64,000 nucleotides of DNA from contig JABVCE010000008.1 of NCBI GenBank assembly GCA_014905635.1, positions 124,001-188,000 of the forward strand, read 5' to 3'. The position numbers and the translations under genes were made by a program. Numbering within the stretch: the stretch's first letter is position 1; each line of letters opens with the position of its first letter. This DNA comes from Scenedesmus sp. PABB004. Its lineage: Eukaryota. Below are positions 1-64,000 of this stretch, piece by piece. The notes beneath the pieces were generated by a model. It was not told the DNA's origin, ran no database searches, and was given only the letters and a program-made list of their open reading frames with translations.

Positions 1-2045
1 CAAGAAGGGCGGCAAGAAGAAGATGTAAGCGCGCCGCGCGGCGCCGCGAGGGGGCGCGGCGGGGGCCGGGGCGTCGGCTGAGGCCCGCCGCCGCCGCGCA
101 GCGTGGACCCCTTCACCAAGAAGGACTGGTATGATGTGAAGGCGCCCTCCATGTTTGCCGTGCGCAACGTGGGCAAGACGCTCGTCACGCGCACCCAGGG
201 CACCAAGGTGCGCGCCCTCGACCGCGCGGGCGGCGGACCGGGGCCCGCGCGGCCGCGGGGCGGGCATCGCCGAGCCCGCCGGCGCCCCGGCGCCCGCAGA
301 TTGCCTCTGACGGCCTCAAGGGCCGCGTGTTCGAGGTCTCCCTGGCGGACCTGCAGAAGGTGCGCCGCCCGTCGCCGCGCGGGCAGCGGGCGCGGCGGGA
401 GGGGCAGCAGCAGCCGGCGCGCGCGGATGGTCGGCTGCTGCCGGCGCCGCCGCCGCGCACGCGCACGCGCACGCGCCCGGGCCGCCCCCCTGCCGGGCGT
501 GGCGCACGGGAGCAAGACGGCGGGCGGGCACCGGCGCAGCGGCGCGCGGGCGGCGGGCCAGCACAGCTCGCGGCGGCGACGGCGGCAGCAGCGGCGGCGG
601 CAGCAGCGGCGCGGGGCGGGCGCCGACGCGCCCCGCGCCGGCCGCCGCAGAACGAGGAGGACGCGTACCGCAAGATGCGCCTCCGCGTGGAGGACGTGCA
701 GGGCCGCAACTGCCTCACCAACTTCTGGGTGCGCGCGCGCGCGCGCGGGCGCAGGCGTGGCAGGGGCGGGCGCAGGAGCCGCTGGAGGCGGCGCGCAGCA
801 GCACCACGAGGCAGCGGCAGCGGAGCCGCAGCGGAGCCGCAGCGGAGCGGAGTGGCAGCGACGCTGTGGCGGCAGCTGCTGCAGCAGCGGCGGCGGCGGA
901 CCGCGATTGGCGGGCGAGCAGCCGGAGCCGGCGGGCGAGCAGCTGGCGGAGCGCCGGCGGTGGCACCCGTCAGCCTCAGCGGCAGCGGCAGCTGGAGCTG
1001 CTGCGGCAGTCGCGCCGGCGGCCGCGACGGGGGCAGCCGCAGCACCGGCAGCGGCGGCGGCGCGCGGGGCACAGGGGTCCTGCCCCCCTCGCGCACGGCC
1101 CGCACAGCATCCCGCACCCCGCTCACGCTCTCCTCGCGCCGGGCGCTGCGGCAGGGCATGGACTACACGACCGACAAGCTGCGCTCCATGGTGCGCAAGT
1201 GGCAGACGCTGATCGAGGCGCACGTGGACGTCAAGACCACCGACGGCTTCACGCTGCGCATGTTTGCCATCGCCTTCACCAAGAAGCGCCAGGGCCAGAT
1301 CAAGCGCACCGCGTACGCGCAGAGCAGCCAGGTGCGAGACGCGCGCCGCGGCGGCGCGGCGGCGGCGGGGCGCGGGGCGGCGGCGGGGCGCGGGGCGGCG
1401 GCGGGGCGCGGGGCGGCGGCGGGGCGCGGGGCGGCGGGGCGCGGCCGCCGCTCGGCAGCGGCCGGCCCGCGCCAGCGCCAGCGCTGCTGGCCTGCCCCAG
1501 CGCCCGGCCTGCGCGCCACGCTCACCCGCCGCCCCCCCCCCCCCCCCCTCTCTCCTGCGCCCCTGCCCGCGGCCCTGGCGGCCAGATCCGCACCATCCGC
1601 AAGAAGATGGTTGAGATCATGGCGCGCGAGGCGGGCGCGTGCGACCTCAAGGACCTGGTCGCCAAGTTCATCCCCGAGGCCATCGGCAAGGACATCGAGA
1701 AGGCCTGCCAGGCGCGCACGCCGCGGCTGGCGGGCGCGGCGCCGCGGCGCGGCGGGCAGCTCGCGCGGCCGCAGGCGCCTGTCGCGGCGGCGGTGGCGGC
1801 GGCGCTGACGCCCCCGCTGCCGCGCGCGCCGCTGCCCCCGCCCGCGCCCCGCTCCTCCGCGCTGCTCCCCGCAGGGCATCTACCCCCTGCAGAACGTGGC
1901 CATCCGCAAGGTCAAGGTGCTCAAGGCGCCCAAGTTTGACCTGCCCAAGCTCATGGAGGTGCACGGCGACTACACGGAGGAGGTGCCCGCCAAGGTGGAG
2001 CGGCCCGCGGAGCCCGCCCCCGCGGCCGAGGCGGCGGCGGAGTGA
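1..2045 (+). CDS. RPS3A: 40S ribosomal protein S3a (eS1), 5'-partial, 7 exons in window
   Basis: Spliced exons give [23 protein letters not shown]...[18 protein letters not shown]...[21 protein letters not shown]. Stop TGA 2043-2045. Last intron 1712-1874 is GC-AG. Confidence 0.97.
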
Positions 2046-2116
2046 GCTGCAGCTGCAGCGGCAGGGCGCGCCGCGGCCGCGGCGCGCCCCGCGCGGCAGC
2101 TGGTCGGGGCTTGCGG

Positions 2117-2121
2117 TGTAA
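2117..2121 (+). terminator. TGTAA polyadenylation signal of RPS3a
   Basis: Chlorophyte consensus TGTAA about 70 nt after the stop codon. Confidence 0.75.
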
Positions 2122-2167
2122 CACCCGCGTTCGACCTGTCGGCAGGACCGCCGCGCGGCGGCGTGCA

Positions 2168-2172
2168 TTACA
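2168..2172 (-). terminator. TGTAA polyadenylation signal of the convergent fasciclin gene
   Basis: TTACA on + strand, about 70 nt after the minus-strand stop at 2245. Confidence 0.7.
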
Positions 2173-2244
2173 TGTACAGAGCCGGCCACATCCAGCTCAG
2201 CTCAGTCCTCCGTGCCAGCTCTCTCCCCTTCCTCCTCTCTCGCT

Positions 2245-5200
2245 TCAGCCCTCGAGCCGCTGCAGCAGCGCGCCCTGCTCCGTCGCCAGGGACGGCTGCG
2301 CCTGCTGCGCCGCGCCGGGCGGCAGCATCGGTCCGCCGGCCGGCAGCGGCGGCGGGCAGTTCAGGCAGCCGCCGGGGCCGGCCTCGTCGTTGTTGTTGTA
2401 GTACGTGCCGCCGCCGCCGTAGGTGCCAGCGCTGCCAGCGTTGTAGCCGGTGCCAGCGCCGTAGCCGGTGCCGCCAGTGCCGTACCCGCTGCCGCCGGCG
2501 GCATTGTAGCCGCTACCGCCAGTGCCGTACCCGCTGCCGCCAGCGTTGTAGCCGGTGCCAGCGCCGTAGCCGGTGCCGCCGGCGCCGTAGCCGGTGCCGC
2601 CGCCGGTGCTGCTGTAGCCGCTCGGCGCGGCGGGCGGCTCGTAGTCGTACGCGGGCGCGGGCGAGGGCGAGGGCGAGGGCGCGGGCGCGTAGTCGTCGTC
2701 GTTGCTGTACGCCGGCGCCGGCACGGGCGTGGGAACGTACACCGGCGTGGGGACGTAGACCGGCGTCGGCGCGGGCGAGTAGTAGCTGTCGGCGTAGTCG
2801 GTGCTCGGCACGGGGGTGGGCACGGGGTAGGGCACCGGCACGACTGCCTGCGCGCGGGGACGGAGGGGCGGGCGGGCGGGTGGCCGGCCGGCGTCGGCGG
2901 CGGCCGCGCGGCGGCGCGGCGCGCGTGCACGCCCGCGCCCGCGCGGCGGGCAACGTGCGGCGCGGCGCCGCACCGGCGCGGGCGCGGGGGCCTGGTAGTC
3001 GTCGTTTGAGCTGCCGGAGCTGCCAGAGCTGTCCGAGGTCGTCGGCGTCGATGTCGTGGGCGCATAGTCCTCCGCCGGCGGCGCCGGGGCGTCGTAGGTG
3101 CTCGGCGCGTAGACAGAGATTGGAGCGGGCGCGGGCGCGGGCAGGATGGTGGCGGCAGGCGGCACGTAGTTTGTGGCGCCCGGCACGTAGTTTGTGGGCC
3201 CCGGCAGGAAGTTGTTGGTGGTGTCGCCGCTGTTGATGTAGCGGGGGCCCCAGCCGGCGCCGGCGCGCGGCCCGTAGCGCAGGCCGTACCCCGTGTTGCC
3301 GCCGGCGGCGCCGGGGCTGTAGTCGGCGGGGCGGAAGCGCGTCGCCTCGCCGCGGCGGTCCTGGGCGGCGGGGTTGGTCCACGACGAGGGGTTGAACCCC
3401 TGGCCGCGCCCAAACGGATTGCCGCCGCCGCCGTCTTGGCGGCGGCGCGGCTGGAACGGCGGCTGGCCGCCGCTCGGCACCTGCCCGCCGCCCATCCGCG
3501 GCTGCTGCATGCGCGGCTGCTCCATGCGCGGCTGCTGCATCCGAGGCTGCTCCATGCGCGGCTGCTGCATCCGAGGCTGCTCCATGCGCGGCTGCTGCAT
3601 CCGAGGCTGCTCCATGCGCGGCTGCTGCATGCGCGGCTGTTCCATACGAGGCGCCTGCATCTGCGGCGCCCGAGGCGCCTCCATGCGCGGCGCCTGCATC
3701 TGCGGCGCCCGCGGCTGGTCCGTGCGCTGGGCGCGCAGCAGGTGCCTGCGGAAACGCCGCCGGTCTTTCTCGTCGCTGGAGCTGCTGCTGCTGCTGGAGC
3801 TGCTTGAGCTGCTGCTGCTGCTTGAGCTGGAGCTGCTGCTTGACCTTGAGCTGCTGGAGCTGCTGGGCGCGCCGGTGCTCGAGGCCGTCTTCGTGGCAGT
3901 GGCCTTTGCAGCGCCGTCGCCGCTGGTTCCGCTGGAGGAGGAGCTGGAGCTGCTGCCACTGCCGCCGACGTTGCCCGCGTGAGCGGCCGCCGCGGGCGCC
4001 TTGGCGGCTGCCGCGGGCGCAGGCGCCTTGGCGGCTGCCGCGGGCGCCTTGGCGGCCGCCGCGGGCACCTTGGCGTCTGCCGCGGGCGCCTTGGCGGCCG
4101 CCGCGGGTGCCTTGGCGGCCGCCGCGGGCGCCTCGACGCCCTGGGGCAGCAGCAGGCCGTCGACGCCGTGCAGCACGCCCGCGCCGATGTAGATGTTTGG
4201 CAGGTTCACCAACGCCGGGCCGCTCGGCGAGCCCGCCTCGGGCAGCACCGTCACCGCCAGCAGCCGATCGGGGGCGCCCCCGCCGACCGGCGCGGGCGCG
4301 TCGGTCCTGCGCGGCGGCGGCGGCGGCAGCGGGAGCAGGGCGCGGCTCGGCGCGCGGTGCGCGTGGGACACCGCCTCTGGCCGGCCGGCAGCCCGCCGGC
4401 GCACCAGTTGAACGCAACGCGCAGGTCGTGCCCGGGCAGCGTGGTGGCAAAGGCCCGGCCGGGCGCGAGGCCCGAGGGGATGGGCCAGTAACCGGGCAGC
4501 GTGTGGTAGCGCGCCGCGGCGGCGGCGCCGGCGCCGCCGGGGGGTGGGCCGCGCGCGAGCACCGCGTTGCGCGGCGCGAGGAGCGTGACGTTGCCGAGCG
4601 GCGCCGGCGCCGCGGCGCGCGTCGCGGCCGCCGGCAGCGCGCCCGCGCCCGCGAGCGCCGCGGCAAAGGCGCTGAAACGGGGGTAGAAGGCGGCAAAGGC
4701 GGGCAGGCTGGTGAACACCTCGCCTGCGGGGCGGGCGGGGCACAGGGAGCGCGGCGCGACGGGCGGGGCGGCGGGCGCGGCGGCGGTGCTCAGGAGAGGC
4801 GGCGGCGAGGCGGCGGCGACCGCGGCCGGGCGGGTGGTGCACCGGGGCGCGGCGTGGCGCGGCGGGGCGCACCGCTGAGCAGCACGCGGTCGACCTTGAG
4901 CACGATGCCCTTCCCCACGGGCACGCCGGGGCCGAGCACCGCGGCGGTGCCGCCCTGCGCGTCGGCCGCGCGCAGCGCGCCGCCCGGCGCGCGGTGCAGG
5001 CGCAGGCGCAGGCCGGGGTTGACCGTGCGCGCGAGCGTCGGCGCGGCGGCGTTGGCGCTGACGTGCGCCGCGATCGCCGCGGGCGTGAGGGTGACGCTGG
5101 GGATGATGTGGTACGTCGCGAGTGCGTCGATGAGCTCGGGCCGGGCGCGCAGCTCGTCGATCGTCAGGCCCATGCTGCCCGCGAAGCGCTCGACCGCGGC

Positions 5201-5714
5201 GTTGACCGGCGCGAGGAGCGTGAAGGGCAGGGCGCCAAAGTCGCTGGACCGGAGCTTGAGCATGTCGATGAGGGAGAGTATCACGCTCAGGTCGGGCGCG
5301 CGCAGCGCGGCCATGATCGGCGGCTCGCCGTCGTCGGCCTTGGGCGCGCCGGCGGCGGCCTTGGGCGCGGCAGTCGCAGGCTTGGGCGCGCCGGCGGCGG
5401 GCTTGGGCGCGCTGGTGGCGTTGCTGCGGGGCGCGGCAGGCGGGCGAAGCAGCGGCGGTGACGCCGGCGACGCCGCGGCCGCGGCAGAGGCCGAGCAGCG
5501 GCGACACAGGCCTCGTCAGTCTGCTGGGACCCCGCCAAAGGCTCACCTTGCCGGCGCCGGGCTCGGCGCGGCCTGCGCGCGGCGCGGCGAGCGGGAGGAG
5601 TGAGCGTGCTGCTTTTCGGCTGGAGCGCGCGGAAGGGCGCCGCGCGCCGTCCATTCGCACCGTGACCAGCGTCAGCGCCAGCAACAGGAGCGTCACCGCA
5701 AACGGACGGGCCAT
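2245..5714 (-). CDS. Secreted cell-wall/ECM protein: signal peptide, two fasciclin (FAS1) domains, then Ala/Pro, Ser, MQQPR-repeat and Gly/Tyr/Pro-rich regions
   Basis: N-terminus MARPFAVTLLLLALTLVT. FAS1 motifs FTLLAPVNAA..YHII..VLKVDRVLL and VTLLAPRNA..YHTL..VLHGVDGLLLP. Continuous ORF to TGA at 2245. Confidence 0.8.
3494..3718 (-). repeat. Coding tandem repeat (MQQPR/MEQPR/MQAPR, 15/30-nt unit)
   Basis: Visible repeats of catccgaggctgctccatgcgcggctgctg. Confidence 0.9.
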
Positions 5715-5943
5715 GGCGCCGCTCGGCGGACAAAACTCCTCGGCCTCGCTCCTGCCGCCCGCGGCGGCCGCCCGTGCTGCGCGCGCGGCCGGCACCCCAC
5801 GCGTTGGAGCGATCGACGCTGGACTGGCGCGGCGCAGCGCGGGCGCAGCTGGTGCTGCGGTGCGGCAGCAGCTGGAGCGCCGCCGCGAGGTTCTCGCTGT
5901 GCCCCCCGGAAGACTGTGCAGAACGACTTGCCCGGCCGGCCGC

Positions 5944-7143
5944 TCACTCCTCCCGCGGCGGCAGCTGGGCGAGGCCGAACTGCTTGGTCAGCAGCTCCAC
6001 GACGGCGTCCGCCGCGACGCCGCGGCGCACGACGCGGAAGCCGCCGCGCGGCGCGTCGACCAGGTCCAGCACGCACGACCCGGCCGCCGCCGGCGACGCA
6101 GCGGCGGCGCGGCCGCCATCAAACACGGCCGCGCAGAAGGGCCAGAGCTCCCGGAAGTCGGTGGCCGCGAACGTGCCGCCCGCGCCGCTCGCGTTGGCGC
6201 TCGTGAGCGCGAGCGGGCCGCCGAGGCGCGCCGCCACGGCCGTCACGAACCGCGCTGGCACGACGCGCACGCCGAGCGCGCCGGCGCCGGCGCCCGGGCG
6301 CGGCGGCGCCGCCACGCCCGGCGCGAGCGGCGCGCCGGCGCGCAGCGGCAGCACGACCGTGACGGGCCCCGGCAGCAGCGCGTCGAGCAGCCCCGCCGGC
6401 AGGCCGTCGACGTCACAGAGCGCCGCGACGGCCCCCACGTCAGCCACCGCGACCGCGAGCGGCGCGTCGGGGGCGCGGCCCTTGATCGCGCGCAGCTGCG
6501 CCACCGCGCCGGCGTCGCCCGCGGCCGCGGCGAGGCCGTAGAGCGTGTCGGTCGGCAGCGCGACGACGCCGCCGGGCGTCGCGAGCGCGCGTGCCGCGTC
6601 GCCGACGTGGTCGTCGCTCGCCGGCAGCAGCACAAAGCCGTCGCCCGGCGCGTGCCGTGCCGCGCCGCCGCGCCCGGCGCCGCCGCCGCCGGGGTCGTCG
6701 CCGCGGGTGTCGCGGTGTAGGGGTTTAGCGCGCCATGCGAGGTCATAGACCACGGCGAGGTGGTCCGAGGGGAACGCGGCGCTGGGTATGAAGCTCGCCA
6801 GCACCTCCCGCGGCGGCACCGGCAGCGCGGCCGTGACGGACAGGCGGGCCGGGTCGAGCCACACGTAGTCCAGCAGCGCGACGTAGCCGCTCGTGAAGTT
6901 GGTGTACGGCGTGGCCAGGTCGTCCGCGCTGCGTGAGCGCGCGGCGCGGGGGGTGCGCGGGCGCGGGGGGTGCGCGGGACGTGTGAGCGCGGGACGCGTG
7001 TGAGCGTGGGGGTGGCGCGGCGGGAGGGGCGGGCCGGGGGGCGCACCTGCGCAGCACAAAGGGGATCGTGACGTCGACGCCGACGGGCGGCAGCTCCGCG
7101 CGCGGGCTCGACTCGGGCGGGTCAAAGTCGTGGCCGTCCGCCA

Positions 7144-7177
<34 letters not shown>

Positions 7178-9897
7178 GGCCTGCCCCTGCCCGCTGCCGT
7201 CCGGCGGCGCCTGCTGCGCCTGCTGCGCCTGCTGCGCCTGCTGCGCCTGCTGCGCCTGCTGCGCCTGCTGCGCCTGCGTCTGCGCCTCCTGCTCCGCCGC
7301 GTACTCCTCCTCGTCCTTGCCCCACCTGCCGGGCGCGGCGGGGCGAGGCGGGGCGGTCAGGCGGGCGAGCGCGGGCCGCCCGCGCCGCGCCGCGCCGCGC
7401 GGCGGCGCGCCTGAAGCTCGCGCCCATGCGCCAGTCCCAGTGGTCTGCCGCGAGGCGGCCCGTCTGCAGCATCTCCACCACGCCGGGCACGCCGCTGTTG
7501 AGGTCGCTGTTGAGGTCGCCGCAGAACAGCACGCTCGGCGGCGGCAGCTCCGCCAGGCGTGCGAGCAGCCCCGGCTCCACCGCGCCGCCGTCGGTGCTGT
7601 CGCCGCCGTCAGCGCCGTCAGCGCCGCCGCCGCCGCCGCCGGCCGCCGCCGCGGCGGCCCACTCGCGCAGCGCCGCGTCCGCCTCGGCCAGTATCGCCGC
7701 GGTGTGCAGCGAGCGTATGTGCGGCGCGTAGGGGTGGAAGAAGAGGTGTGTGTTGACCACCAGCAGCGGCGCCGGCGCCGCGCCGCCCGGCCCCACGCCC
7801 GCGGCGCCGCCGCCGTCGCCGTCGCCGCCGGCGGGCGCCGCCGCCCCGGCGCGCGGCACGAGCAGCACCATCTGCGCGACGGTCGTGACCTTCTGCAGCG
7901 CCTCGGCCAGGTGCGGCGAGGCGTCGAGCATGGCCGCAAACTGGGCGTGCCGCGGCGCGAGCGGGCGCCTGAAGACCTCACGCAGCCGCACGTCGCGCAG
8001 CGCGGCGGCGCCCCACTTGGCGCTGCGCCAGAACATCGCGCTGCCCTCGCGCACGCGGCCGCTCTTGTTGGTGTAGTGCCCCGCCCAGCCCCCGCGGCGC
8101 AGGTGGGGCGCCAGGTACTCGGCAAACACCTTGTCGTCCACCTCCTGCAGGCACGCGACGTCCGGCTGCCGGCACGCGGCGGGCGGCGGGCGGCGGCGCG
8201 CGTGTGAACGGTCCAGCTCCCTGCGCCGAGCGAGCGCGCGGTCGCGTGCCGGCCGGGCGCCGCCGCGGCTGCTGCGACCGCCGCGGCCGCCGTGCACACA
8301 CCTGGTACCGCAGTACCTCCTCGAGCACCAGCTGGCGGCGGTAGTTGTTGTCCAGCAGCGGGCGGGGGCAGTACTTGAACAGCACCTGCGCGGCGGGGCG
8401 GGGACGGGACGGGACGAGCGGTGAGCGCTGTGCGCTGAGCACCACGCGCTCGGGCGCCGCCGTGCGAGCGCCGCGCGTGCGCGGGCGGACGACATGCGCG
8501 CGCGCGCGCGGGCGGACGGCAGCGCCGCGCCTGCTGCGCGTAGGCGGTGCCCGCGTACTGGTCGGCCAGGATGTTGTAGCTCAGGACGCGCAGCCGCCAC
8601 GGCTCCGCCAGCGGCGCGAGCGGGCTGAGCGCGCGCAGGCGCGCGGCCGACGCCTCCGGCGCAGCGCCGACGGGGCCGCACTGCGCGGCCAGCGCCTCGC
8701 CGCGCGCCGCCGGCGCCCCGGGCGACCCGGCAAAGCGGCCGGGCGTGCACTCGACGCGCAGCGCGCAGCCAACGTCGTCCGGGGAGGGCGTGTAGCACGC
8801 GTCGCCGCACCCGACGTCCTCCCAGCTGTCGTCGCCGCCGGCGCTCGCGCCGCCGCCCGGCGCGGCGGCGCGCCGCCGGCGCCAGCGCCAGCTGCACGCG
8901 TCGGCGTCGGCAAACGCGAGCGCCGCGGTCGGCAGGATGGGGTGGCCGGCCATGGGGAAGCCGGGCAGGCCCAGCGACTCCACGGTGGGCGGGTTGACGG
9001 TGATGTCAAACTCCACAGCGCCGACGCGCAGCAGCGCGGCGCGCGGCCAGGCCTCGCCGTTGGGCGTCGCCGGCGGGATGAGCCTGTGCGCGCGGCGGCG
9101 GCGGGTGCTCCTGAGCGGGGCGCTGCAGCCTGTGGCGCGCGGCGCGTCCGCCGCAGGCGAGGCTGGCACGCCGGCGCCGGCGCGGCGGCGCTCACTGCGT
9201 GCCCGCGGCGTCTGCGTAGAGGCCGACAAAGACCTCGCCGCCCTCGCCGGGCGCCGGCGCGCCCGCCGCGCCCGCGTCGGCGGGGTCTGGCCGCTTCTTC
9301 TTGCGTCTGTCCTGCTCTGCGGCGGCGGCGGCGCAGCGGCGGGCGGTGAGCCGGGGAGCGGCGGCGAGCGGCCGCAGCCGAAGCGCCGCCGGCGCGGGCC
9401 GCGCGCCGCGGCCGCGCGCGCACTCGAGGGCGCGAGGCTGGCGCGGATGCGCGTGAACGGCTTTTCAAGCGGCTCGCCCACCGGCCTGCGAGCGGCAGAG
9501 AAGGAGTTCAGCCCGACTGACCCGCGCCGGCGCTCGCGGCTCGGCCGCGGGCGGCACTCGCGCGGCGCTGCTGTGCGCGGCCGCCGCCGCGCCTGTCCAG
9601 GTTGCGCGTCTTGCCGCCGAGCATCAGCGTGACGGTGAGGTTGGGAGCGTCGGGCTTGACCCGCACGACCGCCTGCGGAAAAAAAAGGCGCCTTTGGCCG
9701 CCGCGCCTGGCAGCGGCAGCAGCAGCGGCGCCGGCGCTGCCGCTGGCCCGGAGAGCGGGCCTCACCGTCTGCCGCACGGCCGTCTCGCTGGTCGCCGCCA
9801 TCGCGCACGCCCTGACCGGCTGCCGAGCAGCGCGGCGCAGCCCGTAGCACGCGGCGGTGGCTGCTGCTGCGCGGCGCCAGCGCGCGGCAGCAGCCAT
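5944..9897 (-). CDS. PDE12/CCR4-type EEP deadenylase fused to a C-terminal YrdC/Sua5 threonylcarbamoyl-AMP synthase domain
   Basis: EEP motifs VLSYNILADQY, CLQEVD, NTHLFFHP, GDLNS, YTNF..LLDYVW, FPSDHL. In the same exon and frame: YrdC motifs VVALPTDTLYGL, IKGR..PL, LLPGPVT, LTSANASG. ATGs at 9897 and 9801. Confidence 0.88.
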
Positions 9898-9958
9898 CGG
9901 CGGCGGCGGCCCTGGCCGAGCTGGGCGACTGGCCAGAGGCGCGGGGCAACGTGCTCAT

Positions 9959-9963
9959 TTACA
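9959..9963 (-). terminator. TGTAA polyadenylation signal of MYB3R
   Basis: TTACA on + strand, about 30 nt after the stop at 9992. Confidence 0.6.
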
Positions 9964-9991
9964 AAGCGGCGCGGTTTAGCAGCGCTGTGCC

Positions 9992-12900
9992 TCACGCGCC
10001 CGCCGGCTGCTCCTGGCTCAGGCCCTGGCGATAGAGCAGCGGGTACGGCGTGGTGGCTGCGACCAATTTGATGACGCCCGCCTGGCCGCCCCGCCCGGTG
10101 TCCGGGCTCAGCGGCGTCGCCTCGCCGCCGCCCGGCCGCGGCGCGCCAGCCGCGCCGGCGCCGGCGGCGCCGGGCTTGGCGGCGCCGGCGCCGCGCGGCG
10201 CGTGCGCCGGCTGCGCGGCGATCAGCACGTCGCCGGGCGAGGCCCCGAGCGCCGAGCTGCCCAGGCTGCTGCCGTCGACGCCGCTGCCCTGGTGCGCGAG
10301 GCCCCGGCGCCGGGCAGCAGGTGCCGCACGCCGGGCGGCGCGCCGGCCGCCGCGGAGCTGCCGCCGCTGCTCTCCGCGCGGCCGGCGCCGACCGCGCGTT
10401 TGACGCCGAGCGCGCCGAGCGTCTCCGGCGTGGCCAGCAGCGCCTGCAGCCCGCCGCCGCCCGCGCGCTGCAGCAGCTGCTGCAGCAGCTGGCCGTGCGG
10501 CGCGCCCGGCGCCTTGGCGCCGCCGCCGGCGGCCGCGGCCAGCGGGCCGAACAGCGGAGACGGCTCGCCCGCAAGGCCGGCCGCCTCGCCCGGGGCGAGT
10601 CCTCGCCGCCGCCGCTGCCCCACGGCCGCCGCCCGCAGCCGCCGCGCGGTCCGCCACGGGCAGCGGGCTCGCCGCGTCGTCCAGCGTGGCCGCCGCGCCC
10701 GCGCCGCTGCGCTCGTCGCCGCCGGCGTCGCCCGCCGCGCTGACCGCCGCGGCCGGCAGCAGCGCGCTCGCCAGGGCGCGGTGCAGCGCAGACATGCCCC
10801 CCGGCTGCGAGCGCTGCGCCACGGCCGGGCTGGCCTGCGTGCTCGCGCGCGCGAGGCGGTGCTTGGCTGCCGCCGCGTCGCCCGCGGCGCCGCGGCTGCC
10901 CTGGTCATACGCCGCGCTGCCGCTGGCCTGGCCGCCGCCGCCGTGCGCCCCACGCGCCGCGTCGTCGCCCTGCCACTGCTGCCACTGCAGGCGCTCCTGC
11001 TGCGAGCTGCCGCCGCCGTCGCCGGCGCCAGGGCTCGCGGGCGCCCGGCTCCCGCGCCTGCTGTGCGCCTGCTGCCCGCCGGGGCTGCCCTCATCGCACG
11101 GCTCCGGCTCGGCCGCGCCGCCCTGCGCCACGGTGCCCTCGGAGCCCTGGCCACCGAGCAGCTGCGGCTGGCGCATCGGCTGCGCCGCGGCGGCGGCCGC
11201 CGCCGCGCTGCTGCGGTGGTGGCCGCGGCGCCGCGCGGAGCCGGTGAAGGGCAGCGAGGGGCTGCGGCTGGTGTCGAGGCTCGCCAGCGCCTCGGCCGCC
11301 AGCGCCTCGGCGTCGCTCTCAGCCTCGGCCTCCGCCGCGCCGGCCGCCGCCGAAGCCGTCACTGCCGCGGCCGCCGCAGCCGCGGTGGTCGCCGCCGGGC
11401 TGCGCACCACGCCCAGCAGCCGCGCGAGCTTGGGCGACTGGCCGAAGCGCCCCACGCTGGCGGGAGACTTCTGGAACAGCGGCAGGGGCTCGCCGTAGCC
11501 GCCGTGGCCCTGGCCCAGCGCGGCGCCCGTGCCGCCGGCCGACGGCGGCATGAACACGCCCAGCCCGCCCCAGTCCAGGCCGTCGGCGCCGAGGCCGAGC
11601 CCCAGGCCCGCGACCTGGCTGCCGCTGGGCGGCGCGCGCGGCGTGCTGCCCGGCACGCCGCTGCCGGGGCGGCCGCGGCCGGGCCCCGCCGCAAGCGCAG
11701 GGCTCAGCTGGTCCAGCGCCTGCAGCCCAAACTGGTCTTGCGCCAGCGCGCCCTCGTCGCCGCCCGGCGGCTGCGCCTGCCACTGCTGCCACTGCTGCCA
11801 CGCCTGCCGCGACCACTGCTGCTCCGCGGGCGGCGGCGCCTGCTGCTGCGCCGGCGCTCGCCGCCGCTTGCCCGCCCGCCGGCCGCCGCCGCGCCACGCG
11901 TCGCCGTCGCTGTCCGATGGCGCATCTGCGCCGTCGCCGCCGGCCCCCTCCTCCTCGCCCTCCTCCTCCCACTCCTCGCGCGCCCGCTGCCGCTTGCGCG
12001 CCGGCTGCTTGGCCGCGCGGCCGCCGCCGCGCGGGCGCTGCGCGCTCGCCGTCGTCGCCGTCGCCGTCGCCGCCGCCGCTGCGGCCGCGACGGCGCCGTC
12101 TGTCGGGCGGGCGGGCGACGCGTGCCGCGCGGGCTCAGCCGCGGCCGAGCGCCGCGCGGCGCGCGCAGCGCCGCGGCCCAGCGCGCCGCGCCGCCGTCAC
12201 CGCCGCGCGCTCACCGCGCGCCCCGCCGCCGCGCAGCACGTGGTCGAACTCGCCCGCCTCCACGCGGCGGCGCAGCGTGGAGTGCCAGTGGTTCTTGATG
12301 GCGTTGTCGGTGCGCCCCGGCATCGCGCGCGCGAGCGCCGCCCACTGGTTGCCCAGCTCCGCGTGCAGCGCGACCAGGCGCTCGTCCTCCGCCGCGCCCC
12401 ACTCGGCGCGGTTGATGCCAGGGTCGAGGTGGTTCACCCACCTGGGCGGCCGAGGAGGGTGGCAGCGCGCACGGCCGCGTGGCGGCGTGGGAGCGCGCGG
12501 GCGCCCAGCTCGGCGCGCGCCGCGCTGCGGGGAGGCGGCGGGGAGGCGGCGGCTGCGGCGGCGCACCGCTCGCGGCACTGCTTGCCGATGCGGCCCGGCA
12601 GGTGCGACGCGATGAGGGACCACTTGCTCGCGCCGTGCTCGGCCACCAGCTCGACGATGCGCGCGTCCTCCTGCGAGCGGCGGCGCGTGGGCGCGCCGCG
12701 CCGGGGGGGGGGGGGGGGGCGCGCCCGCCCCGCCCGCTCCTCCCCGCGCCGCGGCCGCCGCCGCACCTGCTTCGTCCACTTGCCCTTGACGAGCGAGGGG
12801 TTGAGCACCTTCTGCCAGCGGTGCAGGCACTGCACGTCCGAACGACCCGGCAGGTACTCGGCTGCGGCCGGGCGGCGCGGCGGGGGCCAGGCGTGAGAGG

Positions 12901-13349
12901 GCGCCGCCGCGCATCGCCGCCGCGAGGCTGCCCGCCGCGACTGCCCGCCGGCGCGCGGCCGCGATCCAGCCGCTGCAGGAGCGCCTTCGTCTGCGCCTCT
13001 CCGCGTCGCCGCGCGCCGCACCGATCCGCTTCCAGTTCTTGGAGTTGTGGTGCGCCACCGCGCGGCGCAGGATCTCGTCCTCCTGCGGCGGGGCGGCGTC
13101 GGTGGTGGCGGCGCGGCTCGAAACCGGCGCGGCGCGCGTGGCTGCGGCGCGCCGGTCGGCGCGCTGCCGGCGGGCGCGCACCTCGTCCGTCCACTTGCCC
13201 TTGCTGCTGCGCCGGGCGGGGCAGCCCACGCTCCTGCGGCGCGCGGCGGCGGCGGCGACAGCAGCGGCGGCGCCGCTGTTTGAGCGGCGCGCCGGCTGCC
13301 GCTCTCGACGCCGGCTGCCCGCTCTGACGATGCTGGGAGAGCGGGCCAT
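9992..13349 (-). CDS. MYB3R: Three-repeat MYB (R1R2R3 / MYB3R) transcription factor
   Basis: Repeats [76 protein letters not shown]. Start (13349 vs 13415) and 3' exon structure uncertain. Confidence 0.88.
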
Positions 13350-13862
13350 CTGCGAGACGCTGTCGAGAACGCCCAGCCGCCCGCAGGCGAGCGTTTGCCG
13401 CTGAGCGCGCGCCATCTGCTTCGAGCGCTTCGACGCTGGGCGCCTCCCGGCGGTCAGCAGCCGGGCCAGCGCCCCGCGCTGGCTCACCCGTCCACTGGGG
13501 GCAGCTCCTCAAGCCCCGCCTGCGCTGCCCCCCGGCGCGCCATCGGGGCGAGCAGCTCACGGGCCCCACGGCATCCTGCTGCGGTCGGGCGGTGGCCCAG
13601 CACCAGCACCGTGCGCTGCTGATGCCACGCCCGAACCAGGCGAGCAGCTGCGGGCGGCGGCGCGGCAGGCAGCAGGCGGCGCGCGGCGGCGGCGCGGTCC
13701 GCGCTGCTGCTCGCGCGCGGGGCGTTTCGTCCCCTGCAGAGGCTGCGGCTTGCTGGCTGGTCTCTGCGGCCTGGCGGCCCCACGCCACGCCCCGGCCGCG
13801 CGGCTGCGGCGGCCTGCGTGGGAACCGCCGCCCTGCGCTTCAGGCCGCGGCGGCGCTCGCGC

Positions 13863-16322
13863 TTACTCGGCGCCGAGCCGCGCCCGCTGCTTCGCGCGCA
13901 TGCGGTACACGTCGCGCCCCGGGCCGCCGAGGCCGCCGAGGCCGCCGTCGTCGTCGTCCTCGAGCTCCCGCTTCACGCCGCCGCCGCCGCCCCCGCTGGC
14001 GGGGTCGCCCGGCGCGCCCTCGCCCGGCCACGCGTCGGCCATGCCCAGCAGCGCGTCGACCAGGGTGGCGAGGTCCGGCAGCGGGCCGTCCAGGTAGTCG
14101 TGGTGGGGCAGGCAGGAGAGGAAGCGGTCCAGCGGCGGCGGCAGCAGCCCGCCCGGCGGCGGCCCGCCGCGCGGCGGCGCGTGCAGGTCGTGCGGCGCGC
14201 CGCGCCGCACCATCGGCGGCGGCGGCGAGCGCTCGCGCTCGTCCCAGTCGCGCGGCGGCGAGCGCGGCCCGCCGCGGTCGCCGTCGCTCGGCCGCTCGCC
14301 GCGGCGCGCGCCGCGCTCAAAGCCCGGCGGCGGCGGGCCGCGGCCGAGCAGGTGCGCGACGTACGCCCGCGTCCCCGGCGGCAGCGGCCACGCGTCCAGG
14401 AACGTGTAGCGCAGCAGCAGCAGCTGCACGTTGCGCGCCGCGCTCGCGCCGCCGGCGTCGCCGAGCGCCTCGCGCGCGCGCTTCTCCAGGCGCAGCGCGG
14501 CGCCGAGGTCGCCCATCTCGAATTCAAACGCCAGGTAGCGCTCCCACAGCGCGGCGCTGCGGCGGTTGGCGTCCTCCGTCAGCACGCGCTCAAACAGCGC
14601 GCGCGCGTTGTCGACGTCGCCCACGTCTGCGGCGCGCGCGGCGCGCGGGCAGGGCGGCGCGCGCGTGTGGGCGGCGCGCGCGGGCGGGCGGCGCGTGGGC
14701 GCGCGCGCGCGGAGCGTGCCGCGCCGCAGAGAGGAGGGCTCCTCGCCCCGCCGCTGCGCCGCCGCCGCCGCAGGCTTAACCCCGCCGTGCTCTCACCGCA
14801 GAGGAAGCGCGCGTACTCGAGCACATACTCTGGCGTGACCGCAAACTCGGGGACCTCGAGCCCCTTTTCAAAGATCTTGCGCGCGACGTCGCGCTCGCGC
14901 GCGGCGCGCCACTCCATGAGCGCCGCCGCGACGTAGACCTGCCAGGGGCAGCGCGGCGCCTTTTTGGCGCGGATGAACATCTGGCGGCGCGGGGGGGGGG
15001 GGGGGGCACAGGGCACAGCGGAGGCGGCGGAGCGTGAGGCGTGGGGTGGGGCATGGGGCACGGCGCAGGGAAGGGGGAGGGGGCAGGCCGGCGGGCGGCG
15101 TGCGAGCGAGCGGCGGCGCGCGACGCGGGCGGCGGCGACCGGCGCGGCGCGCGCACCTTGCGGCTGGCCAGCACGCTCTCCGCGCGCCGCGCGAAGCGCA
15201 TGTACTGCACCCACACCAGCGCCGCCTGGTCCGACGGCAGGTCGGCGACCGGCCCGCCCGCCGGCGCCGGCGCCGGCGGCGGCTCGGCGCCGGGCTGCTG
15301 CGGCGGCGGCGGCGGCGCCGCGCCCGGCGGCGGCTCCAGCTGCTTGACGAGGCACTCGTACACCTGGCGGCGCAGCGCGCGCACAGCACGTGGGCTCAGC
15401 ATGCGCAGCACGCGCGGCGCCGTGCCCGTGACAGTGCCGCTGGGGCGTCGCGCCGCGCCGCTCCGTCCGTGGGCACGCGCACCTCCTTTGCGGCGGCGAC
15501 GTTGCCCTGCGCCTCCTGCAGGTCTGCGAGCGCGAAGTGCAGCAGCAGGCAGTCCGGCAGCGCCGACACGCCGCGCAGCAGCACCGCGGTCGCCTGGTCC
15601 ACGCCCTTGCCCGCGTCGGCGTGCCAGCGAGCAAAGTCATACCAGACCTGCCGGAAAGTGTCGAGCAGGCCGCGGCGGCGGCCGGCACGGCGGGTGGGCA
15701 GCCGGCACGGCGGGTGGGCAGCCGGCACGGCGGGTGGGCAGCCGGCGCAGCCGCCACCGGCGCGACCAGGCGCCGCGCTGCGTCGCCGCCCCGCGGCGCC
15801 CGCGCTCGCCTCTGGGAAGTGCAGCAGGCACATGGTCGCCTGCTGGTACGCGAGCTCGACGCGCTGCAGCAGCGCGGCGCCCTCGAGGCGCTGCGGGTTG
15901 GAGCGCTCGTACTCGACAAAGCCCTTCCACGCCTTGACCTGCTCCGCCTGCCCCGGCCCGCCCTTGCCTGCGGCGGACGCGGACGACGCGGCGCCGGCGT
16001 CGGCGGCCGTGACGACGGTGCGGGCGCGGCGGCGCGAGCGAGCGAGCGCGGCGCGACCCGCGACCCGCCCGCGCCGCCGCGCACCCGGCGGCAGCGGCAT
16101 CGCGGCGGTGTCGATGCCCTCGAGCTTGCGCTTGCGTTCGCGGTACGCCATGCGCGCGGCCTGGAAGCGCGGGCGCTGCTCCGCGAGCAGCTTGGCCGCA
16201 AAGGCCTTGGCGCCCGCGCCCGCCGCCGCGGCGGCGCCCTCAAAGGCCTCGTAGTTCTTCCAGATGAGCTCCAGCGAGTGCGTGGGCACCACGATGGCGC
16301 GCTGGTAGTGCCTCCTGCGCCA

Positions 16323-16376
<54 letters not shown>

Positions 16377-17617
16377 CGCGAGCCAGCCAGGGCGCGGCGT
16401 GCACGGGCGCCGCTGGCGGCGGCGGGGCGGCGGGCGGGCGCGCGCCCCACGCCGGCGCGCCGCACCGCAGCGCCTCGGTCCGCGCGCGCTCCTGCTCGGC
16501 GGCCGAGCCGACCATCGCGCCCGGCGCCCACAGCGCGGCGTACGCGGGCGTGCCGGGCTTGGGGCCGGAGAGGAACGACAGGAACTCCTGCCACAGCGGG
16601 CCTGCGCGCGGGCGCGGGCGTCAGGGTGTCGGCGCCGCGGCCGCGCACGCGCCCGCGCCGCAGGGCGCCGCCGCCGCCGCGCGCGGCCCCGGGGCCGCGC
16701 GCCTCGGCCCCCTGGGTGCCGCACCCGCGTGGATGTCCTGGCCGATCGTGTTGAGCGTGAACTCGTAGGCCTGCTTGGTCTCCTGGATGCCCTCCGCGCC
16801 GCGCGGCTCGTTGCTCTGCGGCGGCCGGCGGCGGGCGGCGGCGTCGGCGCGCGGCGCGGCGCGGCGCTCCGGCGCGCGGGTCAGGCCGCCGAACGGGGGC
16901 GCCCCCGCTGGTTGACCAGGCCGGCGCCTATTAGGCCGCTGCCGATTGATTGATTGACATGATGAGACTGGACTAAGAGACTGAAAGGCTCTGGTTAACT
17001 GGTCACCTTTTTGATGAACTTGAGGTACATGAACCACAGGTCCACGCTGGGGCACTGCATCAGGCAGCGCCCAAACACGCCCTTGACCGCCTCGGCCTGC
17101 CCCGCCGCCATCTCCGCCTCGACGTAGCGCGACCACACCGCGACCTGCGCGCCGCGTGCGCGCGTCGGCGCGCGGGGGCGCGCCGCGCGGGGCCGCTGCG
17201 CGGGCGCGCCGCGGCCGCCGGGCGCCGAGCCGCGCGCGCCCGCCGCGGGCGCCGGCCGCCCCGCCCGCGCGCGCCGCGCCGCGCCGCACCGCGGTGGGGA
17301 AGGCGGCGACCAGCTCTTCGTACGCCGCGCGCGCCTCGTCGGCCATGGGCGAGCCGCGGAGGTCGTCCAGCATCTGCTTGATCGCCGCCACGTCGTACGC
17401 GTCTGCCCGCGCGGCGGCGCGCAGCGCCTGGGCCTGCGGCCCACGGTGGCGGCGGGAGGGGGAGGTGGGAGGTGGGAGGCGGGGGTGGACGGCAGGGATG
17501 CGGCGGCGCCGCCACGGGCCCGCCGCGCAGCCGCCGCGTCGATCATCTGCTGCTGCGGCCCTGCGCCCGGCGCCCGGCGGGCCGGCGCACCCGCGCCAGC
17601 AGCCCGTGGCCCGTCAT
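13863..17617 (-). CDS. CSTF77: Cleavage stimulation factor 77 kDa subunit (Suf/HAT repeats)
   Basis: FGRCLMQCPSVDLWFMYLKFIK, YQRAIVVPTH, YERSNPQ, VARKIFEKGL, NARALFERVL and C-terminal DVYRMRAKQR. First exon 17617-17591 inferred. Confidence 0.92.
15681..15746. repeat. Intronic 20-nt tandem repeat (GCCGGCACGGCGGGTGGGCA) x3
   Basis: Three exact copies plus a partial copy, inside a CstF77 intron. Confidence 0.9.
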
Positions 17618-18077
17618 GGCGGCGTGCGATGAGCTCGCCACGCGCCCAGGCCCCTCACAGCATCGCCGGCGGCGCCGAGCGCGGCGTGCCGAGCAGCGGC
17701 GGCGGGGGCGGCAGCGCGGTGCAGGAGGCGCGGCGTGCGGCTGGAGGGCTGTACCCACGGTTCTGATGCGCTCGGCCGTCCCGCGCCGGCATGCCAACCA
17801 GCGAGTGCGCTGAGCCGCGAGGGCGCAGCGGCAGGCCGCCGCCGGCACCCCGTCGACCCCCGTCCCGCGCGCGCCCGCTGTGGTCAGAGAGACCATCGAG
17901 CTTGCTCTCACACGCGCGGCCCGAACCTCAGCGGCGAGCGGGCGCGGCGCGGCGGCGCCAGCTCGCCGTCGAACGCGCGCCGTCCACGCCTCGCCGCCGC
18001 CGCGGGCGCCGTGCGCGCAGCGGCGGCGGCCCGCACGCGCCCAGCGCCCTGCCGCCGCCCGTACGCACACGCCCCGC

Positions 18078-21000
18078 ATGGCCCTGGCGGCGGTGCGCAG
18101 CGACCGCGGGGCAGCGGCAGCGGCGGCGGCAGCGGCGGCGGGGGCAGCGGCGGGGGCGGCGGCGGCGGCGGCGCAGGGGCGGCGGCGGCGGCGGCGCGTG
18201 CGCATCCACGCCGCCGCGTCGGCGGCGTTTGCGCCGCGCGCGCTCGACGCGGCCTCGCGCGCCGCTCTGCTCGAGCACCTCGACGCGCTCGCGCCGCCGC
18301 GCGGCGGCGCCACCCCGCTCGCGCCTGTCGTGGGCGCGCTGCTGCCAGTAGTGAGCGCGCCCGTGCTGGGCGCGGCGCCGCCGGGCGCGCTGCTGGCAGC
18401 CCTGCGGCTCGTGCACTGGGCCGGCGCGGAGCCGGGCCGCGCCTGGCTCGACGCGTGGGCAGCGGCCGTGCGCGGCGCGCGCCTCGGCGGCGACGTCGCC
18501 GCGCGGCTGCTCGCTGAGGCGCTGCGCGTGCGGCAGCCGCTGCTGCCCGCGGGGCTGCTGGACGCGCTGCTGGACGCGGTGCACCAGGACGTGGCGGGCT
18601 GCGCCAGCGAGAGCCTCGCGGCCGCGCTTGCCGCGGTCGCGGCGGCCGACCTGCGCGCCGGGAGCGACACTGGCGGCGACGGCCTGGGCGCGCTCGCGGC
18701 GGCGCGCGCGGCGACTGCGGCGGCGGCGGCGGGCAGCGCGCTCAGCAGTGGCGGCGGCGGCGGGGGGCGCGGCGCAGCGGCCGTCGCGGCGGCGGCGGCG
18801 CCGCCGAGTGCCGACAGCTTTTCCGGCCTCGTTGCCGGCCTGCCAGGCGGCGGCGGCGGCGGCGGCGATGGCAGCGGCGGCCAGCGCGCGGCGTCGCCTG
18901 TCGGGCCGCTGAGCAGCCGCGAGGAGCTGGCGGACGCGGCGGCGGCGGCGGAGGCCCGGCAGCAGGGCCCGGCCGCAGACGCGGGCGCGGAGCCCTGGTC
19001 ACCCTGGCGGAGCAGCGGCGGCAGGCCTGGCAGCCCAGCGCCCGGCGCGGCGGCCAGCGTCAACACGGCGGCCTGGATGGCAGGCCGGCCGGCCGCCGGG
19101 CCGCCGGCGAGCCCCCAGCTGGCGTCGAGCGGCACACAGCTGCTGCCAGTGGTGCTGGCTGCGGCGGTGGCCGAGCTCGGCGGCCCCGGCCGCCTCGCCG
19201 CGCTGTCGCCCACGCAGCTGGCGGCCGTGGCGGCCGCGGTCGCGGCCCTGCAGCTGCCCGTGCCGGCGGGCTGGCTGGACCACCTGGTGGAGGCGCTGCA
19301 GGCGCAGCTGCCGCGGCTCCCACCGCCGGCCCTCGCCAGCCTGGCAAACAGCCTGCCGCTGCTGATGCCGGTGGGCGGCACGCTCCGCCTCTGGCGCCAG
19401 CTGGCAGCGCTGGTGACGGAGCAGGTGCGGGGGGCGGCACCGCGAGTGGCGGCGAGCCGCGGCTGCGGCTGGCGCAGCCGCCGTCCCGACCCCGCCCGTC
19501 GTCGCGCCGCACACAGAGCGCGGCGCTGTCCCCCGCGCAGCTGTGTGAGGTGCTCCCGCTGGTCGAGTCGGCAGACCTCGCCGTGCCGGTGGAGTGGCTG
19601 CAGGCCGTGCTGGCGCGCGTCGAGGTGCGCGGCCCGGCGCGGCGCCAGCGGCTGCGCTCCCGCCTCGAGCGACGCTGACCCCGGCCGCGGCGAGCAGGCG
19701 TCCATGGGGTCTGTCACCCTCACCCAGGCCTCCCGCGCGCTCGTGTCGGCCGTCGCGCTAGGCTGCGCCCCGCCGCCGCCGTGGACGGCCGCGTTTCTGG
19801 CTCGCCTCGCGGGCGGCGTGGCGGAGCTGAGCTCGGAGGGCCTCGTCGGCGTGCTGCGCGCGCTGTCGGCAGCGGGCACGCTACCCAGCCACGACTGGCT
19901 CACCGCGCTCGAGGACAGCACGGGCCGCCGGTGCGGCGCGCGCCGCCCACGGGCGCCGCCCACGTGCGCACGCTCTTCTTTTCCCCCTCACGCCCTGCGC
20001 CCGCCCGACCGCGCCCCGTATTCTGCGGGCAGGTTCGGCTTCATCGGTCCCGTAGAGCTCAGCGCCACCGCATTTCTGTTCAGCAACGTCGGCCATGCCC
20101 CCTCGTCGGCCTGGCGCGCCGGCTGGGCGCGGGAGGCGGCCAAGTTTAGTGCCTACCTCACCGGCCCCGCGCTCTGCCAGGTCGTGTGGAGCGCGGTGCG
20201 GCTCGGCGTGGAGCCCGACGAGGTGTGGCTCGTGGCGTTCGTCGACCAGGCGCGCGGCGTGGCGCGGCGCGGCGCGGCGCGGCGCGGCGCGGCGCGGCGC
20301 GGCGCGGCGCGCGTGCTGACGCACGCACGTTCGTCGGCCAGCCGGCGCCGCGCGCCGGCCGCCGCGCCCGCCTGCCGCAAAACCGTGCACGCGCCGCACG
20401 CGCTGCGCGCCGCAGATGAAACAGCAAGTGTCGCACCTCGCGCCCTACGAGCTCGCCTTCACCCTCGCCGCGCTGCAGAAGCTCGGCGCCGGGCTTGGGG
20501 CGCGGCTCGACCCGGAGCTCGTGGACGGCGCGGTCGGGGCGTTCGCGGCCGCGCTGCGGAGCACGCCCGCGGCGCCGAGCGACACGGCGCTGCTGCTGGT
20601 CACGCTCGCGCGCGCGGGCGCGGTGCCGAGCATAGAGCCCGTGGAGGTCATCCTGGACGCCGCGCAGGTGCCTGGGGGGCGAGCGAGGGCCAGCCCTGGG
20701 GCAAGCGAGGGGCGGTCGGCGGCCCTCTGCCCCCTCGGCGGCTGCCCGCGCGCTGCGCGCCGCGCTCCCGCGCGCCGCCCACGGGCGCCGCCGCCGCCGC
20801 CGCCGCGACACCCCTGGAGGCGCGCATGCTCAGCTATGACGGCCAGGCGCTCGTCACGCTTCTCTGGAGCCTGGCGACGCTGCACCACCAGCCGTCGCCC
20901 GAGTTTCTGGCCATTTTCGCAGAGGCCGCTGAGGCGGAGCTGCCGGGCCTCACCGGCGCGCAGCTCAGCGAGCTGATGTGGGCCTGCGCGCAGCTGCGCT

Positions 21001-22121
21001 GGACGCCGCCGCCGGCCTTCCTCGACGCGCTGCTGGCGCGGGTGAGGGCGCGCGCCGCGCCGGCGCCAGCGCGGCGTGCCGCCCCGCGCTCTCACGCCCC
21101 ACGCGCCGACGCCCCGCGCTCTCACGCGCCCCGCGGCCGTCCGCAGTGCCAGGCGCGGCTCGCGGTGGCGGAGTTCACAGGCCGAGACGCTGCGAGCCTG
21201 CTGGCGTCGCTCGCCAAGCTCGAACACACGCCGCCGGAGCCCTTCCTGCACGCGCTGCTCAACCTCGTGCACTGGTGCGCGCCCCGCGCGCCGCGCCCGC
21301 CGCCCGGTCCGCTGGTCGTCCGCTGGTCGCGCGTGCGACGCGCCTGCCCGCCGCGCCGCGCCGCGCCGCGCCGCGCCGCGCCGCGCCGCGCCGCGCCGCG
21401 CCGCGCCGCCGCCAGGCGCCTGCCGACGCTCGACCCGGAGAGCATGGCGAGCGTGGCGGTGTCGCTGAGCCGCCTGCGCGTCGCCATCGCGCCGGGGCCG
21501 TGGCTGGACGCGTTTGTTTCGATGACCACCAGCCGCCTGTCAGGCATGGCCGCCGACAGCCTGGTCGGGCTCGTGACGGCGCTGGCCGGCTGGACGACCC
21601 CGCCGCGCGCGTGGGTCGGCGCGTTCAGCCTGGTCTGCATTCAGCAGGCCGAGGCTGGCGAGATGGGCGCGGAGCAGCTGGAGCAGGTGCGGCGGCGGGA
21701 AGCGCGGGCGCGCGCCGGCGCGCGGCCGCCGCGCTGCCCGCTCATGGCGTGCGCTCTCCGAGCGGCGCCGCGTGCCGCGGCGCTGCCGTCGCAGGTGCTG
21801 GTCGCGCTGGGGTGTCGCGGCTGCGCGCTGTCGGGCGCGCTCTGCCAGCTCTATTTCGACGGCAGCCGCGGCGCGCTCGAGCGCGGCGACGACGTCCCGC
21901 CGGCGCGCGTCGCGGGCGTGCTGCGCGCGCTGCAGGCCGCCGACGCGCAGCCCGATGTGGAGTGGCTGCGCGCTGCCGTAGGTGCGGTGCGTCGCGACCT
22001 CGAGCAGTACTCGCGCGACGAGCTGGCGGCTGTGTCGAGCGCTCTCGGCACGTTTGAGGCGGCCGGCCTGCGCGCGGCCTTCCTCAGCGACTTTGCCGCC
22101 TTCCTGCGCGAGTTCTTCTGA
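18078..22121 (+). CDS. Helical-repeat (OPR-like) organellar RNA-binding-type protein
   Basis: Degenerate repeats such as ALVTLLWSLATLHHQPSPEFL, QLSELMWACAQLRWTPPPAFLDALL, DAASLLASLAKLEHTPPEPFL. Multi-exon. Stop 22119-22121. Confidence 0.72.
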   Translation: MALAAVRSDRGAAAAAAAAAAGAAAGAAAAAAQGRRRRRRVRIHAAASAAFAPRALDAASRAALLEHLDALAPPRGGATPLAPVVGALLPVVSAPVLGAAPPGALLAALRLVHWAGAEPGRAWLDAWAAAVRGARLGGDVAARLLAEALRVRQPLLPAGLLDALLDAVHQDVAGCASESLAAALAAVAAADLRAGSDTGGDGLGALAAARAATAAAAAGSALSSGGGGGGRGAAAVAAAAAPPSADSFSGLVAGLPGGGGGGGDGSGGQRAASPVGPLSSREELADAAAAAEARQQGPAADAGAEPWSPWRSSGGRPGSPAPGAAASVNTAAWMAGRPAAGPPASPQLASSGTQLLPVVLAAAVAELGGPGRLAALSPTQLAAVAAAVAALQLPVPAGWLDHLVEALQAQLPRLPPPALASLANSLPLLMPVGGTLRLWRQLAALVTEQVRGAAPRVAASRGCGWRSRRPDPARRRAAHRARRCPPRSCVRCSRWSSRQTSPCRWSGCRPCWRASRCAARRGASGCAPASSDADPGRGEQASMGSVTLTQASRALVSAVALGCAPPPPWTAAFLARLAGGVAELSSEGLVGVLRALSAAGTLPSHDWLTALEDSTGRRCGARRPRAPPTCARSSFPPHALRPPDRAPYSAGRFGFIGPVELSATAFLFSNVGHAPSSAWRAGWAREAAKFSAYLTGPALCQVVWSAVRLGVEPDEVWLVAFVDQARGVARRGAARRGAARRGAARVLTHARSSASRRRAPAAAPACRKTVHAPHALRAADETASVAPRALRARLHPRRAAEARRRAWGAARPGARGRRGRGVRGRAAEHARGAERHGAAAGHARARGRGAEHRARGGHPGRRAGAWGASEGQPWGKRGAVGGPLPPRRLPARCAPRSRAPPTGAAAAAAATPLEARMLSYDGQALVTLLWSLATLHHQPSPEFLAIFAEAAEAELPGLTGAQLSELMWACAQLRWTPPPAFLDALLARVRARAAPAPARRAAPRSHAPRADAPRSHAPRGRPQCQARLAVAEFTGRDAASLLASLAKLEHTPPEPFLHALLNLVHWCAPRAPRPPPGPLVVRWSRVRRACPPRRAAPRRAAPRRAAPRRAAARRLPTLDPESMASVAVSLSRLRVAIAPGPWLDAFVSMTTSRLSGMAADSLVGLVTALAGWTTPPRAWVGAFSLVCIQQAEAGEMGAEQLEQVRRREARARAGARPPRCPLMACALRAAPRAAALPSQVLVALGCRGCALSGALCQLYFDGSRGALERGDDVPPARVAGVLRALQAADAQPDVEWLRAAVGAVRRDLEQYSRDELAAVSSALGTFEAAGLRAAFLSDFAAFLREFF

Positions 22122-22850
22122 GGTTTGAGGCGTGTGCTGGCCGGCTGTGTGTGCTCGCGGCCGGTGCTGGCCGGCGGCGGCGGCCGGGCGCGTCGCTGCC
22201 GCGGCAGCCGGGCGGGCGGCGAGCCGCGCGGTGCCGCGGCGGTTGTGGAAAGCTTGTCCGCCCTCTCCTCAGTCGCCCCGCACTCGCTGGCGGCCCCCGG
22301 CGCGCCGCACACTGCACGGCGCTCGTTCCCCCCACTTTGCTTGTTGACCCGCGGGCCCGGCCGCCCCCGCCCGCCAGCGTGCACGGTCAGCTTGACGAGG
22401 CTCAGAAACACCCGGAGCGGCCGGCACTGAGCGCGCAGAGCCGTGGGTGCGCGGGACGGGGTGGGGGGCCATCATTCACGCTGCCGGGCGCGCGCTGGCG
22501 GGCGCCTGGCGACGCCGCGTGGGAGCGGCCGTGCTCCCCGGCCGTGGCTGCCCCCAGGCAGCCACGGCACGCAACCGCGAGGTCGCTGCTGAGCGCAGCG
22601 CGCCGCCGCCGCTGCTCTCGCTCGCAGGCGCCCGCGGCCCATGCCTGTTCGCCGCAACTCCCGCAGCGCGCGGGGGCCCAGCTCCAGCCGCAGCAGCCGG
22701 CGCTGAGCGCGGCGGCGCCGCGCGCGTCCGCAGCGAGCGCGCAGGCGTCGCGCGCGGCAGCCAGCCCCCGCGCCGCGGCGGCGCCCGCACCAGCAGCGGC
22801 GGCGCCAGCGGCGGTGCCAGCAGCAGCTCCAGCAGCGGCGGCGGGGCGCG

Positions 22851-25717
22851 ATGGAGATTTACTACCAGTACGCGCGCCCGCGGCGCCAGTTTGGGCGGCA
22901 CCCGCGCTTTGTCGACGAGGGCGCCGAGATGGTGGCCGACATCCGGCCCAACGAAGACCATGCGCGCGAGTGCGTGCCGCGCAACCCCGTGACGACCGGC
23001 GCGCAGTGCGTGCCCGAGATGAGCGAGCACGAGGCCAACACGCTCGCGCTCACCTACGCGCACAAGGCCGTGTCGCACACCGAGGGCGGCTGGCCCAAGG
23101 ACGTCGACCACACCGAGGCGGAGCACACCATCCGGTGCGCCCGCAGCGCGGCCTGCTGCGCTGGGTGGCGCGCGCGCCCGGCCGCCGCCCGCCCCGCGCG
23201 CCGCGCACCGCCCACGCCGCTGTCCCTCTGTCGTCCCTCCGCGCCCCTCGCCGCGCCCGCCAGGTTCCGCAAGAAGGTCGAGAAGGACGAGGACTACATC
23301 CGCACCGTGGTCGCGCTCGGCGCGTCGATCGAGGGCCTCGTCAAGCAGGCGCGCAAGCGCGCGCTCCCTTGCACGCACCCGTCACATGCCTGCGGCGCTC
23401 CGCCTCACGCGCGCCGCCGCCTGCCGCGCACACCGCCGCCTCACGCCGCCTTGCACCCGCGCTGCCGCCGCCGCCGCTGCCTGCTGCCGCGGTCAGAACA
23501 ACGCGATCGACATCTACGAGGAGTACTTTGTCGGCTACGCGGCCGACCACAGCGGCGAGCCCCCGAGCGCGCGCAGCCTGACGGTGCTCAAGGACCCCGC
23601 GCCGGCGCCGCGCCCCGTCGCGCACGTCGCGTGGCTGCCCGACGGCGGCGGCCGCGCGGTCGTGTGCTACGGCAGCACCGCGTTCCAGGCGGCGCCGAGC
23701 CCCGGCGTGAGCACGTCGTCGTACGTGTGGGACCTGGCCAACCCGACCGCGCCCGACGCGGAGCTCGCGCCGAGCAGCGCGCTGCTGGTGTCGCGCTTCA
23801 ACGCCAAGGACGGCGCCCTGCTCGGCGGCGGGCAGTACAACGGCCAGTTTGCGGTGTTCGACACGCGCAAGGGCGCGGCGCCCGTCGACGTGACGCCCAT
23901 GGACGTCTCGCACACGTGCGCGCCCGCGCGCCCCGCGCGCCCGCGCGCGCCGCCGCCGCCCCGCGGCGCTGCCCGCGCTCGCGCGCTTGGCCCTCCCTGC
24001 CCCCCTCACTCCCCGCGCGCGCGCGGCGGGTGCGCAGCGACCCCATCTTTGACTTTGCGTGGCTGCAGTCCAAGTCGGGGGCGGAGGCGATGAGCGTGTC
24101 GACAGACGGCAGCGTGCTCTGGTGGGACATCCGCAAGCTCAGCGAGGCGGTGGAGGCCATGCCGCTGCGGTGCGCACGCGTGCGCCCATGCGCACGCGCC
24201 ATCGCAGCGCAGCCGCAGCGTCAGCCCGGCCGCAGCGCTGACCGGCCGACCGCACGCGCCCCGCGCCCCGCGCCCGGGCGCGCAGGGAGAAGGGCGGCGA
24301 CGCGCTGCTGGGCGGCGTGAGCCTCGAGTACGACCCAGCGGCGGGGCCGGCCAAGTTCATGGTCGGCTGCGAGTCGGGCACCGTGCTGAGCTGCAACCGC
24401 AAGGCCAAGCAGCCCGCCGACCGCGTGACCGCGAGCTACGGCGGGCACCACGGCCCCGTGTACGGCCTGCGCAGGTGACGCCCGCGCCGGCCGGGGGCGC
24501 AGTGCGCGCGGCGCGGCGCGAGCCCCGGCTGGCTGGCCGCCCGCCCCCTGATCAGCTCCGCTGACGCCGGCGCCCCGCTCACCGCCGCCGCCGCTGCGCC
24601 GCCGCCCCGCGCTGCGTGTGCGCGCGTGCCGCCGCCCGCCCGCCCGCCCGCCCGCCTCCCCGGCAGGCACCCGTTCTTCCCCAAGTACTTCCTCAGCGTC
24701 GGCGACTGGACGGCGCGCATCTGGAACGAGGACGTGCGCGCGCCGCTGCTCGTCACGCCGCACAGCCGCGCGTACCTCACCGCGGGCTCGTGGAGCCCGA
24801 GCCGGCCGGGCGTGTTCTTCACCGCCCACAGCGACGGCCTGCTGAGCGCGTGGGACGTGTTCCACAAGCACAACGCGCCCAGCCTTACGGTGAGGAGGGC
24901 GCGGCGGGGGCGGCTCCGACCCAGAGCGGGCGCGGCCCGCGGCGGCGGCCGGGGCGCGAGCGCCTGCGCGCGCGCGCAGCGCGCGCCGCGGCGCCCGCCC
25001 ACCAGCCGGACTCGCCGCGCGGCGCCGCGCAGGTGCAAGTGAGCGACCAGGCGCTGACCGCGTTTGCGATCCAGGACGGCGGCGGCGTCGTGGCCGCGGG
25101 CTCCGCGGACGGGCGCTGCGCGGTGCTCGCGCTGAGCGCGTCGCTCGTGGAGGCGGGTCAGAACGAGAAGCAGGGCATCGGCGCCATGCTGGAGCGGGAG
25201 ACCCTGCGGTGCGGCGGAGGCGGTGTGGCGGCCCGGGCCAGCGGCAGCACCCGCGGCGGCGGGGCAGCCGGCGCCCGGGCGGCCTGGCGGGGGGCGAGCG
25301 CGCGCGCTCCCCCGCGCGCGGGCGCGGGCGCGGGCTGCCGGCTGAGCGCGCGGCGCGTGGCGCGCGGGGCGCAGGGAGAAGAACTTTGAGAAGGCGGCCA
25401 AGGAGGCCAAGGTCAAGGCGCGGCGCGAGGCGGCGCGGCACTCGGAGCTGCCCGACGGCGTGACGGACGACGACCTCGCCGAGCTGGAGGACGCGTTTGC
25501 GGCGCAGGCCGGCCTGGAGCCGGGCCCGGGGGTGCGCCTGCTGGCGGCGCGCAGCGGCGCGCGGCGGGGCAGCGCGGGCGGCGAGCAGGCCGGCGGCGGA
25601 GGGGCTGGCGACGCGCAGCAGCTGGAGCAGCAGCCGGGGCAGCTGCAGCAGCAGCCGCAGCAGCAGCCGCAGCAGCAGCAGCCGCCGCAGGGGGGCTCGA
25701 CGAGCGCGCAGCACTGA
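22851..25717 (+). CDS. ODA6: Outer-arm dynein intermediate chain 2 (IC2/IC69, WD40)
   Basis: MEIYYQY..RQFGRHPRF, EGGWPKDVD.TEAEHTIRFRKKVEKDEDY, QNNAIDIYEEYF, HHGPVYGL.RHPFFPKYFLSVGDWTARIW, as in Chlamydomonas IC2/DNAI2. Confidence 0.95.
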
Positions 25718-25823
25718 GCGGCGGCGGCTGCGCGCCGACGGCGCGGCGCGTCGGGCGCCGCATGTTTAACAGCCGGCGCCGAGCCCGGCGCCCGCGCCCG
25801 CCGCCGCCGCGCGCGCGCGCGCG

Positions 25824-27567
25824 TCAGCCGTGCACGAGGTACGACAGCAGGTCGGCGACGACCGCGACGCTCAGGCTGTTGCCCAGCAGCGCGTACGCGG
25901 CGCGGCGGGGCATGCCCGGCGGGAAGGCAAAGCCCGGCGGGAAGGAGTGCAGGCGCGCGATCTCGAGCGGCGTGAAGTGACGCACGCCCAGCCCCGCCCA
26001 CGCGGGCCCCAGCTCCGCGAGCACCGCGTCGCTCGTGTCCTGCCGCTCCGCCACGGGGATGAACGGCTCGCCCGGCCGCACCATCACGACCGGCGCGGCC
26101 GCGCCCGGGCCGCCGCCGGTGGCGGCGCCGCAGTCGGCGCCGTCGCAGCCGCCCTCGCTGCCGCTGTCGCCGCCGCCGCTGCCGCCGCCGCTGCCGCTGT
26201 CGCCGCTGCCGCCGCCGCTGCCGCTGTCGCCGCTGCCGCCGCTGCCGCCGTCGTCGCGGCCGCCGCCGTTGCCATCGTCGCGGCCGCCGCCGGCGGCCCA
26301 GCTGGGCGTGAAGATGAGGCAGCCGCGCCCGCAGGCGAGGCGCTGGTGCCGCCAGCGCGGGTCGGCGCCGACGGGGTCGACGCTCGCGAGCAGCGCCCCC
26401 GTGCCGCGCGCGTACGCGCCGTACGACTTGGTGAAGCAGTTTAGGTTGCAGCTGGCCGCCGTGGCGACGCGCAGCACGCCCGCGTGCTTGGCGAGGTGCG
26501 CGGGCGGCACAAAGACGTGGCGCGCGTGCTCGCCGTCCGGCGGCGCCGCCTGCCCGTCTTGCTGCCGCTGGTCGGGACGCCAGCCCCACAGGCACTCGCC
26601 GACCGTCTGCACGCGCGGCACGTGCGTCCCCTGGGGGCGGCACGGGAGCGGGGTGAGCGCGTGCTGCGCGCAGCCTGCCGAGCAGCGCGCCCTGGTCGGC
26701 ACGCGGCGGCGCGGCGCTGCGCGCGAGCTTGCACACCAGGTGCCGCGCCGCCGCGTCGGCGATCGCGCCCGCGCCCGCGCCGGCGTCGCGCAGCTGTAGC
26801 AGCAGCGCCGGCGTGCACTGGCAGGGCTGCGCGTGCGGCGGCAGCTCCACCGCAAACGGCGCCCGGCTGGCGAGCGTGAAAAATCGGGGCCGCGTGTAGG
26901 GCAGCCCATACTGGCTCGGCGAGAGCACGAACGACTGCAGGTGCATCCCCAGGCCGCGCAGCACGGCCGCGAGGTGGGCGTGCGTGTCGCTGGACTCGAA
27001 GCCCACCACGTTTTCGAGCAGCACCCAGCGCGGCGGCGCCGCCATCGCCGGCAGCGCGTCGAGCAGGTTGTGCAGCGCGCGGCTGCGCGCGTCGGCCGAG
27101 CCCTGGCGCAGCCCCTGGCGCGTGTGCGGCTGGCACGGCGGCGAGAGGCACCACAGGTCGGCGCCGTAGCTGTCCAGCTGCGCCGGGGTGATGACCTCGA
27201 GGTCGAGCTGCGCGGCGCGTGGCGTGGCGTGGCGCGGCGCGTGGCGCGGCGGCGGCTGACCCGCGGCCCGCGCCGGCGCCGCGTGCGCCCGCGGCGCGCT
27301 GCGCCCGCGCGCGCACAAGGCAAGGTGAGCCATGCTCACCTTGCAGGGCGCGCGGCCAAAGTTGAGGGCGTAGACCTCTCGCGCGGGTGGGCTGACGTCA
27401 AACGCCTCGACCACGGCCGCGCCCGGCAGCGCGGCACGCACGGCGGCGTGGAGGCCACCGATGCCGCAGAAGAACTCCAGCACGCGCAGCGCCGGCGCCT
27501 GCTCGTCGTCGCCGCGCTGCGGCGGCTGCTGCCCTGGCGCCGCCCCGGCCGCCGTGTGCTGCTCCAT
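25824..27567 (-). CDS. TRDMT1: tRNA(Asp) cytosine-38 C5-methyltransferase Dnmt2
   Basis: [31 protein letters not shown], the Dnmt2-typical CFTKSY, and LLGNSLSV. Confidence 0.93.
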
Positions 27568-27813
27568 GCCCGCGCGCTGGCGTCGGCTGCGCAGGAGGGT
27601 GCAGGCGCGCCCCGCCTTGCCGGTCAGGGCGCGCCGGGGCCGCCGGGCGGCGCTGCGGGCTCGCCGGCCGGCCGGCAGCAGCGGGCGCCGCTGCTCTCTC
27701 TCGCGGCGGCGCGCGTGCGGCTCTGCTCGTGTCGCGGGCGGTGCGCGGCTGTGCACGCCGGGGGGCCTGACCCGGGAGCTCGCAGGACGCCCGCGCCGCG
27801 AGCCCCAAACCGC
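27520..27813 (-). repeat. Copy 1 of a duplicated promoter/5'UTR/start segment (upstream of Dnmt2)
   Basis: Shares blocks such as gggtgcaggcgcgccccgccttgccggtcaggg and cctgacccgggagctcgcaggacg with 30575-30897. Confidence 0.9.
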
Positions 27814-27907
27814 CGACTGCTGCCGCTGCCCGCGCGCTCGCCGGCGGCGCTGCAGCCGCTCAGCAATTCAATAAGAACAACGTTACTCCGACCACCCAGC
27901 GCCGGCG

Positions 27908-28315
27908 CTAGACCCCCGGCGGCGCGGGGGGCGGCATGCCGCCGGCCGCGCCCGCGTCGAACGAGGGCTGCGCCGAGAGCGCGCCGCTGCCGTACGCCGC
28001 GGCGACGCTGGCCTCGGCCATCGCGTCGACGTTCATGGACCGCGCGCGCGCCTCGGCGAAGAGGCGGCGCTGCAGCTCCAGCTGCGGGCGCGGCGCGGGC
28101 GGGGCCGGCGGCGGCGCGGCGCCGTCGGCGCGCCGCCGTGCAGCCGCCGCCCGCCCCCGCTGCCGCAGGCCACCCGCACCGCCCGCGCCGCCGCACCTGC
28201 TCGTCCTCGGTCATACCCTCCAGCTCGGCCTTGGTCTTGCGGTTGGCCAGCTTGGGCGCCTCTGTGGCGCGGCGGCGGCCGGCCAGGGCCGGGGTCGGCG
28301 CGGGCGCGTGCGCGT

Positions 28316-28400
<85 letters not shown>

Positions 28401-29407
28401 TGCCGCTCTCTCGCCCCGCGCGCGCGCTCGCTGTGTTGCGCTGCGCTGCGCTGTGTTGCGCTGCGCTGCGCTGTGTTGCGCTGCGCTGCGCTGCGCTGCG
28501 CTGCGCTGCGCTGCGCTGCGCTGCGCTGCGCTGCGCTGCGCTGCGCTGCGCTGCGCTGCGCTGCGCTGCGCTGCGCTGCGCTGCGCTGCGCTGCGCTGCG
28601 CTGCGCTGCGCTGCGCTGCGCTGCGCTGCGCTGCGCTGCGCTGCGCTGCGCTGCGCTGCGCTGCGCTGTGTTGCGCTGCTGCAGCGCAGCGCAACACAGC
28701 GAGCTGCGCTGTGTTGCGCTGCTGCAGCGCAGCGCAACACAGCGAGCTGTGTTGCGCAGCAGCGCAACACAGCGCAGCGCAGCGCAACACAGCGCAGCGC
28801 AGCGAGCGCCATGCCGCGCTCGCGCCCCGCCCCGCGCGCTCACGCTTGGCGTCGGCCTTGAACTGCTCGTGGTGCCGCCGCACGTCGGCGGCCCAGTCCT
28901 CAAAGCCGAGCTGCCCGAGAGCGCGCACGACGTGCTCCGGCGTGATCGTGCTCTTGCTCTCGGACGTGGCGAGGTCGTTGGCCTCGCTCGACAGCAGCTG
29001 GATGAACTCTGCGTCGCGCGCGAGCAGCGCCGGCGCGGCGTCGCGGCAGCGCGGTCGACCATGCGCGCCGGCGCCGCCGCGCGGGCGCCCGCCCGCCGCC
29101 TGCCCCGCCGTCGCCTGGTAGGGCGCCAGGCGGCGCCGCCTGGCGCCGCTGCGCGGCCTCACCGGTGCAGCAGTCCATGAGCATGTCCATGCAGTCCGCC
29201 GCGCAGCGCATGTCGGGCGGCAGCACCTCCTTGACCATCTTGGTCAGCGTCGCTGCGCCCCGCAGCGGCAACGCCGGGTGAGAGGGCGCAGGGACCAGGC
29301 GGCGCGCGCTGCCGCGTCGCCGCCCCGGGGCCGCGGCAGGCCCGCCGCTGCCGCCGCTGCTCGCGCGCCCGCGCACCTCGCGGCAGCGACACGTCGGAGT
29401 CCTCCAT
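27908..29407 (-). CDS. DR1: Negative cofactor 2 beta (Dr1-like histone-fold protein)
   Basis: MEDSDVSLPR|ATLTKMVKEVLPPDMR..CCT|EFIQLLSSEAND..TITPEHVVRALGQLGF..ELQRRLFAEARAR. Stop TAG 27908-27910. Confidence 0.93.
28296..28803. repeat. Compound intronic microsatellite: (GGCGCG)n, then about 50 x (CTGCG), then inverted copies
   Basis: Directly visible. Lies in the 582-nt NC2-beta intron 28262-28843. Confidence 0.95.
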
Positions 29408-29822
29408 CCCGCCGCGCTGCCGGGACGCGCGCCGCGTGCGCCGGGCTGCGCGGGACCGCGAAGCCCCAGGCCGGCGCGCCTCGCGGTCGGCGGGCCGCTG
29501 CGGTCGGCAGCAGCGGCGCGTGCTGCTCAGCGCGCCCAGGCGGGCGCGCAGCGCCGGTGCATGCGCTGAGCTAAGAGCGGATGGTTCAGGCAGCGGCCGT
29601 GCTGAGGCGGCCCGGCGCCGGGCGGCGGCGGCAGCAGCGGCGCGTTGTCGAGCGCGGGGGCTGGAGGGGCCGCTGGGCCGTGCCGGCGCTCGCTGCGGAG
29701 GTGATCGGCGCTGCGGGCGGGCTCGGTCTGTCGGGAGAGGGAGCGGGACCGGCTTTTCAGGGCGCGCGGCGGCGCAGCGTGCGACCGCCCGGGCGCCCGC
29801 TGCCTGCCCGCTCGCCCGCCGC

Positions 29823-30518
29823 TCAGCGGTCGCCGAAGCCCGCCGCGCCGGCGCGCCAGGCCTGCATCTGGAGCTCTCGGAAGCGCTCCTGCCGCGGCGC
29901 CTCCTCCGCCTCGAGGTGCCCGATGAGCGCCTGCGCGACGGCGCGCGCGTTGCGCGCCGCCGTGCCGCCCGGGTCGGACGCGTCGGTGAGGATCGAAACC
30001 ATGGTGTCCCGCCCCAGGCCCAGCAGCGCGCTCCTGCCAGGGCGGCGGCGGCGGCGCGCGCGCGCGTCGTGAGCGCTGGGGAAGCGCGGCGCGCGCAAAC
30101 AGAGCGCGGCGCGGGGCCCGCTCGGCGCGGCTCACTCGTGCTTGCGCACGAAGCACGCGGCCGCCGCGTCGGCCTCGCGCTTGCTGTAGGCCTTGCCCTC
30201 GTCCAGCAGGCCCTCGCGGCGCAGCATGGCGGTGACCTCGGCGCGCAGCGCCGCCTGCGGGCGCACGGCGGCCGCGGCGCCGGCGTGAGCGCGGCGACGC
30301 CGAGTGGCCGGCCGGGCGCGGCGGCGGGCGCGCGGCGCGGCGGGCGCTGCGTCACGTTTTGCTTCAGCTCCTCCGCCACGCGGCGGAAGGTGTGGTCGAC
30401 GATGCCGTTGGTGCGCAGCCGCAGCACAGCGAGCACCGCGTCGCGCACGGCGTTGCGCTCGGCCGCGGGGACGTGCGTCACGCCGGGCTGCAGCAGTGGC
30501 GGTGGTGCCTGCTGTTCC

Positions 30519-30558
<40 letters not shown>

Positions 30559-30634
30559 CTGACTCCGGCTGCACCTGCGGCAGCAGCCCCAGCGCTGCCC
30601 CGCCCGCCGAGTGCTGCTGCTGCTGCTGCTCCAT
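29823..30634 (-). CDS. Hypothetical protein, 3 exons, poly-Q N-terminus
   Basis: Splices in frame: MEQQQQQHS..VAEELKQN|AALRAEVTAML..RKHE|SALLGLGRDTMV..GFGDR*. No family recognised. Confidence 0.7.
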
Positions 30635-30897
30635 GCCGCCGTGCTGCCGCCGGCCGCCGGCTCCGGCGTCGGCTGCGCAGGCGGGTGCAGGCGCGCCCCG
30701 CCTTGCCGGTCAGGGGGCGCCGGGGCCGCTGGGCAGCGCTGCGGGCTCGGCGGGCCGGCCGGCCGCAGCACGCTGCACGTTCGGCGGCGCGTGGGCAGCG
30801 GCGTGCGGCCCTGCTCGTGTCGCGGTGTGCGGTTGTGGTCCCCGGAGAGCCTGACCCGGGAGCTCGCAGGACGTCCGCGCCGCGAGCCCCGAACCGC
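30575..30897 (-). repeat. Copy 2 of the duplicated promoter/5'UTR/start segment
   Basis: Matches 27520-27813. Contains a CTGAC branch-point-like motif and a TGCGCAG acceptor just upstream of ATGGAGCAG. Confidence 0.9.
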
Positions 30898-31011
30898 TGC
30901 GACGCCGCCGCGTCCAGGGCCCGCGCCGCCCGCCGCGGCCGCGTACAAGGCTCGCCCGCCCGCTCCGCGATCACGAGCACCGCCGTCCCCCCGCCCAGCA
31001 GCTCCCGGCAG

Positions 31012-32231
31012 ATGGGCGCGCGCCGCTGCCGCCGCCGCGCCGCTCTGCCGCTGCTGCTGCCGCTGCTCTGCCTGGCGCCGGCGCTGGCCGCCGCGCCGCT
31101 GCCGCTGCCGCTGGTGCCCTTTGATTACATCACCGGCCAGCTGGTGGACCTGGACACCGGCGCGGCGGCCTGGGCGCTCGGCGGCCTCTCGCCGTCGACC
31201 AGCTACGAAGTGCGCGTGTCGTGGCCCGCCTCGGTGAGCGCGCGGGCGGCCCTGCAGCCGCCGGCGGGGCCCGCCGCCGCACGCCGTGCAGCGCGCCACG
31301 CAGCAGCCAAGCCGCGCCGCCCGTGCGCGTGCGCCGCAGATCCCGGCGGCGATCAGCTTTGAGCTCGTGGACGGCGCCGACACAGCGAGGAGCGCCGCCG
31401 GCGCGCCCGCCAGGCGCCGCGCGGGCAGGTGCGCGGGCAGCGGCGCGCGACAGCGACGTGCGACAGCGGCCGTGCGGTGGCGGGGCGCGGCGCCCCGGCC
31501 CCGCGCACCGCCGCCGCCGGCGCCGCAGGCGGCTGCTTGACACCGAGAAGCTGGTCTTTGCCACCGACGCCGCCGCCGGCGTGCAGGCGCGCGCGCGCGC
31601 GCGGCGGGCGCTCTGCGCAGAGCACGCACGCGGGCCGTGCCGGCGCGGCGGCGGCGCGGCGGCCTGCCCACCGCGCCCGCCCGCGCGCCGGGGCGCCGCC
31701 GCGCAGGGCTTTGCGCAGCCGCTGGTGATCGTCCGCGCGGCGCGGCGCAGCGTGCACCGCGACGGCCCCAAGGGCGGCCCCAGCCAGCTGGTCTACAACA
31801 TCGGTGCGCGCTGGGCGGCCCTCAAAGGCCGCCCCCCCCCCCCCCCCCCCCCTCCCTTCCGCCCCCTTTCGAACGGCCAGCCTGTTGCACCGGGCCGCCC
31901 AGCGCCAGCTGCCGCCGCCGCCGCCGCCGCAGTGCTGGCCGAGGTGGTGCTGGGCCTGCCGACCGACATCGTGCCCGTGGTGGCAGCGGTGGTCGTCGTG
32001 TCCCTGGTGCGCCCCCGGAGCGCCGCCCGCCGGCACGCCCGCGCCGCAGCCGCCGCCCGCGGCCAGTCCGCGCCGCAGCCGTGCCGCACCGGCGAGCACG
32101 CGCGCGACTGCCCGCAGGCGGCGCTGGCGTGGTCGCTCTACTGGTCGAGCTCCCTCTTCCCCCGCGTGCTGGCGTGGGTGACGGCCGAGGGCGAGGCGCA
32201 GGCGGCGGGCGGCGCCAAGCGCGACAGCTGA
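31012..32231 (+). CDS. Signal-peptide + C-terminal TM protein, possibly PGA1-like (GPI mannosyltransferase II co-factor family)
   Basis: Hydrophobic N-terminus, YEVRVSWPAS|IPAAISFEL, RRLLDTEKLVF, C-terminal TM LPTDIVPVVAAVVVVSL. PGA1 likeness comes from remembered motif resemblance only. Confidence 0.6.
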
Positions 32232-32296
32232 GGGCGTCCGAGCTCGGTCGCTGCCGCAGCGCGCGCAGGCGGCGCAGCGTGCACAGCGCGCGAAGC

Positions 32297-34442
32297 ATGG
32301 ACGAGGCCAACCTGGCGCTCGCTGGCGGCATCGTCTCACCCTCCTACGTCGCCCAGGGCGCCGCGGCGCTGGCGGCGCGGCGGCGGCTGGTCAAGGGCCT
32401 GCTGAGCAACCGGCGCCTGCCGCCCCAGGGCTGGGACGAGGCGACCATTGAGCTGCTGCTGCAGGCGCGCCGACGTGGCCGACGCGGCGCACGGCAGCAG
32501 GGCGCCCCCGCTGCCGCCGCGGGGGTGGCCGCCCGCTCGCCGCCTCATGGCACCAGCGCTGACGTGCCGCGCCGCCGCACGTGCCGCATCGACCCGCCGC
32601 CGCCCCGGCAGGATGCAGCGCTGATGGACAGCAACACCTTCCCCGGCCAGGTGGGCATGGGCGAGCGCGAGGGGCGCATTGCCTGCCCCCTCGTCGCGCG
32701 CCGCGCCGGCCGGCTCGCGCACGGCGTCGGCCGCAGCGGCGACATCGCGGCAGAGCAGCCCAAGGCAGCAGGTGCGCGCGGGGGCCGCCAGCGGCCGCGG
32801 CGCGGCGCGCGGGACCGCCCGGCCGTCGCCACCGCCGCCGTCTGACGGCTCGCGCCCTGCACGCCGCGCGCGCCGCGCCGCGCAGGCTCGTCGCTGCTCG
32901 CCAAGCTCTCGGCGGCGCTCGCCGGGGACGCGCTGCGCCTGGCGGGCCTGGTCGAGCTGGCGCCGCCGCTCGTGCTGCCCTGCGCCACGGGCATGACGCT
33001 GACACTGGCGCTGCTCGCCGCCGCGGGCGCGCCGCCGGACGTGCGCGCCGCCGGCAGCGACGCGCCCGCCGGCGGCGCGGCCGGCAGCGGCGCGGCCGGC
33101 GCGCCTGCGGGTGAGGTGCCGGGCCCGCGCTTCGTTGTGTGGAGCCGGGTCGACCAGAAGACCTGCCTCAAGGCCATCACCGCGGCCAACCTGGTGCCGG
33201 TCGTCGTGGAGCTGCGCCGCCAGGGCGATGAGCTCGTGACCGACGTGGCCGCGCTGCGGTCCGCGGTCGAGGCGCGCGGGCCGGCCGCCGTCGCGGCCGT
33301 GGTGACGACGACGAGCTGCTTCGCGCCGCGGTGCGGAGGGGACGGCGCCGCGCCCCGCCCGCGCCGCCAGCCCGCTGCGCGCGCGCGCGCGCGCACGCGC
33401 CCACGCCGCCGCTGCCGCCTCTTCGCGGCACCGCCCCGCAGCGCTGCGGACGACGTCGTCGGTGTCGCGGCGCTGTGCGCGGAGCTGGGCGTGCCGCACG
33501 TGGTGAACAACGCGTACGGCGTCGGCGCGGCGGCGCTGGGCGCGGCGCTCACCGCCGCGGCGCGGCGGGGCCGCGTGGACGCGGTCGTGCAGAGCACCGA
33601 CAAAAACTTCATGGTTCCCGTCGGCGGCGCGCTGCTCGCGGCGCCGCGCGGGCGCGGGCGCGACTGGCTGCCGCGCGCGGTCGCGGCGGCCTACCCCGGC
33701 CGCGCGTCGGCGGGCGCGGCGGTCGACCTGCTCGTCACGCTGCTGCACTGGGGCGCGCCCGGCTGGGCGGCGGCGCTGTCGGCGCGCGAGGCGCTGCACC
33801 CCTACCTCCGGCGCCGCCTGTCCGACGCCGCGGCGGCCCTGGGCGAGCGGCTGCTGGAGACGCCGGGCAACCCCATCTCGCTCGGCCTCACGCTCGACGG
33901 CCTCGCCCGCGCCGCGGACGGCGCCAACGCCGCGGCGGCGGCTGCGCGCGGCGGCGCGGGCGCGGACGGCAAAGCCAGACAGCGCGCTGACGTGGCCTTC
34001 CTCGGCGCGATGCTCTGGGCCAGGCGCGCGCGGCTGGCGGGCGCGGCTGGCGGGCGTGGCTGGCGGGCGCGCGCGCGCGCCAGCGCCCGCGCCGCGCCGC
34101 CCGTGACGCCCGCGCCGCGCCGCGCGCGGCCCCCGCGACCCGCGCAGGAACGTGTCTGGCACGCGCGTGCTCACGCGCGGCAAGGCCGTGACCGTGGGCG
34201 GCGTGGCGTTCGCCGACTACGGCACCCACACGGCCGGCTACCCGCACGCTTACCTCACCGCCGCGGCGGCGCTCGGCGGCAGCGAGGCCGAGGTGGACGC
34301 GTTTGTGGCGCGCCTGGCGCGGTGCTACGCCGAGCTGCGCGCCAAGTGGGCGGGCCCGGGGCGCGGCCTCGCGGCCGGCGGCGCCGGCGCCGACGGCGGC
34401 GCGGAGGGGCGGGAGGGGGAGCCGGGTCCGGAGACCGCATGA
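32297..34442 (+). CDS. SEPSECS: O-phosphoseryl-tRNA(Sec) selenium transferase
   Basis: MDSNTF..GEREGR, HGVGRSGDIAAEQPKAAGSSL, RVDQKTC, TTSCFAPR, HVVNNAYG, VQSTDKNFMVPVGG, YPGRAS. Confidence 0.96.
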
Positions 34443-34610
34443 GTAACACTTGAGCGACGACCCAGGATGCGTGTGCGCGGTGCACCACGTGCAGAGCGCA
34501 CGTGCTCAACCAACGTCAAGTTCAAGCGGCCAGCCCTGGCCCAGACTCAACCCAACCCAACCCTTCAGCCCTTCGCCCGCCTGTCTGCGTCCGCGACCAC
34601 CACCTACCGG

Positions 34611-36110
34611 TCACAGCAGCCCGAGGAGCAGCGCGCCCAGGGCGAGCGCCAGCAGCGCGCGCGGCGCGGCGGCCAGCGCCGCGCCCGCGGCGCTGGTGGG
34701 GACGTACGCGAGCGCCGCGGCGACGGCCGCCTCGTCAATGGTGACGGGCGCGCCCGCCGCGGCGCAGGCCGTCGCGTTGCCGGCCGCGGCGCAGGCGGCG
34801 ATGGCCGCCTCCATCGCGGCGTCAAATGCGCCGCCGCCGGACGAGGCGACCACCGCCCAGGAGCCGGCGCCGGAGAGGCTGCAGGATGACGTCAGGCCCG
34901 ACCAGGCGCAGCCAGGGGCCGCCCCGCACGCGGCCAAGGCGGCAATAGCGGAGCACGTGGCGCTCGCAGCCTGCACCGTCTTGATAAGGTCCAGGCCGGC
35001 GCAGTCGCCCCTGCCCCGCGGGGGCCGCACGCGCGGCGGCGTGGGCGCGCCGGCGGTGGGCGCGACGCGCGGCGGCGGGCCCAGCGCGCTGCGGTGCTCC
35101 CCAGCGCGCGCACCAGAGGTCCCTGTTGCTGAAGTCCCCGGTCATGAAGCCCGCCACCATCTGGAGCGCCAGCTGCGGCGGCAGCCCGATCAGGGCGAGC
35201 GCGTGCGCGCAGTCAGGACTGACTGGCTGGACGGCGCAGCCCTGGCCAGGGCCATGGCGCGCGGCGGCGCCGGCGCCGCCGCGCACCGCCATCTGCGCCT
35301 CGGGCGTGGCCGCCGTGGTGGGCAGGCAGGCGCCGTCCTCGGCCGCGTCGCGCGCGCCCAGGGCGCGCGTGAGCGACCGCGTCTCGTTGACCGCGGCCGC
35401 GACCGGCTGGGCCACCCAGGTGCAGCCGGTGGTGGCCGCGCACTGCGTCTCGTTGTGCACAGCATTGCAGGCAACGAACGTGGCGAACTGCGGAGCAGGC
35501 GTGGGAGTGGCGGCGGGGTGGGCGGGGCAAGCAAGCCGCACCCCGCTAACCCCCCTTCACCCTTCACCCCACCCCCACCTTGCTGCCGGGACACAGAAGG
35601 CTGCTGGTCAAGTCGGCTTCCCACCGGCAGGCGTCGCCGGCCCACGCGCACGCGTTCGCCGCGGCGGCGGCGGTGCACGCAGCGCTGGTGTTGAGAGCGG
35701 CGCAGGTGTAAAAACGGGCGCCCATCTGCTGGATGAGCCTGCAGCGATCGGATCAGAGCGGTGCCAGCGGTCAACGGGCGCGGCGCGGTGCGATCGCGCT
35801 GCCGTCCGGCAGCGCGCGAGCCCAGTCAAAGCCTAGTCAAGAGCGCACTTCTCGGCGGGCGACGTGGCAGCGAGGGAGAGCGAGGTGGCGAGGTTGGCGA
35901 GGCACTCTTCGCCTTCGTAGAAGACGCACTGGTCCTGTGCGGCGGCGGCGGCGGTGCGCGCTTGTGTGCTGACCGCACCGCCAGGGCTGAGGCGCAGCGC
36001 CGTCGCCGGCGCACCTGCGTCACCGTGGTGGCTGTCAGCATGTTCCGGCTACCCTGGGCGCCCTGGGCGGCCACAAGCGCGAGGAGGGCGAGCAGGGCGC
36101 GGGGGGCCAT
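34611..36110 (-). CDS. Secreted Cys-rich, probably GPI-anchored surface protein
   Basis: Signal peptide MAPRALLALLALVAAQGAQG, three C-x7-C-x(5-8)-CxW modules, and hydrophobic tail SAAGAALAAAPRALLALALGALLLGLL*. Confidence 0.75.
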
Positions 36111-36286
36111 GGCGAGCAGCGCCAGCGAGAACGCGGCTTGCTGGCGGGCTGCAGGGCCGTCTGCTGAGGGCAGGCGCGCACGGGTGGCTGATCGCGGGGC
36201 CGAAGAGCGCCGGAGAAGAGGCGTGGGGGCAGGTTGAAGCGCGGGGGGCGCCACGGCGGACCGCGTTTGACCGTCACGCGGAATCG

Positions 36287-37842
36287 CTACCGCCGCTTGC
36301 GCGCGCCGCCGCCACGCCCGCCCGCCGCGCCCGCGGGCTCGGGCGTCCACGGCAGCACCGGCTTCTTGCGGCTGAGCTTGGCGAGCTCCTTGTCCACCGC
36401 CGCGACGACCTCGGGCGACGGGTGCTGCCGGCCAGACGTGCTCTGCGAAGCGGCGGCGGCGACCGAATTCTGGCGCCGCCGCCGCGCGCCGCGCGCGGCC
36501 GCCCAACCCCGGCCGCCCCGCGCGCGCGCCTGGATGTGGTGCCGTATGTTGTCCTCGCCGTAGCCGAGCACGCGGCCGATGAGCAGCTTATAGTAGGGCG
36601 AGTCAGCCACCAGCGCCGCCTGCGCGCCAAAGCCCGCGAGGTGGCCGCCCCACGACCGCCACGGCTCCGCGCGCGCCGCGAGGACCGCGGTCAGGCCGAG
36701 CCCGCCTGCCGCGGCGGCGGCGGCGGCGGGCGCGCGCGGCGGCGGCGGGCGCGTGTGTGGGCGGCGGGCGCGGCGCTCGGCGGGGGCGAGGGTCTCGCGG
36801 CGCGCGCCGCCGTCGCGGCGCGGCGCGCCGCCGCTCACCCGGCGCTGGGCTCATGAAGATGGTCACGCCCTTGGTGCCGAGCGCGCGCTGCAGCGCGTGC
36901 AGCGCGAGCGGGTTGGCCACGGGCTGCGGCGCGGCCGCGTCCCAGCCGACGCTGAGCTGCACCATCACCAGCCCGCGCGCGCGTGCCAGCAGGCACTCGA
37001 TCTCGCCCGCGCACAGCGTCGCATACGCCAGGCCCGCCAGCGGCGGGTCGAGCGGGCCTGGGCGGCCGCGGCGGCGGCGGCGGCGGCGGCGGCGCCCATC
37101 AGGCCGGGCGCCCCGCCCGTGGTCAGCGCTGCCCAGGCGGCTGGCCGGCAAGCGCCGCCCGCCCGCAGCCCGCCGCCAGCGCACCGGTGCCGTCGCGCCA
37201 GGGTGCGGGGTTGGCGCGCACCGCTTCGCGCAGCTGGCTGGCCGACGTCGCGACCGCCGCCGACGCGAGCAGCAGCGGCGCCGTCGGCAGCGCCGCGCGC
37301 GCCTGCTGCGCGCGCAGCGCGGCGGGCCAGCCCGGCAGCGCGGCGACGAGCGGCTGCTCGGGCGACAGCTGCCAGCGCGCCGGCTCGAGCCGCAGCAGCG
37401 TCGCCTGCTGCCCCGGCCGCGCCTCGCCCAGGCCGTACACGACGCCCGCGTGCGCGAGCTGAGGCGCGCCGCCCGGCAGCGGCTCCAGCACCTCCAGGAA
37501 GAGCTCAGACCCGCTCGGCGTCACGCCGCGCAGCACGTCGTGCGGCGCGCACGGCGGTAGCGCCGGCAGCGGCGCCGCACCCTGCGACTGCTGCTGCGAC
37601 TGCTGCTGCGACTGCTGCTGCTGCTGCTCCTCGGCGGGCCCCGCGTCCGCCGCTGCCGCCGCCGGCCAGGTGGTGGCGCGGCGCCGCCGCTGCGCGGACG
37701 GCGGCGGCGGCGGCGGGCCAGCGGCGTGCCGCGCTGGCCGCGCCGCCGGCTGTGCCGCCGGCAGACTCTGACACTGCACCCGGGCGACACGACCGGCGGC
37801 GGGGGCCGCGCCGCCGCGCGCCGGCGGCGCGGCGCGGCGCAT
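36287..37842 (-). CDS. Hypothetical protein with a transit-peptide-like N-terminus
   Basis: Four in-frame exons, including the globular segments LCAGEIECLL..VMVQLSVGWD and YYKLLIGRVLGYGEDNIRHHIQ. Confidence 0.68.
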
Positions 37843-38317
37843 CGCTGCCGCCGCTGCCGTCGCTGCTGTGCAGGTGTGGTGAAGCGCGCCACTGGCGGTG
37901 CAGAGCTGCCGGGACGGTGGATTGTGCGGGCGTGGGAAATTTGAGCGGCTGAGGGGGCCTTTTGGAGGCGTCAGGCCGGGGGGAGGCTCGAATGAACCGC
38001 GATGCCACGCTGGTCTGCGCCTGCGAGCCGCCCTGGGCGCCAGGGCCGCCACACGGCGATACATCTCGACAAGCTCTCACGCCTGACCGCCCTGCCCGAC
38101 CGCGCTGAGCAGCCGGGGGCCCCCAGCCTCGTTCGCACTCGCCACCGCGCAGGCAGGGTGCCCTGGGCTGGCCTGGAGGCGCTTGGCTTGCACCTGAGCG
38201 GCGCCCGGCCCGCCATGTAGGGCGGCCGCCGCTCGCCTGGGCAGCAGCAGCGGCGGCGCCGCGCATCAGCGGCGGCAACGGCGGCGGCGCGCGGCGCGGC
38301 GCGCCGCCGGCCTCGCG

Positions 38318-38881
38318 ATGGCCAGCATAATCTCCTACCTGGAGAACTATGTGGAGAGCACGCTGGGCCTGCCGTCCGACCTGGCGCGCTTCCTGAACAT
38401 GATCAAGGTCCTCGACGACCGCGCGGCGGAGCTCTCGGCCGCGATCAAGCACACGACCGAGGCCATCACCGCGCTGCCCCCCGTCGGCGGTCGCAAGGGC
38501 ACGCCCGAGGAGCAGGTGCGGCCGGCCGCGGCGCGGGGCGGCGCGCGCTGCGGACGGGCGGCGCCGCCCGCGCCGCCGGCCGTGGGCAGCGGCGGCGCCG
38601 GCGGCGCGCCGCGCCCGACGCGCCACGGCCCGCCGGTCCGCGCCGCGCGCGGCCCAGGAGTACGTGCGCCTCGCTGCGACGTTCAAGCGCCAGGAGGCGC
38701 TGCTGTACCAGTTCAGCGAGGAGAAGGTCACGCTCGCGCAGCACGCGCTCGAGCTCGTCACGCTGCACCAGCGCGAGCTGGAGATGGTGCGGCGCGCGGC
38801 GGCGCTGCGAAGGGCGCAGCGGGGGGCGCGGCAGCGGGCCGACCCACAATGGTTGACTGCCGGCCGACCCTGCGCCGCCTC

Positions 38882-38915
<34 letters not shown>

Positions 38916-39105
38916 GGCCGCGCAGACGACGGCGCAGTTTGAGGAGGAAGTGTCGGCCATCCCCGCGGGCGGGGAGGGGTACAACCCCTTTGAGGCGCCC
39001 TACGGCGCGCCCGCGCCCGTCGGCGGCGGCAAGGGCAGCCGGGGGCGCAGCTACGCGGACCAGTGGGACAGCCTCGAGCCGCTCGCCGCGCCGACGCTCA
39101 AGCGC

Positions 39106-39136
<31 letters not shown>

Positions 39137-39633
39137 GCGGGCACGGCGGCGGCGGCGGCGGGCTGCCGAGCGCGGGCCCTCCGCCGGCGCACCACAAGAA
39201 GCGCGTGCGCGACGACCCGCGCGCGATGACGGCGGCCGTGCTGAGCGCGGGCGACGACTTTGGCGGCATGGGCGGCTTTGGCGGCGGCGGCAGCAACCCC
39301 GGCAGCATGGCCGGCGGCGGCGAGGGCGGCGGCGCGATGTTCCCTCCGCCCACGTTCATGGCGCACGAGCGCACCGCGGGCCTGCTCGACAGCGCGCAGC
39401 AGCCGCAGCTCCCGGGGCGCCTGCTGCAGGTCGGCGACATCCGCCCCGACCTGCAGGGCCGCGCGGCCGAGATGTACTGGCCGGACGACAACATGTGGTA
39501 CCTCATCGAGATACACCGCGTCAACGTGATCGACAAGTCCGCCACGATCGTGTACCGCACGGGCGAGGTGGAGGAGCTCAACCTCAGCGAGATCGCAGGC
39601 GAGGGGCACATGTCGCTCATCGACCTCGCGTGA
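38318..39633 (+). CDS. ING N-terminal domain protein with a C-terminal Tudor-like domain
   Basis: YLENYVESTLGLPSDLARFLNMIKVLD and FSEEKVTLAQHALELV (ING_N). C-terminus GRAAEMYWPDDNMWYLIEI..IVYRTGEVEELNL. Confidence 0.85.
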
Positions 39634-39962
39634 CGTGACGCGCGTGCTGCGCCCGCCCGCGCGCTGCGGCGGCGCGGCGGCGCGCGCGGCGGCGCGCTGC
39701 GGAGCCGCGGCGGCGGCGGGCCGCGGCATGGGGCGGCGGCGAGACGGCGAGGCGTGCGGCGCGCTGAAACACGGGCGCCCGCGGTTCTGCTGCTGCTGCT
39801 GCTGCTGCTGCGCCCCAGCATCCCCCCCAGCTTTCGTTCCATTCGCCCCAGCATCGCTAGCCCTCCGCCGCTCGCAGCCAGACCAGCAGCAGCGGCGGCA
39901 GCAGACGCCGCGCCGCCAGCCCGCCGCGGCACGCCGCCAGCCCAGACGGGCGATGCGACGGC

Positions 39963-42074
39963 ATGGCGGCGTGCAAGAAGCGTCGCGTCCTGGCGGAGGA
40001 GCCGCAGGACGAGCAGCGGCACGAGCAGGGCAGCAGCGTGGCGACGCTGCTGCTGCGCCGCGAGCTGGGCGCTTGGGAGCGGCGCTGCACGCAGACCCAG
40101 CTGCTGGGAGCGACGCTGGGGTCGCTGCAGCTGCAGGTGCGCGCCTGGCCAGCAGCACGGCGGCACGGGCGCGGCACGGGCGCGGCGAGCTGCGCGCGCC
40201 GCCTGCGCAGGCGAGCATCGACGCGCACGACGCGGCGGCGACCGCCAGCCTGGCCGGGGGCTTCTTGGCGCGCCGCTCGAGCGTGCTGGAGGTGGTCGTG
40301 GCTGGCCCGCTGCTGTTCGTTCTCCTGAACAGCGGGCTGTGCCCCGTGTTCGCCATGCACGGTGCGGCATGCCCGCCGCCGCCGCCCGCCCGCGGCGCGC
40401 CGCCGCCCACGCCGCCGCCGCCCGCCGCTCGCGCAGACCGGCGCCCGCGCCGGCTTGTTTATTTAAACGCCGGGCCGCACGACCTCGTGCGCTCGATACT
40501 GGCAAACCCGCGTGACGCGGCCGGCCGCGCATTGCTGGCTGTGTCGTGCCACAGCAGCGACCCCGATTACCCGGCACGCCTGCACTGCCGCGCGGTGCCG
40601 GCCGACGCGCGGTGCGCGGCCCGCTGCGGGCGGCGGCGAACGTGCGCGCGCGCGCGCGCCGCCCTTGACCACGCCGCCGCCGCCGCCGGCGGCGCCCCGC
40701 GCGCGCAGGCAGCTCGCGGCCGCGCCGAGCACGCTGTTCTGCGCCGCGGGGCGCGCCGTGTGCGAGCCGGTGGCGCACCCGGGGTTTGTTGAGTTTGACG
40801 TCTCCGCCGGCCGCGCGCTCCTGCTCAACCCCGCCACGCAGTGCGCGGCCGCGGCGCAGCACTCGCGCCGCCGCCGCTGCCGTCGCCGCCGCTGCGTGCC
40901 CGCCGCACCGCCCTCGCGTGGAACGGCTGACCCACGAGCCCGCGCGCCCCTGCTAAACCCTGCCAGGCAGCTCAAGGTCTATGACCTGGTCAACGACTAC
41001 CGCCTGCTCTTTGTCCTGCCTGCTGCCGGCGTGGCCGACGTGAAGATGACCGCCCGCCACCTGCTGCTCGTGCGCCAGGCGCGCCCCGCGGTCGCTGACG
41101 GCGCCGGCGGCGGCGGGGTGGTGCTGCCGCTCGAGTTTGTCGGCACCTCCAACGGCGCGGTGCGGCGCCCGGCGGGGCGCGTGCGCGCGCGGCGGCAGGG
41201 CGCCGCCGCCGGCGCCGCCGGCCAGCCCCTGCGCGCGCGCCGCCTGCCGCGCAGACGCTCGCGCGGCACGAGCTGCCCTGCGCCCACGGGTGCGCCGCGC
41301 CAGACGTGCTGGAGCTGCTGGACGACCACCTGCTGCTGCGGCTGCCGCTGCAGCCCTTCCGCGCCCTCACGGTGCCAGGCCTCGCGCTCGTCGGCAGCAG
41401 CGGCGACGAGGCGCTCAGCTGCCTGTCAACCTTCCTGGCGCTGCCCGGCGGCCGCGGGTTCGTGACCGCCACGGAGCACACGCTGCGCACCTGGTCCTTC
41501 ACGGTGCGCGCACGGCCGGCGGCGGTGTGGGCCGAGCGGGGGCGCCGCGCGCCGCGCCCGCGCGCGCAGCGCCCGCGCCGACGCGCGCCCTACCGCCGCC
41601 GCCGCCGCGCAGTGCCGGCCGCTCGTCGGGCGCTTTGCTGACAGCGAGCTCTGGCACGCCGCGAGCGGCGGCGAGAGCGCGCTCGAGCTGGCGGGGCGCG
41701 GATGGGTCGTGGCGTACTGCCGCGAGCGCGGGCAGGCCCGCCTGCCCGAGGCCGGCGCGTGCGGGGCCATCCACGTGTCAGACGCCGCCACGGGGCGCCT
41801 GCTCGCGCGCGTCGCGCCGCGCGGCACGGCGCAGCAGGCGGCCGACGCGGCGTCGCTGCTGGCGGCGCCGCCGTGCGGGGACGGGCGGCGCGCGGGCGCG
41901 GGCGCGGACGCCGCCGACGCGGCGATGCGCGCCGCGCTGACGGGCGTGACGACGCTCGCGGTTGACGAGGAGTCCGGCCAGCTGCTCGTCGTCACGGGCA
42001 CCGACGGCGGGCGCGTCGGCGTGTGGGCGGCCGGCGCGGGCAGCTGGGGCGGCGCGGCGCGCTGGCTCGAGTAA
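39963..42074 (+). CDS. Beta-propeller-like protein resembling a conserved uncharacterised plant family
   Basis: RSSVLEVV..LNSGLC, YLN..DLVRSI, PGFVEFD, LKVYDL.NDYRLLF, ALTGVTTLAVDEESGQL..TGTDGGRVGVW. Confidence 0.72.
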
Positions 42075-42277
42075 CGCGGGCGGCACGGGGACTCGGGTGA
42101 CGCGCGCCATCGGTGTTGCCTCGCGCGCACGCTCGCGACGCTGCGGCTCGCCGCGCCCACGCCCGCGGCCGCACTGGCGCGCCGCTCCGACCTGCTGCCC
42201 ACCGCCGCAACGCCGCCCGCGCCGTCCTGCGCTGCCTTCCGCGCCGCCGCGCTGCTGCTCGCCGCCCCCGCCACTGG

Positions 42278-44562
42278 CTACTCGTCGTCGTCGCCGCCGC
42301 CGCCCGCGCCCGGCGGCAGCTTGGGCGGCGGCAGCGGCGTGAGCAGGCCGTACTCGGTCGTCACGCCCGTCTCGACGTCGCGCAGGAACGTGCCAAACGC
42401 GACCGCCTCGAGCACGCAGCGCCGCTGCGTCGCGATGGTCATCGTGACCGTCTCGATCGCGCTGCCCTGCACTGCCGCCTGGATGCGCGCGTACAGCTCC
42501 TCCGCGCTCGACACGTCCTGCCCGACAGCCTCCTGCAAAGAGGCGGGCGCGCGCCGGGCGCGCGGCGGCGGAGGCGGAGGCGTGGGCGCGGGCATGGGCG
42601 CGGCGGCGGGCGAGAGGCGCCGGCGCGGCGCGGGGCGCGGCGCACCTGCATCTGCTGCGTCAGCGCCTTGATGTCCCCGAACAGCGCCGTCGTCTGGCGC
42701 TCGACCAGCGCGGCGCCCTCCGCGCTCACCACGCGCGCGGTGTCGATCATGGTCGCCTGGTCAAAGCCTGCGCCGCAGAGCGGCGGGGCGGCGGGGCGAT
42801 GCGCCGCGGGTGACGTGCCGCGCGTGACGCGCCGGCGCCGCGGCGGCAGCCCGGCGGCGCGCCGGCCGCCCAGCGCGCCGCCGCGGGGCGGCCGGGGCAG
42901 GCGCCGCACCTTCGATGTACCTCCGCAGCGCGCTGCGCCCGTGGCTGCTCGCGCTGCGCACCGGCCCGCGTGGCCGCGGCGGCAGGCCCTCGCCGCCCGC
43001 CTGCGCGCCCTCGCCGCCCTCGCCGGCGCGGCCGCTGCTGCTCGCGCCCTCGCCGCTGCCGGCGCGGCCGCTCGCCGCGTTGTCCTCCAGCTCCACCTCC
43101 TCATCGCTGCCCATCACGTCCACGAGCGGCCCCGCCGAGTCGGGGTCGGTGCTCGCCTCGAGGTCGTCAGCCTGGGCCGCCACATCCGCAGCGGCGCGCG
43201 CGAGCGCGGCGGCGGCGTGGGGCGGCCGCGCGGCCGCAGGGGCGCCGCCGCGCAGCTGCCGCCGGCGCCGCCGCCGCTGCTGGCTGCGCGCGCCGCGCGG
43301 CGCTCGCTGCCGCGCGCCGTGCACGCCGCGGCGCCGCACCTGCGCGAAGAGTCGCTCCAGGCGCGCGACCGCCTCCTCCTGGCTCGCGCGCGGCTCGAGC
43401 ACCCCGAGCGCGGCCTCCAGCTGGAAGCGCCGGTCCACGCGGCGCAGGAAGTAGCCAAACATGATCGACGCCGCGTACACCTGGCGCAGCGCGGCACACA
43501 CAGCGGCGGCGCCGGCGCCGGCGGCGGCGCGCGTGCGTTCGAGCAGGCGCGACCGTGCCGACGCCGCTGTGCCGCCGCCGGTGCCGCGCCCGGGTCCGCG
43601 CCCGCGCCCGCGCCCGTGTCCAGGTCCGCGCCCGCGTCACCGCGCCGCACCTGTGCCATCTGGAACTTGGACATCTTGATGAGCTCGGTGCTGAACTTGG
43701 CGCTCGCGGCGGCGCCCATGACGCCCAGCATGTGCTCCCGCACCAGCTCCAGCGCCTCCTTGCTGTGGATGCCCTCCGTCAGCGCGACGAGGTTGGCCGG
43801 CCCCGCGTCCACAAAGCCTGCGCGACGCAGGGGCGGCGGCGACGGCGGGTTGGGGCGGCGGCGACGGCGGGTTGGGCCGCCGCCGCGCGCCGGGCGCGCC
43901 CGTGAGCGGCGGCGCCGCACCGTCGAGGCGCGGCAGCATCTCGACGCCGAGCACGACAAACTTTTCGAGGATGGAGACATACATGAGGTCCTCGAGCGTC
44001 GCGGCGACCTCCATCGCGCGCACCTCCTCCATGCGCCGGTACAGCACCAGCTCGCTCTTGCTGCGCCCGCCGTCGCCGGCGGCGCCGTCGGGGCCGTCCG
44101 CGTCGGCGGCGCCCGCGGCGGCGGCCGCCTCCTCGGCCGCCGCACGCGCGTCGGCCTCCGCCTTGAGCCGCGCGAGCTGCTGGTCGACCGCGGCGCGGAA
44201 GAGCTGCGGCTCCATGCGCAGGTAATACTGCAGCATCTCCCCGTACGGCGTCTTGGGCTTGGCGGGCGCGCTGCGCGCACAGGCGGGGGCGGGGGCGGGG
44301 GGCGCGTGGTGCTGCCGCCGCTGCTGCCGCCGCTGCGCGCTGCGCCGCGCAGGCTGCGTGCATGTCTCAATTGCTCGGTCCCGGCCCCCGGCACTCACAG
44401 GCCAAACTGCTCCGGCTCCTGCGCGGCCCGCACGGCCAGGCGCGCGCTCCTGCTGCTGCGCGGCCGGCCGCAAGCGCCCGGCGCGCGCCGCGGCGAGGCG
44501 CGGCCGCGCGCGCCGGCCACGCTCGCGGGCGCGACGGCGCGCGTCGACCGGAGCAGCAGCAT
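42278..44562 (-). CDS. DUF760 / UV-B-induced chloroplast protein (At3g17800-like)
   Basis: Transit peptide, EPQLFRAAVDQQLARL, LVLYRRM, LEDLMYVSILEKF, IHSKEALELVREH, VYAASIMFGYFLRRVDRRFQLE, LEAVAFGTFLRDVE. Confidence 0.92.
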
Positions 44563-45023
44563 CCTGGCTGGACCGCTGAGCACGCGCGTGTGGCTGCTGC
44601 TGCTCGCGCTGCCGTGTGCGCGCTGCAGGCGGCGAGGAACGTCGACCGTGGGGACGCGATGAGCGCAGACGCAGGCGCAGGCGGGCGCCACACGAGCGAG
44701 CGGCGGCGGCGGCGGCGCGGCGGCGAGGGCTCCGCGCGCTCAGACCGCGCAACAGCCGCTGCATCGCCGCCCGCGCCGGCAGCCGTGCATTTGCCGGCGC
44801 AGCGGTTTTCAACGGCGGCGCCAGAAGCTCTGCTGGCGCACGCGCATACAAACTCCGCGCCGACAGCCCGGCAGTTCCCATCGCCCTGGCCAACCCCCCG
44901 CCCTCCAGGCTGTGCCCGCTGCGCGTCCCATCTCCCGGGGCGCTCCCTGGCGCGGAGCAGAGCTCGGCGGCACGCCCGGCCTCCCGGCAAGCAAGCGCGG
45001 CGGCAACAGCGGCGCAGGCGCCG

Positions 45024-47531
45024 ATGGCGGCCTGGGCGGGCGACGCCGCGCCCAGGGCGCTCGCGCCGCCCGCGCCCTACGGCAGCGGTGGGCAGCGGCC
45101 GGGGCAGCTGGCCGCCGGCGGCGGCAAGCCCGACACGACCATCCGGGCGGTGCGCCGCCGCCGCCGCCGCGCGGGGCGCCGGGCGAGCGGGGGCGCAGGC
45201 CGGAGGGCGCGGGCAAGCCGCCTCCGACGCGCGCGCCGCCGGGCGCAGATGCGCGACAAGCTGGCCGACGTGAGCGCCGAGAACGGGCTGCTCGGCGGGC
45301 TGGTCAAGGAGCTCAAGGTGCGGCGCCGCTTGCAGGACGCCGAGCGCACGCGCCCGCCCGCGCGCCCGCACGCGCGCGCGCCCGCGCCCAAGCCTCCGCG
45401 CGCACGCGCGCAGGCGGAGCGCGACGCGCTGTCCAAGCGCCTCGCGGCGACGGCGCGGCAGCTCGCGGAGGCCAACGGCCGCGCGGCGGCCGCGGACGCG
45501 GGCGCGGACGCGGGGCGCAAGGAGGCAGCGCGGCTGGCGGCCGAGGTGGAGCGCCTGTCGTCGGTGGCGCACAGCCAGGCGCTCCGCCTGCAAAAGTGCG
45601 GCGCAGGCGGCTGCCCGGGCGCGCCACCGCCGGCCCCACGCGCGCGCCGCCGCCCCACGCCTCTCGGCGCCGCCGCCGCCCACGCCTCTCGGCACCGCCG
45701 CCGCAGGTCCAAGGCGCACCAGCAGGAGCTGGAGGAGGTCGCCCTGGACCTGCGCGCCGAGCTGGAGGAGGCGGCGGCGCAGCGCGCCGACGCGGAGGCC
45801 GGCGCCGCGGCGGCCGCGCAGCGCTGCGCTGCGTCCGAGGCGAAGCTCGTCGCGGCGGGCCTCGGGCCGCTGCCTGCGATGGGCCCCACGGCGGAACAGC
45901 TGATCATCAGCTCAACGCAGCGCATCCAGTGAGCGCATGTCCAGCCAGCCGGCCGCGGCCGGGCGGGCGCGGCGCGGCGCGGCGCGGGGCGGGCCGCCCG
46001 CAGCTCCCCGCCGCTCACGCGGCGCGCGCCACCGCGCAGGGAGCTGACGGACAACCTCGCCGCGGCGCGTGCGGACGCGGAGGCGCGCGAGGCGAGCTGG
46101 CGCGAGCAGGCGGCCGCGGCGGCGCAGCGCAGCGCGCAGCAGGAGGCGGCGGCCGCGGTGCTGACGGGCCGGCTGGAGGAGTCGGAGCGGCAGTCGGGGC
46201 AGCTGCGCGAGCTTCTGGTCGGCCTGCAGGTCAGGGCGGCCGACGGCGAGGCGCTGGCGCAGGCGCAGGCCGAGCTGCAGCGCCTGCGGAGCGACATGCT
46301 CGGCCAGGCGCAGGGCCTGCAGCAGCGCGTGTGTGAGCTGCAGGGCCGCCTCGCAGACGCGGAGCTGGCGCACGCGGCGGCGCTCGCGGAGCAGCAGGGC
46401 GCGCTCGCCGCGGCGCAGCGCGGCGCGGCGGCGCTGCAGCGCGAGAAGCGGGAGCTGGTCGCCAGCCTCGCGGCCGTGCGGCAGCAGGAGAGCGCGCACC
46501 GCCTGGCCGCGGGCGAGGCGGCGGCCAAGGCGGAGCGGCTGCGCGGCGAGCTGGTCAAGTGCGTGGGCGAGCTCCAGGCGCAGCTGGAGGCCGCGGCGGC
46601 CGCGGGCGCGGCGCACGCGTCGGCGCTGCAGCAGCTGCGCGCGCTCGAGTCGACCGCAGCCGCGGCGCGCGCCGAGGCGGCGGAGAGCCGGCAGCAGCTG
46701 GTAGAGCTCGCAAGCGCGACGGTCGCGGAGCTCCGGCGCGCGGTCGGCGGCGAGGCGGCGGCGGTGACTGGCCTGCCGCACGGCGTCGACGGCAGCGCCC
46801 TGCCCGCGCCGGTGGCCGAGTACGTGAAGGTGCTGGAGCACGCGGTCTGCGACTGCGAGGCCCACTGCAGGCAGCTCGCGGCCGACGCGCAGGCGGCGCG
46901 GGCCGCCGAGGGCGACGTGCGCGCCGCGCTCGCGGCGGCGCGCGAGGCGCAGGCGGCCGCGGAGCGCGCGCTGACGCAGCAGACGCAGCGCCTGCTCGCG
47001 GCGGAGCGCATGCGCCTGGCCGACCTGCGGGAGGCGCAGAGCCTCGAGAAGCGGCTCGTGCTGGCGCAGCAGGAGGCGTGGAACCTGAGGGACGCGCTGC
47101 TGGAGCACAGGGCCGCCGACGCGGCGGCGGCGCTCGAGGCGGGCGCGGCCCGCTGCGGCGGCGTCGGCGGCGCACCGCTGGCGCTGGCAGCGGCAGCGCA
47201 GCCGCAGGCGGCGGCGGCCGCCGAGCCGGCACCGCCGGGGCCGCAATCGGCGCCGGCGCCGGCGCCGGCGCCGCCGGGCCCGCACCAGACCAAGCTCGCG
47301 CAGCTGCGCCAGCTCAAGCAGCAGCTCGCGCAGGCTGGCGCGAGCGGCGGGGCGCGGGCGGTCGCGGGCCTCGCGCCACGCAGCTGCGGCGCCGATCCGG
47401 GCGCCGGCGGGCGCGACCGCGCGGGCGATGACGGCCAGGCAGCCGGCGCGCAGCGGCGGCGGCACAGCCTGCGCGCGCGCACCAGCAGCAGCGACGGGGG
47501 CGGCGGACCGCAGCCGGGCGGCACCGACTGA
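45024..47531 (+). CDS. Long coiled-coil hypothetical protein
   Basis: Five in-frame exons with heptad-like E/Q/A/L-rich sequence. Stop 47529-47531. Confidence 0.75.
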
Positions 47532-47540
47532 CTGACACGG

Positions 47541-47545
47541 TTACA
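47541..47545 (-). terminator. TGTAA signal, probably ending the roughly 570-nt 3'UTR of the 48115-48712 gene
   Basis: TTACA on + strand at the end of a less GC-rich UTR-like stretch. Confidence 0.5.
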
Positions 47546-48114
47546 GAGCCAACAGTGCGTGCGCGACTGCCGCGCCGCGCCCGATCCGACGTCCGAGGTC
47601 TCCGGCCGACCAACCGATGTTGCCCGGGGACTGCAAAACGCGAGCACAGCAGCACAGCAGCGCCCGGGCGCGCAACCGGGGAGGAGCGCGGCGGCGTCGG
47701 CGGGGGCAGGGTGCTGGCCCCGCCGACGCGCGCCGCTCCCTTTATCATGATCGCCGCCGCAATGGTGGTACACAGCTGTCTGCAGCAAGGCAAGAAAGAG
47801 AGAGAGGCCGCCAGCGCCAGGGCCGCCGCGCTTGGCCAAGCGCGCGGCGCCGCGCCGCGGCAAGAGTGCAGTGCGTGTGTGTTGTCGACCGACCGTATGC
47901 CACAGGAGGGGGCTGCGGGTGCGCCGACGGACAGACAGAACATGTGCGGCAACCTGCAATCCCCACCTGCTCCCGGCGCGCGCGCCGTCGTTCCGCCGAC
48001 GGCGCGCCGCCGATGACAATCCCCCGCGGCGGCGCGACGGCTGGGCTGGGCGCACATGTTGCAGCGCCGCCGCCGTCGCCGGTGTGGAGCGGGCGGGCGC
48101 CCGCTGTGGTCCGC

Positions 48115-48712
48115 TCACGGCTCGGAGAGCGAGGCGAGGCTCGCGGCGTTCTCCCGCTGCGTCGCCAGGCGCTCGGCGATGTGGCTGCCCCACCCGACGC
48201 GGTGGGCGTCGTGCTCCTCCTCCAGGAGCTGCAGCAGCTCCGGCGGCATCTCGCCGTCCTTGCCGCTGCGGGCGGCACGGGGGCGCGCGCGCGCGCGTGA
48301 GCAGCGGCGGCGGCTGCAGCTGCGGCCAACTTCCCGCACCGCCGCCCGCGCCGCCGCCGCGCTCGGGCGCGTGGCTCCGCGGGGCCGGGCGACGGGAGGG
48401 AGTGCGCGCGCGTCCGGGCGCGAGCGGTTGCCGCTCCCGGCGCCGCGGCTCGGGACGGCCCGGCCCGCGCGCTCACCGCTGGAGCGCGCGCGCCTCGGAC
48501 GCCCAGGCGTTCAGCAGCTCCAGCAGCGCGTCGACGGGGCTGCGACGCGCCTCCTCGCGGCGCCACGAGAGCGACCGCGCGGCCATGCCGGACTGCCCCG
48601 GCGCGCGGAGAGCAGGCGCCACGCGCGGCGCCGCGACACACGCGGTCCCCGCGCGGCGGCCCCCGCGCGCGGCGAGGGGCTTGGCGGCCGGCGACGAGAG
48701 CATCGAAAGCAT
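48115..48712 (-). CDS. Small (about 130 aa) two-exon hypothetical protein with a transit-peptide-like N-terminus
   Basis: MLSMLSSPAAK..VDALLELLNAWASEARALQR|GKDGEMPPELLQLLEEEHD..SEP*. GTGAGC donor and CGCAG acceptor are in phase. Confidence 0.65.
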
Positions 48713-49108
48713 CGTGTGCGCTAGCTGTATGTGTAGCGCTGTCGTCGAGTGTGAAACGCGGCGGGGCTATCGCGGGGGGGCTGCCGGCTGGGCGGCGGGA
48801 GGCCAGGGCGCGCGATTTATGCGCGTCGCTGCCATTTGCTACTGCCACGGTTTTGCTTGCCCTCACACCGCCGGCGGAGGCGTTTGCAGTCGCCCGCCGG
48901 TCGGACCAACTCCCCGCAGCTGCCGGGCAGCTGCCTGGCAGCAGCGGCGCGCACACGGACGATCGGCGGCACGCGCCGCCGCCGCCGCCTCAACTCGCGC
49001 CCGAACGCCCCCCCCCCTCCCCACCCGCCGTCGCCGACTCTGCCTAGCCCCCCGCCCCCTTCCTAGCCGCCCCGCCACCCGCCGCGCGCGACGCGCGACG
49101 CGGGCGCG

Positions 49109-50384
49109 CTACGCGCCGCCGCCGGCCTTGCCCGGGCTCCAGGCCATCGCGTCGAGCGTCTGCTCGCTGCCGAGGCTCCCCAGGCTGTGCTGCTCCAGCA
49201 GCCGGCGCTGCCACTGCTGCTGCTGCTGCTGCTGGTGGTGCTGCTGGTGCGCGTGCTGCGGCCACCTCGCGCCGCCGTCGTGCGTGGCGGCGATGAGCGG
49301 CGGCGGCGGCGGCGCGCCGGGGCTCGCAGACCGGCCGCGCCCCGCCAGCGCCTGGTAGTCGGCGCAGCGCTGCGGCGGCGGGCGCGGCGGGCACAGTGAG
49401 CGCGCGCGGCGGTGGCGGCGGCCGGCGGCGGCGGCGGCGGCGGCGGCCCCCGCGGCAGCCCCCGGCGCACCAGGCCGCCGTGCCACTTGCTGCGGCACGT
49501 GCCGCACACGGCGCGGTTGCACGCGGGGCAGTCCGAGGGCAGGTCCGGCAGCTGCGTGTCCAGCTCCAGCGGCGCCTGCGCGGCGGGGGGCGAGCGCGGC
49601 GGGGGGCGGCTCGGCGCGCCGCCGCGCCTCGGCGCGGCGGGCCCCGGGCGCATGCGGCAGAGCAGAGCAGCAGCGCCGCGCCCGCCGCCGCGCCTGGCAG
49701 TCCAGATAGGGGCAGGCGAAGAGGTCGTCCGGCACCAGCGACAGCGAGTCGGTGGCCGCCACGAGCGCCTGCGGGCGCGCGCGCGGTGTGGCGCCAGCGG
49801 CCGCGCGCGGCGCCGCCGCGCCACGCCGCCGCGCCACCCCCGCGCGCACGCGCACCTGCGCGGCCAGCGCCTTGCTGCCGGGGACCTGCTGCTCCACCAG
49901 CGTCACCGCCGCCTGCATGCCCAGGCGCGCGCGGCAGTGGGGCAGCGGGCAGCGCAGCGGCAGCTGCGCGAGCTTGAACGCGTGCAGCAGGTGGCTCGAC
50001 ATGCAGCCGCGGCACACGGCGTGCCCGCACGCCCCTGCGGCGGCGCGCGGCGGCGGCGTCGTGCAGCGACAGCGGCGGGCGCGACGGCGCGCGCGCTCAA
50101 CAACCCGCCGCGCCGCCGCACCGAGCTGCACGAGCTGGACGCCGCCGTCCTGGCAGATCGTGCAGGCATCATCGTCTGCGGCCCAGGGGCTGTGGCGGGG
50201 CGGTGGGGGCGGCGGTGGGCGGGCGGGGCGGCCGCGGCGCGCGAACGCCGCCGCTGCCGCCGGGAGCTGCTTCGCCCGCCCGCGGCCGCCGCGCACCTGC
50301 TGGCCTGGCGCCGCTTGCCGGCGGGTCGGCCCTGGTCCCGGGCCCCCCGCTTGCGGCCCCGGGCGTGCCGGTGCTGCCGAACAT
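49109..50384 (-). CDS. RBR-family-like protein: RING1 + IBR, RING2 not seen
   Basis: CTIC..CGHAVCRGC..RCPLPHC, then CPYLDC..CPACNRAVCGTCRSKWHGGL|RCADYQ. Confidence 0.82.
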
Positions 50385-50658
50385 GCCGACCTCCCGCGGC
50401 GCGCCCACGCCGCTGCTGCCGCCCCAGCGGCCCCGCCCAGTCGCTGACGGCCACCTGCTACGATCGCACCACCGCCCTTCGCGATCGGCGCGGGCGCCCT
50501 CGGCACGCCGTCGCCGCCGCCGGCTCGGCAGCAGCAGCGGCCAGGCACGCGGCGCAGCACGCGAGGCGGGGAGCGGGCGCTCGGCGGCGGGCGGCGGGTG
50601 CGTGCGGTGCTGTGTGGCGGTGCGTGGGGCCCAGCGCACAGTGGCACGGCGGTTCACC

Positions 50659-53116
50659 TCAGGCCGCGCCGCAGTTGAGCCCCGCCGCCGCGAGCCGCGC
50701 CCACGCGACGCCCAGGAGCCGCGCCGAGCGCTTGGGCAGGCCGACCGCCAGCTGCCGGGCGGCGTCGGCGGCGCGCCAGCCGCGCGCGAGCTCCGCGAGC
50801 AGCGCCGCGAGCTCCGCGCCGACCGCGTCAGCGTCCTCGCCGCCGCCGCCGCCGCGCGGCTCGGCCGCGTCCGGTGCGCCCGGCGCGGCGCCCGCGCGCC
50901 GCAGCACGTCGCGCGGCAGCAGCTCCGCGAGCGACATGACCACGCCCGCGCGCTGCGCCGGCGACAGCTCGCCCTGCCGCCGCGCCAGCCAGCGCGCGGC
51001 CGCGCGCAGCAGCTTCACCTCGGCGGCGCTCGCCGGCGGCGGCCCGCCGGCCTCGTCCGGGGGTGGTGGTGGTGGTGCGCCCGCCGTGGCAGCCCCCGCG
51101 GCCTCCGCAGCCTCCGCGGCCTGCGCGGGCTCGCCGCCGCCGCGCCGCCGCCGCGCCCGCCGCGCGGCCTGCTTGGCGCGGGCGAGGCCAAAGATGATGG
51201 AGCAGACCGCCGCCGGCGGCGCGTGGCGCATCTTGGCGGCGGCGGTGGCGCAGAACGCGTCCAGCCAGGCCGCGCTCGGCGACGCGCCGAGCTCGGGCAG
51301 TGCGGCGATCGTGTTTGCGAGGTCCTGCGGCGACATGCGGTGCAGGCGCTTGCGCGCAGCCGACAGCAGCGACTGCGCGCGCGCGCGCGGGCGGGCGGGC
51401 GGGCGGGCGGCGGCGCGGGTGAGGGGGCGAGCGAGCGGAGGGGGCAGGGGCGGGCGGGCGAGACGGGGACGCGGCGCGGCGCGGCGCGGCCGCACCTTGC
51501 ACCACGCCTCGTCGGGGCGCGCGCCCAGCCGCGCCAGCCCCCATGCCGCCTGCGCGACGTGGCCGGCGCTCCAGGCGTGCATCTGCGGCTGGCACCGCGC
51601 CGCCAGCAGGCGCACCAGCTCGGGCGTGATGCCCACCCCGCCGCGCGGCTGCGCCGCGCCGCCCGCCGCGCCGGGCGGCGGCGGCGGCAGCGTCGGCCCG
51701 CCGCGTGCGCGCGCGGGCGCGTGCGTCGCCTTCTTGGCGCCGCCGGCGTTGAGGTGCAGGCGCGCGAGCGCGGCCAGGGTGTTGGCGAGGCTCTGGTGCT
51801 TGAACAGGTGCAGCCGCGCGGACACGTGGCGCTGCAGCGAGTCCATGAGCTGCGGCGACGGGCTGCGGCGGCGGCGGCGGCGTTGCCGGCGCAGGCGCGG
51901 TGCCCGCCGCTGCGCAGCTGGCAGCGCTGCGCCGCACTGCGCGGCGGCGGTGACCGCGGCGAGCCGCTCACCTGACGCGCAGGGCCGCCAGCGCGCCCAG
52001 CAGCATCGCCACGTGCTGCCCATTGAAGGACTCCAGCTGCGGCAGCAGCGCGGCGCTGGGCACGCGGCGGCGGGGCGGCCACGGCATGGCGCGGCGCGGC
52101 CCGGCGGGGCGCCGCCCACCTGCAGCAGCGCCGCCTCCTGCAGGTCGGAGAGCAGCGCCGCGTCCCGGTGGCCCAGCCGGGCCGCCGCCGCGGCGGCGTG
52201 TGCCACGCCGCGCGCATCCAGCTCGCCGGCGGCCGCGAGCGCGCGCGTGCGCCGCGTGAGCGCCGCCACGAGTGCCGCCGCCCGCGCGCGCTCGCCCGGC
52301 GCCAGCTGCGCCGGCCCTTGCGGCAGCAGCGCCGCCGTGCGTCGCCACGCCTCCGTCACATGCAACGCGTTGAGCAGCTGCTGCTGCTGCTGCTGCTGCG
52401 TCGGCAGCTGCTCCGGCTGCGGCTGCGGCGGCGTCTGCGGCGCCGCCGCGCCGACCCCGTCCGCGCCCGCCTGGCTGGCCGCCCGCGGCTGCGGCTGCAC
52501 CGACAGCGGCTGGGGCGGCTGCTTGCGTCGCTTCTTCGCCGGCTGCTGCACCCGGTCGCCGCCGTCCGCCGCCGCCTGCTCGCCGGGCGCCGGTGCGCCG
52601 GCGTCCGCACTCAGTGCCGCCACCCTGTCCAGCAGCGCCTGCAGCTCCTGCCAGCTGGCCGCGGCCTGCACCGCTCGCATCAGCTCCCGCTCGCTCAGCT
52701 CGCCGCTCGGCGCCCGGATGCGCAGCGTCACCGGCACCGCCAGCCGCCGCGCCGCCGCCTGCTCGGGCGTGAGCCGCGCGCCGACCGCGACCGCGGCGGC
52801 CTGCGCGGCGGCAGTCGCGGCGGCGTGAGCCGGCGGCCGGCCCGCCCGCGCCGCGCGCTGCGCGCCCCGCCGCGCGCACCTCTGCTGCCGACGGCGCGCG
52901 CTCCGGCTCGTCAAACAGCGGCGGGCTGGCGATCAGGGGCAGCTGCCCCTCCTCCTGTTCCTCGTCGTCGTCGCCGAGCAGCAGCACCGGCGGCGCCGCG
53001 CCCGCCAGCGCGCGCTGCTGCCGCAGCCGCGGCCGCGCCGCGGCGGGCGCGGCGGCGCAGCTTCTGCTGCTGCCCGTCCGCCATGTGGCTGCGCAGCGCC
53101 CAGGCCCCCGCAGCAT
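50659..53116 (-). CDS. Helical-repeat (OPR/Tbc2-like) protein
   Basis: LNALHVTEAW, FKHQSLANTLAALARL, HVAQAAWGLARLGARPDEAW, MSPQDLANTIAALPELGASPSAAWLDAF. Confidence 0.75.
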
Positions 53117-53175
53117 GCGGCAGCGGCGGGGGGCTGGGGCGCGCTGGCCTCTCACCCGCGCCGCGCCGCGGCGCG

Positions 53176-53243
<68 letters not shown>
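53176..53243. repeat. (CTG/CAG) about x22 microsatellite in the divergent intergenic/5'UTR region
   Basis: Perfect trinucleotide tract. Confidence 0.95.
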
Positions 53244-53244
<1 letters not shown>

Positions 53245-53506
53245 CGAAGGGCGGTCCAGGTCCAACGATCGTGCGCCGAGGTCAGCTTTGTGGGCCGCAG
53301 CGGGGGGCCGCAGGCTGCCGGGCGCGGCGGCGTGCAGCGGTTGACGGCGCTGAAGCGCGTCCCCGCAGCTGGACCAGCCCGCCCGCCCGGCCGCTGCGTG
53401 GACCGCCCCTCAGCGCCCCGGGGCTGTCCCCGCACGCCCGCACGCGCAGCGCACTGGTGGCGGCCGGCCGCGCGCTGGTGCTGGCTCCGCCGCGTTGCCG
53501 GCGTGA

Positions 53507-54945
53507 ATGACCCCTGAGCCGGCCGGCGGCAGCTTCCCCTACCTGCTGCCGAGCGGCGGCGCGCGCAAGCGTGAGCTGGGCACCGCTGCGGCCGCCCGAC
53601 GGCGAGCAGCAACAGACGGCGCGCCGCCGCCGCCGCGACCGCCGCCGCGAGCGCTGCGGCCGACGCCGCGGCCGCCGATGCCGCCGCCGCGCAGGTTCCA
53701 AGTCTTCCCTCGCGCTCAACGTCGAGCTCGGCGACGCCAGCGACAGCGGCGGCCCGCCGCCCGCCCGCCCGCCGTCGGCAGCCACCGGCATGAGCATGGA
53801 CGGCGCGCCGCGCGCGCGCGCGCCGCCGCCGCCCGCGGGCGGCGGCCGCAGCGCCCCCCGCGGGCCCAGCGAGTTTGCGATCGACTGGGCGCTCGTGGTC
53901 ATCGCGTTCGTCGCCCTCGCGGCATTCGACCGGGCACGCCCGCACGAGGGTGCGGCGGCGCGCCGCGGAACCGCGCCGCGCCGAGCCGCGCCGCGCCGCG
54001 CCGCGGCCGCGCCACCCGCACGCCAGACGGGCCCGCCGACGCGCCCGCTGACCGGGCCGCCGCGCCGGGCTGCAGGCTACATCCCCAAGGCTCTGCTGAG
54101 CGGCACCAGCTACCCGCTGCGGCCCAACTCGGTGCCGGCATGGAGCGTGCCCGTGCTGGCGCTGCTCGCGCCGCTCGCGGTGCTCCTAGCGCACGGCGCG
54201 GCGCTGCGGCGGCCGCGCGCGGAGGCGCACCACCTGGCGCTCGGCCTCTCGGTTGCGGTGATGGTCGCGGGCGCGGTGACGAACGCTATCAAGTGCCCCG
54301 TGGGGCGCCTGCGCCCCGACTTTAACGCACGCTGCTGGCCGGACGGCGTGATCGCGTGGGCGCGCGAGGACGGCTTTGGCGGCTGGGCCAAGTGCAGCGG
54401 CGCGCCCAGCGTGGTCGCGGAGGGCCGCAAGAGCTTCCCCAGCGGTGCGCGGCGCGGGCGGCCGACGCGGCGCCCCGGCGCCGCGGGCCCCTGCCCGCCG
54501 GCGCCGGCGCCCTGCGCACGCGCCCCAACGCGCGACGCGCACGCACGCGCCGGCCCGCCCGCGCGCAGGGCACAGCTCCTGGTCGGCGGCGGGGCTGTGC
54601 TACTTGACCTGGTTCCTGATCGACCGCCTGGGCGCGCTCTCGGCCGCTGGCGGCGGCCACCCCTGGCGCCTCGTCGCGGCGCTGCTGCCGTCGGCCGGCG
54701 CGGTCGCGGTCGGCGTGTCGCGCGTGCACGACGCGTGGCACCACCCGAGCGACGTGGCTGTCGGGCTGGCGCTGGGCGCGGGGCTCTCCTGGCTGTGCTA
54801 TCGCCAGCAGCGCGCGCGCCTGGCGGAGCTCGACCCCATCACCTACGGCGGCACGCTCGGCAGCGGCGGCGGCGCTGCGGCGCGGCCGCCCGGCGAGGAC
54901 GGCGTGCCGCTGCTCGGCGCCGGCGAGCAGCGGCTGCCGGTGTGA
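53507..54945 (+). CDS. PAP2-family lipid phosphate phosphatase
   Basis: Catalytic motifs KCPVGRLRP (KX6RP), SFPSG|HSS and SRVHDAWHHPSDV, plus TM segments. Confidence 0.93.
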
Positions 54946-55653
54946 GGCGCGGGGGTAACGCGCGATCGATCGATCGGTCGCGAGCGCGCGTTGGTCCGCG
55001 ACTTGCACGCCGCCGCGGCCTCTGCAGCTGGTCAACCCGTCGCCGACGCCTCCTGGGGCTGCAGTGCGAAGCGAGGGCAAGCAATGCGGTCAAAAAGGGC
55101 CTATCGTCCGGGTCTTTTGGGTCGCACACCACCACAGATCCAATGTACAGGCCCGCGGGCAGGAGCTCGGGTGCAGCTGCGACTGCCCGCCAAGCCACAG
55201 CCGCGCCGCCAACGCCGCCGCGCCCAGGCAGGCGCAGCGGGGGCGCAGCAGCTGGGCGCCCGTCGGCCGGCCCGGGCTGCGGGGCCGGCCGAGGGGGTCG
55301 TGGCTTGCGCGCGCGTGCGTGCGCGCGCGCGCGCTGCCGCCGCGGCGCGGGGCGCGCGGCCGTCCTGACCTGTGCACGCAGGCACAACTCGCGCCTTCTG
55401 CCGCCGCCAACACGCGCACACTCTCGCGGGCACCAAGGTGGGATGCACTGCGCCGCGCTGCACAAAACGGTCACCTGTGAGTCTTCGCTCCAGCACGTCA
55501 ACACCGCCGCCGGACGCCAACACACACAAACGCACGCACACGCCCTGGCAAAGCACGCAGAGCAGGCCTGTGGACTGAGCTTGGGTTGGATGCAGGTGCA
55601 GGTGCGCGGCCTCGCCGCGCCGTGGCGCTCACCGCAGCGCGCGCCGCGCGGCG

Positions 55654-55678
55654 CTAGCGCGCGCCGCCGCGCGTCGCC

Positions 55679-55718
<40 letters not shown>

Positions 55719-58293
55719 CGTCGCCCAGAAACCCCTCGCCCGCGCCGCCGCCGCGCGCGCCGGCGGCGCCGCCAGGCAGCACGTCGCTGAAGAGCACGCC
55801 GTGGCCGCCCTGCCCCGCGGCGCCGGCGGCGGCGCCGTGCGGCTGCAGCGCGGCGAGGCCCTCCAGGTCCATCAGCCCGCCGCCGCCGCGGCCCGTGGGC
55901 GTGCCGAGCAGGTTGAGACTGCCCGAGCTGCCAAACCCGGCGAGCCCCAGCGCACCGTACACGAGGCCGCCGCCGTCGCCGCCGCCGACCATGTCGGCGA
56001 GCGCGCCGGCGGAGCCCTCGAAGCGGTGCAGCGCGGCCAGGCTGTGCAGGCTCGCGAGGCGCTGCATCGGCGACATCGGCGGCGACGCGACGCCGCCGGC
56101 CCCGGGGCTGCTGTCGCGCGCGCCGCGCGGCCGCGCCGCGCCGCCGGCGGGCGCCGCCGCGCCGCCCGCCGCGGCCGCCGCCGCCGCGGCCTGCTGGCGC
56201 GGGCTGCCGCCGCCGCCGGCGAGCTCCGCGGTGACCGCGGCCTGCTGGTCCTCGTCCATTGCCAGAAAGTCGGCGAGGCTCAGCGCCGAGCCGTGCTGGC
56301 TGCCCGCGCCGAGGCCGCCGAGCAGCTGGCCCATGCTGCTGCCGAGGAAGCTGCCCGGCAGCGAGGGCGGGCCGCTGCCGTCGGCGCCGCCGCCGCCCTG
56401 CATCAGCTGCGCCGGCACGCCCGCGGCGGCCATCGCCGCCGCGGCGCCGGCCGTAGAGCCGGCCGGCCCGCCGCCGGCGCCCTGGTCGGCGCGCAGGCGC
56501 TTGAACGCCTGCTGCTGCGTGGGGCTGTCGCCGCGCGCCGGCTGCGCGTGCGCCTGCCAGCCCTGCCCGGCCTGCGGCAGCGGCGCGAGGCTGCCGCGCG
56601 GCCCCGACATGCCGCTCGCGCCGCCGGACTGGCGGCTCGTGGCCATGGGGCTGCCGCCCGAGGCCTGCTGCTGCAGCTCCTGCGCCGAAAACGGCGCCGA
56701 GCCGACCAGGAACGGCGCCCCGCTCGGGCCTGCGGGCGCGGCGGCGCGCGGGCGGGCGTGAGCGGCGTGCGCGCGGCCGACGCGCGTGCGCGGCGCGGCG
56801 GCGGCGGCGCGGTTCCCCCGCCCACACACACAGCCACACACCTGTGACGCCCGACATCGGCTGCGAGTGCTGCGACTGCAGCTGCTGCTGCTGCGAGTGC
56901 TGCGCCGCCGCGGCCGCCTGCATGGCGGCCAGGCTCGCGAGCAGCGGCGAGCCCGCGCCCGCGGCGCCGCTGCCGCCCGGCACGGGCGACGCGGCGCCGC
57001 TGCCGCCCGCCGCGGCCTGCTGCTGCAGGCGCTGCTGGTGGCGTGCGACCTGGTCCTGCAGCAGCGTCACCAGGTCCTGGTAGCCGCCCGCCGCGAGCAG
57101 CGCGATGAGCACCTGCAGCCGCTGCTCCGGCGGCAGCGCCTGGTTGGCCTGCAGCTGGTTGTGCAGCTGCACCGCCATCGACGTGTGGCCTTTGGCGTAC
57201 AGCGCCGCCACCAGCTGCCGCTCGCGCTCGTCCTGCCACTCCCGCGACAGCACCACCAGCGGCTGCTGCTGCTGCTGCTGCGACGGCGCCGCGCCCGCGG
57301 CGCCGCCCGACGCCGCCGGCTGCTGCTGCTGCTGCGCCGCTGCCGCCGCCGACATGGCCGCCGCGGCGGCTGCGGCCGCGGCCGCGGCCGCCACGGCGGC
57401 GTGGCCCGACGCCGCCGGCAGCGCCGCGCCGGGCAGCGCGAGCTGCGCCGCGAGCGCCGGGCTGCTGGCGATGAGCATCGCCGCGAGCGCCTGCTTCTCC
57501 CGCTCCTCCGCCTCGCGGCGCTCCGCCTGGCGCTTGAGCGTGGAGTGCCAGCGGTTCTTCACCGCGTTGTCCGTCCTGCGCGGCGCGCCGCCAGCCGCGC
57601 GCCGCGCGCTCGGTTGGGCGCCGTCGCCGCCACGACCGCGCGCCCGCGCGCCCGCACGCCGCCCGCACGCCGCCCGCGCGCCGCGCGCCGCGCCGCGCCG
57701 CGCCGCGCGCCTGCCGGGCAGCAGCTTGGCGATCTGCGTCCAGCGGTTGCCGTACATGCGGTGCGCCTCGAGCAGGATGCGGTCCTCCTCCTCGCTGAAC
57801 GACTCGGTCTTGATGTCGTCGCGCAGCTGGTTCACCCAGCGCAGCCGGCACGACTTGCCGTTGCGCCCGGGCAGGGCCTTGGCGATGACGCTCCAGTTCT
57901 GCGCGCCGTGCTTGGCGACCAGCTGCCGCAGCTTCTCGTCCTCCTGCGCCGCGGGCGGGGCGGGGCGGCGGGCGCGCGGCGCGTGGGCAGCGGCGCGCGG
58001 CGCGGGCGCGGGCGCGGGCGCTGCTCCGCGCGGCCGCCCCCGCGCGCCTGCGGCGTCCAGGGATTGTAGGTTGAGAGCTTGGGGTCGCCGTCGCCGCCCT
58101 GCGCAGCGGAGGGCTCGGAGCTGCTCGCCGGCGCCGCGCTGCTGGTGGTCATGCCGGTCGTGCCGGTCGTGGCGGTCGCCGCGGTGCCGCGCGTCGGCGA
58201 GCGCGAGGGCACGGCGAGCGCGCTCGTGCTGCTCGCGCCCGACGCCGCCATGCGCATGGCGGCGCCCGGCAGGTCGCCCTTGGGCTGCGACAT
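55654..58293 (-). CDS. R2R3-MYB transcription factor
   Basis: PWTPQ|EDEKLRQLV..NWSVIA..GRNGKSCRLRW, FSEEED..GNRWTQIAKLLPGR|TDNAVKNRWHSTLKR. Start uncertain. Confidence 0.92.
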
Positions 58294-59304
58294 CACGGCG
58301 GCGCCCCGCCCGCGCTCGCCCTCAGCCGCCGCCGCGCGCGCGCGGCGGTTGGCGGCGCCGCGAGCCGCGCCGCTGCCGCGTCGGGCGGCTGGCGCCTCGC
58401 CGCTGCCGGCCGGGGGCCGCCGCCGCTCAGGCCATGGGCGCTGTCGCGCGCGGCCGGCGCCGGGCCGCCGCCGCCGTCGCCGCTGCTGCTGCTGCCTCGC
58501 AGCCGCGCGCGTGCGCCGCTCCCGCCGCCGCCAACGGCGGCGCGCCCGCCGCTCTCCAGGCGAGGCCGGGGCCTGCGGAGGTTGGGTCATGCGGGGCGGG
58601 GGGCGGCTCAGGCAGGCGAACGGGGCGGCATGGGCGAGGAAAGGTCGCCACCCCCGCGCGCTCGCGCTGCACCGGCGCCCCGGAGCCACCCTCGCAGGCG
58701 GACGGGACGCCGCCTCACGCGCCGAGCCGGCCCTGCGGCCCAGCCGACCGCGGGCCGCGCCCGGGCGGGGGCCGAAGGCGCCCCACATGCGTTATGCGGC
58801 CACCACCCCCGCCGCTGGCCCCCGCCGCCCCGAGCCGGCCGAGGGCGGTGGCGGCCCCTCCTCCCGTCCGCCTGGCGGCGCTGCTCGGCCCCCTGCACCG
58901 CCAGGCGGCCGGGCGAGCGCCCGCGCGCCACGCGAGCGCCTCCGCCGTGGCGAGCGCGCCCGCGGGCGCCGGAGAGGCGTGGCACCCGCCGACGCGGGCT
59001 GCCACGATCTCGGGCGGTCCTGCTCACCTGGCGCGGCCGCAAGGCTCCGCTCTGCCTTTTGCGCACGCCTCCTGCTCTGAGCGCTGGCGAGCGGGCTGCC
59101 CAGGCGCGTGCTCAACGAACCGGGCGGGCTGCGGGCCGCCCCCGGCGGCGGCGGCCTGCGCGCGCGTCGCGCAGGGCCCAGCGCAGAAGCGCCGCCGCTG
59201 CCACGCGCGCGGCTGCTCTGTTGCCATGCACAGCGCCTGCACACGGCTCAGCAGCGACCGGCGGCCAGCACCGACCGCGGCGCCGGCCCGGCCCCCGCGC
59301 GCCC

Positions 59305-60726
59305 TCACCAGCCGGCGCGCGCGGCGGCCAGCACCGACGGCAGGCGGCTGAGCACCTCGCGCGCGCGCCGCGTGGCCCAGCCCGCGTTGCCCCAGGAGCC
59401 CCAGCCCACGAGGAAGCGGACAAAGTCAGCGAGCGCGACCTCGAACTGCGCGGTGCACTGCGCGAGCCCGTACTCTGCTGCCGCGCCCGCGCCGCCCCGC
59501 GCGCGCAGCGCGGCGCACAGCGCGGCGTGGTAGTGCGCGATCAGCGCCGCCTCGTGCGCCTCCGCCACGTCCTCGTCCACGCTGCTCGCGAGCAGGTAGG
59601 CCACGTCGCGCACGCCGAGGCCCTCGCCGACATACTGGAAGTCGTACGCGGCGGCGCGACGCCCGGCGCGGTCAAACAGAAAGTTGGCCGCCTGCGCGCG
59701 CGCGCGGTTGGTGTTGCGCCGGGCGGGGCGGGGCGGGGCGGGGCGAGGCGGGCGGCAGCGCGGCCCGCGCGTGCCGCCGCTGCGCCGCGCCGTGCGGGCG
59801 CGCGCGGCGCCGACGCGCGCCTTGGCGTCGCCGTGCACGACGGTGCGGTGGCGCGCCGTCTTCGAGCCGTCCGCCCGCTCGCCCTTGAGCAGCGCGTCCA
59901 GCTCGCCCGCCGCCGCCTCGAGGTCGCGCCACGCCGCGCCCATGCTGCGCAGCTCCTCCTGCCGCGTGTCGAGGTGCCTGCGCGCGCGGCGCGCTGTCGG
60001 GTCCGGCGGAGGAGCCACGCGCGCTCGCGCGGCGGGCGCGCCGCCACGCCGAGCCGCGCCGCCGCACCAGTAGCACCCCTGGTCCCACAGCGCGCTGCCC
60101 GCCGCCGCGCCCGGCGGCGCCGTCGGCAGCGGCGCGTGCTGGCTGACCGGCGCGTCCTGCCCGGGCACGTCCTGCCAGAACGCCGCGTGCAGCGCGGCGA
60201 GCCAGTCGAGCACGACGCACGCCTCCTCCAGGCTGTAGCTGTGCGGCTGCTCGGGGAAGTCCTGGGTCAAGTCTGACAGCAGGAAGAGAAAATGGCGCGG
60301 CGGGCTCGCGTCGACCAGGTGCGCGACGCTCAGCGCGGCGCCCGCGCCCGCCGCGCGGGCTGCGCGGCGGCGGCGGCGGCGGCGGCGCGTGAGGTGCGAG
60401 GCGCGGCGCGCGAGCCTGGCAGCTGGCGCGCGCCCCTGGTGCCCCCCACCCGCGTAGTGCTGATAGAAGGCGGCCTCGGCGGCGTAGCTCTTGAGTTTGC
60501 GCTCGTGCGACACGCCGCGCCCGGGCGGCGGGTCGACCTGCTTGGCGATGAGCTGGACGGGGCCCGCGTCGCTGTCGGCGGTGAGCGACAACACCGCGCC
60601 GTACCCGCCCCAGAGAGAGCACAATCGCTTGGCGCGCACGTTCCACACCGACGGCCCGAGAGCTGCCGCAGCAACCTCTGGCCACGTGGTGCGCTGGCCG
60701 GCGACGACCGGCACCGGCACCGCCAT
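59305..60726 (-). CDS. Ecdysteroid-kinase-like / APH-choline kinase superfamily protein
   Basis: SLWGGYG, SHERKLKSY..EAAFY, LAALHAAFW, TVVHGDAK|AANF, YDFQYVGEGLGVRDVAYLL. Confidence 0.88.
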   Translation of the reverse strand: MAVPVPVVAGQRTTWPEVAAAALGPSVWNVRAKRLCSLWGGYGAVLSLTADSDAGPVQLIAKQVDPPPGRGVSHERKLKSYAAEAAFYQHYAGGGHQGRAPAARLARRASHLTRRRRRRRRAARAAGAGAALSVAHLVDASPPRHFLFLLSDLTQDFPEQPHSYSLEEACVVLDWLAALHAAFWQDVPGQDAPVSQHAPLPTAPPGAAAGSALWDQGCYWCGGAARRGGAPAARARVAPPPDPTARRARRHLDTRQEELRSMGAAWRDLEAAAGELDALLKGERADGSKTARHRTVVHGDAKARVGAARARTARRSGGTRGPRCRPPRPAPPRPARRNTNRARAQAANFLFDRAGRRAAAYDFQYVGEGLGVRDVAYLLASSVDEDVAEAHEAALIAHYHAALCAALRARGGAGAAAEYGLAQCTAQFEVALADFVRFLVGWGSWGNAGWATRRAREVLSRLPSVLAAARAGW

Positions 60727-61216
60727 GCTTTGCTGCCGCCGGTGCCGCCGCTGCTGCCGCCGCCGCCGCCGCTGCTGCCGCTGCTGCCGCTGCCGCTGCT
60801 GCCGGTGCCGCCGCCGCCGCCGGCTGCTGTCGCGGGCGCTGGACCTCGCCAAGTGCTCGACGAGCGCGACGGGCTGACGCTGGGCGGCCGGGGGCGCCGC
60901 GGGCCCCTGAGCAGTGGCGGCGGCGCGACTGCAGGCGGACTGCGGGCGGCGCCGCCGGGCCCGCGCGATCGAGAGCGCGGATGGCTTTCTACGCACGGCG
61001 TGTAAGCCTCCTCGATCACGGGACGCAAGGGGCGGGAGCAGAGCGCTCGAGGTTCAGCTGCGGCAGAGCCGCTTTCGGCGCGGCCCCACACGTAACTCTC
61101 CCCGGCCCGTGCCGCTCCGCCACAGGAGCGTGCCGGGTCATCAAGAGACGGTGCGTCGCCGCCGCGGCGCGGCGGCGCAAGCACACCGACCGCCGCACCC
61201 CCGCCCCGCGCCCGCG

Positions 61217-61875
61217 TCACGCCTTCAGCCCCGCCTGCGCGCGCAGCGCCGCCAGCTCCTGCTCAAACCGCGCCGCCGTCTCGCGCAGGCCCGCCGTCGC
61301 GGCGCGCGCGAGGTCCTGCGCGGCGCTCGCCGCCATGCGCGCGGTCTGGCTGACCGCCTTGGTGGCCTGCTGGTGCTGCTGCGTCGCGAGGTCGAGCGCG
61401 GCCTGCGAGTCCTGCAGCACCTGGCAGGTCTTGGCGTGGTCGGCCTTGGCCTGCGCGTGCAGCGCCGCCCCGGCCTCGCCGACGCGCATGCCGACCATCG
61501 CCTCGCTCTCGTCCAGCGCGCGGTGCAGCCCCGCGACCGCCGCCTCGAGCTGCATGCGCAGCCCGTCGATGGTGGGCGCGCCGCTGCTGTCCAGCAGGCG
61601 CTTGGGCTGCGGCGGGCGCGCGCACGCGTCGTGTGTGGGGCGGAGCGGGGCGCGGGCGGGCGGGCGGCGGCGGCGCGCGCTGCGCGCGCTGCGCGGGCCC
61701 CCTTGCCGGCGCGACGCACCTGCAGCGCCGCGCCGCCGGCGCGGCCCTTCTTGCCCACGCCGCCCGCGGCGCCGCCGAGGTCCAGGTCGAGCGCCAGGCC
61801 TCCACCGGCGGCCTTCTTGCCCCCGCCGCCGTCGCCCTTGCGCGCCGCCGCGGCTCCGCCTGCCGCCTTGACCAT
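61217..61875 (-). CDS. Small two-exon protein: Lys/Gly-rich N-terminus, helical C-terminus
   Basis: MVKAAGG..GGAALQ|PKRLLDSSGAPTIDGLRMQLEAAV..AQAGLKA*. Confidence 0.65.
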
Positions 61876-62177
61876 GGCCGCCACGCGTCCGGGGTGCCCG
61901 TCCCCTGGCAGCGGCGCGGCGAGGCGGGCCGACGCGCTGCTGCTGTGCCGGGCGGCGCGCGCTGCGCCGGCGGCGCGCGGGTCGCGCTGCTGACCCGCGG
62001 GGTGGCGTCGGCGTGGAGGCTGCGGACGAGATGTGCGGCGGCCTGGGGCGCGGGGCGCGCTAGCCGGCCGGCGGCGTGCGAACGGCGGGCGTCGTCGTCG
62101 CTGCCGTTCAAGCCAGACAAATCAAGAAGGGCCGCCGCCGCGAGCGCAGTTAGTCTTCCCGCAGAGACGGAGCGGCC

Positions 62178-64000
62178 ATGGACGGCGCGGCGGCGGCGGC
62201 GGCGGCCGCGGCCGCGGCGGCAGCGCTGCTGCCGGACGGCGTGTCGCTGCCCGGCCCGGAGCTGCCGCTGTGGGAGCCGCCCTCGCCCGGTGCGTGCGGG
62301 CCCGGGGGATGCCGGTGCCGCAGCGGCCTGCCCGATCGGCGGCGCCAACCGACGCGCTGCGCCGGCGCGCCGCTGCTGTCGCCGCAGGCCCGCTGCTGCG
62401 GCCGCAGCGATGCCCCTACGACGCCTGCTTCCTGGCGGGGCGCGCCATCGTCATAGACAACGGCTCCCACACCCTGCGCGCGGGGTGCGCGCGGGGGGGG
62501 GGGGGGGGCTGCAGCGGGAGCGCGGCGCGGCAGCGCCGACGCGAGACGCCGCGGCCCACCGCCCGCCGCGCCGCCGCCGCGCCGCCGCCGCAGGTGGGCG
62601 GGCGCGGACACGCCGTCGGTGGTCTTCCGGTCGCTGATCTGCAAGCCGCGGCCGCGCCAGGGCCCCGCGGCACGCGCGGTCGTGGGGCAGTGGGGCCCCG
62701 GGCTCAGCGGCTGGGACTTTGGCCGCCACACGCACAGGCGCGCGCGCACACGCACAGCGCCAGGGCCTGCCCCGCCCTGCCACTGCCGCCGGCGGGCGCC
62801 CGGCGACCAGGTTGCCCTGCACCGCCCGGCCCCGCCCCGCCCCGCGCCGGGTTGCCAGGTCCTGCTTTGACGGCGACGTGCCGATCAACCTGGAGGCCCA
62901 GGAGGCGCTGCTGGACTGGGCGCTGGACCGGCTGGGCGTGGAGGGCGGTGAGCGTGCGGCCCCGGGCCGAGGCCAGACGAGGCCAGACGGGGGGGCGCGG
63001 GCGCGGGCGCCGCCGGCGCGCCGAGCGCGCACCGCCCGCCGCGCCGCCCGCAGAGCGCTGCGTGCCGCACCCGCTCCTGCTCACCGAGGCGCCGCTGGCG
63101 CCGGCGGGCGCGCGCGCGCAGCTGGCGCAGCTCGTATTCGAGGCGTACGGCGTGCCCAGCCTCGCATTTGTGGCGGCCGCGCCAGCGGCCTTTTTCCACC
63201 ACTACCACGCCGCACGCCACCACCACGGCGGCAGCGGCGGCGCCGGCAGCAGCGGCGGCGGCGGCGGCGGCGGCGGCGGTGGCGCGCCGCCGCGCGTGGC
63301 GCAGCAGCTCGCGGGCATCGTCGGCGCGGCCGGCGCGCCGGCGGCGCGCGGGCTCGCGCTGGACGGCGCGGCGCTCAACAACGGCGTGCTCGGCGGCGGC
63401 GGGGGGTTTTGCGGCGCGAGCAGCGCGCTCGTGGTGTGCAGCGGCCACGCGTTCACGTACGTCGTCCCGGTGTTCAAGGTGCGGCGGCGGCGCGGGCCGC
63501 CGCGCAGCGCCGGAGGCTCGCGCGAGCCCGCGGAGCGGGGCCGCGCGGCGCCCCGCGCGCGGCGGCGCGGCACGGGCGCGCCGACCGCCCGGACCTGTGC
63601 GTTCGCGCGCGCGCCCGCGCAGGGCCAGCCACAGTGGGGCGCCGCGGTGCGCTGCTGGGCGGCGGGCGGCTCGGCGACGGCGCACCTGCAGTCGGTGCTG
63701 AGCGTGCGGCACCCCTCGCACGCGAGCGGCGCGCTCGCCAGCTGGCAGCTGGTGGAGGGCGTGAAGGAGGGGCTCTGCTGCGCGGCGGCTGACTACGGCG
63801 CGTCGCTCAAGGCGGCGGCGGCCGACCCCGACACCGCGGGTGCGCGGCCACGCCGCTGGGCGCGCGGGCGCCGGCGGCGGAGGCGCCGCGGTGGCTGCGC
63901 GCGCGCCCACGCCGCTGCGTGCGCTGCGCCCGCGCACAGGCGGGCTAGCGGTGCGCGTGCAGCTGCCGTTCCGGCAGGAGGCGCAGCAGGCGCAGGCTGA
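62178..64000 (+). CDS. ARP5: Actin-related protein, ARP5-like (INO80 subunit), 3'-partial
   Basis: IVIDNGSHTLRAG|WAG..PSVVFR, SCFDGDV..QEALLDWALDRLG, HPLLLTEAP..QLVFEAYGVPS. Confidence 0.82.

Follow-up and report, generated by a model that had tools for sequence, protein, structure and literature searches.

A single nuclear gene for a two-enzyme protein occupies positions 5944-9897 (minus strand) of the window, the 64 kb stretch of Scenedesmus sp. PABB004 DNA analysed here. Judged by its sequence relationships, the protein combines an orthologue of animal PDE12 (N-terminal ~755 residues), comprising an Ig-like PDE12_N domain and a Mg-dependent EEP 3'-5' exoribonuclease domain, with a TsaC/YrdC-type L-threonylcarbamoyl-AMP (TC-AMP) synthase of the eukaryotic YRDC lineage (C-terminal ~230 residues). 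The two halves are joined by a variable low-complexity tether, and we infer that both are active enzymes. Comparison with other species confirms that the fusion is real and not an artefact, and the fusion is old and under selection. The explanation that best accounts for the whole, and which we consider likely, is an old selected gene uniting PDE12 and a TC-AMP synthase, whose YrdC part was lost in Chlamydomonadales.

Gene model and exon 9 junction

The gene model built here comprises nine exons and eight introns of 85-145 nt each, and encodes 1016 aa with zero internal stops:

9766..9897, minus strand: exon 1; ATG at 9897-9895, 44 codons, GT donor at 9765
9593..9672, minus strand: exon 2; AVVRVKPDAPNLTVTLMLGGKTRNLD(R); tblastn with Tetradesmus P0003 and gene model
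9424..9485, minus strand: exon 3; PVGEPLEKPFTRIRASLAPS; tblastn and gene model
9196..9316, minus strand: exon 4; Lys-rich stretch, then ...VFVGLYADAAGT; GT-AG borders and frame read from the sequence
8531..9083, minus strand: exon 5; PDE12-like_N Ig-like domain (about 8735-8992) and EEP start RVLSYNILADQYAGTAYAQQ
8302..8385, minus strand: exon 6; VLFKYCPRPLLDNNYRRQLVLEEVLRYQ, EEP domain; tblastn and gene model
7411..8165, minus strand: exon 7; EEP catalytic core with CLQEVD, VVNTHLFFHP and FCGDLNSD
7047..7325, minus strand: exon 8; WGKDEEEY, QAQQ repeat, poly-Pro tract, then ...VGVDVTIPFVLR(S); tblastn and gene model
6730..6928, minus strand: exon 9, first part; last EEP strands PYTNFTSGYVALLDYVW ... 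FPSDHLAVVYDLAWR
6643..6729, minus strand: exon 9, linker; 29 aa, Gly/Arg/Asp-rich, no Met, no stop
5944..6642, minus strand: exon 9, YrdC/TsaC domain (PF01300); stop codon at 5946-5944

Exon 1, for which we infer the choice of start codon, encodes an N-terminal extension rich in Ala and Arg that includes another in-frame Met (M33). The exon is in frame with the AVVRVKPD block of exon 2, a conserved N-terminal block of PDE12-like proteins. GC-AG introns follow exon 2 (9592-9486), exon 5 and exon 7, and the last of these exons contains two low-complexity inserts. The exon 4 stretch is similar to the matching region of homologue P0002 and is modelled without a stop. The acceptor of the last exon lies at 6929/6928 (...cacgcag/CGCGGAC), within a minus-strand frame that the ORF list gives as open over 5944..7356.

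In exon 9 (6928-5944), the last EEP strand FPSDHLAVVYDLAWR is followed by a Gly/Arg linker of about 29-30 aa (AKPLHRDTRGDDPGGGGAGRGGAARHAPG) and then by a complete YrdC/TsaC domain. This is the arrangement described in the original prediction, and it is borne out by alignment with the human PDE12 C-terminus and by the PF01300 match (97.2 bits against a cut-off of 25.1, E=1.1e-27, profile positions 5-178 of 178). The absence of a stop, an in-frame ATG or an obvious intron between the domains, also claimed there, stands: translation of 5947-6927 gives 327 aa with 0 Met and no stop, and no intron was seen in the linker because its DNA, inspected by eye, contains no AG dinucleotide. A linker intron was thus rejected as a candidate, the flanking LPA motif also being conserved. 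The sequence TGTAA is a poly(A) signal; none occurs within the gene or near 6720, which says little given only 8 copies in the 64 kb.

At the 75-84% GC of the locus, stretches of hundreds of codons are stop-free in every frame, and 65 ORFs of at least 40 aa overlap positions 5000-11000. Because all frames stay open at this composition, the lack of a stop is by itself weak evidence. The support for the fusion is provided by domain matches and by sequence conservation in other species.

The PDE12-like and YrdC halves

A profile check of the kind suggested with the original prediction placed PF21171, PF03372 and PF01300 all over their cut-offs. PF21171 (PDE12-like_N) is matched on exon 5 alone (E=1.3e-12, 48.1 bits against 27) and in the upstream frames (E=1.5e-11, Pfam), and PF03372 (EEP) is matched narrowly (26.8 bits against 24.5) in a frame read through introns. 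Among solved structures, exon 7 comes closest to human PDE12 (4z0v, E=2.7e-11, three motif blocks aligned), against 1.5e-4 for ANGEL2 and 7e-4 for Ccr4, and the EEP C-terminus gives 1e-09 for PDE12 against 6e-5 for Ccr4 and 2.5e-4 for nocturnin. These scores place the nuclease half nearer to PDE12 than to CNOT6/6L, nocturnin or angel. The first part of exon 9 corresponds to the last 62 residues of the human PDE12 chains 4z2b/4z0v/4zkf (E=1e-09), the alignment stopping at the chain end, which falls at the DLAWR of PABB004. The CLQEVD, NTHL.FHP, FCGDLNS and PSDH blocks, which hold the catalytic residues of the EEP domain, align with human PDE12, and PSDH is invariant in 27/27 aligned fused proteins.

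Over the PDE12 part, proteins of Volvox carteri and Gonium are 50-52% identical to the PABB004 model, and animal PDE12, the outgroup of the algal proteins in the tree, has the same PDE12_N Ig-like and EEP domains. However, animal PDE12 ends in ...DLKWK, whereas the PABB004 protein runs ~260 residues further (linker and YrdC) and contains long stretches of inserted low-complexity sequence (QAQQ repeat, poly-Pro, Gly/Ala runs). According to PMC9181182 and PMC8348895, PDE12 clears mt-tRNAs and 16S rRNA of spurious poly(A). In a Chlamydomonas photosynthesis screen (bioRxiv 2022.11.12.515357) it comes up solely as a protein with which the nocturnin-like PMR1 is compared.

The YrdC half carries PTDTLYG, K (6483-6481), R (6477-6475), LLPGPVT, S (6201-6199) and N (6195-6193). 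Its KxR/SxN tetrad (K54/R56, S148/N150), a motif used as a filter in PMC10321239, lines up with KGR and SAN in the Sua5 of P. abyssi and is invariant in 30/30 aligned YrdC sequences; it is conserved in the 27-row fused set, in which the Tetradesmus model lacks that stretch. The AlphaFold model of the domain (pLDDT 93.4, pTM 0.90) finds Sua5/TsaC2 as the best solved folds in Foldseek (TMq 0.77-0.78), with E=7e-15 and TMq 0.77 for 3aje and TMt 0.78 for E. coli YrdC (1hru). There is no SUA5 domain, the protein ending about 10 aa past the YrdC domain and Pfam giving PF01300 only. In this respect, and in PF01300 and the tetrad, it resembles eukaryotic YRDC and bacterial TsaC (1hru, 2mx1), but unlike them it sits at the C-terminal end of a nuclease and lacks its own start codon. 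Its closest stand-alone relatives are the proteins named 'yrdC domain-containing protein, mitochondrial' of plants, streptophyte algae and animals (38-51% identity). According to PMC7102964, YRDC synthesises TC-AMP and has a dual localisation in human cells. The NCBIfam models TIGR00057 (TC-AMP synthase equivalog; 85.5 bits against 123.2) and NF007919 (TsaC type 1; 35.1 against 175) score below their cut-offs. Both are models for naming prokaryotic proteins.

Distribution and the Chlamydomonadales

The architecture search proposed with the original prediction recovered the same domain order in many green algae: PDE12 precedes YrdC in 44/99 PDE12-like protein clusters (profile search), and the EEP C-terminus is followed by YrdC in 78/302 proteins examined, with an inter-domain spacer of 8-112 aa. 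PF01300 and PF03372 occur together in 18/23 'longer' matches, and in an Atlas cluster of 56 members they are found in 100% and 98%, respectively; an Atlas search with the last exon gave no usable match. Named carriers belong to the Chlorophyceae, Trebouxiophyceae and Ulvophyceae (Raphidocelis, Tetradesmus, Auxenochlorella, Micractinium, Myrmecia, Apatococcus, Elliptochloris, Ulva, Bryopsis and Ostreobium), together with one haptophyte record (Diacronema). An alignment of 27 fused proteins retains PSDH, PTDT.YG, K.R, LLPG, R.P and ALTSAN.SG, while the linker is not kept and varies in composition. Part of the YrdC domain is absent from the Tetradesmus model P0003, presumably because of a gene-model gap. 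Among metagenome loci, 7/80 carry both domains in one stop-free ORF (244-1142 aa). A fused ORF of 893 aa lies on contigs of 100-216 kb, and others, 879 and 956 aa long, occupy 3.3-kb Logan contigs that resemble transcripts.

Chlamydomonadales PDE12-like proteins (Volvox, Gonium, Edaphochlamys, Haematococcus, Chlamydomonas spp. and Sanguina, for example) have a PDE12 part like that of the PABB004 protein but lack the YrdC half: 9/10 of those listed end 2-20 aa after D..W, a stop position shared with human PDE12, and shark and fly PDE12 likewise end shortly after D..W. In the tree, Chlamydomonadales are sister to the PABB004 and Raphidocelis group and nested inside the fused clade (SH-aLRT 97, starred branch). 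Forcing all fused rows into one clade, which was named after the tree was seen, cost 41 lnL (p-AU 0.015); in both tree and test the Eupeodes row (318 aa, cut at the wrong SDH) is to be discounted. The available text of PMC10321239 lists Chlamydomonas and Volvox as Sua5 users. This listing and the nesting of the order within the fused clade point to secondary loss of the YrdC domain in Chlamydomonadales. The same text reports Sua5 in 7/7 Chlorophyceae against 0/6 other chlorophytes. The seven are unnamed there, so that the Sphaeropleales-like order of PABB004 may hold both Sua5 and the fusion, which would weaken a reading of the fused protein as sole synthase in this species. The number of origins of the fusion cannot be counted from a quick tree of the YrdC domain because it is poorly resolved (5 label changes needed, of which starred branches force only 1).

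The original prediction knew the two enzymes only as separate proteins. This holds for the literature searched, where human mitochondrial reviews or unrelated papers were found and no description of a PDE12-YrdC fusion, but not for databases, where the architecture is present under half-names: UniRef calls the fused proteins 'Threonylcarbamoyl-AMP synthase', and JGI and NCBI '2',5'-phosphodiesterase (12)'. Each names one half only, which represents a systematic annotation problem; that Chlamydomonas and Volvox, the algae used as models, are exceptions explains how the architecture came to be overlooked. One Auxenochlorella annotation names the fused gene TPD1; in a literature search for TPD1 with Chlamydomonas, the relevant titles and abstracts concern a plant tapetum gene.

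Other YrdC fusions are Sua5 (YrdC+SUA5), HypF, TobZ, TsaN (TsaD-TsaC-SUA5-TcdA, PDB 8ide) and Mycoplasma TsaC/HemK. All join a YrdC-like adenylate-forming domain to a partner enzyme, and an EEP or PDE12 partner is unmentioned in the available text of the papers describing them (PMC4615747, PMC9654439, PMC10321239). Chains of 8ide and HypF/TobZ are among the structure matches of the YrdC half. In most of these fusions YrdC is joined to a SUA5 domain or to the enzyme that acts next in its reaction chain (a Kae1-like transferase), whereas the partner in PABB004 is an RNA 3'-exonuclease that makes no use of TC-AMP.

Proposed function and alternatives

Under the selected two-enzyme explanation, the nuclease half would trim untemplated A-tails at the 3' ends of non-coding RNAs, tRNAs among them, by analogy with human PDE12, and the YrdC half would make labile TC-AMP for a Qri7/OSGEPL1- or Kae1-type transferase to place on A37. 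The tether may serve mainly to ensure co-production of both activities and their presence in the same compartment or compartments, near tRNA. Where Sua5 is absent from a lineage, the cell's TC-AMP synthase is probably this fused protein; the Chlamydomonadales would have lost the YrdC half, Chlamydomonas and Volvox carrying a Sua5. The candidate sites are the mitochondrion, the plastid, the cytosol or several of these. The earlier proposal of one bifunctional organellar enzyme is upheld as regards a single in-frame protein with both motif sets intact, but not as regards targeting or the coupling of tRNA 3'-end repair to t6A. Support for an organellar presequence is weak because the Ala/Arg-rich character of the extension (M1-A32) is that of a peptide from any frame in this genome, and because 7/15 homologue gene models (N-termini read by eye) start at the conserved KAVVR block, leaving no presequence. 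Retention in named species of three green-algal classes, with loss in the single order whose model species appear among the Sua5 users, provides a hypothesis open to test: t6A synthesis and the clean-up of tRNA 3' ends are coordinated or, at the minimum, have to take place in the same compartment.

A more ambitious version treats the fusion as a 'Rosetta stone', in which 3'-tail removal and the first t6A step form one eukaryotic route of tRNA maturation and surveillance. In most green algae a single polypeptide, sent to several compartments through alternative starts (M1/M33 here), would be the sole source of TC-AMP and would act on the tRNAs that it de-tails, the YrdC half being shed only after gain of a fungal-type Sua5. 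We regard this extension as rather unlikely. If it were true, a PDE12-YRDC partnership would be expected in human mitochondria; both enzymes are well studied and, in humans, tied to mitochondrial tRNA health, and a functional link between the two is not known to have been proposed.

The principal rival to the selected two-enzyme explanation is neutral 'hitch-hiking', in which neighbouring genes merged once by stop loss and were difficult to split again, leaving independent and possibly cytosolic enzymes with unrelated substrates. The variable linker length and composition, the homologue models without a presequence, and the separability of the halves evident in Chlamydomonadales are all consistent with it. 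However, named species of three chlorophyte classes and the haptophyte record keep the fusion, and in them each catalytic site is intact; loss of YrdC has been seen in a single clade, which includes two species listed with another TC-AMP synthase; and the separate human enzymes both act on mitochondrial tRNAs. Neutrality is a less probable account, though one with an appreciable chance of being correct. A predicted complex between the PDE12 and YrdC parts of Auxenochlorella scored 0.00 in a run without alignments, a result that speaks neither for nor against an association.

A second possibility is that YrdC is a non-catalytic module bringing tRNA or structured RNA to the nuclease, with TC-AMP supplied by another gene such as Sua5. 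In E. coli, YrdC was originally reported as an RNA-binding protein. The TIGR00057 score below the equivalog cut-off favours such a role, as do the reported use of Sua5 by Chlorophyceae (7/7 in the available text) and the grouping of the PABB004 protein with that of the chlorophycean Raphidocelis. Nevertheless, the fused proteins keep KxR/SxN, PTDT.YG and LLPGP invariant or almost invariant, where loss would be expected for binding only, the nearest relatives are ordinary stand-alone YRDCs of plants and animals, and the modelled fold matches ligand-bound TC-AMP synthases. We consider a binding-only role improbable.

Finally, the reading of two genes or an assembly-hidden stop as one ORF, which is conceivable at 80% GC, where stops are rare and all six frames are open, and where an out-of-frame TAA (6727-6725) lies just past the DLAWR codons at which Volvox PDE12 ends, is close to refuted by the 29 codons only between the domains, an exon 9 without Met, and the same junction in 78 proteins and 7 independent stop-free genomic ORFs. 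Codon-position GC is 0.93/0.76/0.86 in the linker against 0.87/0.60/0.97 in the YrdC part, whose third-position value is of the coding type.

Gene model and domain junction

The fusion gene was modelled on the minus strand by tblastn with algal homologues and by reading splice sites in the DNA. Its nine exons sum to 3051 nt (1016 aa) with no internal stop, and the product is 63% identical to P0003, a protein of Tetradesmus obliquus, and 58% to P0036 of Raphidocelis subcapitata.

The fusion gene and its neighbours
9992..12196, minus, upstream ORF with no Pfam match, stop at 9994-9992
9897-9766, minus, exon 1
9672-9593, minus, exon 2
9592-9486, minus, intron 2, GC-AG
9485-9424, minus, exon 3
9316-9196, minus, exon 4
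9083-8531, minus, exon 5
8530-8386, minus, intron 5, GC-AG
8385-8302, minus, exon 6
8165-7411, minus, exon 7
7410-7326, minus, intron 7, GC-AG
7325-7047, minus, exon 8
6928-5944, minus, exon 9
4793-5515, minus, downstream gene with a fasciclin (FAS1) domain (PF02469, E=1.4e-07)

The eight introns measure 85-145 nt; five are GT-AG and three GC-AG, with donors AG/GCGCGG or AG/GCGCGC. Each GC-AG intron was accepted because homology demands the frame, as in YAQQ/VLFKYCP against YAQQVLFNYCP of Tetradesmus. Three of eight is a high share for a single gene, perhaps characteristic of this very GC-rich genome.

The minus-strand open frame 5944..7356 holds, after the splice acceptor at 6929/6928, a stretch of 327 aa that passes from ADDLATPYTNFTSGYVALLDYVW...FPSDHLAVVYDLAWR through a 29-aa Gly/Arg/Asp-rich spacer into the YrdC domain and on to the stop at 5946-5944, with neither a stop nor a methionine (0/327). 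The original prediction of an EEP end, a Gly/Arg linker and a full YrdC domain, with no stop or Met between them, was right in every detail. An out-of-frame TAA (6727-6725, minus) lies two bases past the Arg codon of DLAWR, the end point of Volvox PDE12; it may be due to chance or be the relic of a former stop codon.

An open frame is by itself weak proof, since extreme GC opens every frame. Between positions 1 and 16000, GC content is 72-84% per 500 bases and ORFs of hundreds of codons are present in all six frames; 65 stop-to-stop ORFs of at least 40 aa overlap 5000-11000. Neither the length of an ORF nor an Ala/Arg-rich "presequence" is reliable evidence in the genome of Scenedesmus sp. PABB004.

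Upstream, a TGTAA (9963-9959, minus), overlapped by an out-of-frame ATG at 9958, lies about 60 nt ahead of the fusion-gene ATG at 9897. With this element and the upstream stop so close to the ATG, both the intergenic spacer and the 5' UTR must be very short. On the other side, the long Ala/Pro/Ser-rich ORF 2245..5163 has no Pfam match.

The nuclease and YrdC halves

Frames upstream of the last exon match the Pfam families PF21171 (PDE12-like_N; 48.1 bits for exon 5 alone) and PF03372 (EEP domain). The best solved relative of the nuclease exons is human PDE12: exon 7 aligns with 4z0v (E=2.7e-11) through the CLQEVD, NTHL..HP and FCGD.NS blocks, and the EEP C-terminus with 4z2b (E=1e-09). In the latter alignment ...PSDHLAVVYDLAWR stands opposite ...PSDHIALVCDLKWK, the final residues of the human chain, so that the algal protein extends about 260 residues past the usual PDE12 end. 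Low-complexity expansions within the EEP domain (exon 8, 7150-7290; exon 7, 7590-7660 and 7800-7860; minus strand) comprise a (QAQQ)n repeat, 10 consecutive Pro and stretches of Gly/Ala/Asp, whereas human PDE12 is without them in the aligned regions.

The YrdC half covers positions 5-178 of the 178 in PF01300 (E=1.1e-27; 97.2 bits against a cut-off of 25.1). The C-terminal 232 residues of the protein match by sequence the solved TC-AMP synthases MTH1692 (2.8e-16) and Pyrococcus abyssi Sua5 (1e-10), with PTDTLYG, KGR and SAN aligned. Structure prediction of the domain from 30 aligned relatives is confident (pLDDT 93.4, pTM 0.90); by structure it is closest to the Sua5 proteins of S. tokodaii and P. 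abyssi, to T. maritima TsaC2 (TMq 0.77-0.78) and to the YrdC of E. coli (TMt 0.78). The KxR/SxN tetrad, a criterion for functional TsaC/Sua5 (PMC10321239), is invariant (K54, R56, S148, N150) in the alignment of 30 relatives. No SUA5 domain follows at the protein C-terminus. With TIGR00057, an NCBIfam equivalog oriented to prokaryotes, the score is 85.5 bits and falls short of the cut-off of 123.2, which speaks against membership at the strictest level. The annotated P0003 model is without about 50 aligned YrdC residues, the KxR block among them, apparently through a gap in the gene model or the assembly and not through a true deletion.

Distribution of the fused architecture

The PDE12-YrdC fusion is real. 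Of 23 longer proteins matched by the last exon, 18 carry PF01300 and PF03372 together. HMMER, run exhaustively over 1.84 billion representatives, recovered dozens of matching proteins of 600-1100 aa, in which query residues ~1-320 align as one stretch at the C-terminus. By phmmer, an EEP C-terminus is followed by YrdC, after a spacer of 8-112 aa, in 78 of 302 fetched proteins, a count that takes in the window's own ORF and near-duplicates. Both domains are present in 44 of the 99 PDE12-like clusters matched by a profile of 12 full-length fused proteins, and in an ESM Atlas cluster of 56 members, most commonly Chlorophyta, PF01300 is present in 100% and PF03372 in 98%.

Carriers of the fusion
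Chlorophyceae: Raphidocelis subcapitata, Tetradesmus obliquus
Trebouxiophyceae: Auxenochlorella protothecoides, a hybrid strain (gene annotated TPD1), Micractinium conductrix, Micractinium sp., [Myrmecia] bisecta, Apatococcus lobatus, Elliptochloris bilobata
Ulvophyceae: Ulva mutabilis, Bryopsis sp., Ostreobium quekettii
Haptophyte: Diacronema lutheri (one EukProt record, P0323, 823 aa; identical Logan contigs)

The Diacronema protein lies near the unnamed marine clusters P0040 and P0056 in both trees. Its presence could stem from a broader distribution in ancestors, from transfer of a green-algal gene or from contamination.

Independently of gene models, both domains share one stop-free ORF at seven of 80 metagenome loci fetched by junction patterns (L001/L002, 1142 aa; L003, 858; L004, 904; L021, 1015; L033, 828; L065, 244), the remainder being YrdC-only or EEP-only, and contigs of 100-216 kb carry one cluster as an 893-aa ORF. 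Logan contigs of 3.3 kb, which we read as mature transcripts, are almost filled by ORFs of 879 and 956 aa. Across 27 aligned fused sequences both halves keep their catalytic blocks, and the linker is freely variable. Because fused ORFs recur in proteins and metagenome DNA with conserved catalytic blocks, the alternative that two genes, or a hidden stop, have been read as one ORF is essentially excluded.

Public databases carry this architecture under names for one half only. Full-text literature, subscription-only papers and bioRxiv supplements being outside its scope, gave no description of the fusion, only human mitochondrial reviews or unrelated papers. Passages on t6A evolution (including PMC4615747 and PMC10321239) list Sua5, HypF, TobZ and TsaC/HemK as YrdC fusions and mention no exonuclease or phosphodiesterase partner. 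In passages of a mitochondrial RNase review, PDE12 is marked with a single "+" in a comparative table and discussed for human mitochondria only. Within the literature covered, the PDE12-YrdC architecture is undescribed; it is a variant built of known enzyme kinds.

Chlamydomonadales and proposed function

None of ten PDE12-like entries from eight Chlamydomonadales carries PF01300 (Volvox carteri, V. africanus (two), Gonium, Edaphochlamys, Haematococcus (two), Chlamydomonas sp. UWO241, C. eustigma and Sanguina). Nine stop 2-20 residues past the D..W motif, much as PDE12 does in shark and insects; the tenth, a Haematococcus model, diverges beyond PSDH. The PDE12 part was placed in a quick maximum-likelihood tree (34 rows, one insect row mis-cut by the trimming rule). 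With animal PDE12 as outgroup (support 100), the window protein is sister to Raphidocelis (SH-aLRT 98), so that its source is probably a member of the Sphaeropleales. These two and the fetched sequences P0002 and P0004 make up a fused group (95) whose sister is the unfused Chlamydomonadales (87), and this chlorophycean clade (97) is nested among fused trebouxiophyte and ulvophyte sequences. Forcing the 19 fused rows together, a group named after the tree was seen, costs 41 log-likelihood units (p-AU 0.015). Rooted on animals, the tree is most simply read as showing that Chlamydomonadales dropped the YrdC half.

Within Chlorophyta, Sua5 is reported to be restricted to Chlorophyceae (7/7 species versus 0/6 others), with Chlamydomonas reinhardtii (A0A2K3DSN0) and Volvox carteri among the listed sequences; that of Volvox, closest to a mucoromycote fungus Sua5, was raised in a horizontal gene transfer screen (PMC10321239, 2023). 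A 2015 review, however, counts C. reinhardtii as a YrdC (Tcs1) user (PMC4615747), and this disagreement bears on how the loss is read. Loss of the fused YrdC where another TC-AMP synthase is possessed argues that the domain is a working synthase in lineages that retain it. Sphaeropleales, and hence Scenedesmus sp. PABB004, may have Sua5 alongside the fusion.

Human PDE12 strips mitochondrial tRNAs and 16S rRNA of spurious oligo(A), restoring aminoacylation (PMC9181182, PMC8348895, PMC9723649). YRDC, located in cytoplasm and mitochondria, makes the TC-AMP that OSGEPL1 transfers to five mt-tRNAs (PMC8348895, PMC7102964). We propose that one algal protein would carry out both oligo(A) removal and TC-AMP synthesis, and that the flexible tether would simply ensure joint synthesis and joint delivery of both halves to the compartment or compartments of tRNA maturation. 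Dual targeting from the two in-frame starts, M1 and M33, is conceivable as a speculation. The 32 residues ahead of M33 look presequence-like (8 Arg/Lys and one acidic residue in 44), but an Ala/Arg-rich peptide is expected from any frame at 80% GC. Among 15 homologue N-termini read by eye, six have a clear extension and seven start at the conserved KAVVR block.
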